From NCBI GenBank assembly GCA_963801295.1, contig CAWDEH010000007.1:699848-763847 (forward strand): a DNA stretch of 64,000 nt, read 5' to 3'. The position numbers and the translations under genes were made by a program. The DNA comes from an uncultured Chitinophagaceae bacterium (lineage in GTDB: Bacteria > Bacteroidota > Bacteroidia > Chitinophagales > Chitinophagaceae). Position 1 is the first letter of the stretch; every line of letters starts with the position of its first letter. Positions 1-64,000 of the stretch are shown in pieces. The notes beneath the pieces are model-generated. The model saw only the letters and a list, made by a program, of their open reading frames with translations. It did not search any database and was not told the origin of the DNA.

Positions 1-29
1 GAAGCGGGTAAAATTTATATCGTATTGCA

Positions 30-1562
30 GTGAAATTATTAAGTCCTGCCATATCACGACTGGCCAGGATGCGACTCTGGCAGATCGAGCAATGGGTGCT
101 TGACCCGGTTGCCGTTCAGCGGGAGGTATTGCAGGACCTGGTCACCTCCGCCCAGTACACCGAAATCGGCCGAAAATATGATTTCTCCAAATTATTCACC
201 ATCAAAGGCTTTAAAAAAGCGGTTCCCATCCATGAATACGACGACCTGAAACCTTATATCCACCGGATCATGCAGGGCGAAGAAAATCTGCTCTGGAATA
301 CACCCATCAACTGGTTTGCCAAAAGCAGCGGAACCACCAGCGATAAAAGTAAATTCATTCCGGTGAGTGAAGAAAGCCTGCAGGACTGCCACTATCGCGG
401 CGCCAAGGATGTGCTCACCATGTATTATCAGTTTCAATCCTGAATCGGATCTGCTCACCGGCAAAGGCCTGGTGATCGGCGGAAGCCATACCATCAACCA
501 GTTCAATGAAGAAGTGCAATATGGCGACCTGAGCGCGGTGCTGCTGCAAAATTCTCCTTTCTGGGGAAACTGGATCCGAACGCCCGAACTGCATATTGCC
601 TTACTGGATGAATGGGAAGATAAAATTGAAAAACTGGCCAACAATACCATCAGGAAAATGTGACTTCTATTTCCGGCGTTCCTACCTGGACCCTGGTGCT
701 GATCAAAAGAATCCTGGAGATGACGGGAAAAGACAGCCTGCTCGAAGTATGGCCATCCCTGGAATTATATATTCATGGCGGCGTTTCGTTTACACCTTAC
801 CGTGAGCAGTTCAGGAAACTGATCGGCGAGCGACATCAATTACCTGGAAATGTACAATGCCAGTGAAGGATTTTTTGCCGCGCAGGATAATCCGGGAGAA
901 GACGGCATGCTGCTGTTCACCGACCACGGCATTTTTATGGAGTTTATGCCGGTGGAAGAATATGGAAAACCCAATCCGCAAACAGTCGGACTGGAGAAAG
1001 TGGAAGCGGGATAAAAATTATGCGCTGGTGATCAGCACCAATGGCGGTCTGTGGCGATATCTGCTGGGAGATACCATTCAGTTCACTTCCCTGAATCCTT
1101 ACCGGATCAGGGTAAGCGGAAGGCTAAAACATTATATCAATGCCTTTGGAGAAGAAGTGATCGTGGATAATGCAGACAAGGCCATTGTGTCGGCAGCAGA
1201 AAAATCAGGCGCAGTGGTAAATGATTATACCGCGGCGCCGGTATATTTCGGCGATCATTCCAACGGCGCCCATGAATGGCTGATCGAATTTGAAAAAGAA
1301 CCGGAAGATATGTGCCTGTTTTCGTACGAACTGGATAAGGCATTGAAAGAACTGAACAGCGATTATGAAGCCAAGCGTTATAAGGATATTGCACTGCGTC
1401 TGCCCACTGGTCAAATCCGTCCCCAAGGGACTGTTCACCAGCTGGCTGCGCAGCAAGGGCAAACTGGGCGGACAGCACAAGGTTCCCCGACTTTGCAACG
1501 ACCGGAAATATATGGATGAGATTTATGTGTTGATGGAGGCGGAGGAGGTGGAGGAGGGTTGA
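30..1562 (+). CDS. GH3 family (acyl-acid amido synthetase-like, 'GH3 auxin-responsive promoter') protein; split by several indels
   Basis: Consecutive ORF fragments carry WFAKSSGTTSDKSKFIPVS, SGVPTW, TNGGLWRYLLGD and GKLGGQHKVPRL, typical of Bacteroidota GH3 proteins. Confidence 0.85.
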
Positions 1563-1610
1563 TCGTAGATGGACGAGGCTGTAATTTTTAACTGCGATAG
1601 GACTTATTAA

Positions 1611-2892
1611 TCAGTGTAGTTTTAGTGGAGACGGTTTATAGCGGCGTCGCAGTTTGGTGGAGGCGGTTTGACAATCGGGAGATAATATTCCTACGATGAT
1701 AAGGCTAACAAAGGAAGAAGTATAAAAAAGATACCCGTAAGGCACATCTATAAACTGATAGAAAATAATCAGGGTCAATTTTAAGGGCAGCCAGGCTTAC
1801 ATTATTTAATCTTCTGCTTTTTCTGTAGCAGGCAAAACAAAACAAAAACACCGGCAGTATAAAGCTGCAAAGCAACAGGGTTGCATGCAGGCGGCTGCAT
1901 GATGTGGTCCGAAAAATTTAGCAAACCCCAGGTTGAGCCAGAATATTTCAGGACTGTCGGCCCAAACCCTAGCGCAAAAGATACATAACCGGAGGGAAGG
2001 CGGATCAGCCGCCTAACCGGAGAAAATCCAAAGGGAATCAGAAAAAAAACCAGAAAGAAAACGAATCCGGTCAAAGAAAAAAGAATGCTCCTTTTATACT
2101 TTTTCTGTAAAATCAGGATCAGCAGGAAAGGAATGATCCAGCCGATCAGGCTGTACCGGCTCAGGAGGCAAAGTGATGCGGCGATCGCAATAAAGTAAAT
2201 ATTTCCGGAAACAATGGCGAAACAAAGCAGTACAGTAATAAAAAATAACCGGGCCTTCCTCACTCAGACTGATCAGGCCATGCACATCGTCCCTTGAAAA
2301 GATCCACCAGAAAAACATGGCGGCAACCGCAATCAGCAGATAAGAATAAAAAGAATTTTTCCTGATCCGCAATACATAAAAGAAAACCGCCAAAACTGAG
2401 CAGGAGGCAAAGAACGGTTACCCAGCGCATATCCAGTTTCATTAAAACCGCGCCGGAATAGGGCAGCCACATGGCAGGAAGATAAATTGGCTGGTGCCAT
2501 TCCATATTTCCGCAATGGGATCGTAAACCTGTTTCCAGTGGCCACTCAGAAAACGCTCATTCATCACTTTGATCACCGGCAGCATATCGGCATAATCCGG
2601 ATCAATGGGAATCCGGAAAAACCAATAACGGGAAGTGATATAGGCCAGGAAAATCATTCCGGCGATCAGCGCCGTATTTTATCAGTGATGCATCCGTTGG
2701 ACTCCGATTTGCGGAGTGAATCCAGTCCGGCTTCGGGAAGAAATAACAATGAAAAACCAGGATCAGCCCCGCAATAAAATATAAGACGGAGATCACTGCT
2801 GTTTGCGCGCCTAAAAGAAGACCATAGCTTGCAAAAAAAGTTTCTGCAATAAAAGAAATCAACAATAAGTTCTTTGCAACTTTACAATCCAT
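1611..2892 (-). CDS. Polytopic membrane protein, possibly GT-C/GT87-like glycosyltransferase; frameshifted, 3' end approximate
   Basis: Chain of hydrophobic ORF fragments with ADMLPVI...VYDPI...PIYLPAMWLPY and SRY motifs resembling GT-C loops. Confidence 0.5.
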
Positions 2893-2948
2893 GGCGGGTG
2901 AAAAGCGTTAAATTAATATTTTTATTTACCTGCAAACATTCGAGTGTA

Positions 2949-2956
2949 TATATTTG
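2949..2956 (+). promoter_or_regulatory. Bacteroidota -7 promoter box (TATATTTG) for fabG
   Basis: Exact TAnnTTTG match 20 nt upstream of the ATG. Confidence 0.6.
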
Positions 2957-2976
2957 ACAATCTTTAATGCAATGAC

Positions 2977-3728
2977 ATGAAATTATTAGAGGGTAAAATA
3001 GCCATCGTTACGGGTGCTGCCCGGGGAATCGGGGAAGCAATTGCCCTTAAACTGGCTTCGCAGGGTGCACATATTGCATTTACTTTTCTGTCCAGTGAAG
3101 AAAAGGCAAAGACCCTGGAACAAAAACTTGATCGCCCTGGGCGTAAAAGCAAAAGCATATAAAAGCAATGCCGGTTCATACGAAGAATGCGAACAACTGG
3201 TGAATGCAGTAGCTGAAAGAATATGGAACGGTGGATGTTTGCATCAATAATGCCGGCATTTCCAAAGATAGTTTGTTGCTGCGTCTTACGCCGGAGCAAT
3301 GGGATGAAGTAATGAACACGAACCTGAAGAGTGTTTTCAATATGACCAAACAGGTGATCCGTCCCATGCTGAAGGCAAAAAAAGGATCCATCGTGAATAT
3401 GAGCTCCATCATTGGCATCCGTGGTAATGCGGGCCAATCCAGCTATGCCGCTTCCAAAGCCGGCATCATCGGCTTCACCAAATCCGTCGCCCATGAACTG
3501 GGCAGCCGCAATATCCGCTGCAATGCCATTGCGCCGGGTTTTATTGAAACGGATATGACGCATTATCTGCAGGATGAAGACAATGCCAAATCCTTTCTCG
3601 CAAAAATTCCCCTGGGAAGATTCGGCAGCGCGGAAGAGATTGCCGACACCGCGCTTTTTCTGGCTTCCGATATGAGCAGTTATATTACCGGCCAGGTGAT
3701 CAGTATCTGCGGCGGATTGAATATCTGA
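2977..3728 (+). CDS. fabG: 3-oxoacyl-ACP reductase; frameshifted
   Basis: TGAARGIG, NNAGI, YAASKAG and NAIAPGFIETDMT SDR motifs. Confidence 0.9.
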
Positions 3729-3858
3729 TCAATCCTGTTATCTAACCCATTCCCAATCTGCTCATCCCCATTTGTTAAATTTTGCAAAGCCTGTTTCAGT
3801 TTCAGTATTTGATCCCTATTTTCGCAGCGTTCGATGAAATCAAATTTCGCAACACCTG

Positions 3859-4158
3859 ATGAAGCCCAACAAAATTATAGCTGTTTTTCTTACGCTGGTC
3901 CTCAGCATTCAGGTGATTCCATTGAAGCAGATCGCAGCATGGCTTTCCTCCGCACAGATTACCGAAGAAATAACCCACAGCATTAAATCCGGGAAATACA
4001 ATCCTGCTGGCGAAGAAATAAAGCATCCGTTCCTTTTATATTCAGCTGGTTCCGGACTCAGTTCCTTCCTGATATCCACCCAGTCCAGGCATCATCAGGA
4101 TGAAGCACTCTATGGCCGCGACAATGATGATATTCTTTCTCCTCCCCCCAATTGCTGA
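3859..4158 (+). CDS. Small hypothetical protein with N-terminal hydrophobic segment and C-terminal SPPPNC; possible leader peptide
   Basis: 99-aa ORF upstream of SulP, same strand. Confidence 0.6.
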   Translation: MKPNKIIAVFLTLVLSIQVIPLKQIAAWLSSAQITEEITHSIKSGKYNPAGEEIKHPFLLYSAGSGLSSFLISTQSRHHQDEALYGRDNDDILSPPPNC

Positions 4159-4440
4159 TTCTGTATAATTTATTCCGTGGTGCCGGTCTGATGGCCGGCA
4201 GGCTCCTGTCGTATTATGATCCGTGCGGCCCGGCTGGCAGGCTTCTGATCAGATAGAGGCCACTCAGTCAGAAGGTTTCATGACTTATTTCAATGGAGTT
4301 TGCTCTACAGACTCTCATATTGTTTCAGTAGGGTCATCAACCGATTTCTCTATTGTTTCAGGTGGGACCAGGCCGATATATGATCGACCGCCCATCTGGA
4401 ATCAGACAATCTCATTTTTAATTTTTAATTTTTATTTTAT

Positions 4441-6004
4441 ATGAAAAAACTCTTTCAATATACAGCTGCAGATATCCCTTCCTCTATCGTTGTGTTTCTG
4501 GTAGCCCTGCCGCTCTGCCTGGGCATTGCCCTGGGATCCGGTGCACCATTATTTTCAGGAATCATTGCCGGCATGGCCGGTGGAATAATTGTCGGGATGA
4601 TCAGTGGTTCTTCCCTTAGCGTGAGCGGGCCTGCGGCAGGACTTACCGCCGTAGTAGCCACCGCCATTGGAAAAATGCCGGCTTACGAAGCCTTTTTGCT
4701 ATCCGTTGTGATTGCGGGCGCCGTGCAGGTTATTTTTGGTTTTTTACGCGCAGGCGTAGTCGGTGATTATGTTCCCAACAGCGTTATCCGGGGAATGCTT
4801 GCCGGTATCGGCGTTATCCTGATTCTGAAACAATTGCCAAACCTCATGGGTTATACGCATGATTTTTTTGGCGACCAGGCATTTATTCAGGGCGACAATC
4901 AAAATACTTTTTCTGAACTGACGCAATCATTAAATCATCTTTCACCGCCAGCCCTGATCATCGGTGTCCTGTCCGTGACCCTGCTGGTTCTTTGGGATCG
5001 TCCTTTTTTAAAATACATAAAAAGATATATCCCCGGCCCGCTCGCAGTGGTGGTGGTTGCCCTGGCGCTGAGTGAATACTTTAAAACCAATGGGTCCGGG
5101 TTTTCCCTGCTTCCGGAACAACTTGTTAATCTGCCAGTAGCCAATGACTGGGCATCTTTCACCGGGTTTTTTGTTTTTCCCAAATGGGAATATTTAAATA
5201 ATACGGATGTTTGGATAACGGGCGTTACCATTGCGCTGATCGCGAGCCTGGAAACTTTACTGGGCATTGAAGCGGTCGATAAACTCGATCCGGCCAAACG
5301 GAAAACACCCACTAACCGGGAATTAAAAGCGCAGGGTATCGGCAATATGGTCTCCGGTCTGTTGGGAGGACTCCCCGTTACTTCTGTTATTGTACGCAGT
5401 TCGGCCAATGTAAATGCCGGTGCGAAATCCAAACTCTCAACTATTCTGCACGGCCTACTCATTCTGCTGAGCGTACTATTTATTCCGGGGCTGCTGAATA
5501 AAATTCCATTGAGCGCACTCGCGGCGATACTGGTAGTTACCGGATATAAACTGGTGAAGCCTTCCCTGTTCACGCATTTTTACCGGAAAGGGCTGGATCA
5601 GTTCGTTCCCTTTGTGGTAACGATCCTGGCTATCCTGCTGTCTGATCTGCTTACGGGAATCCTGATTGGAGTGGCCGTTGCCATGTTTTCTTTGCTCAGG
5701 AGCAATTTTAAGTCGTCTGTAATGGGTGTGAACGATGAAAATAAATACCTTGTGCGTTTTCGCAAGGATATTTCGTTTTTAAACAAACCTTTTCTGAAAG
5801 AAAAACTCGAATCCGTTCCGCAGGATGCTTATGTGCTGATCGATATGATGCGGGCAGATTTCATCGACAAGGATATTATTGACGTGGTTAATGAATTCAT
5901 TCCTGCATGCCCATTTGAAGAATATCCGCGTAGAAGTAAAAAAAAGCCGGAATAAATCATTACATCATCTGGTAATGAACAATCCGGTAATGTTAAAACA
6001 GTAA
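4441..6004 (+). CDS. SulP/SLC26 family anion (bicarbonate) transporter; indel near 5900 truncates the STAS-like tail in the ORF track
   Basis: VFLVALPLCLGIALGSGAP, VSGPAAGL and NRELKAQGIGN motifs; shifted frame continues LHAHLKNIRVE to a stop at 6004. Confidence 0.9.
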
Positions 6005-6151
6005 CCCGGATTTCCCGGGCAGAAGCAAAGGAATTAATAAATACGAACCGGATATCAGACAGATGATCTGCAACGCGCCGGTAACCAGACAACGGATGTT
6101 TACCCCGGTAAGCTGAAAAAATAAATACATTCACAGAATAAATGTAAACTG

Positions 6152-6797
6152 ATGACAATTGATAAATTACTGCTGGAGAACAAAGCCTGGGCATCTGAAA
6201 AGAAGGCGGAGGATCCCGGAATATTTTGAGCGGCTCTCGCGTCTGCAAACGCCGGAATTTTTATGGATCGGCTGCAGCGACAGCCGGGTGCCGGCCAATG
6301 AGATCACCGGTACGCAACCCGGGGAGATCTTCGTTCACCGCAATATAGCCAACCTGGTGATCCATACCGACGTGAACCTGCTCAGCGTGCTGGAATATGC
6401 GGTCGTTCACCTCAAAGTAAAACATGTGATCGTTTGCGGCCATTATGGCTGCGGCGGCATCAAGGCGGCGATGACCAATCACGATTTCAAACAGGTGCTG
6501 AATATGTGGCTCCGGAATATCAAGGATGTTTACCGGCTGCACCGCAACGAACTGGAAGCCATCCCCGATCAGAAAAAAAGAGAAGACCGGCTAACCGAAT
6601 TCAATGTGCAGGAACAGGTACTGCATCTCGCCAAAACCTCCATCATTCAACGCGCCTGGCAGTATAAGAAAGCACCCCAGCTCCATGGCTGGGTCTATGG
6701 CCTGCAGGACGGTCTGCTGCATTCCGTATTCAGCATGACGCCCGATACGCCCTTGGATCCTTTGTATAGGTATGGGGATTTGAGTGAGGAGGGATGA
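6152..6797 (+). CDS. can: Beta-class carbonic anhydrase; 5' indel
   Basis: [16 protein letters not shown] and CGHYGCGG zinc motifs; N-terminus [14 protein letters not shown] in adjacent frame. Confidence 0.92.
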
Positions 6798-6802
6798 GAG
6801 AG

Positions 6803-6921
6803 TGGATGGTATATGGTGATGGTGGATAGACGTTGATGCGAAGTTTGATCTACCTGAGTATAGCTATATTATACGGATTAACTGCCTTACAGTGTCCATC
6901 AACATCCACCATATACCATCA
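6803..6921. repeat. Heptamer-based imperfect inverted repeat (CCAT-family)
   Basis: GATGGTATATGGTGATGGTGGATAGAC ... GTCCATCAACATCCACCATATACCATC between convergent genes. Confidence 0.7.
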
Positions 6922-7679
6922 ACCCTTCCTAATGGCTTTCTGCGCAAACTCCCCCGCCACCAGCTTCCCGCTCATCTTCGCCCGTTCCGCCAGCAGCTGA
7001 TCCCAGTGGGAAGTGCCTTCCCAGAACATTTTCTTCATTTCTTTCATGGCCTGGGGATTGGAATGACTGAGGTGATTGATGATCCTTGCAATGGATTCAT
7101 CCATCTGTTCATTTGTTGTGTGGACTTCTGAATAAAGACCCCTGGATTTTGCCCATTCCGCCGTTCTCCAGGAAGAAGCATCTATGGCAAGCTGGGAAAA
7201 AAAGGAAGATCCGATTTTCCGTTCCATCGCCGGGCCAATTACAAAGGGCCCGATACCAATGGCCAGTTCGCTGAGCTTGATTTCAGCCCCCGTTAGTGCG
7301 ATGCTGTAATCCGCAGCAGCAATAAGGCCTACACCGCCGCCCACAGATTTTCCCTGAACACGTGCAATAATAAATTTCGGGCACTTGCGCATGCTGTTGA
7401 TGACATGTGCAAAGCCATTGAAAAAATCTTCCCCCTCCCGCGGCCGTTTTGATAGCGGATAATTCGGTAAAGGAAGCTCCGGCACAGAAGGCGCTTTCTC
7501 CCGGCCGATCGCAGAAGGATCACCCGCACTTCATCATCCAGACCTGCACTGTGTATCTGCGTGGCCAGTTCTGAAAGCAGGTTGCGCGGCAGTGAATTGC
7601 CCTTGGGATGAAAAAATTCAATGGTCATGGATTGTCCATGTCTTTCCGATTTCACATAACCGGATGAATTCCCGTTCAT
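6919..7679 (-). CDS. Enoyl-CoA hydratase/isomerase family protein; frameshifted
   Basis: ARVQGKSVGGGVGLIAAADY and KLSELAIGIGP crotonase motifs. Confidence 0.88.
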
Positions 7680-7684
7680 ATTGT

Positions 7685-9727
7685 TTAGGATTTTTTTCTA
7701 ACCATTGTAAGAATGCTTGCGATCATCACGGATTCTCCCGAATCATCATATACATCCACATACCATTTCACAATTCCTTTCGGCACTTCATCGCCTTCTT
7801 TTAATTCCTGGCTGGTTTTCTCCTTGCAGGTCAGTCGCACGCCAATCGTTGTTCCGGCATAAACCGGTTTTACAAACCGGCAGTCTTCAATGCCGTAATT
7901 CAGCAATACCGGCCCCTTTGCTGCGTCTACAAACAATCCGGCAGCTGCACTCAGAATAAAATAACCATGTGCAACAGGCTTTTCAAAAATCGTTCCTTCC
8001 AGCGAGGTAAAATCGGTATGCACATAAAAATGATCCCAGCTCAGATTGGCAAACTGCGAAATATCCGATTCCGTTATCGTGCGTTTATGGGTAATGACCG
8101 TATCGCCGATCTGCAGCTCCTCGAAATATTTTTTAAACGGATGCTTTACATCGGTCGTTTGTTTTGCGTGTGGCTGATAAACGGAAGTAATGGCAGTGAT
8201 GGATGTGGGCGATCCCTGGATCGCTACCCTTTGCATATAATGTTTCACGCCGCGGGCCCCGCCCATTTCTTCACCTCCACCGGCACGACCGGGACCGCCA
8301 TGAACCAGCATCGGCAATGGCGAACCATGACCGGTACTTTCCTTTGCACAATCCCTATTTAAAATCAGTATTCTTCCATGATGCGTGGCTGCGGCAATCA
8401 CATATTGTTTTGCCATCCCGTCATCGGCCGTAACAATGGTGCTGCATAAGGAGCCCTTTCCCTTTTTTTGCCAGCGCAATTGCTTCCTCCATATTTTTAT
8501 ATGGCATCAGTGTGCTCACCGGACCAAATGCTTCAATGCTGTGCGATGCTTCGCCTGTAAACGGATGTTCATTCAACAGCAGCAAAGGGCTCATGAAAGC
8601 TCCTTTTTCAGGATCAGCATCCAGCAGTTCCACACTGTCCATTGATCCATAAATGATCTGAGAAGAAGCCAGCAGTTTTTGTACCTGCTCATGCACTTCC
8701 TTCCGCTGATCCTTTCCGGCCAGTGCGCCCATTCTGACTTTTTCATTGGCGGGGTTTCCGATGATGGTTTGTGCAAGTGCTTTGAGAATGGATCTGCTCA
8801 TTTCTTCCAGCCGGTTCTCCGGAACAAAGATCCGGCGGATGGCCGTACATTTTTGTCCGGCTTTAACCGTCATCTCCTTCCTCACTTCTTTCACAAATAT
8901 ATCCCATTCCGGTTTGGAAGGATCCACGTCTTCACCCAGCACAATACAATTCAGGGAATCTGCTTCCATGGTGAAGGAAACATTTTCTTTCAGAATATTC
9001 GGATTGGATTTCAGTTTAAGTCCGGTGGAAGCCGAACCGGTAAATGTAACCGTATCCTGCGCATTCAGCAGATCCAGCAGGTTGCCGGTGCTGCCGCAGA
9101 TCAGTTGCAGGGCGCCTGCCGGCAAAATACCGGACGCATGAATTTCCCTTACCACAGCTTCCGTTAAAAAAGAGGTGACCGTTGCGGGTTTCACAATGGC
9201 GGGAACACCGGCCAGCAGGTTAACGGCAATTTTTTCCAGCATTCCCCATACCGGGAAATTATAGGCATTGATATGAACCGCTACGCCTTCTTTTGGAACC
9301 AGGAGATGATGGCCCATGAATGTATGCTGCTTACTGAGATTAACCGGATCTCCATCCGTGCAAAACGGCTGATCCGGAAATTTTCTGCGAAGCGAAGCAT
9401 AAGAAAATAAATTCCCGATTCCGCCTTCGATATCAATCCAGCTGTCGGCGCGGGTAGCCCCGGTCTGATAACTGATCCGGTAAAATTTTTCGAGCTGTGT
9501 TTGCAGATGCAGCGCCAGCGCTTTCAGCATACGGCCCCGTTCATGAAAACTCATTTTGCGCAATACGGGATTCCCGGTATTCCGCGCATAATCCAGCATC
9601 TGTTGAAAATCCACTCCGGCAGAACCGGCTGTGCAGATCGGAACTCCGGTAACGGCATCAAAGAGAACCTGTCCCTCCCCTTCCCCCTCGATCCATTTCC
9701 CGCGATATAATTTCCCAGTTTTTTCAT
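7685..9727 (-). CDS. paaZ: Bifunctional aldehyde dehydrogenase/MaoC enoyl-CoA hydratase PaaZ; frameshifted
   Basis: ALDH motifs HINAYNFPVWGMLEK, KAGQKCTAIRR and EAFGPV plus C-terminal MaoC domain (WDHFYVH, AHGYFILS). Confidence 0.92.
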
Positions 9728-9782
9728 CCGCAAATTTTATCCGATGAATCTGCCGGTTATCCAGTTCCGTTCCCACACCTAA

Positions 9783-9838
9783 GTCCGTCAACCGTCATCC
9801 CGCCTTCGCTCTGCTTCGGCGGGCGAGGCCGTCAACCC
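9783..9838. repeat. CCGTCAW heptamer array interrupted by a 30-nt GC-rich hairpin
   Basis: ccgtcaa-ccgtcat-[cccgccttcgctctgcttcggcgggcgagg]-ccgtcaa. Confidence 0.7.
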
Positions 9839-10813
9839 TCACCAGCCCAGTATCCAGGCAAAAATCAATGGCGCCACAATGGTCGCATCACTTTCCACAA
9901 TGTATTTCGGTGTATGGATGTCCAGTTTTCCCCAGGTAATTTTCTCATTGGGCACGGCGCCGGAATAAGAACCATAGGAAGTGGTGGAATCAGAGATCTG
10001 GCAGAAATAACTCCAGAAAGGAACATCATGCCATTCCAGGTCCTGGTACATCATGGGCACTACGCAAATGGGAAAATCGCCGGCAATGCCCCCGCCGATC
10101 TGGAAGAATCCAACGCCTTTGCCTCCTGAATTTTTCCGGTACCAGTCACTCAGCCACACCATGTATTCAATACCACTCTTCATGGTGGTGGGTTTCAGTT
10201 CGCCTTTTACAATATAGGAAGCAAAAATATTTCCCATGGTGCTATCCTCCCATCCGCCCACTACGATGGGAAGGTTTTTTTCTGCCGCCGCAATCATCCA
10301 GCTGTCTTTTACATCAATTTCATACCCTTCCTGCATGACCTTACTCAGCAGCAGTTTATACATAAATTCGTGCGGAAAATATCTTTCCCCTTTCTGATCA
10401 GCGTCTTTCCACAGTTTCACGATATGCTGCTGGATTTTGCGGAATGCCTCTTCTTCCGGGATACAGGTATCGGTCACCCGGTTCAATCCCTTTTCCAGCA
10501 GTTCATATTCCTGCTGCGGCGTCAGGTCGCGGTAATGCGGAACTCTTTTATAGTGGGAATGCGCAACCAGGTTCATGATGTCCTCTTCCAGATTGGCGCC
10601 AGTACAGGAGATAATGTGAATTTTATCCTGACGGATCATTTCAGCCAGCGAAACCCCCAGTTCCGCGGTACTCATGGCGCCCGCAAGGGTCACCATCATT
10701 TTACCCCCTTCCGTTAAATGGGTTTCATATCCTTTAGCCGCATCCACAAGGGCTGCTGCATTGAAATGTCGGTAATGATGCGCTACAAACTGGGAAACCG
10801 GTCCTTTATTCAT
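9839..10813 (-). CDS. Deoxyhypusine synthase-like protein (probable homospermidine synthase)
   Basis: TLAGAMSTAELG, CTGANLEED and GSYSGAVPNEKITWGK motifs. Confidence 0.9.
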   Translation of the reverse strand: MNKGPVSQFVAHHYRHFNAAALVDAAKGYETHLTEGGKMMVTLAGAMSTAELGVSLAEMIRQDKIHIISCTGANLEEDIMNLVAHSHYKRVPHYRDLTPQQEYELLEKGLNRVTDTCIPEEEAFRKIQQHIVKLWKDADQKGERYFPHEFMYKLLLSKVMQEGYEIDVKDSWMIAAAEKNLPIVVGGWEDSTMGNIFASYIVKGELKPTTMKSGIEYMVWLSDWYRKNSGGKGVGFFQIGGGIAGDFPICVVPMMYQDLEWHDVPFWSYFCQISDSTTSYGSYSGAVPNEKITWGKLDIHTPKYIVESDATIVAPLIFAWILGW

Positions 10814-10983
10814 GCTTTTGATAATCTTTAAAGGCAAAAATAATTTTTTTTAGTTGCCCCTTCAAAACAATCCGTTGACACTCAAATCGGCCTGCCGGAA
10901 TCATTCCCACTGACAATTAGTGGCGATTTCCAGGTTTCATCCCGGAAATTTTTTTAAATGTAATTTTATTGGAAACTCTTATC

Positions 10984-12402
10984 GTGAAAATTCTTTCCGT
11001 TATTCCATTCCTGATATTGATCTCCTTCTTCCCACAGGCCCAGTCCATCACCGGCAGCTGGCAGGGATCCCTGGCCCTGGGAGCCCAGAAACTTAAAATC
11101 GTATTTCACATCAAAGCGGACTCAGGGCATGCTTATCTGTCCAGCTTCGACAGCCCGGACCAGGCCGCATTCGGAATCCCCTGCAGCGAAACAAGGATAA
11201 AAGAAGATAGCCTCGAAATACAGATTAAAGTGATAAACGGTGGATACCGGGGAAAATGGGACGGCAAAAACAGCATTACCGGTTACTATTTTCAGAATGG
11301 AAGAAATTTCCCGGCCGATCTTTTCCGCGCACCGGATACGGCGGCTGTACTCGTCAGACCACAGACACCCAAACCGCCGTTCGCTTATAACAGTGAAGAT
11401 CTGGAATATGAAGGGGCTGCCTCCGGAATACACTATTCCGGAACACTTACCTATCCGAAATCCGGTGGCCCGTTCCCCGCCGCGATACTGATCACCGGAA
11501 GTGGCCAGCAGGACCGGGACGAAACCATTTTCGGGCATAAGCCTTTTGCCGTTATTGCCGACTATCTTACAAAACGGGGATATGCTGTTCTGAGAGTGGA
11601 TGACCGTGGGATTGGAAAAAGTACGGGCGATATATCAAAAGCAACCAGTCGGGATTTTGCTAAAGATGTAGAAAGAAGTTTACAGGAGCTGCAAAAACGA
11701 AAAGATATTGACCCGAAAAGAATCGGGCTGATCGGTCACAGCGAAGGCGGACTGATTGCATCCATGGTAGCTTCCGAGAATAAGAGTGTAGACTTTATCA
11801 TCATGCTGGCAGGCCCGGGTTTAAAGGGTTCTGCATTACTGGAATGGCAAAACGAAGCCGCTGCCCGCTCGCAGGGAGCAAGTGCGGAAATGGCCGAATC
11901 CTATAAAAAATTAAGCACATCGGTTATTCAGGCGGCGCTGTCTTCCCGCGATACGAGCGTGCAAATGCAGGAAGCGTGGAAATCATTTTTATCCTGGAAA
12001 GAAGTGATTGATCCGGGCGCAGTCTCCGCCATGGGCCTGAACAATGAAACAAATTCCAAAAATTTTCTACGGTCTCAGCTTGAAAGGCTCGACAATCCCT
12101 GGATGATCTATTTCCTTCAGACAGACCCTGCAGATTATATCAGTAAATTGCACTGCAAGGTCCTTGCCCTGAATGGTGCGAAAGATATCCAGGTTGTTCC
12201 GGATCAAAATCTGGCAGGCATCGACAGCGCATTAAAGAAAAGCGCTGTTAAGATCTATGCTACAGAAAAAATTCCGGGACTGAATCATCTTTTTCAGCAT
12301 TGTAAAACCTGTACGGTTGCAGAATACGCACAACTGGAAGAGAGTTTTGCACCGGAGGTGTTACAGATCATGGGCGACTGGCTGGATAAAAACGTAAAAT
12401 AA
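10984..12402 (+). CDS. Secreted alpha/beta hydrolase (S9/S15-like)
   Basis: Signal peptide, ITGSGQQDRDE, DDRGIGKS, GHSEG nucleophile elbow, LNHLFQ. Confidence 0.88.
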   Translation: MKILSVIPFLILISFFPQAQSITGSWQGSLALGAQKLKIVFHIKADSGHAYLSSFDSPDQAAFGIPCSETRIKEDSLEIQIKVINGGYRGKWDGKNSITGYYFQNGRNFPADLFRAPDTAAVLVRPQTPKPPFAYNSEDLEYEGAASGIHYSGTLTYPKSGGPFPAAILITGSGQQDRDETIFGHKPFAVIADYLTKRGYAVLRVDDRGIGKSTGDISKATSRDFAKDVERSLQELQKRKDIDPKRIGLIGHSEGGLIASMVASENKSVDFIIMLAGPGLKGSALLEWQNEAAARSQGASAEMAESYKKLSTSVIQAALSSRDTSVQMQEAWKSFLSWKEVIDPGAVSAMGLNNETNSKNFLRSQLERLDNPWMIYFLQTDPADYISKLHCKVLALNGAKDIQVVPDQNLAGIDSALKKSAVKIYATEKIPGLNHLFQHCKTCTVAEYAQLEESFAPEVLQIMGDWLDKNVK

Positions 12403-12403
12403 A

Positions 12404-13000
12404 GTGAACTATCTCGCACATGCCTGGCTGTCTTTTTCCGATCCGGATATTCTCGCCGGCAATATGATCAGTGATTTTGTTAAGGGCAAGAAAAAATTTG
12501 ATTACCCGCCGAAAGTACAGAACGGCATCAGCCTGCACCGGAAGATTGACGAATACACAGATTATCATCCGGCCACTCAGGATGCAAAACAATTTCTGAA
12601 AGCATCCTGCGGTTTGTATGCCGGGAGCTTTATTGACATCGTATATGATCATTTCCTGGCCAACGACAACCATGAATTTGAAGAAGGAGCATTGGCTGTT
12701 TTTGCAGAGAAAACCTATGGCCAGCTGGACGCGTATAAAAATCTGCTGCCGGAGAAATTCGAACGGTTCCTGTATTATATGCGGGAGCAGAACTGGTTAT
12801 TGCATTATCGTTCCATGGAAGGGATCCACCGCAGTTTTCAGGGACTTACCCATCGGGCAAAATATATTCAGGACGCAGAACCGGTTTATCAGGCCTTCCT
12901 CGATCACTACGAAGCGTTAAAGAATTGCTATGATCTTTTCTTTCCCAACCTGAAGACTTTCGCCTACAATGAGTTGCTCTATCTTCGTCCGGGCGACTAA
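12404..13000 (+). CDS. acpH: ACP phosphodiesterase (DUF479)
   Basis: MNYLAH, GNMISDFVKG, LHRKIDEYTD and DIVYDHFLA motifs. Confidence 0.85.
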   Translation: MNYLAHAWLSFSDPDILAGNMISDFVKGKKKFDYPPKVQNGISLHRKIDEYTDYHPATQDAKQFLKASCGLYAGSFIDIVYDHFLANDNHEFEEGALAVFAEKTYGQLDAYKNLLPEKFERFLYYMREQNWLLHYRSMEGIHRSFQGLTHRAKYIQDAEPVYQAFLDHYEALKNCYDLFFPNLKTFAYNELLYLRPGD

Positions 13001-13043
13001 GCAGAAATACTTAGTCGTACCTTTGCCCATCAATTGAAGAAAT

Positions 13044-13605
13044 ATGAAAGCTGCCATTTTTAGTCTGCTGATGCTCGGTTTTATCGCGGTACAGGCGCAA
13101 ACGCCCCTGCCACCTCTGGATAAATCGCCCATGGACATGAGTTACTATCCCGGTCAACTATCCCATCCTTAAAATTCAGCATAAGGCAGACGCGCCGCTG
13201 ATTGCCCGCGTAATCTATGGACGGCCTCAGAAAAATAACCGGACCATCTTCGGAGACCTCGTTCCATATCACAGTGTATGGCGCCTGGGAGCCAATGAGG
13301 CAACGGAGATTGAATTTTTCCGGGATGTGAAAATCAACAATAAAAAAGTGCCGAAAGGAGAATATACATTGTATGCTATTCCGGATACCAGTCAATGGAC
13401 CCTGATCCTCAACAAAGAAACCGATACCTGGGGTGCGTTTGACTATGATGCTAAAAAAGACGTGCTCCGGGTGAATGTGCCGGTGAAAAAAATGAGCGAA
13501 ATTGCGGACGTACTGACCATTTGCTTTGATGGCAAGGAAAAAAATAACACGGAATTATGCATGACCTGGGACGATCAGCAGGCCCTTCTGCCCATTAGCT
13601 GGTAA
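13044..13605 (+). CDS. DUF2911 domain protein; frameshifted
   Basis: DKSPMD, YGRP, VWRLGANEATEI and WGAFDYD motifs; TACCTTTG promoter box at 13018-13025. Confidence 0.8.
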
Positions 13606-13658
13606 CCCGTTCCTTTGTATCGAATACGATCTTTTTCTTTATCATAAATCTGTTGCAC

Positions 13659-14798
13659 ATGAAATTTGCTACCCGGCTCATCCACGCAGGCATGGAGCCC
13701 GACCCCTCCACTGGCGCTATTATTCCGCCAATATACCAGACCTCCACTTTTGTTCAGGCTGCCCCCGGCAATCATAAAGGTTATGAATATGCACGTTCGC
13801 AGAATCCCACCCGTACAGCACTGGAAAAAGCGCTGGCCAGCATCGAAAATGCACGCCATGCACTGAGTTTCAGCAGTGGCGTTGCCGCTTCCGATGCGGT
13901 GATCCGCCTGCTGGTTCCGGGAGACGAGGTAATTGCGGCCAGCGATATGTATGGCGGCACTTTCCGTCTCTTCTCCAAAATATTTGAAAAAGCCGGAATT
14001 CATTTTCATTATGTGAATATGCAGAACCCGGAGAACATACGCCCGCTCATCAGCGCCAAAACAAAAATGATCTGGACGGAAACACCCACCAATCCCCTGA
14101 TGAATATTGTAGATCTGGCGGCAGTGGCTGCCATTGCCAAAGAAAAAAAACTCTTGTTCTGCGTGGATAATACTTTTGCTTCGCCCTGTCTGCAGAATCC
14201 GCTGGATCTGGGTGCGGACATTGTTGTTCACTCCGCCACCAAATACCTGGGCGGTCACAGTGATGTGATCCACGGATGTGTAATGCTGAATGATACAGAC
14301 CTTCGCGACCAGCTATATTTCATACAGAAATCCTGCGGCGCTGTGCCGGGACCGCAGGATTGTTTCCTGGTTTTAAGGGGCATTAAAACCCTGCAGGTCC
14401 GGATGGAAAGGCATTGTCAGAATGGGGAAAAGATCGCCCTTTACCTGCGCAGGCATCCAAAGGTTGCCCGGGTTTACTGGTGTGGCTTTGAAGATCATCC
14501 CGGATATGCCGTGGCAAAAAAGCAAATGTCCGGCTTTGGCGGCATGCTCAGTTTTGAATTGAAAAACGATTCTCCGGAAGAAACCAAACGAGTTCTTTCT
14601 TCAACGAAATTATTTTCCCTCGCAGAAAGCCTGGGCGGCGTCGAATCCCTGATGAGCCATCCCGCCAGCATGACCCACGCGTCTATTCCCCGCGAAGAGC
14701 GCATTAAGAATGGTTTGAGCGATGGCCTGATCCGGCTGAGTGTGGGAATTGAGGATGGGGGGGATTTGGTGCAAGACCTGGAGGAAGCAATTGGATGA
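13659..14798 (+). CDS. Cystathionine gamma-synthase/lyase (Cys/Met PLP enzyme)
   Basis: YARSQNPT, ETPTNP, HSATKYLGGHSD and LAESLGGVESL motifs. Confidence 0.92.
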   Translation: MKFATRLIHAGMEPDPSTGAIIPPIYQTSTFVQAAPGNHKGYEYARSQNPTRTALEKALASIENARHALSFSSGVAASDAVIRLLVPGDEVIAASDMYGGTFRLFSKIFEKAGIHFHYVNMQNPENIRPLISAKTKMIWTETPTNPLMNIVDLAAVAAIAKEKKLLFCVDNTFASPCLQNPLDLGADIVVHSATKYLGGHSDVIHGCVMLNDTDLRDQLYFIQKSCGAVPGPQDCFLVLRGIKTLQVRMERHCQNGEKIALYLRRHPKVARVYWCGFEDHPGYAVAKKQMSGFGGMLSFELKNDSPEETKRVLSSTKLFSLAESLGGVESLMSHPASMTHASIPREERIKNGLSDGLIRLSVGIEDGGDLVQDLEEAIG

Positions 14799-14904
14799 CG
14801 GTTGACGGATGACGGTTGACGGACTGTATGCGGTCATAGTGATTAGATACTTTCTCGTTGCAACACGGAAGTCCGTCAACCGTCATCCGTCAACCGTCAT
14901 CCAA
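14791..14904. repeat. REPIN/MITE-like element with perfect 35-bp inverted repeats built from CCGTCAW heptamers
   Basis: 14791-14825 is the exact reverse complement of 14870-14904; 44-nt spacer. Confidence 0.9.
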
Positions 14905-14909
14905 AACAA

Positions 14910-15692
14910 ATGTTCCAGCCCACCACCAAAGCCTCTCTCCAAAATTTGCTCGAAAAGAAAGTAAAGCAATACAATCAGCCTTCTTTTATTCCGACTGATC
15001 CGATATCGGTGCCGCACCAGTTCAGTAAAAAGCAGGACATCGAGATTGCGGGACTATTTGCAGCCGTTTTTGCCTGGGGAAACCGGGCAACCATTATCCG
15101 GAAATCCAATGAGCTGATGGAACTAATGGACGAAGCGCCACATGATTTCGTGCTGAATCACCGGCCCCGCGATCTGAAAAAATTACTGCAGTTCAGACAT
15201 CGTACATTCAATAGCACCGATCTGCTCTATTTTATCCGGTATTTACAATCCCATTACCAGGAAAATGAATCGCTGGAGCCGGCTTTTATTTCAACCGCCC
15301 CCGGAAAGGACAGGATGAAGAGCGGTCTTTCTTCCTTTTATACGCGTTTTTTTTCTCTGGACGATGCGCCGCACCGCACGCAGAAACATATCGCCACGCC
15401 TCAAAAAAATGCGGCCTGTAAAAGATTGAACATGTATCTGCGCTGGATGGTGCGTCAGGATAAAAACGGGGTGGACTTTGGTTTGTGGAAGAAGATTTCG
15501 CCGGCAGACCTCATTTGTCCGGTCGACCTGCACGTAGCCCGTGTTGCCAAACGGTTTGGATTGATCAGCCGGAATCAGACAGACTGGACTACGGCAATGG
15601 AACTGACGGAAGCGCTCCGTGAGATGGATCAAAAAGATCCGGTGAAATTTGATTTTGCTTTGTTCGGCCTGGGCGTTTTTGAAAAATACTGA
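14910..15692 (+). CDS. TIGR02757 family protein (DUF2400)
   Basis: DPISVPH, FAWGNR, CKRLNMYLRWMVR, PVDLHV and DPVKFDFALFG motifs. Confidence 0.88.
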   Translation: MFQPTTKASLQNLLEKKVKQYNQPSFIPTDPISVPHQFSKKQDIEIAGLFAAVFAWGNRATIIRKSNELMELMDEAPHDFVLNHRPRDLKKLLQFRHRTFNSTDLLYFIRYLQSHYQENESLEPAFISTAPGKDRMKSGLSSFYTRFFSLDDAPHRTQKHIATPQKNAACKRLNMYLRWMVRQDKNGVDFGLWKKISPADLICPVDLHVARVAKRFGLISRNQTDWTTAMELTEALREMDQKDPVKFDFALFGLGVFEKY

Positions 15693-15724
15693 TGCTGTGT
15701 AGATTATTTATCCCGCATCCGGAT

Positions 15725-16390
15725 TTATTTATACATCAGTTCCCGCACCTTCTCTTTGTCTTCTTTCTCCTTATCCAGGTTGAACATGGTTCCGAATACC
15801 CGGTCCCAGATGGTGGTGCTTACCCCAAATCCTTTATTGTCGTCTTTGTAATGATGCAGGTGATGATTTCTCCACAATGGCTTCATCCATTTGAACGGCG
15901 GGTTCCATGCATGAATGGCGTAATGAACACTGCCGTACATCAGGTACCCCAGTATAAATCCGGAAAAGAAAGCAAATGAATATTCCTTCATCGCCAGGAA
16001 CATGATCCCGAAAATCACGGATGAGATGATGATACTGGGCACCGGCGGCATGAAGAGCCGCTCCTTATCCCGTGGGAAATGATGATGGTTCCCGTGCATT
16101 ACGTAGATGAACTTTTTTGCTCTTTCACTTTCTCCGACTGCATGGAAAGCAAAACGGTGCATCAGGTATTCAAAAAACGTCCAGAAAAACATACCTCCCA
16201 TAAATACGCCGAATATGGCGCCGTAACCCATTCCGAACCTGAAATGACTCAGGTATAAGAAATAAATGATGACGGGTATATACATCCCCCAGATTACCAA
16301 AGGATGGGTCTTCGTCAGCATTTCCATATAGTGATTCTGGAATAATTGCGCCTGCCCCTTGTTATGAATCTTCTCGAACTTCATCCCCAT
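15725..16390 (-). CDS. Fatty acid hydroxylase / sterol desaturase family (FA2H-like)
   Basis: His boxes EYLMHRFAFH, HGNHHHFP, HYAIH and HHLHHY. Confidence 0.9.
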   Translation of the reverse strand: MGMKFEKIHNKGQAQLFQNHYMEMLTKTHPLVIWGMYIPVIIYFLYLSHFRFGMGYGAIFGVFMGGMFFWTFFEYLMHRFAFHAVGESERAKKFIYVMHGNHHHFPRDKERLFMPPVPSIIISSVIFGIMFLAMKEYSFAFFSGFILGYLMYGSVHYAIHAWNPPFKWMKPLWRNHHLHHYKDDNKGFGVSTTIWDRVFGTMFNLDKEKEDKEKVRELMYK

Positions 16391-16540
16391 TCAATTAAAA
16401 GTCAAAAATACAGCTAAACAGTAAAAAAACCATTGTTTAGTTTGCAATCAAAAACTGTTCCGGATAAAAAACACTTCTTGTATCTCCTTTAAAAAAATTT
16501 ATTCAGTTTAACAGTTTCCGCCTGAAAAAACTTATTCCTG

Positions 16541-16548
16541 TACATTTG
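16541..16548 (+). promoter_or_regulatory. -7 promoter box TACATTTG for lysS
   Basis: Exact TAnnTTTG match 25 nt upstream of the ATG. Confidence 0.6.
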
Positions 16549-16573
16549 CCAGAATTTAGAACTGAATTATCGT

Positions 16574-18097
16574 ATGGCCACTGCCCATTTGTCTGAACAG
16601 GAATTAATCCGTCGCGAAAAATTAAAATCACTGCGGGAACTGGGAATAGCCGCCTATCCCGCGCCTGCATTTCCGGTGAACAGCAGTGCAGCATATATTA
16701 AGTCAAATTTTAAGGGAGAAGAAAATAAATCCGATTTTGAATCGGTATGTCTGGCCGGCCGCATCATGAGTATCCGCGACATGGGAAAAGCATCTTTTGC
16801 GGTTATTCAGGACAGCTCAGGAAAAATACAGCTTTATATAAAAAGGGATGAAATATGCCTTGGAGAAGATAAAACATTATATGATAAAGTATGGAAACAC
16901 CTCACGGATATCGGAGACATCATTGGGGTAAAAGGATACGTGTTTATCACTAAAACCGGAGAGACTTCGGTTCATGTGAAGGAACTAACCCTTCTCGCCA
17001 AGGCTTTACGACCCATTCCGGTGGTGAAAGAGAAGGAAGGGGAAACATTCGACGCGGTAACAGATCCGGAATTCCGCTACCGCCAGCGATATGCCGACCT
17101 CATCGTGAATCCCCAGGTGAAGGAAGTGTTTATCAAACGCACCCGGATGGTCAATGCCATGCGGGAATTCCTCAATGCCCAGGGCGCTCTGGAAGTGGAT
17201 ACACCGGTTTTACAGACCATTCCCGGAGGTGCTGCCGCCCGACCCTTCATTACCCACCACAATGCGCTGGACATCCCCCTGTACCTGCGTATTGCCAATG
17301 AGCTATACCTGAAACGCCTGATCGTGGGTGGCTTCGACTGGGTTTATGAATTCAGCCGGAATTTCCGCAACGAGGGCATGGACCGGACCCATAATCCGGA
17401 GTTTACCATACTCGAGTTCTATGTGGCTTACAAGGACTATTTCTGGATGATGGAAACGACGGAGAAAATGCTGGAAACAACGGCAAAAACGGTCAACGGC
17501 AGTACGAAAGTAAAGTCCGGGGAGAAAGAGATCGATTTTAAAGCTCCCTATAAAAGAATCAGTATTTACGATGCCATCCGGGAAGCGACCGGAGAAGATG
17601 TGGCGCGGATGAACGAAGATGAATTGAGGAACCTGTGTAAAAAATTGCATATCCAGGCCGACAACAGTATGGGCAAGGGCAAACTGATCGATGAATTATT
17701 CGGCAGCCAGTGCGAACAGCGCTACGTTCAGCCCACCTTCATTACCGATTATCCGGTAGAAATGAGTCCGCTTACCAAAAAACACCGCAGCCAGCCCGGC
17801 CTGGTAGAACGTTTTGAGCTGATTATCAACGGAAAAGAAATAGCCAACGCCTACTCCGAACTGAATGACCCCATAGATCAAAGGGAGCGCTTTGAGGAAC
17901 AGTCGGCCCTGATGGCCCGGGGCGACGAAGAAGCTATGTTTATTGACCATGATTTCCTTCGCGCCCTGGAATACGGCATGCCCCCTACGGCGGGCATCGG
18001 TATCGGCATCGACAGGCTTGCGATGCTACTCACCCAACAGGTTTCGATCCAGGATGTCCTGCTTTTTCCGCAGATGCGTCCCGAGAAAGATGGTTGA
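16574..18097 (+). CDS. lysS: Lysine--tRNA ligase (class II)
   Basis: [30 protein letters not shown] and [16 protein letters not shown] motifs. Confidence 0.97.
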
Positions 18098-18189
18098 GAG
18101 CGTAAGATTCCCCCTAAATATTTCCACTTAACTCCCTTTTTGTAAAGTACGTAACATCATGGTTATAAGTCGTATATACAATTATGTTA

Positions 18190-18525
<336 letters not shown>

Positions 18526-18550
18526 GAGGGGTGGAAAGGATTTATTATCG

Positions 18551-18671
18551 TGGATGGTATATGGTTAATGGTGGATGGGCTGAGCTTAGACAGTAAACCG
18601 TATACTTTTACAGAAACAAAGGTTGCCCGATCTTCAGCGTAGTCCATCCACCATCTACCATTAGCCATCCA
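18551..18671. repeat. Heptamer-based inverted repeat (CCAT-family)
   Basis: tggatggtatatggttaatggtggatgggct ... agtccatccaccatctaccattagccatcca. Confidence 0.75.
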
Positions 18672-18675
18672 CCAA

Positions 18676-19257
18676 CTAATTCCTCGGCATCCCATTCTCC
18701 GGAAACGCAAACGGTCCGGTAATCTGAAAGATCGTATAGCCGCTGAAATCCTGGGGGGCTTCGAGGCCGGTGCCATAAAGGACGGTTCCGCCTGCCTTGT
18801 GGATCCGGACGGGCTTATCGGTATAGAACTTCTCCTTTTTCTGGTCCCACCAAAGCTCCTGGCAGTACAGAGTATCCCCCTTGAGGATATTTTTTAATAC
18901 CACACTATCCTTTAAAAGAACCCGCTCGTTGATTTCAAAACGCTTTCCGTACAGGGCATCGAGTGTGCTTTCAATGATCTCGGTAGAATCTTTATAAAAA
19001 TCCACGTGAAGGGATTTAGGGAATTCAAGATAGGGCGAATCCACTTCATTCCTTCGCATATACGGGGCCGTTAATTTCGCTTTTACCTTTGCGCTCACGC
19101 TGTAAAAGGCGGTGATTTGCTTTCCTTCATCTATGCTGATGTGCTTCTCCCTGAAATTGGGCAGGTTCTTCATATTATTCTCGCAGGCCGGCAGCAGCAG
19201 GCAGCCCAGCATTCCACCCAGGAACCAATAAGAATATTTTGTAAAAAGGGCAGACAT
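18676..19257 (-). CDS. lptC: LPS export periplasmic protein LptC (lipoprotein)
   Basis: Lipobox LPAC; EFPKSLHVDFY, GDTLYCQELWWDQ and YTDKPVRI motifs. Confidence 0.85.
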   Translation of the reverse strand: MSALFTKYSYWFLGGMLGCLLLPACENNMKNLPNFREKHISIDEGKQITAFYSVSAKVKAKLTAPYMRRNEVDSPYLEFPKSLHVDFYKDSTEIIESTLDALYGKRFEINERVLLKDSVVLKNILKGDTLYCQELWWDQKKEKFYTDKPVRIHKAGGTVLYGTGLEAPQDFSGYTIFQITGPFAFPENGMPRN

Positions 19258-19472
19258 TTAAAAAATTGAATCCTCGGATTATGAACTATTCCTACAGTTA
19301 TAACGCTTCACAGGGCTTCACGCGATATCGATGGTTTATCCGCAGACTTCCTGGTTTTGTTATTACAAAATGAATTCCAACAATTTCTGATCCCGGCAGT
19401 ATATCCCGGGGGCCCGTAAAGATAGCGTCTGCGGGTATCACATGACTTAAGGAAATACTAAAACTTACCGGA

Positions 19473-20198
19473 TCACTGATTGAATTCGCTGATCACATAA
19501 AGACCCCTGAAAATAAGATCAGGATCCGTTGTAATCTTCTTTTTCAAAAGCGGCGTAAAATAATGCGCATCCCCGCCGGTGATCAGTACATTCAGTTTTT
19601 CATATCGTTCTTCATAAGCTTCCACCACTCCGTCAATCTCCTTTGCCATTCCAATGATCACACCGGATTGTATATTCGTTTTCGTATCATATCCCAGCAG
19701 CGGGAAATTCCAGTGGGGTTCAATCAATGGCAGTTTCGCCGTAAATAATTGCAGCGACTTAAACCGCATTTCCATACCCGGTGAAATGCTGCCACCCACA
19801 AACTGCCTGAAGCGATTAATATAATTATAGGTAATGGCAGATCCAAGGCCAATCACCAGATTATTGTATTCCGGATAAAAATGATTTGCCGCCACCACCA
19901 GCGCCAGCCGGTCGGCGCCAATGGTTTCCGGTTTTCCCACCGGCGTGCTGATGGGGACCCTGGAATGATGATTCAGCTTATGATAGCGGGTTTCTTCCGC
20001 CAGCATATTTTCCAGTTCAGGGTTGTGCTCAATAACGGAGGATAAAATGGTTTTGTCGGGCCGGTACTTCTCAATGCACTCCCTGATGGTTTCATTCTGA
20101 TCGTTCTTCAGCACATGAACGGCTTTCAGTTCGCCATCCACAAAAACAGCAAATTTTAAGCGCGTATTCCCGAAATCAAAGCAAATGGTTGTCAGCAT
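19473..20198 (-). CDS. coaX: Type III pantothenate kinase
   Basis: DFGNTRLK, GADRLA, GGSISPG and TGGDA motifs. Confidence 0.92.
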   Translation of the reverse strand: MLTTICFDFGNTRLKFAVFVDGELKAVHVLKNDQNETIRECIEKYRPDKTILSSVIEHNPELENMLAEETRYHKLNHHSRVPISTPVGKPETIGADRLALVVAANHFYPEYNNLVIGLGSAITYNYINRFRQFVGGSISPGMEMRFKSLQLFTAKLPLIEPHWNFPLLGYDTKTNIQSGVIIGMAKEIDGVVEAYEERYEKLNVLITGGDAHYFTPLLKKKITTDPDLIFRGLYVISEFNQ

Positions 20199-20219
20199 AC
20201 AATAACATTAGAAAACCGT

Positions 20220-20864
20220 TCATTCCCCAAAACGAAATGAGGATAAATTTTTAAAGTGCCCGTTCAATTTTACCCTTTCTTTCAGTATTTCCATCTCCAT
20301 AATAACCGGCAATACCTTGCCCAAATGTCTTTTTAAGTACTCCTGACGCTGCTCTTCCTTCAATAATTCAAGCAATTCGTATTCCTCTTCCAGGGATAAA
20401 CCGGCATGATGGGCAATATCATAGGCAGTCAGTTCCTCATCGGGCTTTTTAAAATCCTTGCTGATATTGAGCAACCGGTGCAATTCCCGAACAGCCTTTA
20501 GCACGAGTTGCATCAGTTCCTGTTTGTGATAGGCGTTCGAATTATGCGGGTAATTTACAATCGCCCCGCTATATAATTTATCCGGAACGGATTTAATAAT
20601 TTCAAGGATCCGGAAAACCATCGTCCCAATGGTTACAATATCCATCTCTCCGTTCTCATACTCCTTTGCAACCTCTGCGATGGTTACCAGTGTGCCCATC
20701 TCAGACAATTTACCATTGATGATGGTTGGAATGCCAAAAGTCTTTTTACCCGCAACACATTCTTTTACCAGCTCCTTGTACCGGGGCTCAAAAATGTGCA
20801 GGTTGAGCGTTTCCCCCGGATACACTACAATGGATAATGGGAAGATGGGAACAAAATTGGTCAT
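20220..20864 (-). CDS. LON peptidase substrate-binding domain protein
   Basis: PIFPLSIVVYPGETLNLHIFEPRY motif. Confidence 0.88.
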   Translation of the reverse strand: MTNFVPIFPLSIVVYPGETLNLHIFEPRYKELVKECVAGKKTFGIPTIINGKLSEMGTLVTIAEVAKEYENGEMDIVTIGTMVFRILEIIKSVPDKLYSGAIVNYPHNSNAYHKQELMQLVLKAVRELHRLLNISKDFKKPDEELTAYDIAHHAGLSLEEEYELLELLKEEQRQEYLKRHLGKVLPVIMEMEILKERVKLNGHFKNLSSFRFGE

Positions 20865-21019
20865 AATACAAAAACGAAATCGCAATTTAAATATATAAAA
20901 GGACTTATTCCGATCGTCAGCCTGGCCGGGTGTACCGGGACCCCGGCTGAAACAGAATGATATGCTTATTTTGTATCTTGCCGGCGCAAACACATTATCA
21001 TGTACCATTCTCCGGCATT

Positions 21020-21895
21020 GTGAAAATTTCAGGATTTACCATCATCAGGAATGCGGTCATTTGCGATTATCCGGTTGTCGAAGCTATCACTTCCATTCTG
21101 CCCGTGGTCGATGAAATGATCGTATTAATAGGTGATTGCGAAGATCAAACGGAAATGCTGATCCGTTCCATTCCAACAGATAAAATCAGGATTCATCACT
21201 CCGTCTGGGATCCGAATTTAAAAAAAAGTGGCGAGGTGCTGGCGGTTGAAACAGACAAGGCGTTTCAGCTGATTGCTCCGGACAGCGACTGGGCTTTTTA
21301 TATTCAGGCCGACGAAGTGATTCACGAAAAATACCACGATGCCATTCGCGGGGCAGCAGAAAAATATAAACCGGATTTGCGCGTAGACGGATTGCTGTTC
21401 AATTATCTCCATTTTTACGGCACGTACGATTATGTGGGCGACAGCCGCAAATGGTACCATAAAGAAGTGCGTATCATCCGGAATGATAAAAGTATCCATG
21501 CTTACCGCGACGCCCAGGGTTTCCGGAGAGGAACTGAAAAAATCAGGGTGAAACCGATAGACGCATTTGTGTATCATTATGGCTGGGTAAAAAATCCCCG
21601 GCAAATGAAAGAGAAGGTGAAAAAGATACATGTGTATTGGGAAGATTCGGATGATAAGCGTACGAGTGAAAGAAACCTGGCAGGCGAATTATTCGACTTC
21701 AGCGAATTTGATTCTCTCCGGCTTTTTGATAGCAGGCATCCGGCAGTAATGAAAAACCGGATTGCGGAAAAGAACTGGCATGTTGACCTTGATATTTCAA
21801 AAAAGAATTTCTCTCTCAAAGAAAAGCTGCTGTACTGGTATGAAAAAAAAACCAGTAAAAGATTATTTGATTTTAAAAATTACAGGATCATCTGA
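21020..21895 (+). CDS. Glycosyltransferase family 2
   Basis: KISGFTIIRNA, FYIQADE and YHYGWV motifs. Confidence 0.85.
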   Translation: MKISGFTIIRNAVICDYPVVEAITSILPVVDEMIVLIGDCEDQTEMLIRSIPTDKIRIHHSVWDPNLKKSGEVLAVETDKAFQLIAPDSDWAFYIQADEVIHEKYHDAIRGAAEKYKPDLRVDGLLFNYLHFYGTYDYVGDSRKWYHKEVRIIRNDKSIHAYRDAQGFRRGTEKIRVKPIDAFVYHYGWVKNPRQMKEKVKKIHVYWEDSDDKRTSERNLAGELFDFSEFDSLRLFDSRHPAVMKNRIAEKNWHVDLDISKKNFSLKEKLLYWYEKKTSKRLFDFKNYRII

Positions 21896-21976
21896 TCATT
21901 CCCTTTTTCTTCGCAAGCTGAGCATGATGATATGGTTTTGCGGCCAACTTTGATTTTAACTTAGCTTTGAATAAGT

Positions 21977-22930
21977 ATGAAAGCTCGTTCAGACCATCAT
22001 ATTCCGGCGGACCTGTCGCTGATTCGCCAGGGCGATATCCGTTCCCTTGCGCGGGCAATTACCCTGATTGAAAATGCCATGCCCGGATCATCCCTGCTTT
22101 TGCAGAACCTGGAAAACAAACAGGTCCCCGTAATTGGGATAACCGGGCCGCCCGGTGCAGGAAAAAGCACCCTGGTGGATGCCCTGGTCAAACAATGGGT
22201 GGAGCATAATAAAAAGCTGGCCATTCTCTGCGTGGATCCCTCTTCTTCCTTTCATTCAGGAGCCTTGCTCGGAGACCGGATCCGGATGAACCGCTGGTAT
22301 AACCATCCGCTGATCTATATCCGCTCCCTGGCGAGCCGGGGATCCGCCGGCGGTCTGAATCCACGGATCTTCGAAATTGTTTCCCTGTTGGCCAACGCGG
22401 GTTTTGATCATATCCTTGTTGAAACGGTTGGCGTCGGTCAGTCGGAAGTGGACATTGCTGCACTTGCTGATCAGGTCGTACTGGTGCTCGTTCCGGAATC
22501 GGGAGATGATATTCAGGGAATGAAATCCGGCATCCTGGAAATCGGAGATATTTTTGTATTGAATAAAGCTGACAGGCCAGGTGCATCCCGGTTTCTGCAA
22601 TCACTTAAATCTTCCATTCAGCTTCAGTCTGCCAAACCTTTTTCAGATCTGCGGTTTTTAGAAACGGTTGCCATTGAAGACAAGGGTATCCCGGAACTTT
22701 TTGAAACCATTATGAATAACATCAAAAACATTTCTCCCGAACGGTCTCTTCATCTGTTAACGGAAAAAGCATGGCAATTGATCCTGGAAAACCGGATGCG
22801 CGGTATAGACCGGGCATTACTAAGCCAGCAGCTGAAAGAAATCATGGATCATCCTGATTTTAACCTGTACCGGTTTGCTGAACAATACGATGAAATACCA
22901 ACCAGTCAAAATCAACTCCGGAAATCATAA
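21977..22930 (+). CDS. meaB: Methylmalonyl-CoA mutase-associated GTPase
   Basis: GPPGAGKST, DPSS, LLGDRIRM, ETVGVGQSE and NKAD motifs. Confidence 0.92.
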   Translation: MKARSDHHIPADLSLIRQGDIRSLARAITLIENAMPGSSLLLQNLENKQVPVIGITGPPGAGKSTLVDALVKQWVEHNKKLAILCVDPSSSFHSGALLGDRIRMNRWYNHPLIYIRSLASRGSAGGLNPRIFEIVSLLANAGFDHILVETVGVGQSEVDIAALADQVVLVLVPESGDDIQGMKSGILEIGDIFVLNKADRPGASRFLQSLKSSIQLQSAKPFSDLRFLETVAIEDKGIPELFETIMNNIKNISPERSLHLLTEKAWQLILENRMRGIDRALLSQQLKEIMDHPDFNLYRFAEQYDEIPTSQNQLRKS

Positions 22931-22931
22931 A

Positions 22932-23798
22932 TCAGGAAATCGGTTTTTGTAATGCCGCAGCCAGTCGTTTCAGGCCATTCTTGATTACCATCAGATATGT
23001 AGCGGGCTGGAATTCTCCCAATGGACCCCGGAAAGGTTCCCCGCGCCGAAGATAAATTTTGGTGAATGTACCTGAAGTCATTCCCCACTTGGAAATGAAT
23101 GTATAATAGCCGCGGCTACGACCCATTCTTGAAGTGGATTTACGGCCAAAATGGTAAGCCCGGCTTGCTGCAACTCCTTTAAACAGGCGCACCCCCGCCT
23201 TCCAGAGTTTCATGGAAAAATCCGGATCGGAATAAAAGCCCGGAGAAAATTCAATACTATATCCGCCAACAAGGTCCCATACCTCTTTGTGCACCACATT
23301 TGGCGGCCAGGTGGAACCGGACCAGTCTTCCCTGACGGGATCCGCAAATCTTTTCAGCAATCCGGCTTCATCGAAAGACCCGGGGTCCCTGCCGAAATCA
23401 TTCACGATAACGCAGGCATTATTGGTGTCCGCCGGTTCAATAGCTGTTGAGGAAAAAAAGAAAAGTGAATGGCCGGTTGCCTTAATCTCATTATACAGGG
23501 ATTGATCCCAGCCCGGGCAGAGATACATATCGTCATTGAGGTAAACGATATAATCCGTACTGACTAGTGTCCGGCATTGGTTAAGTGCAAAACAGACCCC
23601 TACATTTTTTTCACTGAAGGTATATTTCAGGTCGGGTTGCGCCGCCACCCATTCTTTCGTTCCATCCATTCCTTCATTTACATGCACGATGATCTCATGC
23701 CGGAATGCGGAATTTTTGCGCAGGCTTTCGATGCATAATTTTAAATAAGGAAGATTGTTCCAGCTTGGGATGAGGATGGAGAAAATAGCGGTATCCAT
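22932..23798 (-). CDS. Glycosyltransferase family 2
   Basis: FSILIPSWNN, YLNDD and SDPDFSMKLW motifs. Confidence 0.85.
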   Translation of the reverse strand: MDTAIFSILIPSWNNLPYLKLCIESLRKNSAFRHEIIVHVNEGMDGTKEWVAAQPDLKYTFSEKNVGVCFALNQCRTLVSTDYIVYLNDDMYLCPGWDQSLYNEIKATGHSLFFFSSTAIEPADTNNACVIVNDFGRDPGSFDEAGLLKRFADPVREDWSGSTWPPNVVHKEVWDLVGGYSIEFSPGFYSDPDFSMKLWKAGVRLFKGVAASRAYHFGRKSTSRMGRSRGYYTFISKWGMTSGTFTKIYLRRGEPFRGPLGEFQPATYLMVIKNGLKRLAAALQKPIS

Positions 23799-23813
23799 TT
23801 TTTTATTGCAGAC

Positions 23814-24053
23814 TTATTTATTCCCGGATTCTCCTCCCTGATTATGTTTCCACCAGCGGAAACCGATAAATCCGGCAATAGCCAGCGGTGTAAAAGCGAG
23901 ATAAATGATGCCCGCATTCATTCCTTTGGCCGGCCCTTCGCCCAATTGCTGGGCAGTGCGGGTACAAATTGAACACTGGGCATTTGTCTTCAGCGTTGCA
24001 ACGCTGAAACAAAAGATAAAAAAAACAGCCAGTAATCCGAATCTGCTCTTCAT
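23814..24053 (-). CDS. Small Bacteroidota-type membrane protein with a CxxC motif (AQCSICT)
   Basis: Signal peptide, CSIC, GMNAGIIYL and a C-terminal TM helix. Confidence 0.75.
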   Translation of the reverse strand: MKSRFGLLAVFFIFCFSVATLKTNAQCSICTRTAQQLGEGPAKGMNAGIIYLAFTPLAIAGFIGFRWWKHNQGGESGNK

Positions 24054-24211
24054 AGCCCTGATTTTGGGTAAAATTAGTGCATTTGCGATAAATGCTACAA
24101 GCTGTTTCAGGGTGATTGCAATCCCTTCAACCGGATTGTACCATGTTTCCGGGATTATTAATTTAAGTCCTTGTTTCATGATCCCACTTTGCTGTTGGCT
24201 TGGTGCAGTCT

Positions 24212-24247
24212 TGGGGGTAAGTCCATAAGCTAATGGACTTACCCCCA
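24212..24247. repeat. Perfect 15-bp hairpin (REP-like)
   Basis: tgggggtaagtccat-aagcta-atggacttaccccca. Confidence 0.7.
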
Positions 24248-24350
24248 TGACTGCAGCAAGCCAATAGGCAAACAACAACCAAACAAAGAAAAGGGCATTA
24301 CAAGCGGTTTTAAGGAAATCTTCCAGAGATGAATAAAAATAATATCTCGA

Positions 24351-24383
24351 ATACTAAAATTATTAGTATATTTATACTAATAA
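24351..24383 (+). promoter_or_regulatory. Palindromic operator ATACTAA-N5-TTAGTAT (CTAA-N5-TTAG; putative LexA-like SOS box) overlapping a TATATTTA promoter box
   Basis: Perfect 7-5-7 palindrome at 24351-24369 and an overlapping 11-bp inverted repeat at 24360-24383. Confidence 0.65.
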
Positions 24384-24515
24384 AATCGGCATGAGCGGCC
24401 ATCATGAACCTCAAAACATCATCCAAAATTAACACCGGCAACGGCCCGGAATGCCCGCCGGGCATAAGAATTGGAGCTAACTAAAGCTGTTAGCGAACAA
24501 CGCCTGACGATTCAC

Positions 24516-24553
24516 CGGAAGTCCGTCAACGGTCAACCGTTATCCGTCAACCG
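24516..24553. repeat. Single arm of a CCGTCAW heptamer element
   Basis: cggaagtccgtcaacggtcaaccgttatccgtcaaccg. Confidence 0.7.
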
Positions 24554-24583
24554 CCACAGAAACCGTCACTAAAAAAGACAAAA

Positions 24584-25195
24584 ATGGAAACGATCATCAA
24601 CACAATGCCCGGCTACCGCCTCAACGACTACATGCTGGTTCTTACCCCGCATGAAGAGTTGCGCAGCCGCATACAGCAGGTAAAAAAGGAATTTTCTGAA
24701 AAATACAGTTGTGCCCAGGCGCTTTGGGGCAAGCCGCACCTGATGCTGGCGCGCTTCACCCAGTACGAAATGATGGAAGAAAGGGTGCTGAACCGGCTTA
24801 AAGCCATCTCTATGGGATTCCGGCCCTTTAAAGCGGAGCTGAAAGATTTCGGGAGCTATCCTTCCCATACGATTTTCATTAATATGATCACCCGGGAGCC
24901 GGTACGCGAGCTGCTAAAAGAAATCCGGGAGTCCCAGCGGATGCTCAAACCCGACAATGAACACAAGCCTTATTTCTCCGACGATCCCCAGTTCAACATC
25001 GCCGGAAAACTCCTTCCATGGCAGTACGAAAAAGGCTGGATTGAATACGCCCACCGCCACTTTACCGGCCGCTTCATGGCCGAAAGTATGCTCCTCCTGA
25101 AACGTCGCCCCGGCACAAAAGCCTGGCAGATCGTTGAGCGGCTTGGGTTTCAGAATTTGCCGGTGAGTACGAGGCAGGGGGAATTGTTTGGTTAG
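24584..25195 (+). CDS. 2H phosphoesterase / 2'-5' RNA ligase family protein with degenerate HxT motifs
   Basis: KPHLML and DPQFNIA at the two 2H motif positions; FGSYPSHTIFI; C-terminal QGELF. Confidence 0.75.
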   Translation: METIINTMPGYRLNDYMLVLTPHEELRSRIQQVKKEFSEKYSCAQALWGKPHLMLARFTQYEMMEERVLNRLKAISMGFRPFKAELKDFGSYPSHTIFINMITREPVRELLKEIRESQRMLKPDNEHKPYFSDDPQFNIAGKLLPWQYEKGWIEYAHRHFTGRFMAESMLLLKRRPGTKAWQIVERLGFQNLPVSTRQGELFG

Positions 25196-25199
25196 AGCG

Positions 25200-25262
25200 G
25201 ATAGTGAATAGTAGATAGTGGTAGCATGTAAGACACCTATCTACTATCTACCATTAACGATG
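25200..25262. repeat. Short heptamer-based inverted repeat (CTAT/CCAT-family)
   Basis: gatagtgaatagtagatagtggtag ... ctatctactatctaccatt between convergent genes. Confidence 0.6.
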
Positions 25263-25283
25263 CAATAAATAGATGATTCTATC

Positions 25284-27103
25284 TTACCCAACTTCCTCCG
25301 TCTTCAGCATCTTCTGAAATTTCTTTCTTTCATCCTCGTCGAGAATGGTTTTGCGGAGGCGGATATTTTTGGGTGTTACTTCAATGCATTCATCCTGCTG
25401 AATATATTCCATGCATTCTTCCAGCGTCATCATGATTTTGGGGATGATGCGGACTGCATCGTCGCTTCCGCTGGCCCGCATGATTGGTGAGTTTCTTACC
25501 TTCTGTGGCATTTACGACCAGGTCGCCCGGTTTAATATGTTCGGCAATGATCTGGCCCGCATATACTTCTTCTCCCGGATCCACGAAAAAGGTACCCCGG
25601 TCCTGTAGTTTATCAATTGAATAGCCGGTGGTGGCTGCCTGATTCTTTGCGATCAGTACCCCGTTGTTTCTTCCGGGTATCGGGCCTTTCCAGGGTTTGT
25701 ATTCACTGAACCGGTGCGCCATCACAGCTTCGCCGGCAGTATTGGTAAGCATTTGCGGTACGCAGGCCGATCAGTCCGCTTGAAGGGATCTCAAATTCCA
25801 GGTGCTGCATTTCGCCTTTGGTTTCCATCACATGCATTTCGCCTTTCCGCTGGGTTACCAGATCAATTACTTTACCGCTATATTCCTGCGGCACATCCAC
25901 TACCAGCATTTCAAATGGTTCGCATTTCTTGCCATTGATTTCTTTTACAATAACCTGCGGCTGCCCCACTGTTAATTCATATCCTTCACGTCGCATGGTT
26001 TCAATCAGGATTCCCAAGTGCAGAATACCCCGGCCAAATACCAGGAAACTATCGGCACTTTCGGTATCTTCCACCCGCAAGGCAAGATTCTTTTCAGTTT
26101 CTTTCATCAACCGGTCACGCAGATGACGGGAGGTAACAAATTTTCCATCCTTACCATAAGAAAGGTGAGTTATTGATGGAGAACATCATGCTCATCGTAG
26201 GTTCATCCACGCTGATCACCGGCAATGCTTCAGGGTTTTCGAAATCGGCAATGGTATCACCGATATTAAAATCATCCAATCCCACAACCGCACAAATATC
26301 ACCGCAAACTACTTCTGTTATCTTTTTCTTACCCATGCCTTCAAAAACATACAGTTCTTTCACCTTGGATCTTTTAATGGTGCCATCCGCCTGCATCAGG
26401 GCAATCGGCTGACCTTCTTTAATAACACCGCGGCTAACTTTACCAACAGCAATACTGCCGAGGAAGGAAGAATAATCGAGTGAAGTGATCTGCATTTGCA
26501 GCGGACCTTCACTTACTTTTGGGTGCGGGTACATATTTCAAAATGCCATCCAGCAGCGGCGTAATATCTTCTGATTGTGTCAATGGAATCGTTGAACCAG
26601 CCATTTTTGCCGGAACCATAATAAGTCGGGAAATCCAGCTGCTCTTCGGTAGCATCGAGGTTAAAGAACAATTCGAAGACCGCATCATGCACTTCATCAG
26701 GACGGCAATTCGGCTTATCCACTTTATTGATCACGACAATGGGTTTCAGGTTCAGGTGCAAGGCTTTCTGCAACACAAATCGTGTTTGCGGCATCGGTCC
26801 TTCAAAAGCATCCACCAGCAGCAAGACCCCATCGGCCATTTTCAATACCCGTTCCACTTCACCGCCAAAATCGGCGTGACCCGGGGTATCAATCACATTG
26901 ATCTTAACGCCTTTATAAACAACGGCGGCATTCTTACTGAAAATGGTAATGCCCCTTTCTCTTTCCAGGTCATTACTATCCATGATCAGCTCACCGGTTT
27001 CCTGGTTATCCCGGAATACTTTGGTGGCATGTAAAATCTTATCTACCAGGGTGGTTTTACCATGGTCAACGTGGGCAATGATCGCAATATTTCTTATCTC
27101 CAT
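25284..27103 (-). CDS. typA: Translational GTPase TypA/BipA; split by several indels
   Basis: [39 protein letters not shown] and [11 protein letters not shown] motifs. Confidence 0.95.
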
Positions 27104-27147
27104 AAATTCCGGTAATTGGCTGGTCGGCAGCCCTTTTTTTCGACGCG

Positions 27148-27155
27148 CAAAGGTA
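27148..27155 (-). promoter_or_regulatory. -7 promoter box TACCTTTG for typA
   Basis: Exact TAnnTTTG match on the minus strand. Confidence 0.6.
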
Positions 27156-27194
27156 GGGGTTTTTGTTGAGATTTGGAAGGGTTTGCGGGAATTA

Positions 27195-27306
27195 GTTGAC
27201 GGTTGACGGATGACGGTTGACGGGCTTCCGTGTAACAGAACGATTTATTTTAAATCGGGATGTTTCACAATGAGTCCGTCAACCGTCATCCGTTAACCGT
27301 CATCCC
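27195..27306. repeat. REPIN/MITE-like CCGTCAW element, opposite orientation to the copy at 14791
   Basis: gttgacggttgacggatgacggttgacgggcttccgtgt ... gagtccgtcaaccgtcatccgttaaccgtcatcc. Confidence 0.85.
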
Positions 27307-27309
27307 ATC

Positions 27310-28434
27310 TCAGACCCTGATATAAATCTTCCTTCTATCCAAAAAAAGTCCGATCAGCCAGCAGAAAAGCATCCAGGAAACGGCAAACAGGAGAGAGCCG
27401 AAATAAAGGCCGGCATGCCGGTAGATATTGTTGTAAAGCCAGGACACCGTATCCGTGCCGGGTTGGGGCTGGACCATAAAGAGGATGGTGGCGCCCACTT
27501 CAGAAAGCAGGTAAATAAAGAGCGGGTTTTTGCCGAATACGGTAAAGAATTTCGTCCATTTTGTTCTGCCCAGAAAATCCACCACATACATAATGGCGGC
27601 AATGATCACGCAATCGAGCCCAACGGTATAAACGACAAAAGAACTGGTCCAGAGTTTTTTGTTGATCGGGAAGCCCAGGTCCCAGCAATAGGCAATTACG
27701 ATGAACGCAAAACCCAGCAACAGTAATTTAGCGAGGCCCTCAAAGGTTTTTCCTTTCTGTTGAATGAATTTCCCGACCATATAACCGAAAGTGACATTCA
27801 CCACCGAAGGCAGGGTGCTCAGCCAGCCCTCCGGATCAAAGGCGACACCTTCACCATGATACATATGGTCTTTCCCCATCAGCCAGACATCTATCTTATA
27901 GCCCAGGTTGCTGGTCATGGCCAGTGGATCGGGAGGGTCGCCGCCAATCCGCATAAAAGCCCAGTACAATAAGAGAATGGAAATGGAAACGGCGATTACC
28001 GTGCCCGGTTTAAAATAATAAATCAGCAGGGATGCGATGCAATAAGCCAGCGCAATTCTTTGCAGAACGCCCAGGATACGGGTATGGGAAAAAGGAGAAA
28101 GCACCAGCCGGTGCGCGTCATTGTATTCAAAGAACGGAAACCAGTACAACAGGAATCCGCAAAGGAAAATGATAAAGGTCCGTTTAAAAATTTTAGCCAG
28201 CACCTGACCCTGGTTAAGGGAATCCCAGCGATTCATTACAAAGCTCAGTGCGTTCCCCACAGCAAAGAGAAAGGAAGGAAATACGAGATCGGTTGGCGTA
28301 AAGCCATTCCAGTGCGAATGTTCGAGGGGGGAATAATTAAACTGGCTTCCCGGTGTATTGACAATGATCATGAAGCAGATGGTCATTCCCCGGAAAACAT
28401 CAAGGGCAAGGAAACGTTCTTTGGGAGCAGTCAT
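27310..28434 (-). CDS. Heparan-alpha-glucosaminide N-acetyltransferase-like (DUF5009/NagX) membrane acyltransferase
   Basis: LDVFRG, DLVFPSFLF, GVLQRIA, DPEG and PINKKLWTSSF motifs. Confidence 0.9.
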   Translation of the reverse strand: MTAPKERFLALDVFRGMTICFMIIVNTPGSQFNYSPLEHSHWNGFTPTDLVFPSFLFAVGNALSFVMNRWDSLNQGQVLAKIFKRTFIIFLCGFLLYWFPFFEYNDAHRLVLSPFSHTRILGVLQRIALAYCIASLLIYYFKPGTVIAVSISILLLYWAFMRIGGDPPDPLAMTSNLGYKIDVWLMGKDHMYHGEGVAFDPEGWLSTLPSVVNVTFGYMVGKFIQQKGKTFEGLAKLLLLGFAFIVIAYCWDLGFPINKKLWTSSFVVYTVGLDCVIIAAIMYVVDFLGRTKWTKFFTVFGKNPLFIYLLSEVGATILFMVQPQPGTDTVSWLYNNIYRHAGLYFGSLLFAVSWMLFCWLIGLFLDRRKIYIRV

Positions 28435-28710
28435 TTTCGTGATTTAGGTTCAGGCGTCAGGAGAGAGATCCAAGTTCGGAAAGTTCAGGCATTTTTCAAT
28501 CGCTGTGAGCGCATTTATAACAGATTTTCTTCAGGCTATGCGCCGGGGCTTATAAGGAATCAATTTAAGGGTTTTGATTTTCTGAGCAGCTTTGCTCAGA
28601 TCATACTGGACTTGTAACCGCATCCAGATATCATGTAAAGTCATACTTGACAGCCTGAAATTACAATGATTATTTATGAAAAAAAGAGTGTTTTAACGGA
28701 ACTTGCAACT

Positions 28711-29618
28711 ATGCCCAGAAAAATCATTTACCTCATCAATCCGATATCGGGAACGAAGAAAAAGGCACAGGTCAGGGAACTGATCTCCCGTAAAACGCGG
28801 GAAGCAGGGCCTGGATTTTGAAATCATTCCCACGAAAGCGGATGGGGATTATCAGTTTCCTGCGAAAGAAAGTAAAAGAGGAGGCGATTACGGATGTGGT
28901 GATCTGCGGTGGAGATGGAACGGTAAATGGCGTAGTGAGGGCTCTGCAGAAGATCCGGGTGAATATTGGCATCATTCCCATGGGATCAGGGAATGGACTG
29001 GCGTTTGCCGCTAAAATCCCAAAACAGATTACCGGCGCACTCACGGTTATTTTTGAGGGCAGGTCGTTTGAAACGGATGCTTTCTATATCAATGAACATT
29101 TCTCCTGTATGCTGTGCGGCATTGGCTTTGATGCATCGGTAGCACATGAGTTTGCAAAACAAAAGAAACGGGGACTTCAAACCTATATCAAAGTCTCTAC
29201 GCTTCAGTTCTTTAAAGCCAAATCGTTTAGTTTTGAAATTAAACTGAAGGACGGTCTGCTAAAAACCGAAGCGTTTTTTCTCTGTATCGCCAACAGCAAT
29301 CAGTTCGGAAATAATTTTACCATCGCCCCCAAAGCCAGTCTTAGCGACGGTCTGCTGGATATTGTGATCGTAAAGAAAATGAATAAACTCCTGTTACCCT
29401 TTTCCATCCTGTACCAGCTTTCCGGCACCAATGCCATGCAACCGGTTTCAGATTACACAAAGAACAAGAATATCCTCTACCTGCAAACGGACCAGCTCAG
29501 CATACGGAATACTGATAACGCCCCGATCCATATTGACGGCGACCCCCGGGAAACAAGCGGGGAATTTGATATAAAGATTGTTAAGAATTGCTTCCGGCTT
29601 TTGCGACCCGTAAGCTGA
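28711..29618 (+). CDS. Diacylglycerol/YegS-family lipid kinase; 5' indel
   Basis: INPISG, GGDGTVN, PMGSGNGLA and HIDGDP motifs. Confidence 0.9.
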
Positions 29619-29628
29619 GGAGCTTATA

Positions 29629-29753
29629 ATCGTTAGATGGTAGACGGTGGATGGTGGATGGACGTTCGTTTGATGTGCAAGTGTCTTTTACAGATACACG
29701 GATAGGACGTATTTTCCGGGTCGTCCACCATCTACCATCTACCATCTGACGAT
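29629..29753. repeat. Heptamer-based inverted repeat (CCAT-family)
   Basis: atcgttagatggtagacggtggatggtggatggacg ... cgtccaccatctaccatctaccatctgacgat. Confidence 0.75.
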
Positions 29754-29767
29754 CAACCTCTGACTCC

Positions 29768-31993
29768 TCAGGGATTCAACAACGAATCCACCTTCCTGAA
29801 CGTTCGCACATTCACCGGCAAATTCAATGCATTCGCCACATCCAGCTTTTCCTGTCGTGTAAGGTGAAAATTGAGTGCAACGCCTTCGTTGGCTTTTTTC
29901 GGCTCATACTGGAAAGTCATTTTGTAAAAATTATTTCCCATCAGCTGCTGGAAAATGCTCAACAGGTCGTCCTGATTATATTCCTGCATTTTATACCAGT
30001 TATACTGGAGCAATAAAACCGGCTTGGTGATAATTTCGGTGATACTTTTGGATTCAAAGGGGCTTTCCCATCCGCCTACTTTCCGGTCGCGGATCTGGAT
30101 CAGTAACACGCCACTGGTATTTTCCTGAATCCAGCTGCGGAATACATCCATAAAGCGGATCGCTACCTGTTCGCCGAAATTATCCCGGAATCCCGCATCC
30201 ATCACATCGATCACCGGTTCGGTCGGCAGCCATACGTTGGGAAGCACATAAGGAAAGGTGGCATTCATGCGCAGGGCGGTGAGCAGGCGTATATTCATCG
30301 GATCCTGCTTTTTGAAAAAACTGCCAAAATCCACCGCGTCCGGATCAATCCCGATAATCTTTGTGCTGTCGAATACCGGCCGCATTAAAAAACTGATGGG
30401 CTGCGTGCTGATCAGCATCGTGCGGCTATCCCGCGTGATCACCGAGCTCAGCAACATCAGGGGAATTCTTGCCGCCCGTTCATCCGGTCCGATATCCTGC
30501 AGCTGCCGGTCCAGTACCCCCTTGGTGTTAATATTCAGTTTCTGTTCAAATGCGTATCCGCGATCCTTGATGTATTCATAATTGCCCACTTTAAATTTCT
30601 GCGCGGGAGCAGCAAGGTCCCTGGCAACAAAAGAAGAGAAAAGCGGGTTGAGCAGATCTTCAGAAATCGCATCTGTGTATTGATGATCCTGCAGGTTGAT
30701 GGTCGGATCCTGTTTTTTCATCAAAGAAAGCGCCCTGAAATAAGCCGCTCCGAACATTCCCCCGGAAGCCCCGGTGATCAGAAATGTTTTATCCATGAGT
30801 TTGCCGCCGGTTTGCGCATCCAGTTTCTGCAACACATTCATGGTAAACGCTGCGCTCCGGCTCCCGCCGCCACTGGTATTGATGATCAGCATCAGGGGCT
30901 TCTCCGTGTTTTGTTTTTTCTTCCAGTTTTCCAGGATCTCCAGCATTTGCGCCTTATCGTGCTTAACCTTTTCCGGTGTACAGAGGGCCAGCAAATGATC
31001 GCGGTCATAAATGGGACGTTCTGAACGATTCGTATAATTCAATCCGTAAGCCTTGTTGGTCGGATCAATCACATCATAACGATACAGCAGGTTCAACAGC
31101 AGGAAAAGAATGATGAGAAAGGGAATGCTCCAGCTTTGCAGGAAATAGGAGAATGCGCCGGACAGGGAAATGAGAATGGAAAAGAATAAGAAAATGCTGG
31201 CGGCTGCCGGCAATTGAAAAAAAGGTTTATCCATAAAAAATCCCACCAGCACCAAAATCAGAAAAGCAATGATAATGGAAAGAATGGCCGCAAAATGATG
31301 ACGGCTGAATATTCTTTCAATAAATTCCTTGCTGTAATGCGATACGTCGCGCACCGGCTTCACGGTAACGGGACTGTTCAGGTACCACATCACTTTAATC
31401 AGCCGGCTCGCGTTGGGTTGCTTATCTTTCGAGCGGAACTGCGATTTAAATAATTTCGGATTCGAGATCAATGGCGTCATCTGACGGATAATGGTCTGAT
31501 CAGCTTCATAGAAATATAAAAGTGATAGTCCGATCACCAATAAAAAACCGGTCAGGAATCCGGCGGTCATCATGGCGATCTCCCCATTGGTCATCAATTC
31601 CTTTGTTCTGTCGAAATCAACCGCCTGAATAAAATAATCAATCAGCAAAAAGCCCGGCAGGATAAAATTATTGGTGCAGTATTTCAGAAAAGGGCGGGTA
31701 GTGGTTGCGAGAAACCGAAAATGGCGACTGAACAAAATGAAGGTGGTCACATTCCAGCTCATGATGAATGCGCCAAGCCCCGCACCTACAATCCCCGCAC
31801 TCAGCGCATTTACATTATTCATGTATTCCGGCGCCATAAATAAGGCATCCGCTCCGAACGAATGCATGAAGCCGCCATGAAAAGTGGAAAAAAGAATAAA
31901 CCAGAAGATCAGCAGCACCTGGAATTTTTTCAGGTAAAGAATGACCAGTTGAATGGGAAAGGAATAATAAACAGCTTTCAGATAATACATCAT
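29768..31993 (-). CDS. Patatin-like phospholipase with N-terminal multi-pass membrane domain
   Basis: SGGGSRSA, GASGG nucleophile motif, NATFPY and DAG motifs. Confidence 0.8.
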   Translation of the reverse strand: MMYYLKAVYYSFPIQLVILYLKKFQVLLIFWFILFSTFHGGFMHSFGADALFMAPEYMNNVNALSAGIVGAGLGAFIMSWNVTTFILFSRHFRFLATTTRPFLKYCTNNFILPGFLLIDYFIQAVDFDRTKELMTNGEIAMMTAGFLTGFLLVIGLSLLYFYEADQTIIRQMTPLISNPKLFKSQFRSKDKQPNASRLIKVMWYLNSPVTVKPVRDVSHYSKEFIERIFSRHHFAAILSIIIAFLILVLVGFFMDKPFFQLPAAASIFLFFSILISLSGAFSYFLQSWSIPFLIILFLLLNLLYRYDVIDPTNKAYGLNYTNRSERPIYDRDHLLALCTPEKVKHDKAQMLEILENWKKKQNTEKPLMLIINTSGGGSRSAAFTMNVLQKLDAQTGGKLMDKTFLITGASGGMFGAAYFRALSLMKKQDPTINLQDHQYTDAISEDLLNPLFSSFVARDLAAPAQKFKVGNYEYIKDRGYAFEQKLNINTKGVLDRQLQDIGPDERAARIPLMLLSSVITRDSRTMLISTQPISFLMRPVFDSTKIIGIDPDAVDFGSFFKKQDPMNIRLLTALRMNATFPYVLPNVWLPTEPVIDVMDAGFRDNFGEQVAIRFMDVFRSWIQENTSGVLLIQIRDRKVGGWESPFESKSITEIITKPVLLLQYNWYKMQEYNQDDLLSIFQQLMGNNFYKMTFQYEPKKANEGVALNFHLTRQEKLDVANALNLPVNVRTFRKVDSLLNP

Positions 31994-32011
31994 GAGGTTC
32001 CGGGTAATTTA

Positions 32012-33110
32012 CTAAATCGGGCCGAAACCGGCCTTCGCTCCTGAATGCGCCGGTCGCAATACATAAACCGCATAGATCAGGCTCAGCAATAACAGCATGC
32101 CGGTAAGCTGGTGTAACAAGGCAATCCAGTCGAAAAATACCCAGTGATTGGCGGTAATTCCCGGACTCACCAGTACAGCCAGTATTCCGAGCAGGATCTG
32201 AAGGCAAACCAGACCCAGCGGCGCAATCAGCTTTGTCCGTTCGTACCGCAGCAGGCCGGAGGTAAAAAGGCGGAAAGTCCACAGTAAAATGCCCAGAAAG
32301 ATCAGATAAGCCAGCCCCCGGTGAATGAAATGAATCATGATGGTATTTTCCACGAGATTGAGATACCATGGTGAACTCTTGAACAGCGTGGCCGGAATCC
32401 AGTCCCCGTTAATGGTTGGCCAGGTGGGTGCAACGGCAGCCGCTTTATGCCCTGCCATCAGGGCCCCGTAAATGACCTGCAAAAAAATCAGTACCCGTAA
32501 GCACTTTGGAAAACCTCCGCAATCCCCTGGCATTCCGGATCCGGGTTACCGGGAAAAATCAGGTGAAGGGCGAACCAGAAAGCATAGGAGATGAGCACCG
32601 AGGGCAAAAACAAAATGAAGGGCGAGCCGTGTAGGTTTTACATACAGCGCATCGCCGGTCAATCCGCTGGCTACCATGATCCAGCCGATGGCTGCCCTGC
32701 AATGCGCCGAGCAAAAACAGGATCAGCAGCGGCTTGATCATCTCCGTTTTCATTTTCCGCTTGAGCAGCAGATAAACAAAACCCACAATAAATACCACGC
32801 CTACCAGGCGGGCCCAGAATCGGTGAAACCATTCCCAGAAGAAAATAAATTTGAAATCGGAAAGGCTGAATCCGGTATTCAGCAAATGGTACTGGGGTGT
32901 TTGTTTATACTTGTCGAATTCAATCATCCATTGCTGATGACTTAACGGGGGTATTGTTCCGGTAATCACATTCCATTCGGTAATGGACAGTCCGGAACCG
33001 GTTAATCGGGTGATGCCGCCAAGCATAACCTGAATCAGCAGCATAATGGTTCCTCCCAGAACCCAAAATGCAACAGCTCTGTTTGGCGAGCCGGTTTTCC
33101 AAATACTCAT
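32012..33110 (-). CDS. Heme A synthase, COX15/CtaA family; frameshifted
   Basis: GGITRLTGSGLSITEW, FFWEWFHR, HFIHR and LHQ motifs. Confidence 0.92.
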
Positions 33111-33210
33111 AAGACAAAAATAATTCATTCAGGGCCGCCTGTAGATAACTATTTCCCCTATCCTGCCCGGAAAAGGGTTCATTCCTTTATTTTTGATCAA
33201 AGAATTCTGA

Positions 33211-33837
33211 TTGCTCAAAGCATTCCATCATTCAACGCTAAGGGAAGCGGGCTGCGACGAAGCCGGCCGGGGCTGTTATGCAGGACCCGTATTTGCCGCT
33301 GCTGTTGTGCTGCCGCCAGATTTCTACCATCCGCTGTTAAACGATTCGAAACAGGTTGCTCCCGATATCAGAATCGAGCTGAGAACCTTTATTGAATCGC
33401 ACGCGCTGGATTATGCTGTTGCCCGGGTGAGTAATGAAGAGATAGACCAGATCAATATTCTCCGGGCTTCCTTCAAGGCCATGCATCTTGCACTGAATAA
33501 ATTAAAAAACCCGCCTGAATTCCTGCTGATCGACGGGCATCTCTTTCACCGCTATAAGAAAATCCCGCACCTCTGCGTAATTAAAGGGGATGGTATTTAT
33601 GCTTCCATCGCAGCGGCCAGTATTCTGGCCAAGACTTACCGGGATGAATTTATGCAGCGTCTCCATAAGAAATATCCCCATTACAACTGGTACAATAACA
33701 AAGGATATGGAACCGCGGAACACCGCAAGGGCATTGAAGAGCATGGCTTGTGTCCTTATCACCGGCGCAGCTTTAATATCCTTCCGGCGCAGTTGGAGAT
33801 TTTTGAAAATAGAGCATTGATAGCGAGATGGGAATAA
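33211..33837 (+). CDS. rnhB: Ribonuclease HII
   Basis: GCDEAGRG, LNDSK, SIAAASILAK, NKGYGT and HRRSF motifs. Confidence 0.95.
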   Translation: MLKAFHHSTLREAGCDEAGRGCYAGPVFAAAVVLPPDFYHPLLNDSKQVAPDIRIELRTFIESHALDYAVARVSNEEIDQINILRASFKAMHLALNKLKNPPEFLLIDGHLFHRYKKIPHLCVIKGDGIYASIAAASILAKTYRDEFMQRLHKKYPHYNWYNNKGYGTAEHRKGIEEHGLCPYHRRSFNILPAQLEIFENRALIARWE

Positions 33838-33872
33838 CATGGAACGTGGCATGGCATTAAATTATTATACGT

Positions 33873-34458
33873 ATGATCTCTTTTCCCGGAAACCTGGAGC
33901 TGGAAGATAATCGCGTATTGCTAAGGCCTCTTCAAAAGGAAGATTTTCAGCATCTGTTACCCTTTGCGGAGCAGGAGCCGGAATTATGGATTTATTCTTC
34001 CTCGGGTGCGGCAGGTAAAGCCGGGCTGACCGCTTATATGGAACATGCATTCCGCGAAAGGGAATTGCAAAAAGAATATCCTTTCATCGTTTTTGACAAG
34101 CAGGCCAATGCCTATGCGGGAAGCAGCCGGTTCTATGATATTCAGCCTGCATTTTCAACCACCCAGCTCGGTTATACCTGGTATGGAAAAAGATTTCAGC
34201 AAACAGGACTGAACCGGCATTGCAAACTGCTGATGTTAAGCCATGCTTTTGAACAATGGCAGAGTGGAAAGAGTTGAATTCCGCGCGGATCTGAAAAATG
34301 AAAAGTCTATCCGGGCTATGAAGAATATCGGCTGCACGGTGGAAGGCATTCTTCGCAGCAATATGCCCATCCCCGGAGGAAGAAGGGATTCGATCGTACT
34401 TTCCATTCTAAAAAAGGAATGGGAGGATAGCGTTAAGGAGAGATCCTGCGTGGGATAA
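33873..34458 (+). CDS. GNAT (RimJ/RimL-type) N-acetyltransferase; frameshifted
   Basis: LGYTWYG, NEKSIRAMKNIG and RDSIVLSIL motifs. Confidence 0.85.
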
Positions 34459-34464
34459 AGTCAT

Positions 34465-35089
34465 CTACTTAACTATCCCACTGCAGTCTCCACTCCCCCG
34501 CTCCCCTTTACGCAACATAACGGCTTCGCCGGAAGTATAGTCAATAATGGTGGAAGGAATCGTGTGACCCGGCACCGCCATCGATAACAATATCAACCTG
34601 ATTTTTAAAATGTTCATAAATGATTTCCGGATCCGTGTATTCTTCCACATTTTCTCCCGGCAGTGAAGTACTCAGTACCGGATGACCCAGTTCTTTTACA
34701 ATGGTTCGCGCAATCAGATTATCCGGCACCCGGAGCCCGATGGTGTTTTTCCGGCTTTTAAAATTTTCGGCACTTCTTGCTCGCCGGCAGGATAAACGTA
34801 TGGGTCCCGGCAAATGATTCTTCAAAACCCGGTACAGCGGGGTGGAAATGCTTTTGGTATATCTGCTTAAATCACTGAGATCATAACAAACAAAAGAAAG
34901 CTGCGCTTTTTCCGGATTGATTTGTTTAATCTGGCATATCCGTTCAATGGCTTTGTGCTGAAAAATATCACAGCCCAGTCCATAAATGGTATCGGTAGGA
35001 TAAACAATCACGCCGCCGGTCAAAAGGCAATCCACAATTGTTTTAACATTTCTTTGCTGGGGATTGTGCGGATGTAACGTGAGAAACAT
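34465..35089 (-). CDS. Sua5/YciO/YrdC family protein; frameshifted
   Basis: HPHNPQ, YPTDTIYGLGC, GLRVPD and STSLP motifs. Confidence 0.88.
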
Positions 35090-35191
35090 ACAGCAATATA
35101 TGAAAAATGCCATGCCGCAACATAAATGAAATTCATTTCTGATTAACTCACGAAATTAATGCATATTCTAATTTTACCGAAAATCAGGGAT

Positions 35192-36101
35192 ATGCTGTTA
35201 CAGGCGGTGGACCGGGTGGAAGATATTTCTTCAGCGGATTTTAAGAAGCATTATTATCAGCCGCTGAAGCCATTGGTGATTACCGGTCTGGCAAAAAAAT
35301 GGCCTGCCTATGATAAATGGAACTGGGATTTTTTTAAAGCCATGGTGGGCGATGTGGAAGTGGGCATTTACAACAATGTGAAAAGTGATGCCTATACTCC
35401 GGTCAATACGGCAGATGATTACATGAAATTCGGAGAATACATCGATCTGATACGGCAAGGGCCGGCCGAATGGCGGATATTCCTGTTTAATTTATTTGAA
35501 CATGCGCCCGCGATCATTCAGGATTTCAGCTGGCCGGAACAGTACAGCAAGGGTTTTGTAAAAAAATTTCCGATGCTGTTTACGGGCGGTCAGGGATCCG
35601 TAACCCATATGCATTTTGATATCGACCTCTCCCATATTTTCCATACCCAGTTCATGGGTAAAAAGCGGGTTTTGCTGTTTCCCTTATGAGGAACAACATA
35701 AATTATACAGAAAACCCTGGGAGGTGCTCAGCATGGTAAATTTTGAAAAATATTATGACAGCGCACAGAACAAGCTGGATCTCGAACAATTCCCCGCCCT
35801 CCGCCTGGCAAAGGGTTATGAACTGATTCTGGATCATGGAGATACCCTTTTTATGCCCGCCGGATACTGGCATCACATGGAATATATTGACAGCGGATTT
35901 GCCATGAGTCTGCGGCACTTCAATCCGGCCTGCCACGGAAAACTGAAAGGGGCCTGGAACCTGTTTGGCATGCGACACCTGGATACTCTCATGAAAAAAA
36001 CAGCCCGGAATGGTGGTACAATTATAAGAAGGAATAAAACTTTCGCTGACGCGGGAAAAGAGATGGAAACCGTGCTGGGTAAGGCAACGGGTTTTTCCTG
36101 A
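35192..36101 (+). CDS. JmjC/cupin-8 domain protein; frameshifted
   Basis: THMHFDID and GDTLFMPAGYWHHM Fe/2OG motifs. Confidence 0.85.
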
Positions 36102-36152
36102 ATTTTAAAAAAACGCATTGCTAATAGGAAACTTGTAGTTACTTTTAGTGGC

Positions 36153-36358
36153 TATTTATTCAACAGCGATCTTCCGTTCCCAGTCTCTACCCTCTAAAAT
36201 CTACCCAGCCGGCACACCGCGGACATATCCATCCATTTTTACAGTTCCAGAATTAGCAATATCCATTTGATAAATCTTAGTTAACGATGCCTTTAACGAT
36301 TTCTTTTGTGGTTTCAGAGGTAAGCTCAGGCCGGCGATGTTTATCGCCGGCATTTTTA
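36153..36358 (+). ncRNA. Candidate intergenic sRNA
   Basis: TTG-N19-TACTTTTA promoter-like box at 36118-36147 and a plus-strand terminator at 36330-36358. Confidence 0.4.
36330..36358 (+). terminator. Rho-independent terminator
   Basis: gccggcgat-gttt-atcgccggc hairpin followed by attttta. Confidence 0.75.
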
Positions 36359-36365
36359 TCTGGGC

Positions 36366-37396
36366 TCAGAAATGGTCCATGTTTCCCTTCCCCTCAGCAG
36401 TTTATTCAAATCACCCTGGCCTTTGATCTGATCACTTCTTCAATCTGAAGATTTAGCATATCCTCATAACAGGCGTCTTTCCGTTTCATAAAAAACACCG
36501 AAGGGCGGGGAAGATGAGCTTCCAGGCTGGGATCATCAAACATCCTGACCAGGATCTGTGCTTTATAAAAATCTTTTTCATCATGAATCCAAAGTCTTCT
36601 GCTGAACCTCCGTTTCCCAATTCAACCACAACCGGCTGAAGTCCTTCCAGCCTAATGCCTTTATTTTGATTTGCACCAAAAATCAGCGGCTTGCCCTGTT
36701 CCAGGAAAATTGTTTCTGCGGGTTTCGAACCTTTTTCGGTAAAATTTCAAAAGCGCCGTCATTAAAAATATTGCAGTTCTGATAGATTTCCAGGAAAGAG
36801 GATCCTTTGTGCTGATGACTCCGCATCAGCATCTGCTGCAGATGTTTCGGATCCCGGTCCATACTCCGGGCAATAAAACTGGCATCCGCGCCCATGGCCA
36901 GCGCCAGCGGATTAAAGGGATGGTCGATGCTGCCAAAGGGCGTGGACTTGGTTTACTTGTTCGTTTCGGAAGTGGGCGAATACTGACCCTTCGTCAGCCC
37001 GTAAATCTGGTTATTGAACAGCAGGATGTTCACATCAAAATTTCTGCGCAGCAGATGAATGGTATGATTTCCCCCAATACTTAGTGAATCTCCATCGCCG
37101 GTTACAATCCATACGCTGAGTTCCGGGCGGGTTGCTTTCAACCCGAAGCAATGGCAGTGGCCCTTCCATGAATGGAATGCATGCCATAAGTATTCATATA
37201 ATAAGGGAACCGGCTGCTGCAGCCGATGCCTGAAATAATCACAATATTCTCGCGGGGAACGCCGATCTGCGGCATTACTTTCTGAACCTGGGCCAGAATG
37301 GAATAATCGCCGCATCCCGGGCACCATCGCACTTCCTGGTCGGTGACAAAATCTTTGGCGGTTAAGGGGAGCGGCCACTCCGGATTCAATTGACAT
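36366..37396 (-). CDS. 2-oxoacid:ferredoxin oxidoreductase beta subunit; multiple indels
   Basis: [35 protein letters not shown] and QNCNIFND motifs. Confidence 0.92.
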
Positions 37397-37509
37397 GCTA
37401 AAAATTTTTGCAAATTAAACATATCCCGGACAGTTTATTCCAAAATGAAATTCTGCCGCTGTTTGGCAGGGAATGCCTTTTGCTTTTATACCTTAAATAA
37501 CATTAGAAA

Positions 37510-37793
37510 ATGAAAGAATGGTTAATGGTTGCTGGCGTTGTAGTGCTTTTCATCGACCGCCTGCACCGCCGGATAGTTCCTACCCGTCCGCCTGATGTCG
37601 TTATACAGCAGACCCGTTTCTCCCGGACCTGGTTATGTCTGGATCAGTGGCGACTGGTATGGCCCGGGGCAATTATCGCTGGCGGGAAGGGCACTGGGAA
37701 AGCGCAGGCCGGGCCGCTCCTGGAATGAAGGTTATTGGGAAAAGCAGAAAACGGATATCGCTGGCAAAGGGTCGCTGGCGATTAAAATACTAA
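37510..37793 (+). CDS. YXWGXW-repeat small exported protein; frameshifted, end approximate
   Basis: PGPGYVWISGDW and WNEGYW repeats after a signal-like N-terminus. Confidence 0.65.
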
Positions 37794-37833
37794 AAAGCCG
37801 TTGACCAGGAATAGATCCCGGGTCAACGGCTTT
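37794..37833. terminator. Probable bidirectional terminator
   Basis: aaagccgttgacc ... ggtcaacggcttt 13-bp inverted repeat between convergent genes. Confidence 0.75.
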
Positions 37834-37845
37834 CATTAAAAGCGA

Positions 37846-38173
37846 TTAATATCTGCTGTTGCTGAAGTTATTTCTTTTCTGGAAATTACCACCGCCACCG
37901 CTTCTGTTTCCACCACCCCGCCAGTGCGTTCTTCGCGGGGTTTAGCGACAGAAACATTGATGGTTCTGCCATCTACAGAAGCGCCATCCAGTTCCTGGAT
38001 TGCTTTTTTTGCAGCTTCTTCATCTGACATTTCAACAAATGCAAATCCACGTGATTTCTGAGTGAATTTGTCAAAATAACTTTAGCAGATGAAACTTCAC
38101 CGTACTCTGCAAAATACTCGTTTAAGTCTTCGTCAGTTACGTTGAAGCTTAAATTTGAAACATAAATGTTCAT
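37846..38173 (-). CDS. RRM (RNP-1) RNA-binding protein with Gly-rich tail; frameshifted
   Basis: MNIYVSNL (RNP2), SRGFAFVEM (RNP1, across the indel), INVSVAKPRE. Confidence 0.92.
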
Positions 38174-38334
38174 ACTTAAATAAAAAATTAAATGATAAAA
38201 ATACAGCTGACAAAGCTGAAGTAAAGAAGACTAACTAACCGTACTGAAGATTGCGTAGCAGAATGTTTGTTCACTTACTAAATGCCTGATCAACTTAACG
38301 AGTCCGCAAAGATACAGTCAGATTATCCGGATTA

Positions 38335-39543
38335 TCAACTCTGTTTTAAAGTTTTATACGCCACAATACTGCTGGCTAACATTAACAGGCCGCCCAGGAG
38401 AAACGGGGCGCCCGGAAAAAGCACCGGGGCCTGTATGCTGAGTGAAATAAGCAAACAGGTTGGTCATGAGCAGGGGCCCGATAATAGACGTCAGACTCAT
38501 GAGACTGGTCAGCGCACCCTGCAGTTCCCCCTGCGCATTGGGCGGCACATTTCCGGAAATAATGGCCTGCAATGCGGGACCGGCAATTCCACCCAGACAA
38601 TACGGGATCAGAAAAACAAACATCATCCAGCTTTGATTGGCAAAGGCAAAGAGAAACATGCCCGCAGCATATAGTAATAAGCCGATGTAAATGCTTCTTT
38701 CATTCCCGATCTTCGGCGTGATCCAGCGGATCAGCACACCCTGCACCAGTGCGACCAGCGCACCCACAACGGCCAGGGAAATACCAATCGGTTCTGGGCG
38801 TCCATTTAAACCGGTACATCGTAAAATAACTCCAGTTGCTTTGCACGGCATGGGAGCCGAGGTAAACCAGGGCCAGCGCCACAATCAATCCCGCAAGCGC
38901 AGGATAATTTTTCAGGTGCATCAGAGAACCCAACGGATTGGCTCTTTTCCAGCTGAATGGCCTGCGGTGTTCCCGGCTCAATGATTCCGGAAGAACAAAA
39001 TATCCATATATCCAGTTGAGCAGAGTACAGGATGGCGGCTGCAAAAAAAGGCGCACGTATGCCCCAGCCGCTTAGCAAACCACCAATGGCGGGGCCAATG
39101 ATAAATCCCAGACCAAATGCGGCGCCCACCAGTCCAAAATTTTTGGCCCTTGTTTTTTCATCGCTGATGTCTGCGATATACGCCGAAGCCGTTGTAAAAC
39201 TGGCGCCGGTAATTCCGGAAATGGTTCTTCCTATAAACAGCCATCCAAAGGTTGGGGCAAAACCCATAAAAATATAATCCACCCCAAATCCGAATAGCGA
39301 AAAAAGCAAAACGGGCCGGCGTCCATACTGATCACTCAGGTTACCGAGTATGGGCGCACAGATGAATTGCATAAACGCATATACGAAGAGTAACAAGCCC
39401 CCTTCCGCGCTCGCCTGGTTCACCGGAATATGTTTTAACCCGGAAATGAGTTCGGGCATAACGGGTATGATCAGGCCCCAACCGATAACGTCTACCAGCA
39501 GTGTAATGAAAATAAATCCGATGGCGGCTTGTTTTTTTACCAT
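38335..39543 (-). CDS. TCR/Tet-family MFS transporter; frameshifted
   Basis: [29 protein letters not shown] and QGELQG motifs. Confidence 0.9.
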
Positions 39544-39672
39544 AAAGGGGATGCAAAATAAGGGAAATTATCAAGCAGGACAGCGCTTTTCAAAGACGTT
39601 TTAAATTTTTATCCCGCTACGATTATCCGGCTTTCGGAAATTTTGTTTAGCTTAGGATCAAAATCAGGATTT

Positions 39673-40074
39673 ATGATCTTAAATAAGAAAGCCGGTGTAG
39701 CCATTATTTTAAGTCTGGTTATTATCGGAGGAATAGCTGCTACCAAACCACCGGAAGAGCATAAGTTTACAAATCTGAAAGTGTTGCCAAAAAATATCAG
39801 CCATGAGGACCTGGGTAAGGTAATGGACCATTTTAAAGAAGCCCTTGGGGTGAAATGTAATTTTTGCCACGCTCCTTCCAAAGACAGCAGCAACCATCAC
39901 CTTGATTTCGCGAGCGATGAAAAACCGGAAAAAAATATCGCCCGTAAAATGTATAAAATGACTGCCAAGATCAATAAAAAATATTTCAACTATAACCGCA
40001 GCGAAGAGGGCGAACCTATTCCGACCGTAGAATGCATGACCTGTCATCACGGGAAAGAACATCCCGGAAAATAG
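39673..40074 (+). CDS. Diheme c-type cytochrome resembling half of the reaction-centre cytochrome c subunit
   Basis: Signal peptide, NLKVLP, CNFCH, ARKMYKM and CMTCH motifs. Confidence 0.85.
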   Translation: MILNKKAGVAIILSLVIIGGIAATKPPEEHKFTNLKVLPKNISHEDLGKVMDHFKEALGVKCNFCHAPSKDSSNHHLDFASDEKPEKNIARKMYKMTAKINKKYFNYNRSEEGEPIPTVECMTCHHGKEHPGK

Positions 40075-40095
40075 CATCGGCACAAAATCCGCATT

Positions 40096-40527
40096 ATGGC
40101 CATATCCTGTAAGAAACTGGTGGTCCTTGCCGGACTTACGGGGTTCAGTCTGTGCGGAATACTTGCCGCCAGACCGCCGGAAACGGAGAAACCCGTTTAT
40201 AAAAACCTCCGGGTACTTTCCGATCAGATCAGTGATGAAAATATGGACTATGTTATGGAAAGTTTCAATGCAGGCCTGGGGGTAACCTGTGTGTTCTGTC
40301 ATCCCGGACAACATAACGGAACCCAATTTGAAATTGACTATGCTTCCGACGAATACCGGAATAAAAGAATCGCGCGGGATATGCTGCGGATGACTTTCAA
40401 ACTGAATAAAAAATATTTCAATACCAAAATGACGGGAGAAATGACCACCCGCGGCAGGATCTGGTGCAGAACCTGCCATCACGGAATCCCTGTTCCCATT
40501 TTTACAAAAGCCGGGAGCAAGGACTAA
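40096..40527 (+). CDS. Diheme c-type cytochrome, tandem paralog of 39673-40074
   Basis: NLRVL, CVFCH, ARDMLRM and CRTCH motifs. Confidence 0.85.
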   Translation: MAISCKKLVVLAGLTGFSLCGILAARPPETEKPVYKNLRVLSDQISDENMDYVMESFNAGLGVTCVFCHPGQHNGTQFEIDYASDEYRNKRIARDMLRMTFKLNKKYFNTKMTGEMTTRGRIWCRTCHHGIPVPIFTKAGSKD

Positions 40528-40540
40528 GCGTGGCTACCTG

Positions 40541-43500
40541 CTATTCCTTAACAATCTTTACGTTAAAAATTTCGGGTTCCGTTTTGATTTTAAGAAAGTA
40601 AACTCCCCTGGCCAGGGTACTTACATTAATAGTCATATCATCCGTGCCGGAATTATTCACCAGAAAATTGACAGCCCTCCCCTGTGCATTATAAATGACG
40701 ACTTCCTTAACGGGATCGGTTCCGGCAATAATCTTCAGATTGGTATGTACCGGATTCGGGCGCACTTCCGGTGTCAGGCCAATTCCGAATTTCACCATCA
40801 CGATGTCCGAATAACTGTAATGACCGTTGGAATCCACTTGTTTCAGCCGGTAATAATTGATCCCTTTATACGGGTTATTGTCAATAAAGGTATATGACTG
40901 AGGAACACTGCTGTTTCCCTGGGATTTAACAGAATCAATCCGGGTGAAAGTCTGTTCCGTTCGAACTATGCTGAATTTCAAAATAATCATTATTCACTTC
41001 CTGTTCTGTCACCCATTTCAGGGCGATATATTTATTGTCTACATTCGATGCGGTAAAACTGCTCATTGTAATGGGCAGGCCGGTGGAGTTTCCTGCCAGG
41101 GAAAAAGTGGCCGTGGAAACAACAGTGGGATTAAGACTGGAAACGGCAAATCCCTGATAAATTTCGGCGCCGCCGAATCCCAGATCATGCGATGTGCCTA
41201 CCGTCGTCCAGGGGCCGGCATCGCTGCTGCCAAAAGAAGCGGTGAATTCTGTTCCTGATTTCAGGATCCGGAAATAGTCGTTGCCTGTAACATAAGGAAC
41301 ACTCAGGGTATTTACCGAACCGCCAGCCGTATTCCGGTACAGCAGATAAATCTTATTTTCGGGCGTTTTACCGATGAAAATAAACGGAGCGATATCCGTC
41401 AGGCTTTCCCGGATCATAATTCCGGCCTGATTGATGTGGCCAGGCGCCACATCATCCTGACTCAGCAGGTGTGCAATGAATTCTCCGGTTAAATCCTGAT
41501 GGAGCCAGTCGAACTGGAACTGATCATGGTTGCCTCCGATTCCGGTGCCGGCGCCCGAAACCGTGAATATGGGATTGCTGTAACAGGAACTGCCGGCTGC
41601 CTGCACCTCGCCAAAATCAGCGTGCCCCCAGCGTGTTTCATTTACACAGGGTGACGAACAGTTTCCCGATGTAAATCCTGCCGATACCGAGTCACTGATG
41701 AAACCGCCACCACAATCCGACTGCACGGTGTAGGAATAGCCTTCACCACAGGTAAGGCCATTGATGTTCAGCTGAAGATTCCCTCCGGTTCCGCTTGCAT
41801 CGGCAACATTCTTTGTAATATAACTGGCAATCGGCGCCGATTTATAGCGGACGATATAATTATTAATCCCCGGAACACCTATCCAGTTCAGGGTTGCTGA
41901 ATTTGTCGTGATATTGGTGACGGGTGTGGCAGGAATCGTTGGGGGGATGCAGTTATTCGTTGCTACGCCAAATACGCGGAACTCTGAGATAGACGCATTG
42001 CCGCCAACACCTTTGGTAATATTCACCCGCACATATCTTCCCGCAGCATGCTCGTTAAACTCATTCAGCAATGGGAAAACAGACAAGGAGTTTCCGGTAA
42101 TGGTTTGTAAGGTTGTCCAGGTTATCGCATCCTCAGAAATATCGATGGTGAAATCAATTCCATAATCATTCGTATTATTCCATTGCACATTGATCTTGCA
42201 GATATTATACCGTCCGCCCAGGTCAACATAAATATACTGGGGATTGGCAACAGAAGGAGGCGCACGCCACGGCCCATCTGGACACGGTATTCCCGTCAAC
42301 AGCAAAATTTGGCGTCACCGTATTATCTCCCGAAGTAGTCGCAACTGCGGTCTTATTTAGGGCCACATTGTCGGAACACCGGCTGCTGCTGGTTAACAGG
42401 CCGTATACCTTCAGGTTATTGGAAGCCGTTGGCGCATAAACTTTACCGTTGGCCACGGTTACACAATTCATTTTGGCAAATAATCCGAGCGTGTCGGCAA
42501 TATTATCGTCTGAACTCCATAATTTATAGGTAATATCATTGGCTTTCAGCGCATGCAGGGTTCCCGCGTTATCAACATTCGTAATATGGGTTACCCAGAG
42601 AATGCCGGAAGCGTCATCGGTACCATTGGAACTCACCGACATGAATCCACCGCCGGTAATGCTGGCATGGGCTCCGGGAATTGTGGAAGTAACCGCCGTA
42701 CCCAGACCGGAGCCGGCAACCGGAAATGCTTTCAGATCTGTATATTCCGAATACTGGTAAACATATTGTTTCGCAGCGCCTCCGAAATAACTGATGGAAG
42801 AATGACTGGCGGCATTCTGCCCGCCGATATTGATCGTCTGGAGCAGGTTAGGGGAAGTTTCGTCAAATTCTCCCGTTCCCGCATTTTGCTTCAGCACAAA
42901 ACTAAATCCGCTTTTATGTGCAGTCACCAGCATGTCCTGACCCGGAACCAATAACACGCCGGTTCCGAAATCCAGGTCTGCGCCATTATACTGATCATAA
43001 TTTGCCTGGGCGGGTTTAAACCAGGAAATGGGCGTCAGGGTATGATTGGTTAAATCGGGCGCCGCTTTGATCACGCTCATTGCAAGATTACCGGCAGTAT
43101 TTCTCAGATCTCCGTTTTTGGCATTACCGGTGTTAAAATAAAGGTTCCCGCCGGCATCAACGGCCGGCGCTGCGCCGCTCATCCAGGTTCCCCCCCGGCC
43201 GTTATTGGGCGTGGTTACAAAACGTATCAGCTGCTGACCCAGATCATCTGTTTTATATCCCAGCACCCAGCCATGATAATTATTCATATCGCAGTGGCCA
43301 GCATAGGTAATATATACTATGCCGTTGGAAATCACCAAACCCTCCCGCTGGTTATCCCGGCGCGGATCGAATTGAACCACCGTTCCACCATCACCCGTGC
43401 CGTTCACCTGGGCGGTAATGGTTACAGGGCTTCCGAATTTATCTGCGCCCGTACTCAGATCCAGCGCGTGAAGTTGCTGGTAAAATCCGGCGCTTGACCA

Positions 43501-44058
43501 GTCCTCATCCACCACATGGGCGGAGCCATCCGCCTGAGGTGCATTGTCTACCGATGGGTCGCGATAGCGGGAAACAAAATAAATGGTATTGGAAGCCTTA
43601 TCGATCACCGGAGTGCCCACAATACCAAATTTGCCGGTGAAATCGGGATAAGACCAGGTACAAAGACTGGCGTGAATATCTCCCGCATTCGGTACAACTT
43701 CGTTGGCGGGGGTGAAATTTCTTTTCCAATAAGGTTCCAGGGAACCGTCATCGGCATCAAATGCGTAAACGGTATTATTAACCGTGGCAACATAAACCAG
43801 GTTTTTCTGAACCCCGTTGATGCTGACCCGGCTGGCCACCAGCGGCTGGGCATAGATCTGATCATCCACATCGTAATGATACAGGATGCCGAAGGTAGTG
43901 GGCGTAACGTTCGATTGATTGAGTTCAGTTTCCGTATTGTTCCAGCCGGTCCTGTTCAAATCGTTATGCTGCGTCAGCACATCTGTTTGGGCAAAACCTG
44001 AATCAGCATGCACTAAGAGCGCTACACAAAACAAGATCCACACGGTAAACTTCTTCAT
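40541..44058 (-). CDS. Large T9SS-secreted multidomain protein: PQQ-like beta-propeller, F5/8 discoidin, FN3, ConA-like domain, type A CTD; two indels
   Basis: TQHNDLNRTG...IYAQPL propeller start; IYVDLG (F5/8); ITTNSATLNW (FN3); YYRLKQVD, PNPV and GVYFLKI...KIVKE (CTD). Confidence 0.8.
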
Positions 44059-44370
44059 ATTTCGTTTTAGATTGCGTCAATGATTCCCTTCCACCGGTTT
44101 AAGCAGTTTTTATTATCACAAAAGAATTTGGAAATTTAAAAATTGACAGCAAAGGTTAAAGGAGTCCGGAGGCTTTTTATAGGAATGGAATGTCCGTGAC
44201 CGCCGTGTAAGAGAAGATAAAAATAGCTTGTTTTTTTTATAACTCCAAGTGACCGGGACAGGGAGGGCGGTCCGGCCAGCCCTGGGTCTGGCCCGCATTT
44301 GGATGGTGATCAGGGAGTCTTCCCGGTACTTTATATAAAATGCCTAATTTTGGGCCCTTTTAATAAGCTC

Positions 44371-45798
44371 ATGGAAAAAAATAACTTATTCGACTTTGGT
44401 ATGATCGGCCTGGGCACAATGGGCAGAAACCTGTTGCTGAATATGGCGGATCATGGATTTAAAGCCATTGGATTTGACAAAGACCTTCAGAAAGGAAAAT
44501 TACTGGAATCATCCGCTACGGATGGTACAACCGTAAAAGGAGTAGACAGCCTGGAGGCCCTGGTTCAGCAACTTGAGGCGCCACGGAAGATCATGATGCT
44601 TGTTCCGGCAGGAAAGCCTGTGGACGATGTGATCGGCTCCCTGCTTCCGCTGCTGCAACCCGGTGATATTATTATTGACGGAGGCAACTCGCATTATACC
44701 GACACTCTGCGGCGGGTTAATTTTGTCAGGGAGAAGGGTTTTCATTTTATGGGAATCGGTATTTCAGGCGGCGAACACGGCGCCCGCACGGGCCCCAGCA
44801 TCATGCCGGGCGGCGATCGCGGAAGCTTACGCAAAGGTAAAACCTATTCTGGAAGCTGTATCTGCCAAAGTAAATGGCAGCGCCTGCGTGGCTTTTCTCG
44901 GAAAGGGCGCAGCCGGCCACTACGTGAAAATGGTGCACAACGGGATCGAATACGCCATCATGCAGCTGATCAGCGAAACCTATCAGCTGCTGCACGAAGG
45001 AAAGGAACTCAGCAACGACGAACTCCATAAAATATATAAATCCTGGAATGAAGGGGAACTGCAATCTTACCTGGTGGAGATTACCCGGGATATATTCCTG
45101 CAGCCCGACGATAAAACCGATAACCGGCTGGTGGATATGATCCTGGACCGCGCAGGCGCCAAGGGTACAGGAAAATGGACATCACAGGATTCGATGGATA
45201 TCGGCATACCGGTTCCGGTGATCGATATCGCCGTTTCAATCCGCGATCTCTCTTCTGCAAAAGAGGAGCGAATTCAGGCCTCCGAATTATATAAACACAA
45301 TAAGTATAAAATTGAAGTTCCGGACGAAGTGTTCATACAGCAACTCGCCGATGCGCTCTATTTCTCCATGATCATTTGCTATGCCCAGGGACTGGCCCTG
45401 CTGCATAAAGCATCAACCGAGCTCCAGATGGATATTCCCCTGCCGGAAGTGGTGCGCATCTGGCGCGGGGGCTGCATTATCCGCTCCGCCCTGCTGGAAA
45501 TATTCTACACCGCCTTCCAGGAGAATCCCAAACTGGCCAATCTCTTGCTGGATAAAAATATTGCTGCGCTGATTTCTTCAAAAGAACAGCATTTGCGGGC
45601 GGTGATCATGCATACCACCCAAACCGGGTTTCCGGTAGCCGGACTCATGACTTCCCTTTGTTATTTCGAAGCTTATCGCAGTGCAAAACTGCCCACCAAT
45701 CTCATTCAGGCACAGCGGGATTATTTTGGAGCCCATACCTATCAGCGAGTGGATATGCCGGGATCTTTCACACGGAATGGGGAACATTTGACAACTAA
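44371..45798 (+). CDS. gndA: NADP-dependent 6-phosphogluconate dehydrogenase; frameshifted
   Basis: GLGTMG, IDGGNS, KMVHNGIEY, KGTGKW and IQAQRDYFGAH motifs. Confidence 0.95.
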
Positions 45799-45806
45799 AA
45801 ACATGT

Positions 45807-47302
45807 ATGGAAAATCATAAAAGACCATCCGCAACCCTCCTCTTTATATTTGGCGGAAGCGGCGACCTGAATTACCGGAAACTTTCCCCAGCCTTATATA
45901 ATCTTTTCATTGATGACTGGATGCCGGAGAAATTCAGCGTCATCGGCATCGGAAGAAGTGAATATTCTGATGAAAAATACCGGGCCATCTGCTCGAGGGT
46001 ATTAAACAATTCAGCCGGCGGAAAGAAGTAACGGATGAGCAATGGCAGGCTTTTTCTCCCCATATATCCTATCTGAAAATGGATGCAGAGAAGGACGAAG
46101 AGTACAACCTGATCGGAGATCTCATCAAAAAAAAGGAAGCCGAATTCGGAGAACACCCCAGCATCATTTTTTATATGGCGGTTGCCCCGCAGCTGGTTCC
46201 CGACATTGCTAAAAAACTGGGAAAGAAACATATCTCGCCCGACAGAAACTGCACCCGGATCGTAATTGAAAAACCATTCGGGCATGATCTGGAAAGCGCT
46301 CATGAGCTCAACGAACTGCTCATGAGTATGTATGATGAAAAACAGATTTACCGCATCGATCATTACCTCGGAAAAGAAACCGTTCAGAATATTATTGCGC
46401 TCCGGTTTGCGAATGCGCTCTTTGAACCCTTGTGGAACCGGAACTATATTGATCATGTACAAATTACCGCGGCGGAAACAGTCGGGTCCGAAGGGAGGGG
46501 CGCTTATTATGAGGGCGCCGGCGCATTGCGGGACATGGTGCAGAACCATATTCTCCAGCTCATTTGCATGATTGCCATGGAAGCGCCTGTTTCCTTCGAT
46601 GCGGATGAGATCCGGAATAAAAAAGTGGATGTGCTGAACGCGATCCGCCGGATCGGAAAAGATGAAGTCAGTAAATATGCCGTTCGCGGCCAGTATGAAG
46701 GCGGATGGATGGAAGGAGAGAAAGTTCCCGCCTATCGCGAAGAAAAAAATGTGGATCCGAAGTCATCCATTGAAACATTTGCCGCTGTCAAATTTTATAT
46801 CGATAACTGGCGCTGGCAGGATGTACCCTTTTATATCCGCACCGGAAAAAGACTTCACCAGAAAACAACCGTTATTAATATTGAATTCCGTCCGGCGCCC
46901 AGTTATGCTTTTCCACCGGAAGCAGCAGAAACATGGCGCCCGAACCGGCTTACCATCAGCATTCAGCCTGAAATGGATATCCGGCTTCGCTTTCAATCCA
47001 AAAGACCCGGACAAAGCATGACGTTGAATCCGGTAGACATGATCTTCCGGTATAAAGATGCGTATGATGGCAATGAGCCCGAAGCGTATGAGACCCTGCT
47101 CCTGGATATAATGGAAGGAAATGCCACCCTCTTCATGCGGAAAGACCAGGTGGAAGCCGCCTGGAAGATCATCATGCCCATCCTGGATGCCTGGAAAAAC
47201 AGAACACCCGTTTCTTTTCCAAACTATGCACCGGGTTCCTGGGGACCTGAAGATGCAGAGGCTTTGATTGCAAAGGATGGGCATCAGTGGATTGTGATGT
47301 AG
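45807..47302 (+). CDS. zwf: Glucose-6-phosphate dehydrogenase; frameshifted
   Basis: GGSGDL, EKPFG, RIDHYLGKE and RDMVQNH motifs. Confidence 0.95.
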
Positions 47303-47366
47303 GGGGTGCGTTGAGTTGACGGTCTGATATACGAGTTGACACGGATCAACGTATCAAGAAAATATC

Positions 47367-48102
47367 ATGAACAAACAGATATACAAAGACCCCGAGCACA
47401 CTCAGCAAAGAGCTGGCCGAATGGATCACCAGCCTGATTGAAGAAAAACTGCTGGTTCAGTCCCGGTTCTGTATTGCCCTTTCCGGCGGCAATACGCCAA
47501 AAAAATTAAATGAACTGTTGTCGTCTTCGCCGTATAAGGAAAGGATCGAATGGGAAAAGGTTCACGTGTTTTTCGGGGATGAAAGAGCTGTCCCTTTGGA
47601 GGATGAAAGGAACAATGCACGAATGGCTTTTGATACCCTGCTGAATAAAGTGAACATACCCAAAGATCAGATTCATATCATGCAAACCCAATTGACCCCC
47701 GAAAAGGCGGCGGAAGAATATGAAAAAACACTCCGGGAGAATTTTGGCGGGGATGAAAAGAGTTTTCCGGAAACAACTTTCGACCTGATTTTACTGGGTA
47801 TGGGCGACGACGGCCACACGCTTTCTCTTTTCCCCGGCACTCCGGTCATTCACGAAGAAAAAAAATGGGCTACTTCATTTTTTCTTCCGGCGCAGGATAT
47901 GTATCGCATTACCATTACAAAGAACGTAGCCAACCGGGCGAATTATATCGTGTTCATGATCAGTGGCAGCGGTAAAGCCCATGCCCTCCATGAAGTGCTG
48001 GAAGGGCAGTACAATCCCGATCTCTACCCATCCCAGGTGATTGAACCAGTGCATGGGGAATTGCATTTCTTCCTGGATGAGGCTGCCGCAGCGGAACTTT
48101 AG
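47367..48102 (+). CDS. pgl: 6-phosphogluconolactonase; frameshifted at the 5' end
   Basis: LSGGNTP, GDER and LGMGDDGHTLSLFP motifs. Confidence 0.92.
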
Positions 48103-48211
48103 CATCCGGTCATTTGACTACCTGTTCCGTGAATCAGCCTGTTGCATCAGGCAATCGTCTGCCCCGTAAATACAGGCATCTGCAGAATATACATTCAACC
48201 GTTGCGGAAAT

Positions 48212-48532
48212 TTAAGCGTCCACCGAATCATAAACGATCACGCGGTTCCACAAATGGGAGCATTCGTCTACAAAACGAAGATGAATCGGATCGATCTGAT
48301 AACTCTGCTGGTCGGCAGCATTGGCAAAGTAGATACACCAGGAAAATGCATAGGAAGTATCAATCACATCCCGCAACGTACCGGCAGGGCGGCCGATATG
48401 AAAACGTTTGATGGTTGAAACTTTTGAGAGTTTTTTTAATCCGGCAAATAATTGATCCCGGTCTTCTTCACTCTTCGGATTGGCAAGCCAAAAAAATACA
48501 TGATGGATAAACACATTCTTTTCTTCAGGCAT
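48212..48532 (-). CDS. Dabb (stress-responsive A/B barrel) protein
   Basis: FIHHVFFWL and YQIDPIHLRF motifs. Confidence 0.85.
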   Translation of the reverse strand: MPEEKNVFIHHVFFWLANPKSEEDRDQLFAGLKKLSKVSTIKRFHIGRPAGTLRDVIDTSYAFSWCIYFANAADQQSYQIDPIHLRFVDECSHLWNRVIVYDSVDA

Positions 48533-48556
48533 TTTGATAAAGGTTTAATTTTAAAG

Positions 48557-50776
48557 TCATTTTCTTTTCTCCTGCCGGTTTAAATTCCAGCTTATCTTAA
48601 ACAATATATTACCGGGCGCACCGGGCCATTTATATAAATTATTGTAAGCGCCGGTCCAATACGTTTGATTGGTAATATTATTCCAGTTCATGGCAATACT
48701 AAAATGATCCAGCGCATAACTTACTCCGCCCTGAAATATAATGTATCCCGGCAATTGAATCCGCTGATCAAGGGTATTTCTTTTTCCTGTCTGATTATAA
48801 CCGGCCATCAGGGAAAGCCTTTTTAAAAGCCCTTTGTCGAACCGGTACTTTATAAATCCACTCCCTGAATTCACGGGCGCATTTTCCTTGAGCCTGCCGA
48901 TATCCTGATGAATTTCGCTTTTTTTAATCTTTGCCAGATTGTAAGCATAAGCGAAATGGATGCTCAGGTTTGAGCGTATATTTCCATTCAATTCCGTCTC
49001 AATTCCACGGGCCTGATCTTCTCCCCGCTGTATGTAAAGATCGGGATTAACGGGATCATTTGCGTTCACTGCCACATTAAAAACGGAAAGTTGATAAAAT
49101 GAAACCGTTGCATATAACTTATTTTTGATCAGGGCCGCCTTTAATCCCAGTTCCATTAATTCACTCTGTATCGGTTTAAACGGCGCATTGAATTTCTGTG
49201 CGGTGGCGGATGCTTCATATGGGTCAAAACCCCTGCTGTAGACAGCATAAGCATTTAGAGAAGGCAGGATAGCGTAAACCAGTCCGGCCCTGGGCAGCCA
49301 TAGATTCTGAACCGTAGCCACCGAGCCGCTGTCATCGTCCGCGGGTGATCGGTAAAACTCCCTGCGCAAACCCAGTAAAAGCCGGAATTTCTTATATCCG
49401 ATCTGATCCTGTACATAGAAACCATTAGTATGATACTGATCTGCATCTAACCCGCGCTCATCATTGGCCGAGACCTGATAAAGGTCAACAGGATGTTTAA
49501 GGTAAACCGGATTCGTGAAACTGAATGTGCCCACGATACCACTTCCTTCGCCGAACGTACCGGGAAGTTCATAACGGTTTTGATCAAGCGAAATTTTGCT
49601 TTGTATGAAATCATATCCGGCTAGCAGGTTATGCGTAAAGAGGCCGGTCTTAAATTTGAAATCAAAATAATTACTGAGTGAATGGGTGACCGTGTGAAAA
49701 TTCCATTTTTGAAAATAAAGATCCACGGAATCATTGCTGATATACCCTGCAAAGCCATGCTCCGCCACCCGCTGCTGTGTAATATAATTCAGGTACCCGC
49801 TGTGAAACTGAATATGGTCATTGATGTTCCAGTCCGCTGAAACCATCGAAGCCATGTCCGTCTCTTTTAAATAATCTCCCGGCTGACTAACGGAAAGCTT
49901 CCGGGAAGTTGCTTTCAGATCGGGATCCAGTTCCTCTCCCGGCTGACCCCGGTCAAGTACGGTACCGATATGGGATAAAGAAAAATCTGCAGTAAACCGG
50001 ATCCGGTCATTTGGAATAAATGAAAATGAAGGGGCGATCTGATATGATTTTGAAAAGTCTTCATACCGGAATCCATCCGACCGGTCATAGCCTGCATTGA
50101 GGCGGTATAACAGATTTTCAGATTTATTCAGGGGTCCGGTCACATCCCCCTGTGCACGAAAATGGTTGCGGCTTCCACCGAATACAGCCAATTCCCCCGA
50201 CCGGTCTGCCAGGGGCTTTTTGGTAACCAGGTCAACACTTCCCCCGGGATCGCTATTGCCGGATAAAGCACCTGCGGGTCCCTTAATCACATCAATGCTT
50301 TCAATGTTCAGCAGCATAGCGCTGCTGTAAGTGGTATTGTATCCGCGGAGGCCATTGATATTACGGGCATTCTCTGCACGAAATCCCCGGATGGTATATT
50401 CATCGAAACCGGAATAATGATTCACACCTGCCACATCCGTTACTGCCTCCTTCAGTGAAAGTTCCATTTTGTCATCCATCAGTTCACGGGAAATACCGGA
50501 AATGGTTTGGGGAACAACGATTACCGGAGACGCTGTTTTAGTGCCGGTTGATGAAAATGGCAGAAAATAAGTTTTGTTCAGGATCAGGTTCACTTCTACC
50601 TTTTCGAGCGCATTAAAGATTAACCGATTTGCCGTATCAATCATTTTGCCGCCAGCGGGGTCCGGAACCTGTTGCGCAGGGGAAGACAGGCTGCCGAGCA
50701 GTAAATACAGGATTAATATAATCCGGCAGCGGATAAGATTCGGCCACATTTGCGCACAAAATAAGCAAACCGGCAC
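48557..50776 (-). CDS. TonB-dependent receptor (siderophore-receptor-like); start uncertain
   Basis: VPQTIS plug start, IRGF, NIESIDVIKGP, LVTKKP and NNITNQTY motifs. Confidence 0.88.
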   Translation of the reverse strand: MPVCLFCAQMWPNLIRCRIILILYLLLGSLSSPAQQVPDPAGGKMIDTANRLIFNALEKVEVNLILNKTYFLPFSSTGTKTASPVIVVPQTISGISRELMDDKMELSLKEAVTDVAGVNHYSGFDEYTIRGFRAENARNINGLRGYNTTYSSAMLLNIESIDVIKGPAGALSGNSDPGGSVDLVTKKPLADRSGELAVFGGSRNHFRAQGDVTGPLNKSENLLYRLNAGYDRSDGFRYEDFSKSYQIAPSFSFIPNDRIRFTADFSLSHIGTVLDRGQPGEELDPDLKATSRKLSVSQPGDYLKETDMASMVSADWNINDHIQFHSGYLNYITQQRVAEHGFAGYISNDSVDLYFQKWNFHTVTHSLSNYFDFKFKTGLFTHNLLAGYDFIQSKISLDQNRYELPGTFGEGSGIVGTFSFTNPVYLKHPVDLYQVSANDERGLDADQYHTNGFYVQDQIGYKKFRLLLGLRREFYRSPADDDSGSVATVQNLWLPRAGLVYAILPSLNAYAVYSRGFDPYEASATAQKFNAPFKPIQSELMELGLKAALIKNKLYATVSFYQLSVFNVAVNANDPVNPDLYIQRGEDQARGIETELNGNIRSNLSIHFAYAYNLAKIKKSEIHQDIGRLKENAPVNSGSGFIKYRFDKGLLKRLSLMAGYNQTGKRNTLDQRIQLPGYIIFQGGVSYALDHFSIAMNWNNITNQTYWTGAYNNLYKWPGAPGNILFKISWNLNRQEKRK

Positions 50777-50780
50777 GCAA

Positions 50781-52569
50781 TTACAATGGGTACTTGTTCA
50801 GGCCAATGAGCTGGCCGGCAATTTTTCTTTTTGCCTCCTTGGCATTGAACGGATTCACTTTGGTGAATCTTTTCAGTCCAAGCAATAACATCCGTTGTTC
50901 ATCGCCATCGGCAAAGGCGTTAATCGCATCTTTTCCTGATTTATTCAGCTGGTCAGCCGCATCATAAAGAAAGGTGCTCACCACGTCCGGCTCAAACGTC
51001 AAATTGCCATTTCCCTCTGTTAGCTTGATAAGCCTGATCAATGCACTTTCCGCATGAAAAGTAACCGTGGCCATATCGGCAATATGCATCAGGATCTCCT
51101 GCTCATTTTCGAGATCTGTATATCAGTTTTTGAACCGCTGCGCCGGCCGTCATCAGGATGGCTTTTTTAAATTGTGCAATGATTTTCTTTTCCGTGGCGA
51201 AAGGGGTGTCATCGGAAGAACCGAAATCCGGAATGCTCACCAGTTCTTTCGCAACCGCTTTGGCAGGCGTAAGAATATCGAGCCGTCCCTTCGCCGCTCT
51301 TTTTAAAACCATATCCACAATGAGCAGCCGGTTGATTTCATTGGTGCCTTCAAAAATCCGGTTGATGCGACTGTCGCGGTATGATCTGGAAACGCTGTAT
51401 TCATCACTGAAGCCATTTCCGCCATGTATCTGCACGGCTTCATCCACGACAAAATCCAGCATTTCACTTCCGAAAATTTTCAGCATGGCGCATTCGATGG
51501 CATATTCCTCTGCTGCACCCGAGGGCTGCTTCATTCACCGGCTTGCCTTCTTCCAGCAGTTCTTCTTTTTTTTGTTCGATCCAGGCGGCTGTGCGGTACA
51601 ATGCGCTTTCAGCAACCCAGATATAGATGGCCATTTCCGCGATCTTGTTTTTAATGGCGCCAAACTGGGAGATCATGGTTTTAAACTGTTCGCGGGTATT
51701 GGCATATTCGATAGCGGTGCCGGCCACACGCTTTCCGGCGCCAAGGGCTGCTGCGCACAATTTCAACCGGCCGATATTCAGGATATTAAAGGCGATGATA
51801 TGACCGCTGGCCAATTTCACCCAGCAGATTTTCCACAGGCACTTTACAATCCTGAAAATAGAGCTGAACGGTTGATGAGCCTTTGATACCCATTTTATGT
51901 TCTTCCGGCCCCCGGGTAAAACCTTCAAAATCCTTTTCCACGATAAACGCAGAAAATTTTTCGCCGTCTATTTTAGCAAACACGGTGTAAACATCTGCGA
52001 ATCCGCCATTGGTGATCCAGCATTTTTGTCCGTTCAGCAGATAATATTTTCCATCCTTACTTAATGTGGCCGAAGTTTTTGCGCTGAGGGCATCGCTCCC
52101 GCTGTTGGGTTCGGTTAGCCCGTAGGAAGCCTTTCCATTCCCCGCTGGCCAGTTTCGGAATGTATTTTTCTTTCTGCGCTTCCGTACCGAAATAGAGGAT
52201 GGGCAGGGTGCCGATGCCCGTATGGGCCGCCAGCGCAACCGAAAAAGAAAAGCCGCCACCGAGCGCTTCATTAACGATCGTGGAGGTAATGAAATCCTTT
52301 CCGAGTCCGCCAAGCTCTTCCGGAACGGAAGCGCCCAGCAAACCCTGTTCACCGGCTTTTACCAGCAGAGAGGGCATGAGACCGGGTTCCAGCTTATCGA
52401 TCCGCTCCATGATCGGCAGTACTTCTGCATCCAGGAAGGAAGCGCACATTTCTTTCACCATGCGCTGTTCCTCATTAAAATCTTCCGGGATAAAAGTAAG
52501 CGCTGCAGATTCACGGATCAGCCATTCACCGCCCCCGATTTGTTCCTGTTTGATGGTTGCTGTGCTCAT
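50781..52569 (-). CDS. Acyl-CoA dehydrogenase; several indels
   Basis: [34 protein letters not shown] and RIFEGTNEI motifs. Confidence 0.92.
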
Positions 52570-52610
52570 GATGTATTATTTATTTTTTAAGAATATCATT
52601 CACCCAATTC

Positions 52611-53053
52611 CTATTTAAGATTATCATATACAACCTGCAGTACCGATTTACAGATTTCTATTTGTTCTGCCGGAACGCTTTCCAGTGCTTCATTCAGGGT
52701 TTCTTCCGCCAGTTTGCATGGTCTGTTCCTGCAATTTCGCTGCCGTTTTGGTCAGGCAGATACGGTTTATTCTCCGGTCGTCGGAAGAAGCAACCCGTTT
52801 CACAAGCTGCAATTTTTCGAGATTGTCCACCAGCCGGGTGATGCTGGGTTTATCGCGGAACGTGGCACGACAAAGATCCTGCTGGCTCTGTCCGTCCTGC
52901 TTCCACAACTGATGATAATACGCTCCATTGTTCAATGGTAATATTCAGATTCGCCTGATTGAATTTCTTCTGAAGCCTGCGCGCAATGGCGATGGATGCC
53001 TTGCCGGTGACAAAACTATATAACTCTCCTTTCTTAAATTGGTTGTTTGGCAT
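52611..53053 (-). CDS. MarR family transcriptional regulator; frameshifted
   Basis: ITIEQW, DKPSITRLVDNLEK and DRR winged-helix motifs. Confidence 0.9.
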
Positions 53054-53057
53054 ATAG

Positions 53058-53082
53058 TTAGTTAAACAACTAATCAAATCTA
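53058..53082 (-). promoter_or_regulatory. marR promoter (TAGATTTG at 53075-53082) with adjacent palindromic operator TTAGTT-N4-AACTAA
   Basis: Exact -7 box; the 6-4-6 palindrome at 53058-53073 spans the expected transcription start. Confidence 0.65.
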
Positions 53083-53249
53083 CTCATTTCCCATTGCTAT
53101 TGCAAATATTTTTGGGCCGGGCGCTGAATATTTCAGGCCGGTCGCAGGGGATATCTTGTCCGGATTCCGCTTCAAGATTTCAGGATCCTGCACTCCCACC
53201 GTTTTACCATCGTCATTTCTTCCGGATTTCGCTTTGTATATTTGAATCA

Positions 53250-54436
53250 ATGATGGTATTCATCGCTATTACCGGAATCCTATTGTTCTTTTATTCCCTG
53301 CTGATCCTTTATTATCACTGGCTTTGGGACCGGATACCCTCTGCGGAAAAAAAGAAAGACGGACTTTCTCCAGGCCTTCTCCCTGAGAAATCCATCTTAG
53401 CGGAAGACGGCGCCAGACTTCACAGTTAAAGTTTCCATCATCATCCCTGCAAGGAACGAAGCAGACCATATTGGTAACTGTCTTCGATCCATTTCAGATC
53501 AGCAATATCCGGCTCATTTATTAGAAACCATTGTGATAAATGATTTTTCCACCGATCAGACGGCTTCCGATTGTGGAGCAGTTTCCAGGCAAGGCCCGGC
53601 TGTTAAACCTGTACGATTTCATAACAACGCATAACCTGAATGCTTATAAAAAGAAAGCGATCGAAACCGGGATTGCGCATGCAACCGGTGAGCTGATCGT
53701 ATGCACGGACGCCGACTGCACGGCAGGTCCGGAATGGATTGCGAGCCTGGTGAAAGCATACCGGGAGAAAAATTATCAGATCATTGCCGCCCCGGTGAAA
53801 ATTAAGGAGAATGGTTCCGCAATTTCTGTATTCCAGGCGCTTGATTTTATTTCCCTGCAGGGAATTACCGGCGCTGCCGTTTATAAGCATCTCTATCCGA
53901 TGTGCAATGGGGCCAATCTCGCTTATTCCCGTTCCGCATTCCTCGCGGTTGACGGATTTAAAGGGATCGATCATATTGCTTCCGGCGACGACATGCTGCT
54001 GATGGGCAAAATACAATCGCAGTTTCCCGGCAAAGCAGCTTATCTGAAGGATCCCGCAGCCATCGTCAGTACGGAAGCGGCTGACAGCCTGAATTCCTTT
54101 TTCCGACAGCGGATCCGGTGGGCTAGCAAAGCCTCCCACTACAGCAATCCGCGCATATTGCTTACCATGGCCCTGGTGTATGCACTGAATTTTTGCCTCC
54201 TGCTGCTTTTTTTCCTAAGCTTTTACCATCAGGGCTGGCACTGGCTTGTCTTCTTTCTTGTGCTCAAAATCTTTGCGGAATATTTTTTTGTTTCCAAAGT
54301 CGCCTCCTTTTTCCGGCAAAGACAACTCATGAAATATTTTATTTTCTGCCAGCCCGCCCATATTCTATATACCGTTATTGCCGGGGCTTTTGGTGTTTTT
54401 GGGAAATATCAGTGGAAAGACAGGAAGGTCAGATAG
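53250..54436 (+). CDS. Membrane-bound glycosyltransferase family 2; frameshifted
   Basis: VSIIIPARNE, TDADC, CNGAN, SGDD and QRIRW motifs. Confidence 0.88.
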
Positions 54437-54550
54437 GTGGATGGAGGATGTTGAAGTGATCGTAAAAATTCCGACAACCTTTGTTTATGTAAAAAGTATA
54501 CTTTAGCCTTGCGGGGAGATCCATCAACCATGAACCATCAACTATCAACG
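54434..54550. repeat. Degenerate CCAT-family heptamer element
   Basis: ggtggatggaggatg ... ccatcaaccatgaaccatcaactatcaac. Confidence 0.55.
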
Positions 54551-54558
54551 AAAACTTC

Positions 54559-55638
54559 TTGAACACCGCTAACACATCCCAGTCCCCGTTTCGCCGTCTC
54601 AAAAAAAATCCGGGTGCAGTAATCGGCATGGTGCTGATCAGCATTGCGATGTTCGTAGCTGTTTTTGCCTACATGCTGGCCCCGGATCACAGTCCGGATG
54701 CCAACCGGATGACGCTGGAGATCGGTGGACATAAACCGGGCTTTCATCAGTCTTTTCTTCTGATCAGGAAACAGCGGCCCATTGCCGTTAAATCCAGGAT
54801 TGCGGAATTATTTTCAGGTGCAGATGACCGATATGATTACATCCCCATCAGTTCTTATCAGCAAACGGGCGACAGTCTGGTCGTAAATAAATTTATAGAT
54901 GAAGGCATCAGCGAACGCAGATCCTACTTCCATCCCGCCGCAGATGATCGAATACTGATCAAAGAAAAAACATTCTGGCTGGGTACCGATCGCTACGGAA
55001 GAGATATTCTCAGCCGGCTGATCATCGGTGTGCGGGTTAGCCTGGCCGTGGGCCTCATTACCGTTTTGCTCTCCCTCAGCATCGGCATCCTGCTGGGCGC
55101 CATTGCCGGTTATTTTGGGGGAACCGCTGATAATATTATCATGTGGTTTCTGAATGTAATCTGGAGCATCCCTACTTTGCTGCTGGTATTTGCGCTCACG
55201 TTACTATTGGGAAAGGGTTTCTGGCAGGTTTTTATCGCCATCGGATTAACAATGTGGGTGAATGTGGCGCGTATTGTGCGCGGGCAGGTACTCGCGGTAA
55301 AGCAACTGGAATATGTGGAAGCCGCCCGGGCCATGGGATATTCAACTTTCAGGATTATCGCTAAACATATTCTTCCCAATATTATGGGGCCGGTGCTGGT
55401 GATCGCTGCATCCAATTTCGCGTCCGCCATTATCATTGAAGCCGGATTGAGTTTTCTGGGTATTGGCGTTCAGCCGCCCCAACCCAGCTGGGGGCTCATG
55501 ATCAAAGAAAACTATAATTTCATTATTACGAATAATCCCATGCTGGCCCTGGTTCCCGGGTTTGCCATCATGCTCATCGTACTGGCCTTTAATTTACTGG
55601 GAAACGGATTGCGGGACGCCATGAATGTGAAAGAGTGA
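54559..55638 (+). CDS. Peptide/nickel ABC transporter permease (DppC/OppC-like)
   Basis: WLGTDRYGRD, EAARAMG and EAGLSFLG motifs. Confidence 0.92.
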   Translation: MNTANTSQSPFRRLKKNPGAVIGMVLISIAMFVAVFAYMLAPDHSPDANRMTLEIGGHKPGFHQSFLLIRKQRPIAVKSRIAELFSGADDRYDYIPISSYQQTGDSLVVNKFIDEGISERRSYFHPAADDRILIKEKTFWLGTDRYGRDILSRLIIGVRVSLAVGLITVLLSLSIGILLGAIAGYFGGTADNIIMWFLNVIWSIPTLLLVFALTLLLGKGFWQVFIAIGLTMWVNVARIVRGQVLAVKQLEYVEAARAMGYSTFRIIAKHILPNIMGPVLVIAASNFASAIIIEAGLSFLGIGVQPPQPSWGLMIKENYNFIITNNPMLALVPGFAIMLIVLAFNLLGNGLRDAMNVKE

Positions 55639-55695
55639 ATAATTGGATGCACAAATGGCTACAGGATTATGCTTAAGAACAGAATAACTCCCTGC

Positions 55696-56178
55696 TTATG
55701 ACTTCTCAGGTATTTTATAAACCTGAACATTGCGGTTAAAACTCTCATCCAGGGAAATAAATGTTTCGGTTCTTTCAATCCCTTTTATTTTCTGCAATTC
55801 ATCGTGCAATACAAACCGGAGCTGTGCAATGTCCTTACAAACGATTTCGGCAAACATACTGTAATTGCCCGTGGTATAGTTCAATCGCACAATATCCGGG
55901 ATCCTGCGCAATTCTTTGGCTACAGAATCATAAAGAGAGCTTTTTTCCAGATAAATTCCGATAAAAGCAATCACATCATAACCTAAATGTTTTAGATTTA
56001 CATTCAGTCTGGTACCTTTAACGATACCGATTTCCTGCAGCTTTTTAATCCGCACATGAATCGTGCCCCCTGAAACAAACAGTTTTTTTCCCAGATCGGC
56101 ATAGGAGATTTCTGCATTTTCCATCATTTCATGGATAATTTGGAGATCCAGTTTATCCAGATTAAATTTCATAGCCAT
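55696..56178 (-). CDS. Lrp/AsnC family transcriptional regulator (AsnC-like)
   Basis: LDKLD, VSGGTIHVRIKKL, YTTGNYS and TETFISL motifs. Confidence 0.93.
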   Translation of the reverse strand: MAMKFNLDKLDLQIIHEMMENAEISYADLGKKLFVSGGTIHVRIKKLQEIGIVKGTRLNVNLKHLGYDVIAFIGIYLEKSSLYDSVAKELRRIPDIVRLNYTTGNYSMFAEIVCKDIAQLRFVLHDELQKIKGIERTETFISLDESFNRNVQVYKIPEKS

Positions 56179-56325
56179 TTGAAGATCGGTTTTTAATAAT
56201 ATTCAATAAATATACCTAATAATTGAATATATTCGAATATTTTAAAAAATTTATTAAATATAATTCAATAATTATGCAATTTACCTTAATATTGCAGGGT
56301 CAACGCGTTAAAGCAGCGACTTTAC

Positions 56326-56498
56326 TGTGGAGTGATGGAACTTTGGCAGACATGCCCTCTTGTCTCGGGGGTGGGGATCACAGGATAAACATAGCATAAT
56401 GCCGGTTTCGCCGCAAGGCGTGGCCGACTGGGGTTGACCACCACTAACATTGTGCTACGGCTAACTGCCCCGTGGAGGTTCGAATCCTCCCTCTACAG
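56326..56498 (+). ncRNA. tRNA-like RNA: Asp (GUC) anticodon, Leu-type D arm, ~100-nt structured variable-arm insertion
   Basis: Acceptor TGTGGAG/CTCTACA; D arm ATG-GAACTTTGGCAGA-CAT; anticodon arm CCCTC-TTGTCTC-GGGGG; T arm GGAGG-TTCGAAT-CCTCC. Confidence 0.8.
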
Positions 56499-56502
56499 CT
56501 TG

Positions 56503-56550
56503 AAAAGCCCTGGAATTTAGATTGGATCTGAGTTTCAGGGTTTTTTGTTT
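56503..56550 (+). terminator. Rho-independent terminator after the tRNA-like RNA
   Basis: aagccctggaatttagat-tgg-atctgagtttcagggttt hairpin followed by a T tract. Confidence 0.8.
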
Positions 56551-56606
56551 TTACCTGGCCTGCTGGTTGGCCGATATTAACCATAATATTCCCGGGATAT
56601 CTTATT

Positions 56607-57450
56607 TCACGGAGAATCCTCCCTTACCGATTGCCCCCAGCCGTAAAAAGTAACCGCCAAAAATGCCAGCTCAAAAAACAGTGGCATCGGCAACCAACAG
56701 GAATCCAAGGGGTAAAAGAATCGACAAGCCAAAAAGATATTTATCCATTCGCCTTGTAAAAAAGCCGATGATGAAAAAGCCTTCCAGCACAAACCCCGTT
56801 TTAAACAGGAGATCGGGAATTGCCGGATGCTGAAATATCCATGAATAAATTCTGGAAAGAATGGACTGTGGATCAAAATATACAGAGGCCGTCACATTCT
56901 TTTTCATGATCAGCATGCCCTGCCCGGGGAAGAGCCAGGATCCCCGGAATAATTTCCACAAAAAAGCCGTTGCATAAATATAGCAGGTATAATACCGCAG
57001 CCCCCGCCAGAGCAACAAAAATCCCTCATCATTCCTGATCATAAAAGGAATCGGCAAAAGCAACACGCCAACTTTTGAGTGCGTATGATGAAGACCATAG
57101 CTGTTGAAAATAATAAAATAGAACAGGTATAAAAAGAAAAACGAAAACACCCAGAAACGGCGCCGGGGGTAAATCAAACAACACAGGCAACTCAGAAACA
57201 ACATTGCGTCAAAACACGATGCGACCAGTGGGTGGCCACTGATCATTTCGGGCAGGTGGAGCAGATGAAATATCAGATAGGTAAGGTCTGTCGATGGGAA
57301 TTTTAATACCGGTTGCTGCAATTGGGAAATGAGGGTATGGGAAAAAAAAGAATAGATAAGGGAAATAAAAATCAGGGAGAATACAATCCTGCAGAGGCGA
57401 TCTCTGTAGCCTTTGAAAATATACAATTCAACGCCTACGGTCTGTTCCAT
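56607..57450 (-). CDS. Polytopic membrane protein, HTTM-like; 3' indel
   Basis: Several TM segments; YIYATAFLWKLFRGSW resembles the HTTM Y..A...KL....W motif; HHTH loop. Confidence 0.55.
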
Positions 57451-57977
57451 TTTACCAATGTGGATTCCTGTTCAACTTCCGGCCGGCCTTCCCCGTCATA
57501 TGCCAGTTTTAAGATATTTACTTCCAGTTTGTTTATCCTGGTGCGTGTTGTTGCTTCCAGATAATTGCCATACCATTTCATAAAAGATGCGGCGTTCAGG
57601 GAATCATTGAACAAATCCCCTTTAACCCCATTCAGCAGGTTAAAATATTTTCCAAGTTTTTTCCTGTAATAAGTTTCCTCCGGATCGGTTCCGTTATTTT
57701 CTGCAATGGACCAATAATAACTAAGGGGCGACAACAGATAGAACCGGGTGGCATCCGGATAATCCGAACTGTAGTCCAAAGGGATACTATCGTTGATAAC
57801 AACTTTCAGGACCCTGTAGTCAGGCGCAGGCGCTTCTTTTTCCGAATACATTCCCCAGATAAAAACAGGAGTGATTTCGGTTTTCATCAGATTGGCTACT
57901 ACGGTCAAAATGCAAAAAGCGGCAATTCCGAAGCAAAGCCATTTATTATATTTATATAGTTTTGAAAAATAATTCAT
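57435..57977 (-). CDS. Hypothetical membrane-anchored protein
   Basis: N-terminal TM helix followed by EITPVFIWGMYS; overlaps the start of the downstream gene. Confidence 0.65.
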   Translation of the reverse strand: MNYFSKLYKYNKWLCFGIAAFCILTVVANLMKTEITPVFIWGMYSEKEAPAPDYRVLKVVINDSIPLDYSSDYPDATRFYLLSPLSYYWSIAENNGTDPEETYYRKKLGKYFNLLNGVKGDLFNDSLNAASFMKWYGNYLEATTRTRINKLEVNILKLAYDGEGRPEVEQESTLVKWNRP

Positions 57978-58109
57978 TCACATCCTCCCGCTTTGAACCG
58001 GGAATGGTTAAAGTTAATTTAAAAAAGAAGGCCACGGAGCTTTAGCATTTCTTTAAATACCACCCTGCCTTTTGGCATGGATTTCGACTATACCCCTCAA
58101 ACTGATACT

Positions 58110-58578
58110 ATGAAAAACCTGAATGAACTATACACAAAGTATAATTTACGCGACAAACTGATGCTGATCCTTTTAAGCGCTAGGGATGATCTGTTTCGGG
58201 CTTATATTTCCTGATTCCCTCTCGGATCACAATAAACTGGTTCATTTTTCGGCTCATTTCGGTATGAGTTTCCTGCTGGCATTGTGCTGCTATGCGCTTT
58301 GCTCCATTAAATTCCGGATTCCAAAAGGGATTTCTTATACGGTGCTGATTTCTGCCACCCTGAGTATTGGCATTCTCTATAAATTCTGGGAAATTGCCTC
58401 GCAGGGCATGGTGGGAAATTATAGCTTTCACTCTATCATGGACCAAACCGGCTTTCTGACTTCCATGTCCCAGAACCTTTCGGGATTAATGGCCGCCATG
58501 ATCGTGATTGAAAGCCTGCTCCACAAAAACCTGCTGCCAAACCTGATCCATCATCCGGCTATTAAATCACTTGGCTGA
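58110..58578 (+). CDS. VanZ-like membrane protein; 5' indel
   Basis: NKLVHFSAHF motif and several TM helices. Confidence 0.55.
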
Positions 58579-58607
58579 TAGTTTGTTTGGATTATTTTTG
58601 CCAGGTC

Positions 58608-59321
58608 ATGGCACAAAAAAAGCTTCAACGCTTCGCAGCTATTAAGTCATTTAAAAATGTTCTGGAATACCCGGAAGACATGGCTGGGAAATGGAATCAC
58701 TTTTTTTAAGAACGAAAACCCCATTACCCTGGAACTGGCCTGTGGTAAAGGGGAATACACGGTGGCGCTTTCCGCCATGCATCCGGAAAGAAATTTTATT
58801 GGCGTGGACCTGAAGGGAAACCGCATCTACACCGGAGCTTCCCAATGCACTAAAAACAATCAGCTGAATGCCGCATTCCTGCGCACCCAGATTGATAAAA
58901 TTGACACTATTTTTTACCGGAGGAAGTCAGTGAGATCTGGATCATATTTCCCGATCCGCATCTTCGCACATCAAGGGCAAAAAAAAGACTCACCCATCCC
59001 CGCTTTCTCCGGCTCTATCAGAAAATCCTAAAAAAGGGAGGACTGGTTCATCTGAAAACGGATTCACCCGTATTGTTTTATTTTACCAAACTGATCCTCG
59101 ACCTCTACGGGATACCCCTTCAGCATTATTCAGAGAATGTGTATGGCGAGCCGGATATCCCGCCAGAACTCAGCATCATTACGCATTATGAAAAGCTGGA
59201 TATAGCCCAAAGTAAAAAAATTTTTTACCTGGGTTTCTCCCTGCCCGAAGAACTGTTACCCCTGCCCGAAAAACAATTGCAGGAATTGTTGAAGGAGATT
59301 GAGAAAACGGAAACGAATTGA
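58608..59321 (+). CDS. trmB: tRNA (guanine-N7)-methyltransferase; frameshifted
   Basis: LELACGKGEY, GVDLKGNR, FPDP, KKRLTHP and LKTDS motifs. Confidence 0.92.
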
Positions 59322-59356
59322 GAAATGTATTTGTAATGGAAATATGAAAAATATTT

Positions 59357-59745
59357 ATGGCAACGAAAAAACCAATTCCAAAACCGAGGCTTAAAAACCT
59401 GAAACCCTCGGGAAAGAGAGATCAGAACTTCTTTGAGCAGGTATATGAAGTAACACGACAGATCCCCCGCGGCCGGGTAACCAGTTACGGCGCCATCGCC
59501 GCCTGCCTCGGCGCTAAAAGCTCCGCGCGCATGGTGGGCTGGGCAATGAACGGCGCCGACAAAATAAATCCTACGGTACCTGCCCACCGTGTTGTAAATC
59601 GTGTCGGACTCCTCTCCGGGAAAATCCATTTTAACCCCCCGGAAGAATGGAACAATTACTAAAAAAAGAAGGCGTTCCTGTGAAGGATGATACAGTAGTG
59701 AACTTTAAGGAAAAATTCTGGGATCCAGCAAAAGAGTTGATATAG
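59357..59745 (+). CDS. MGMT-family alkyltransferase-like (ATL) protein; 3' indel
   Basis: IPRGRVTSYGAIA, ARMVGWAM and VPAHRVVN (Ala in place of the catalytic Cys). Confidence 0.88.
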
Positions 59746-59768
59746 ATAATCCGCCAATCCCGGTTCCA

Positions 59769-60332
59769 TCAATAATACGGGCTGATCATCCAATACACCA
59801 CCACTCCTGAAACCGCCACATACAACCACATCGGCCAGGTGATACGCGCGAGTTTTTTATGCTTCAGGAATTTTTCCTGAAAAGCTCTCTGCAGCGTGAA
59901 TAACACAAACGGAATGATGATTCCGGATAAAATAATATGCGAACTCAGCACCACATAATATACATAGCGCAGATTCCCGGCCTGCAACTTTTCTTCTGCA
60001 CTCAACAGCCCGTCGTGATTGAGATCCCCGAACCTGACGGAAGGATTGGTACTGTGATAGATCACATAGGAAATCAGAAATATGGCACTCAATACCACTG
60101 CCGTTAAATTGGCGGCCCGGTGCGCACGTATTCTTTGATGTCTGATAAAATATAAACTCGCCAGCAAAAGGATCGCCGTAGTGGAATTCAGTATGGCGTG
60201 AAACAGCGGAAGCGCCGAAGTATTAAATCCTACATTGATCTTCGACTGCGGGCCCAGGATCAGGGCAGCCACGCCCAGGGGGATGGCTGCAGAGATCACA
60301 ATAATGGGCACTTTCAGGTTGCGTTCCTTCAT
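59769..60332 (-). CDS. DUF420 membrane protein
   Basis: HAILN, FLISYVIYH, HKKLAR and MWLYVAVSG motifs. Confidence 0.88.
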   Translation of the reverse strand: MKERNLKVPIIVISAAIPLGVAALILGPQSKINVGFNTSALPLFHAILNSTTAILLLASLYFIRHQRIRAHRAANLTAVVLSAIFLISYVIYHSTNPSVRFGDLNHDGLLSAEEKLQAGNLRYVYYVVLSSHIILSGIIIPFVLFTLQRAFQEKFLKHKKLARITWPMWLYVAVSGVVVYWMISPYY

Positions 60333-60347
60333 ATCGTCTCCTTCTTT

Positions 60348-61157
60348 TTAACGGGATATTTCGGTTTCCTGAAAAGAAAATAAAGGAGCTATCCCGATGG
60401 CAATGGCAATCAATGTGAGCATCGGCAACATGGGTTTCAGTTCCTGGAGCGGCGAAACATAATCTTTATCCTTCTCCAGCATGATGAACACAATATCATT
60501 GGCCAGTTTCGAGAGATCCGTACTGTCCAGTCCGTTATAGTATCCCCGCACCACATGATCCTTATCCAGCAGCACCATTTTCTGGGTATGAATGAAATTG
60601 GAATCCACGCCTTCGCCATCCACCAGTCCCATTTTCAATTCATTCAATGCAAAGTCATAAATCTCTTTCTTCGGGCCGGTCAGCATCCACCAGAAATCCG
60701 GATCCACGCCAAACTTATCCGCATAAGCTTTCAGCGCTTTCACGGAATCCCGTTCCGGATCTACCGAAAAGGAAATGAATTGAACAAAATTGGGGTTGAT
60801 TTCCTTGAACCGGTCTTTCGTGATCAGTGCATCCTGGAATTTCCTCATATTGGCCGTAAGCTTAGGGCAGATGGAAGGACAACGGGTAAAGAAAAAATCG
60901 GCCACAATCACTTTTCCTTTTGTATCATCCTGCAAAGAAACTTTCTTGCCCAGCTGGTTGGTCAGCCGGATATCCGCTATATGATGCCAAACCGTGTCTG
61001 TGAGTTGCTTGCCATCCTTCATCCGGGTCATAACTGTATCATAAAAATAGCGACGGGGCATGTCGATGGACGTTTCACTGGCTTTCTTCATGATCAGGTA
61101 ACCGGCAAAAGGAATCAGCAGGGCAATAAAAATGGCGATCAGCGCTTTCTTACTCAA
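60348..61157 (-). CDS. SCO family copper chaperone
   Basis: FFTRCPSICP, SVDPERD and FIHT motifs. Confidence 0.92.
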   Translation of the reverse strand: MSKKALIAIFIALLIPFAGYLIMKKASETSIDMPRRYFYDTVMTRMKDGKQLTDTVWHHIADIRLTNQLGKKVSLQDDTKGKVIVADFFFTRCPSICPKLTANMRKFQDALITKDRFKEINPNFVQFISFSVDPERDSVKALKAYADKFGVDPDFWWMLTGPKKEIYDFALNELKMGLVDGEGVDSNFIHTQKMVLLDKDHVVRGYYNGLDSTDLSKLANDIVFIMLEKDKDYVSPLQELKPMLPMLTLIAIAIGIAPLFSFQETEISR

Positions 61158-61240
61158 AGGAAAAGTTTTACAGATAAAAAAACCACCGCCGGCAGGCAAT
61201 GGTTGTTTCAGTTATTTTTATGTTACTTATACCAGCCCTG

Positions 61241-61675
61241 CTACTCAACGCCGGGCTTTTTTGCTTCCGGATGATGTTCAGCTTTCTGAACCTTTGTTTT
61301 ACTTTTCTCATAGAAATCCCGGTCGTACTTATTCCGCAGATTAAGATAAGAATCCCCATCCCCCAGAAACGCAATCACAAACCAGATAAACAATAAACAG
61401 GGAATGGCAACCGTCATCACCATATTTTTGATTTCATGGCCCAGGTGCATAAATTCTGCAATGATAAAAAATGCTTTGGCAAGGGTCATGATAATAAAAA
61501 CGCCGTTCAGAAAATGTTTCGGGAGAAAATCCGTTTCATAATAAATGATCGCAATGAACAGTTCAAATACGGTAATGGCCGTTAACACCCAGAATGTTCT
61601 CCAGATCAGCCGCGTATCAAAACTGTGTTTGTCGGCGTGCTTTGTTTGCGGCATTGCTGTTGTAGCTGAATCCAT
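61241..61675 (-). CDS. Cytochrome c oxidase subunit IV family protein
   Basis: KAFFIIAEFMHLGHE motif; position in the cox operon. Confidence 0.88.
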   Translation of the reverse strand: MDSATTAMPQTKHADKHSFDTRLIWRTFWVLTAITVFELFIAIIYYETDFLPKHFLNGVFIIMTLAKAFFIIAEFMHLGHEIKNMVMTVAIPCLLFIWFVIAFLGDGDSYLNLRNKYDRDFYEKSKTKVQKAEHHPEAKKPGVE

Positions 61676-61691
61676 ACAGGAATAAATTAAA

Positions 61692-62368
61692 TTATAACAG
61701 ATAAAAACAGGTAAATACAAATACCCAGACCAGGTCAACAAAATGCCAGTACAATCCGGCTTTTTCAATCATCAGGTAATGCCCTCTGCGCTCAAAAACT
61801 CCCTTCCAGGTCATAATCAGCATAATAATATTGATGATCACTCCCGAGAAAACATGAAATCCATGAAATCCGGTGATCGTAAAAAAGTAATTGGTAAAAT
61901 TGGTCGATGACTGGGTGCCGTCAATATTCAGAAATGGATTTCTACCCCACCAGGCGCCTTCCATATGCAGATGCGTCCATTCCCAGGCCTGGCAACTCAG
62001 AAAAGCCAGCCCGCCGAGGATGGTCAAAAACATCCATTTCATAACGCCTTTCCTGTCGTTATTATGTCCGGCATCCCACCGCCATAACCATGGTCACGGA
62101 ACTCATGATCAGGATAAAAGTCATCAGACTCACAAAGGCCAGGGGAACCGACATTTCTCCAACGATCGGGAAAGTTCGGAATACCTCATTGGGATTGGGC
62201 CAGGAATTGGAGGAAAACCGTATGGTTCCATAAGAAATCAGGAACGCTCCGAAAGTAAACGCATCACTCATCAGAAAATACCACATCATGAGTTTACCAT
62301 ACTCCACATTGAAACGGGCTTTTTCCGCCACTCCACCATTTTTGACCTACAGGAACTGCTTGTGCCAT
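61692..62368 (-). CDS. Cytochrome c oxidase subunit III (second copy); frameshifted
   Basis: MWYFLMSD, TGFHGFHV and LYWHFVDLVW motifs. Confidence 0.9.
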
Positions 62369-62415
62369 GAGATTGTTTTAATCTGGTTCGCAAATTTATC
62401 TAACAAAAAGCATAC

Positions 62416-63006
62416 TTACTGTAACCACAAAAAGAAAATAAACAGATAGATCCAAAGCATATCTACAAAATGCCAGTACGTGGCAACCACTTCCACCGGC
62501 ACCATATTATAACTCCGATCCGTTTATTTCTCGACCGCACAAACAGGGTAAACAGGGCAATAACTCCGCCCAGTACATGAAGCGCATGTAAGCCGGCAAT
62601 AATATATAAAAACTGAGCGGCGCCGGATCCCCTTAACACGATTCCGTCCAGCCACAGATGCCTGAATCCCAAAAACTGAAGGCCCATAAACACAAGACCC
62701 AGCAGGGCGGTAACGGCAATCAGTGTTCTTATATTTTATCATGCTTCTCTCCCGGAAAAATTTCACGGAAAAATACATGGTAAGACTGCTGATCAGGATC
62801 ACAGCCGTGGAATAAAAGAAAGCAACCGGCACTTCAAAGCTTGTCCATCCGGGTTGTTCTCTTTTTACCATATAGGCACTGGTCAGCCCCGCGAACATCA
62901 TCATGATGCTGCCAATGGCTACCCATAAAGTAAATTTATGGGGATGTATTTTTTTATTCTGTTCAACCACGTTTGTCAATTCTATTGAATGGTTCATCTT
63001 GCTCAA
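62416..63006 (-). CDS. Heme-copper oxidase subunit III (first copy); frameshifted
   Basis: FAGLTSAY, GLHALHV and YWHFVD motifs. Confidence 0.88.
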
Positions 63007-63907
63007 TTCAGTACATGAACTTTATCAATCAGTAAAGCCAGCAACACCACCGGCAGATAAATATAACTGCCGAACATTACTCTTCTTGCCGCCTTGCTGG
63101 TCATTTCCAGATATAACCTGACACAGGTCCCGACCATAAACAGATTGGCAATGAGCACTACAAAAAGACTTATCACACCACTCATGCCATTGAAATAAGG
63201 CATTACCCCAACCGGCAACAGCACCAGCGAATAAATAACTGCCTGAAGGGCGGAATATTTTGTTTGTCCGTCGCCCGATGGCAACAATTTAAATCCGGCC
63301 GCACTATAATCCTTATGCGCAATCCAGGCAATGGCCCAGAAATGGGGAAATTGCCAGAAGAACTGCAAGGCAAAAAGGATCCATCCGCCCGCACTCAGAC
63401 TATCATTCCCGCTGCCCATCCGATCAGGCAGGGCATGGCGCCGGGTATTGCTCCCGCCAGCACCGCCACCGAACTCACTTTCTTCAGCGGGGTATATATA
63501 AAGGCATAGAAAAACAGACTGAAGAGCAGATAAGCGCGGTCAGGAAATTAAAATGCCAGAGTAGCATTACGCCCGCCAATCCGCAAATAGTCGCAAACGC
63601 CATAGCTTCTGCCACCGTCATTCTTCCGGCGGCAACCGGCCGCCCGGCCGTACGCTTCATCATCGCGTCCGTATCTTTTTCCAATGCCTGGTTAATGGCA
63701 TTCGCGCTTCCGGTAACCAGCATTCCGCCGACAAAAACAAGATGATGGCCTGCAGGTCAAATCCGGTAACCATCGGCGCAAGCAAATAACTGATCACCGC
63801 CGAAAATACAACCATGAAGCTGAGGTTGAATTTAACCAGCAGCATGTAGTCTTTCAATTTGCCGCCAACCTAAAAGAACTGGATTGCTTCACCGTTTCCT
63901 GATCCAT
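63003..63907 (-). CDS. cyoE: Heme O synthase (protoheme IX farnesyltransferase); several indels
   Basis: NAINQALEKDTDAMMKRTAGRP and WQFPHFWAI motifs. Confidence 0.9.
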
Positions 63908-63932
63908 CAAATAATCCGATTTATTCCCGGAA

Positions 63933-64000
63933 CTAATGATGCTGTTCATCGGCTCCAAGAGGTTCTGTTTGCGGAATAAAATCTCTTCCGTCTTTACCAT
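63933..64000 (-). CDS. 3' end of cytochrome c oxidase subunit I (partial)
   Basis: Reads GKDGRDFIPQTEPLGADEQHH-stop directly upstream of cyoE, the usual gene order. Confidence 0.6.
   Translation of the reverse strand, partial: GKDGRDFIPQTEPLGADEQHH

Follow-up and report, generated by a model that had tools for sequence, protein, structure and literature searches.

The window, by which we mean the whole stretch of 64,000 nucleotides analysed here, encodes at 56326-56498 on the forward strand a cloverleaf with the identity marks of tRNA-Asp, a body of tRNA-Leu type and a very large variable region, and the question is what an RNA of this kind is for. A previous sequence-only reading of the locus had proposed a tRNA mimic recognised by AspRS, and had guessed that it serves as a sensor, a protein scaffold or a donor of Asp. 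The RNA is real, conserved and structured, and it is catalogued by neither Rfam nor ARAGORN. From comparative sequence analysis we propose, with a probability of about 0.6, that it is a dedicated non-decoding carrier for asparagine made by GatCAB, replacing asnA and asnB and likely under feedback from AsnC. Published work is cited below by PMC number, in each case for the part of its text available to us.

A tRNA-like gene facing an AsnC-like regulator gene

The features of the locus, with their basis in brackets, are as follows.

55696-56178, minus strand: Lrp/AsnC-family regulator gene, divergent from the RNA (best NCBIfam match AsnC PRK11179, E 6e-47, below the equivalog cut-off)
56179-56325, no strand: AT-rich divergent promoter region, with TAATATTG at 56287-56294, one mismatch to TAnnTTTG
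56326-56499, plus strand: tRNA-like RNA gene, U1 to G73 (56498) and templated C74 (56499) (130 bits to the family covariance model R1)
56326-56332, plus strand: acceptor stem, 5' strand, with U1:A72, G2:C71 and U3:A70 (family conservation, covariation)
56333-56353, plus strand: D arm of tRNA-Leu type with A14, A15, G18, G19, C20 and A20a (comparison with tRNA-Leu, family alignment)
56355-56371, plus strand: anticodon arm with loop UUGUCUC; GUC at 56362-56364, U37 at 56365, C38 at 56366 (sequence mapping)
56372-56473, plus strand: variable domain of 102 nt, base helix 56373-56376/56468-56471 (covariation, RNAalifold)
56384-56389, plus strand: conserved internal loop, 5' side GAUAAA, partner CUAA at 56461-56464 (family comparison)
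56392-56457, plus strand: long helix 56392-56401/56448-56457 at the base of a three-way junction, of which one arm is a variable hairpin at 56403-56426 (fold, covariation)
56429-56443, plus strand: optional conserved hairpin GGRUNGACCAC, in 178 of 255 members (family comparison)
56474-56490, plus strand: T arm, 5 bp, with UUCGAAU loop (family conservation, covariation)
56491-56498, plus strand: acceptor stem, 3' strand (56491-56497), and discriminator G73 (56498) (family conservation)
56501-56547, plus strand: intrinsic terminator-like hairpin and U tract (sequence; RNA-library contig cover ends upstream)

On re-mapping, the cloverleaf with its 7-bp acceptor, the UUGUCUC loop and the 102-nt variable region fell on the coordinates given in the sequence-only reading. 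The class II D arm of tRNA-Leu type (A15:U48, G18 G19) that it described matches tRNA-Leu(CAA) of the same genome, and the base helix of the variable arm is framed by U44 and G47-U48 as in that tRNA. Since both the D arm and this framing copy tRNA-Leu(CAA), the body of the RNA is likely Leu-derived. CCA is, as had been noted, not encoded; a templated C74 is followed by the terminator-like hairpin.

When the single sequence was folded, the variable-arm helices and the anticodon arm were recovered (z -2.2, with 7 of 200 shuffles folding equally well) and the D and T stems were absent. The fold proposed earlier for the variable arm stands with respect to its helices, and the internal loop RAUAAA/CUAA and the GGRUNGACCAC hairpin are conserved among relatives, whereas the CGCC-GCAA-GGCG hairpin is a variable appendage. 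We take the internal loop to resemble a UAA/GAN motif. The RNA scores as a tRNA neither in ARAGORN nor with Rfam RF00005. ARAGORN called no tRNA anywhere in the window; at lowered thresholds it reported the locus as an intron-containing tRNA-Gln, one among 177 noise calls, which was rejected. Rfam contained no family for the RNA, the sole match being a chance miRNA on the terminator, and at the Rfam gathering score no match was obtained for family members in six further loci.

A widespread and covarying RNA family

BLAST found the RNA in 25 of 41 relatives, including 19 of 24 within the genus, and a pattern for the anticodon arm matched in 29 of 301 genomes of the phylum. Extrapolated from 3 of its 64 parts, GTDB holds about 3,200 matching stretches; all 123 records retrieved are titled Bacteroidota, mostly Chitinophagales, Cytophagales and Saprospiraceae, and the named carriers include cultured Chitinophaga, Dyadobacter, Spirosoma, Algoriphagus and Hymenobacter. 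About 140-160 phage contigs in IMG/VR carry the family, while the 50,697 GenBank phages gave no match. Of 80 phage loci, 49 have ordinary tRNA genes no more than 1.5 kb from the RNA.

The first family set comprised 255 unique parsed members, with 30 further matches unparsed. G2:C71, G73 and C74 were present in 255 of 255 and U1:A72 in 252, none of these being part of the search pattern. Position -1, on the other hand, is C, U, A or G in 118, 105, 30 and 2 members, so that the 8-bp acceptor with a C-1:G73 pair considered earlier finds no support. Among 65 diverse members 93% of cells were paired, compared with 46-54% in slid controls, and 30 of 40 pairs changed on both sides; pairing of the acceptor and T stems was demanded by the parser and that of the anticodon stem by the pattern, so the support for these three stems is partly by construction. 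With 29 closer members RNAalifold predicted 39 pairs, 17 of them compensatory, and missed the D stem. The covariance model gave full members 101-136 bits, and its next-best matches were ordinary tRNAs of class II size (82-88 nt) at no more than 60 bits. The helices of the insert, for which the sequence-only reading had named a covariance model from homologues as the check, are borne out in this way, since the structure covaries with the variable arm included.

The variable region ranges from 25 to 147 nt across members, and a 76-nt member lacks the extra domain altogether, so this domain of about 100 nt does not form the functional core of the RNA. This member (L359:1500-1577; G193:C23:55337-55413, minus strand) scores 68 bits without the long arm; it has the Leu-type D arm, U1:A72, G73 and the loop CUAUCUC, and it lies away from asnC. 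Its host G193 contains asnA and gatB, and GlnRS was not found there. It is possibly a minimal or ancestral form.

Phage members often have another internal loop (RAAUAG/UGAAU), and some have an insertion in the D loop. In the phage loci L061-L180 a self-complementary stretch of 6-10 nt follows the hairpin motif in 58 of 65 members, compared with 26% in shuffles.

In the first set, all 178 members with the GGRUNGACCAC hairpin have G34, compared with 63 of the 77 without it, and in the loop-free set described below, which partly overlaps, the counts are 128 of 128 and 38 of 43. This association suggests that the GUC anticodon pairs in a pseudoknot with GAC in the hairpin; no compensatory change was found among the members, and the suggestion is given as a lead only.

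Identity marks for AspRS and GatCAB

To avoid circularity, metagenomes and phages were searched again with the seven anticodon-loop bases unconstrained. This loop-free search gave 176 unique sequences, besides 33 incomplete matches; of the 176, 171 were parsed with a paired acceptor and 5 were dropped. U35, C36, C38, G73 and G2:C71 were present in 171 of 171 and G34 in 166. Position 33 was U in 160, with C or G in the remainder, and position 37 was U, C, G or A in 154, 9, 6 and 2, respectively. Decoding needs U33 and a purine at position 37. The invariant or near-invariant loop positions are exactly those which, together with G73, determine recognition by AspRS (G34, U35, C36 and C38; PMC9976931) and the loose ones are those used for decoding, which makes a non-decoding mimic recognised by AspRS a well supported reading of the family. 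All the Asp identity elements listed by the sequence-only reading (G2:C71, G34-U35-C36, C38 and G73) are present and near-invariant.

The first acceptor pair differs from that of tRNA-Asp. In the loop-free set pair 1:72 was U:A in 166, A:U in 5 and G:C in none of the 171 members, whereas the true tRNA-Asp has G1:C72 in five of five genomes, with the loop CUGUCAC. Bacterial GatCAB recognises its substrate by U1-A72 alone, irrespective of the anticodon, and it amidates tRNA-Asp(U1-A72), with an efficiency reduced 120-fold when U20A is present and 2-fold when it is absent (PMC1635274). Judged by its marks, the RNA is a natural version of this engineered chimera. Its sequence has, by count, an extra D-loop base (G18 G19 C20 A20a G21), which counts against its being a GatCAB substrate; a class II D loop may present A20a differently to the enzyme. 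Furthermore, on E. coli AspRS the pair G1-C72 contributes to the placement of the acceptor end (PMC9976931), and U1:A72 may therefore lower the charging of the RNA. Also counting against a carrier are 14 of the 255 members of the first set, which have an anticodon other than G34.

The conservation of these marks upholds the earlier proposal of a mimic recognised by AspRS. It had overlooked three features that point to asparagine synthesis and away from its guesses of a generic sensor, a scaffold or an Asp donor: the U1:A72 pair and, as described below, an AsnC-like gene in divergent orientation and an association with gatB.

The AsnC-like neighbour and the promoter

The AsnC-like gene is the sole recurrent neighbour of the RNA, being present in 49 of 80 GTDB loci (the next cluster in 13). 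It stands head-to-head with the RNA in 81 of the 116 cellular loci having enough flank and in none of 49 phage loci; its absence within 1.5 kb upstream in the other 35 cellular loci counts against the carrier reading, as does the score of the regulator below the AsnC cut-off. In the twelve genomes of the same order without the RNA, a close homologue of the AsnC-like gene was not found in any. An exact TAnnTTTG, which we take to be the Bacteroidota -7 consensus, was found in the 80 nt preceding the RNA in 100 of 185 cellular members, compared with 5% in shuffles. The AsnC protein of E. coli is an activator of asnA, the gene divergent from its own, and is damped by asparagine (PMC8707732).

In the non-carriers G145 and G153 an AsnB-type gene stands opposite a weaker Lrp homologue, and in the non-carrier G094 a tRNA-Asn gene directly adjoins an Lrp/AsnC homologue (L495:1375-1449). 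A module of AsnC gene and RNA is also present in G162 (L347, G162:C26), which belongs to another class, through either transfer or a binning error.

Presence in RNA libraries

In five runs from five studies, RNA-library contigs pile up on 56340-56501 with next to none on the flanks; as contig depth pools relatives, and flanks that have diverged would fail to map, the piles establish that the RNA is present but give neither its level nor its strand. Excision of the insert to leave an ordinary tRNA, named in the sequence-only reading as contrary evidence, was not seen. A 126-nt contig from X2, identical to 56363-56488, spans the insert, and the length of the insert varies continuously across the family; an intron-containing tRNA was rejected on these grounds, a minor spliced form being possible. 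Cover ends at the discriminator in four of four runs, and three contigs from X8 read G73-C74-C and then adapter, which is a weak hint of CCA addition. Many contigs in four runs start, adapter-flanked, directly before RNA position 11-13 (56341-56343), hinting at a stop of reverse transcription or a cut near U8-G9.

Co-occurrence with gatB and exclusion of asparagine synthetases

The distribution of the RNA was compared with that of the relevant enzymes in a panel of 80 genomes picked for family spread, 51 in the class of the window and 29 in other classes. A full member was recorded as absent when not found by a covariance search that scored 40 candidates per genome; a 3'-end pattern showed no hidden member in G025, G029, G033, G040, G137 or G208. 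Among same-class genomes the RNA is present in 20 of 27 with gatB and 0 of 24 without it. The Fisher value for this tie, 1e-8, overstates it because the genomes are kin and not independent, and we give more weight to joint losses of RNA and gatB within families (G074, G121 and G292 in f1; G169 and G244 in f18; G056 and G264 in f20) and to the explained exceptions. Of the seven gatB-positive genomes that lack a full member, six, among them G193 with its short member, gave no GlnRS match above the cut-off, and a different task thus accounts for the GatCAB of these six; 11 of 12 tested genomes with both gatB and GlnRS carry the RNA. Two genomes count against the carrier reading: G208 (210 contigs) has gatB, GlnRS and AsnRS but the RNA was not found, and G039 has the RNA without GlnRS. 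In the other classes gatB is over the cut-off in 27 of 29 genomes and the RNA is present in G162 only. All 21 panel carriers have gatB, and gatC is present in the five carriers checked as well as in the window's own genome.

Neither asnA nor an asnB of E. coli type occurs in any of the 20 same-class carriers, compared with 17 of 31 non-carriers. AsnB was scored with NF006949 alongside TIGR01536, since the latter model takes in polysaccharide amidotransferases besides true AsnB. In 17 of 20 carriers AsnB-like amidotransferases score above the cut-off of TIGR01536, which counts against the carrier reading; of eight such genes checked, six lie in glycosyltransferase clusters and two stand alone, and with the latter synthesis of free Asn in carriers is possible. 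A published survey counts AsnB-like genes as asnB for Chitinophaga and Spirosoma, and lists Pedobacter heparinus with GatCAB, AsnRS and GlnRS and no Asn synthetase (PMC4206432).

The own genome (G000), which is 65% complete, contains gatB, gatC and aspS; gatA was not located, and no tRNA-Asp, tRNA-Asn or asnS was found in it, so the facts on these last three rest on relatives. Reading frames resembling acyl-CoA dehydrogenase, MarR and aspS are broken by apparent frameshifts (window 50781-52935; G000:C7:193762-195585), suggesting assembly errors. Seven same-class genomes at first seemed to have no AsnRS, which in the five checked (G033 and G040 not among them) proved to be a threshold artefact. 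In several same-order genomes (L446-L450) AsnRS has about 506-516 residues and an internal insertion that splits the HMM matches.

tRNA-Asn, GatB and AspRS in carriers

If the RNA carries asparagine for GatCAB, it matters whether tRNA-Asn could do the same. tRNA-Asn was read in 37 of 40 loci, 32 same-class and 5 other-class, and the D loop GGUUAG with the U20a antideterminant is present in 32 of 32 same-class genomes and absent from all five of the others. Most carriers' tRNA-Asn retains U1:A72, which counts against the carrier reading. In G106, G110, G181 and G034, all of which have gatB, GlnRS, AsnRS and the RNA, the tRNA-Asn genes found are G1:C72, including a second one in G034, and no U1:A72 RNA with Asp marks other than the present one was found. 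GatB of these four genomes keeps the turn that reads the first pair and the Lys-rich tail; this turn reads U1-A72 (PMC2811023). A G1:C72 tRNA-Asn, unusual for bacteria, was seen in f18, G034 and G193 (L473, L474, L475, L476, L477, L479, L484 and L792). A GatB signature of carriers consisted of three weak post-hoc columns and was dropped as evidence.

AspRS could not be typed as discriminating by alignment, no column separating the groups compared. A His signature marks non-discriminating AspRS; it is absent from carriers and from every same-class genome, and so was uninformative. Lone bacterial AspRSs can be non-discriminating and charge tRNA-Asn (PMC4206432).

A proposed route to asparagine and its alternatives

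U1:A72, the AspRS marks, the tie to gatB and the genomes in which tRNA-Asn is G1:C72 only are among the grounds on which we propose that the RNA is probably GatCAB's carrier for asparagine. Low asparagine would be sensed by AsnC and the RNA gene switched on; the transcript would be trimmed and receive CCA, ordinary AspRS would load it with Asp through the anticodon and G73, and GatCAB would amidate the product through U1:A72. The odd anticodon loop and the large arm would exclude the RNA from EF-Tu and the ribosome, and the arm would probably also aid docking or pairing of the RNA, and docking or dimer formation may be what the internal loop and the optional hairpin, both conserved, and the phage palindromes serve. 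Asparagine would then be freed by spontaneous deacylation or by AsnRS-mediated transfer, and AsnRS would charge tRNA-Asn. This release is the least supported step, and no release factor or dedicated partner gene was found, the AsnC-like gene being the only recurrent neighbour. Phages would carry the RNA to raise the supply of asparagine. We rate it slightly better than an even chance that in much of the Bacteroidota and in their phages a tRNA-like RNA serves in this manner as a dedicated cofactor for making asparagine, with a normal AspRS, a retained GatCAB and AsnC feedback.

The identity marks and the co-occurrence with gatB would also fit if the RNA were a regulatory decoy or scaffold that, charged or uncharged, binds AspRS and/or GatCAB so as to tune, store or assemble these enzymes, with asparagine made on tRNA-Asn or by an AsnB paralogue; such a role would also agree with a large and conserved extra domain and with the phage palindromes, which suggest dimers. 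It would, however, leave GatCAB with no canonical Asn substrate in the four carriers having GlnRS and only G1:C72 tRNA-Asn, and the 76-nt member and the variable regions of 25-45 nt do without most of the extra domain. We regard a decoy or scaffold as unlikely.

Dedicated non-translating tRNA donors exist, the staphylococcal tRNA-Gly being an example, and the non-decoding anatomy of the RNA would suit one that hands Asn or Asp to a lipid, the cell wall or a protein by way of a transferase. With the AsnC-like gene alone recurring beside it, and with the exclusion of asnA and asnB fitting supply of a free amino acid, we consider such a donor decidedly improbable.

Even less can be said for a ribosome-active tRNA that mistranslates GAC and GAU codons as Asn or Asp under AsnC: the cloverleaf is complete and GUC and U33 prevail (166 and 160 of 171), but 163 of 171 members have a pyrimidine at position 37, members with C33, G33 or without G34 persist, and the variable domain reaches 147 nt. 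A serine acceptor resembling allo-tRNA-Ser has in its favour G73, the long variable arm and the Leu body, as a change from A73 to G73 turns Leu into Ser identity in some contexts and Ser identity lies in the variable arm (PMC9976931); it is nevertheless hard to credit, since SerRS ignores the anticodon and yet U35, C36 and C38 are invariant, the G1:C72 of tRNA-Ser is missing, the frame is 7/5 and the tie to gatB would be unaccounted for. A decoy in defence or counter-defence (e.g. against anticodon nucleases), or else a tRNA in decay or the relic of a mobile element, is brought to mind by phage carriage and the adjacent tRNA genes, and has just as little to recommend it in view of the strong covariation, the stable chromosomal synteny and a loss that tracks gatB.

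Relation to known RNAs and pathways

The proposed carrier is closest to the indirect Asn pathway, in which a non-discriminating AspRS, tRNA-Asn and GatCAB cooperate (PMC1635274, PMC4206432). The predicted chemistry and U1-A72 are shared, as is the profile of AsnRS, GlnRS and GatCAB without a classical Asn synthetase. The indirect pathway relaxes the synthetase, whereas the RNA would solve specificity itself by placing an Asp anticodon on a U1:A72 acceptor; and the indirect pathway uses tRNA-Asn, whereas the carrier here would be a separate non-decoding gene, placed like asnA beside an AsnC-like regulator, so its product would have to be released. The E. coli asnC-asnA divergon (PMC8707732) likewise has a divergent Lrp/AsnC regulator facing a function in Asn synthesis, presumed in our case, but there the facing gene is the protein-coding asnA and here it is an RNA gene, for which AsnC control is proposed.

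With tRNA-Asp(GUC), which carriers retain in normal form, the RNA shares G34, U35, C36, C38, G73 and G2:C71, and it differs in U1:A72, U37, the Leu-type D arm and the variable region. Class II tRNA-Leu has the same D arm, A15:U48, G18 G19, A20a and U44-[helix]-G47-U48 framing, but A73 in place of G73, and neither the Asp anticodon nor the giant structured arm. tRNA-Ser has G73 and a long variable arm, but its G1:C72 is absent from the RNA. The allo-tRNAs and selC* tRNAs (PMC7609411, PMC5389517) share the long variable arm, G73 and, in some cases, a GUC anticodon; they have 8/4 or 9/3 frames, Ser, Ala or Cys acceptors and diverse anticodons and come from other phyla, whereas the RNA has a 7/5 frame and a fixed anticodon. 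The available part of the allo-tRNA review (PMC7609411) mentions neither Bacteroidetes, GatCAB nor asparagine. tmRNA has G3:U70 and a tag reading frame, whereas the RNA has U3:A70 and no tmRNA call by ARAGORN or Rfam.

The RNA departs in a defining feature from each of the known families considered and would constitute a new RNA class, one that would work like tRNA-Asn in the indirect pathway. No description of the family was found in the mainly open-access literature searched, and a supplement may list it. If the pathway is true, it would also be a new route and a third way to make asparagine, with a new job for a tRNA-shaped RNA; among routes of amino-acid biosynthesis it would be the first to use an RNA carrier that takes no part in translation, and phages would have in this RNA an auxiliary metabolic gene made of RNA. 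It would furthermore explain why GatCAB is kept in Bacteroidota having AsnRS and GlnRS, a puzzle left open in the available text of PMC4206432. Should the mechanism prove wrong, there is still a structured RNA family, unannotated and missed by standard tools, which occurs in genome records numbering thousands and in the tRNA arrays of phages.

Tandem copies of the RNA are common (L014, L023, L039, L052-L054, L056, L058, L338, L396, L596 and L609), and the copies often differ from each other, either in that only one has the GGRUNGACCAC hairpin or in the base at position 37.
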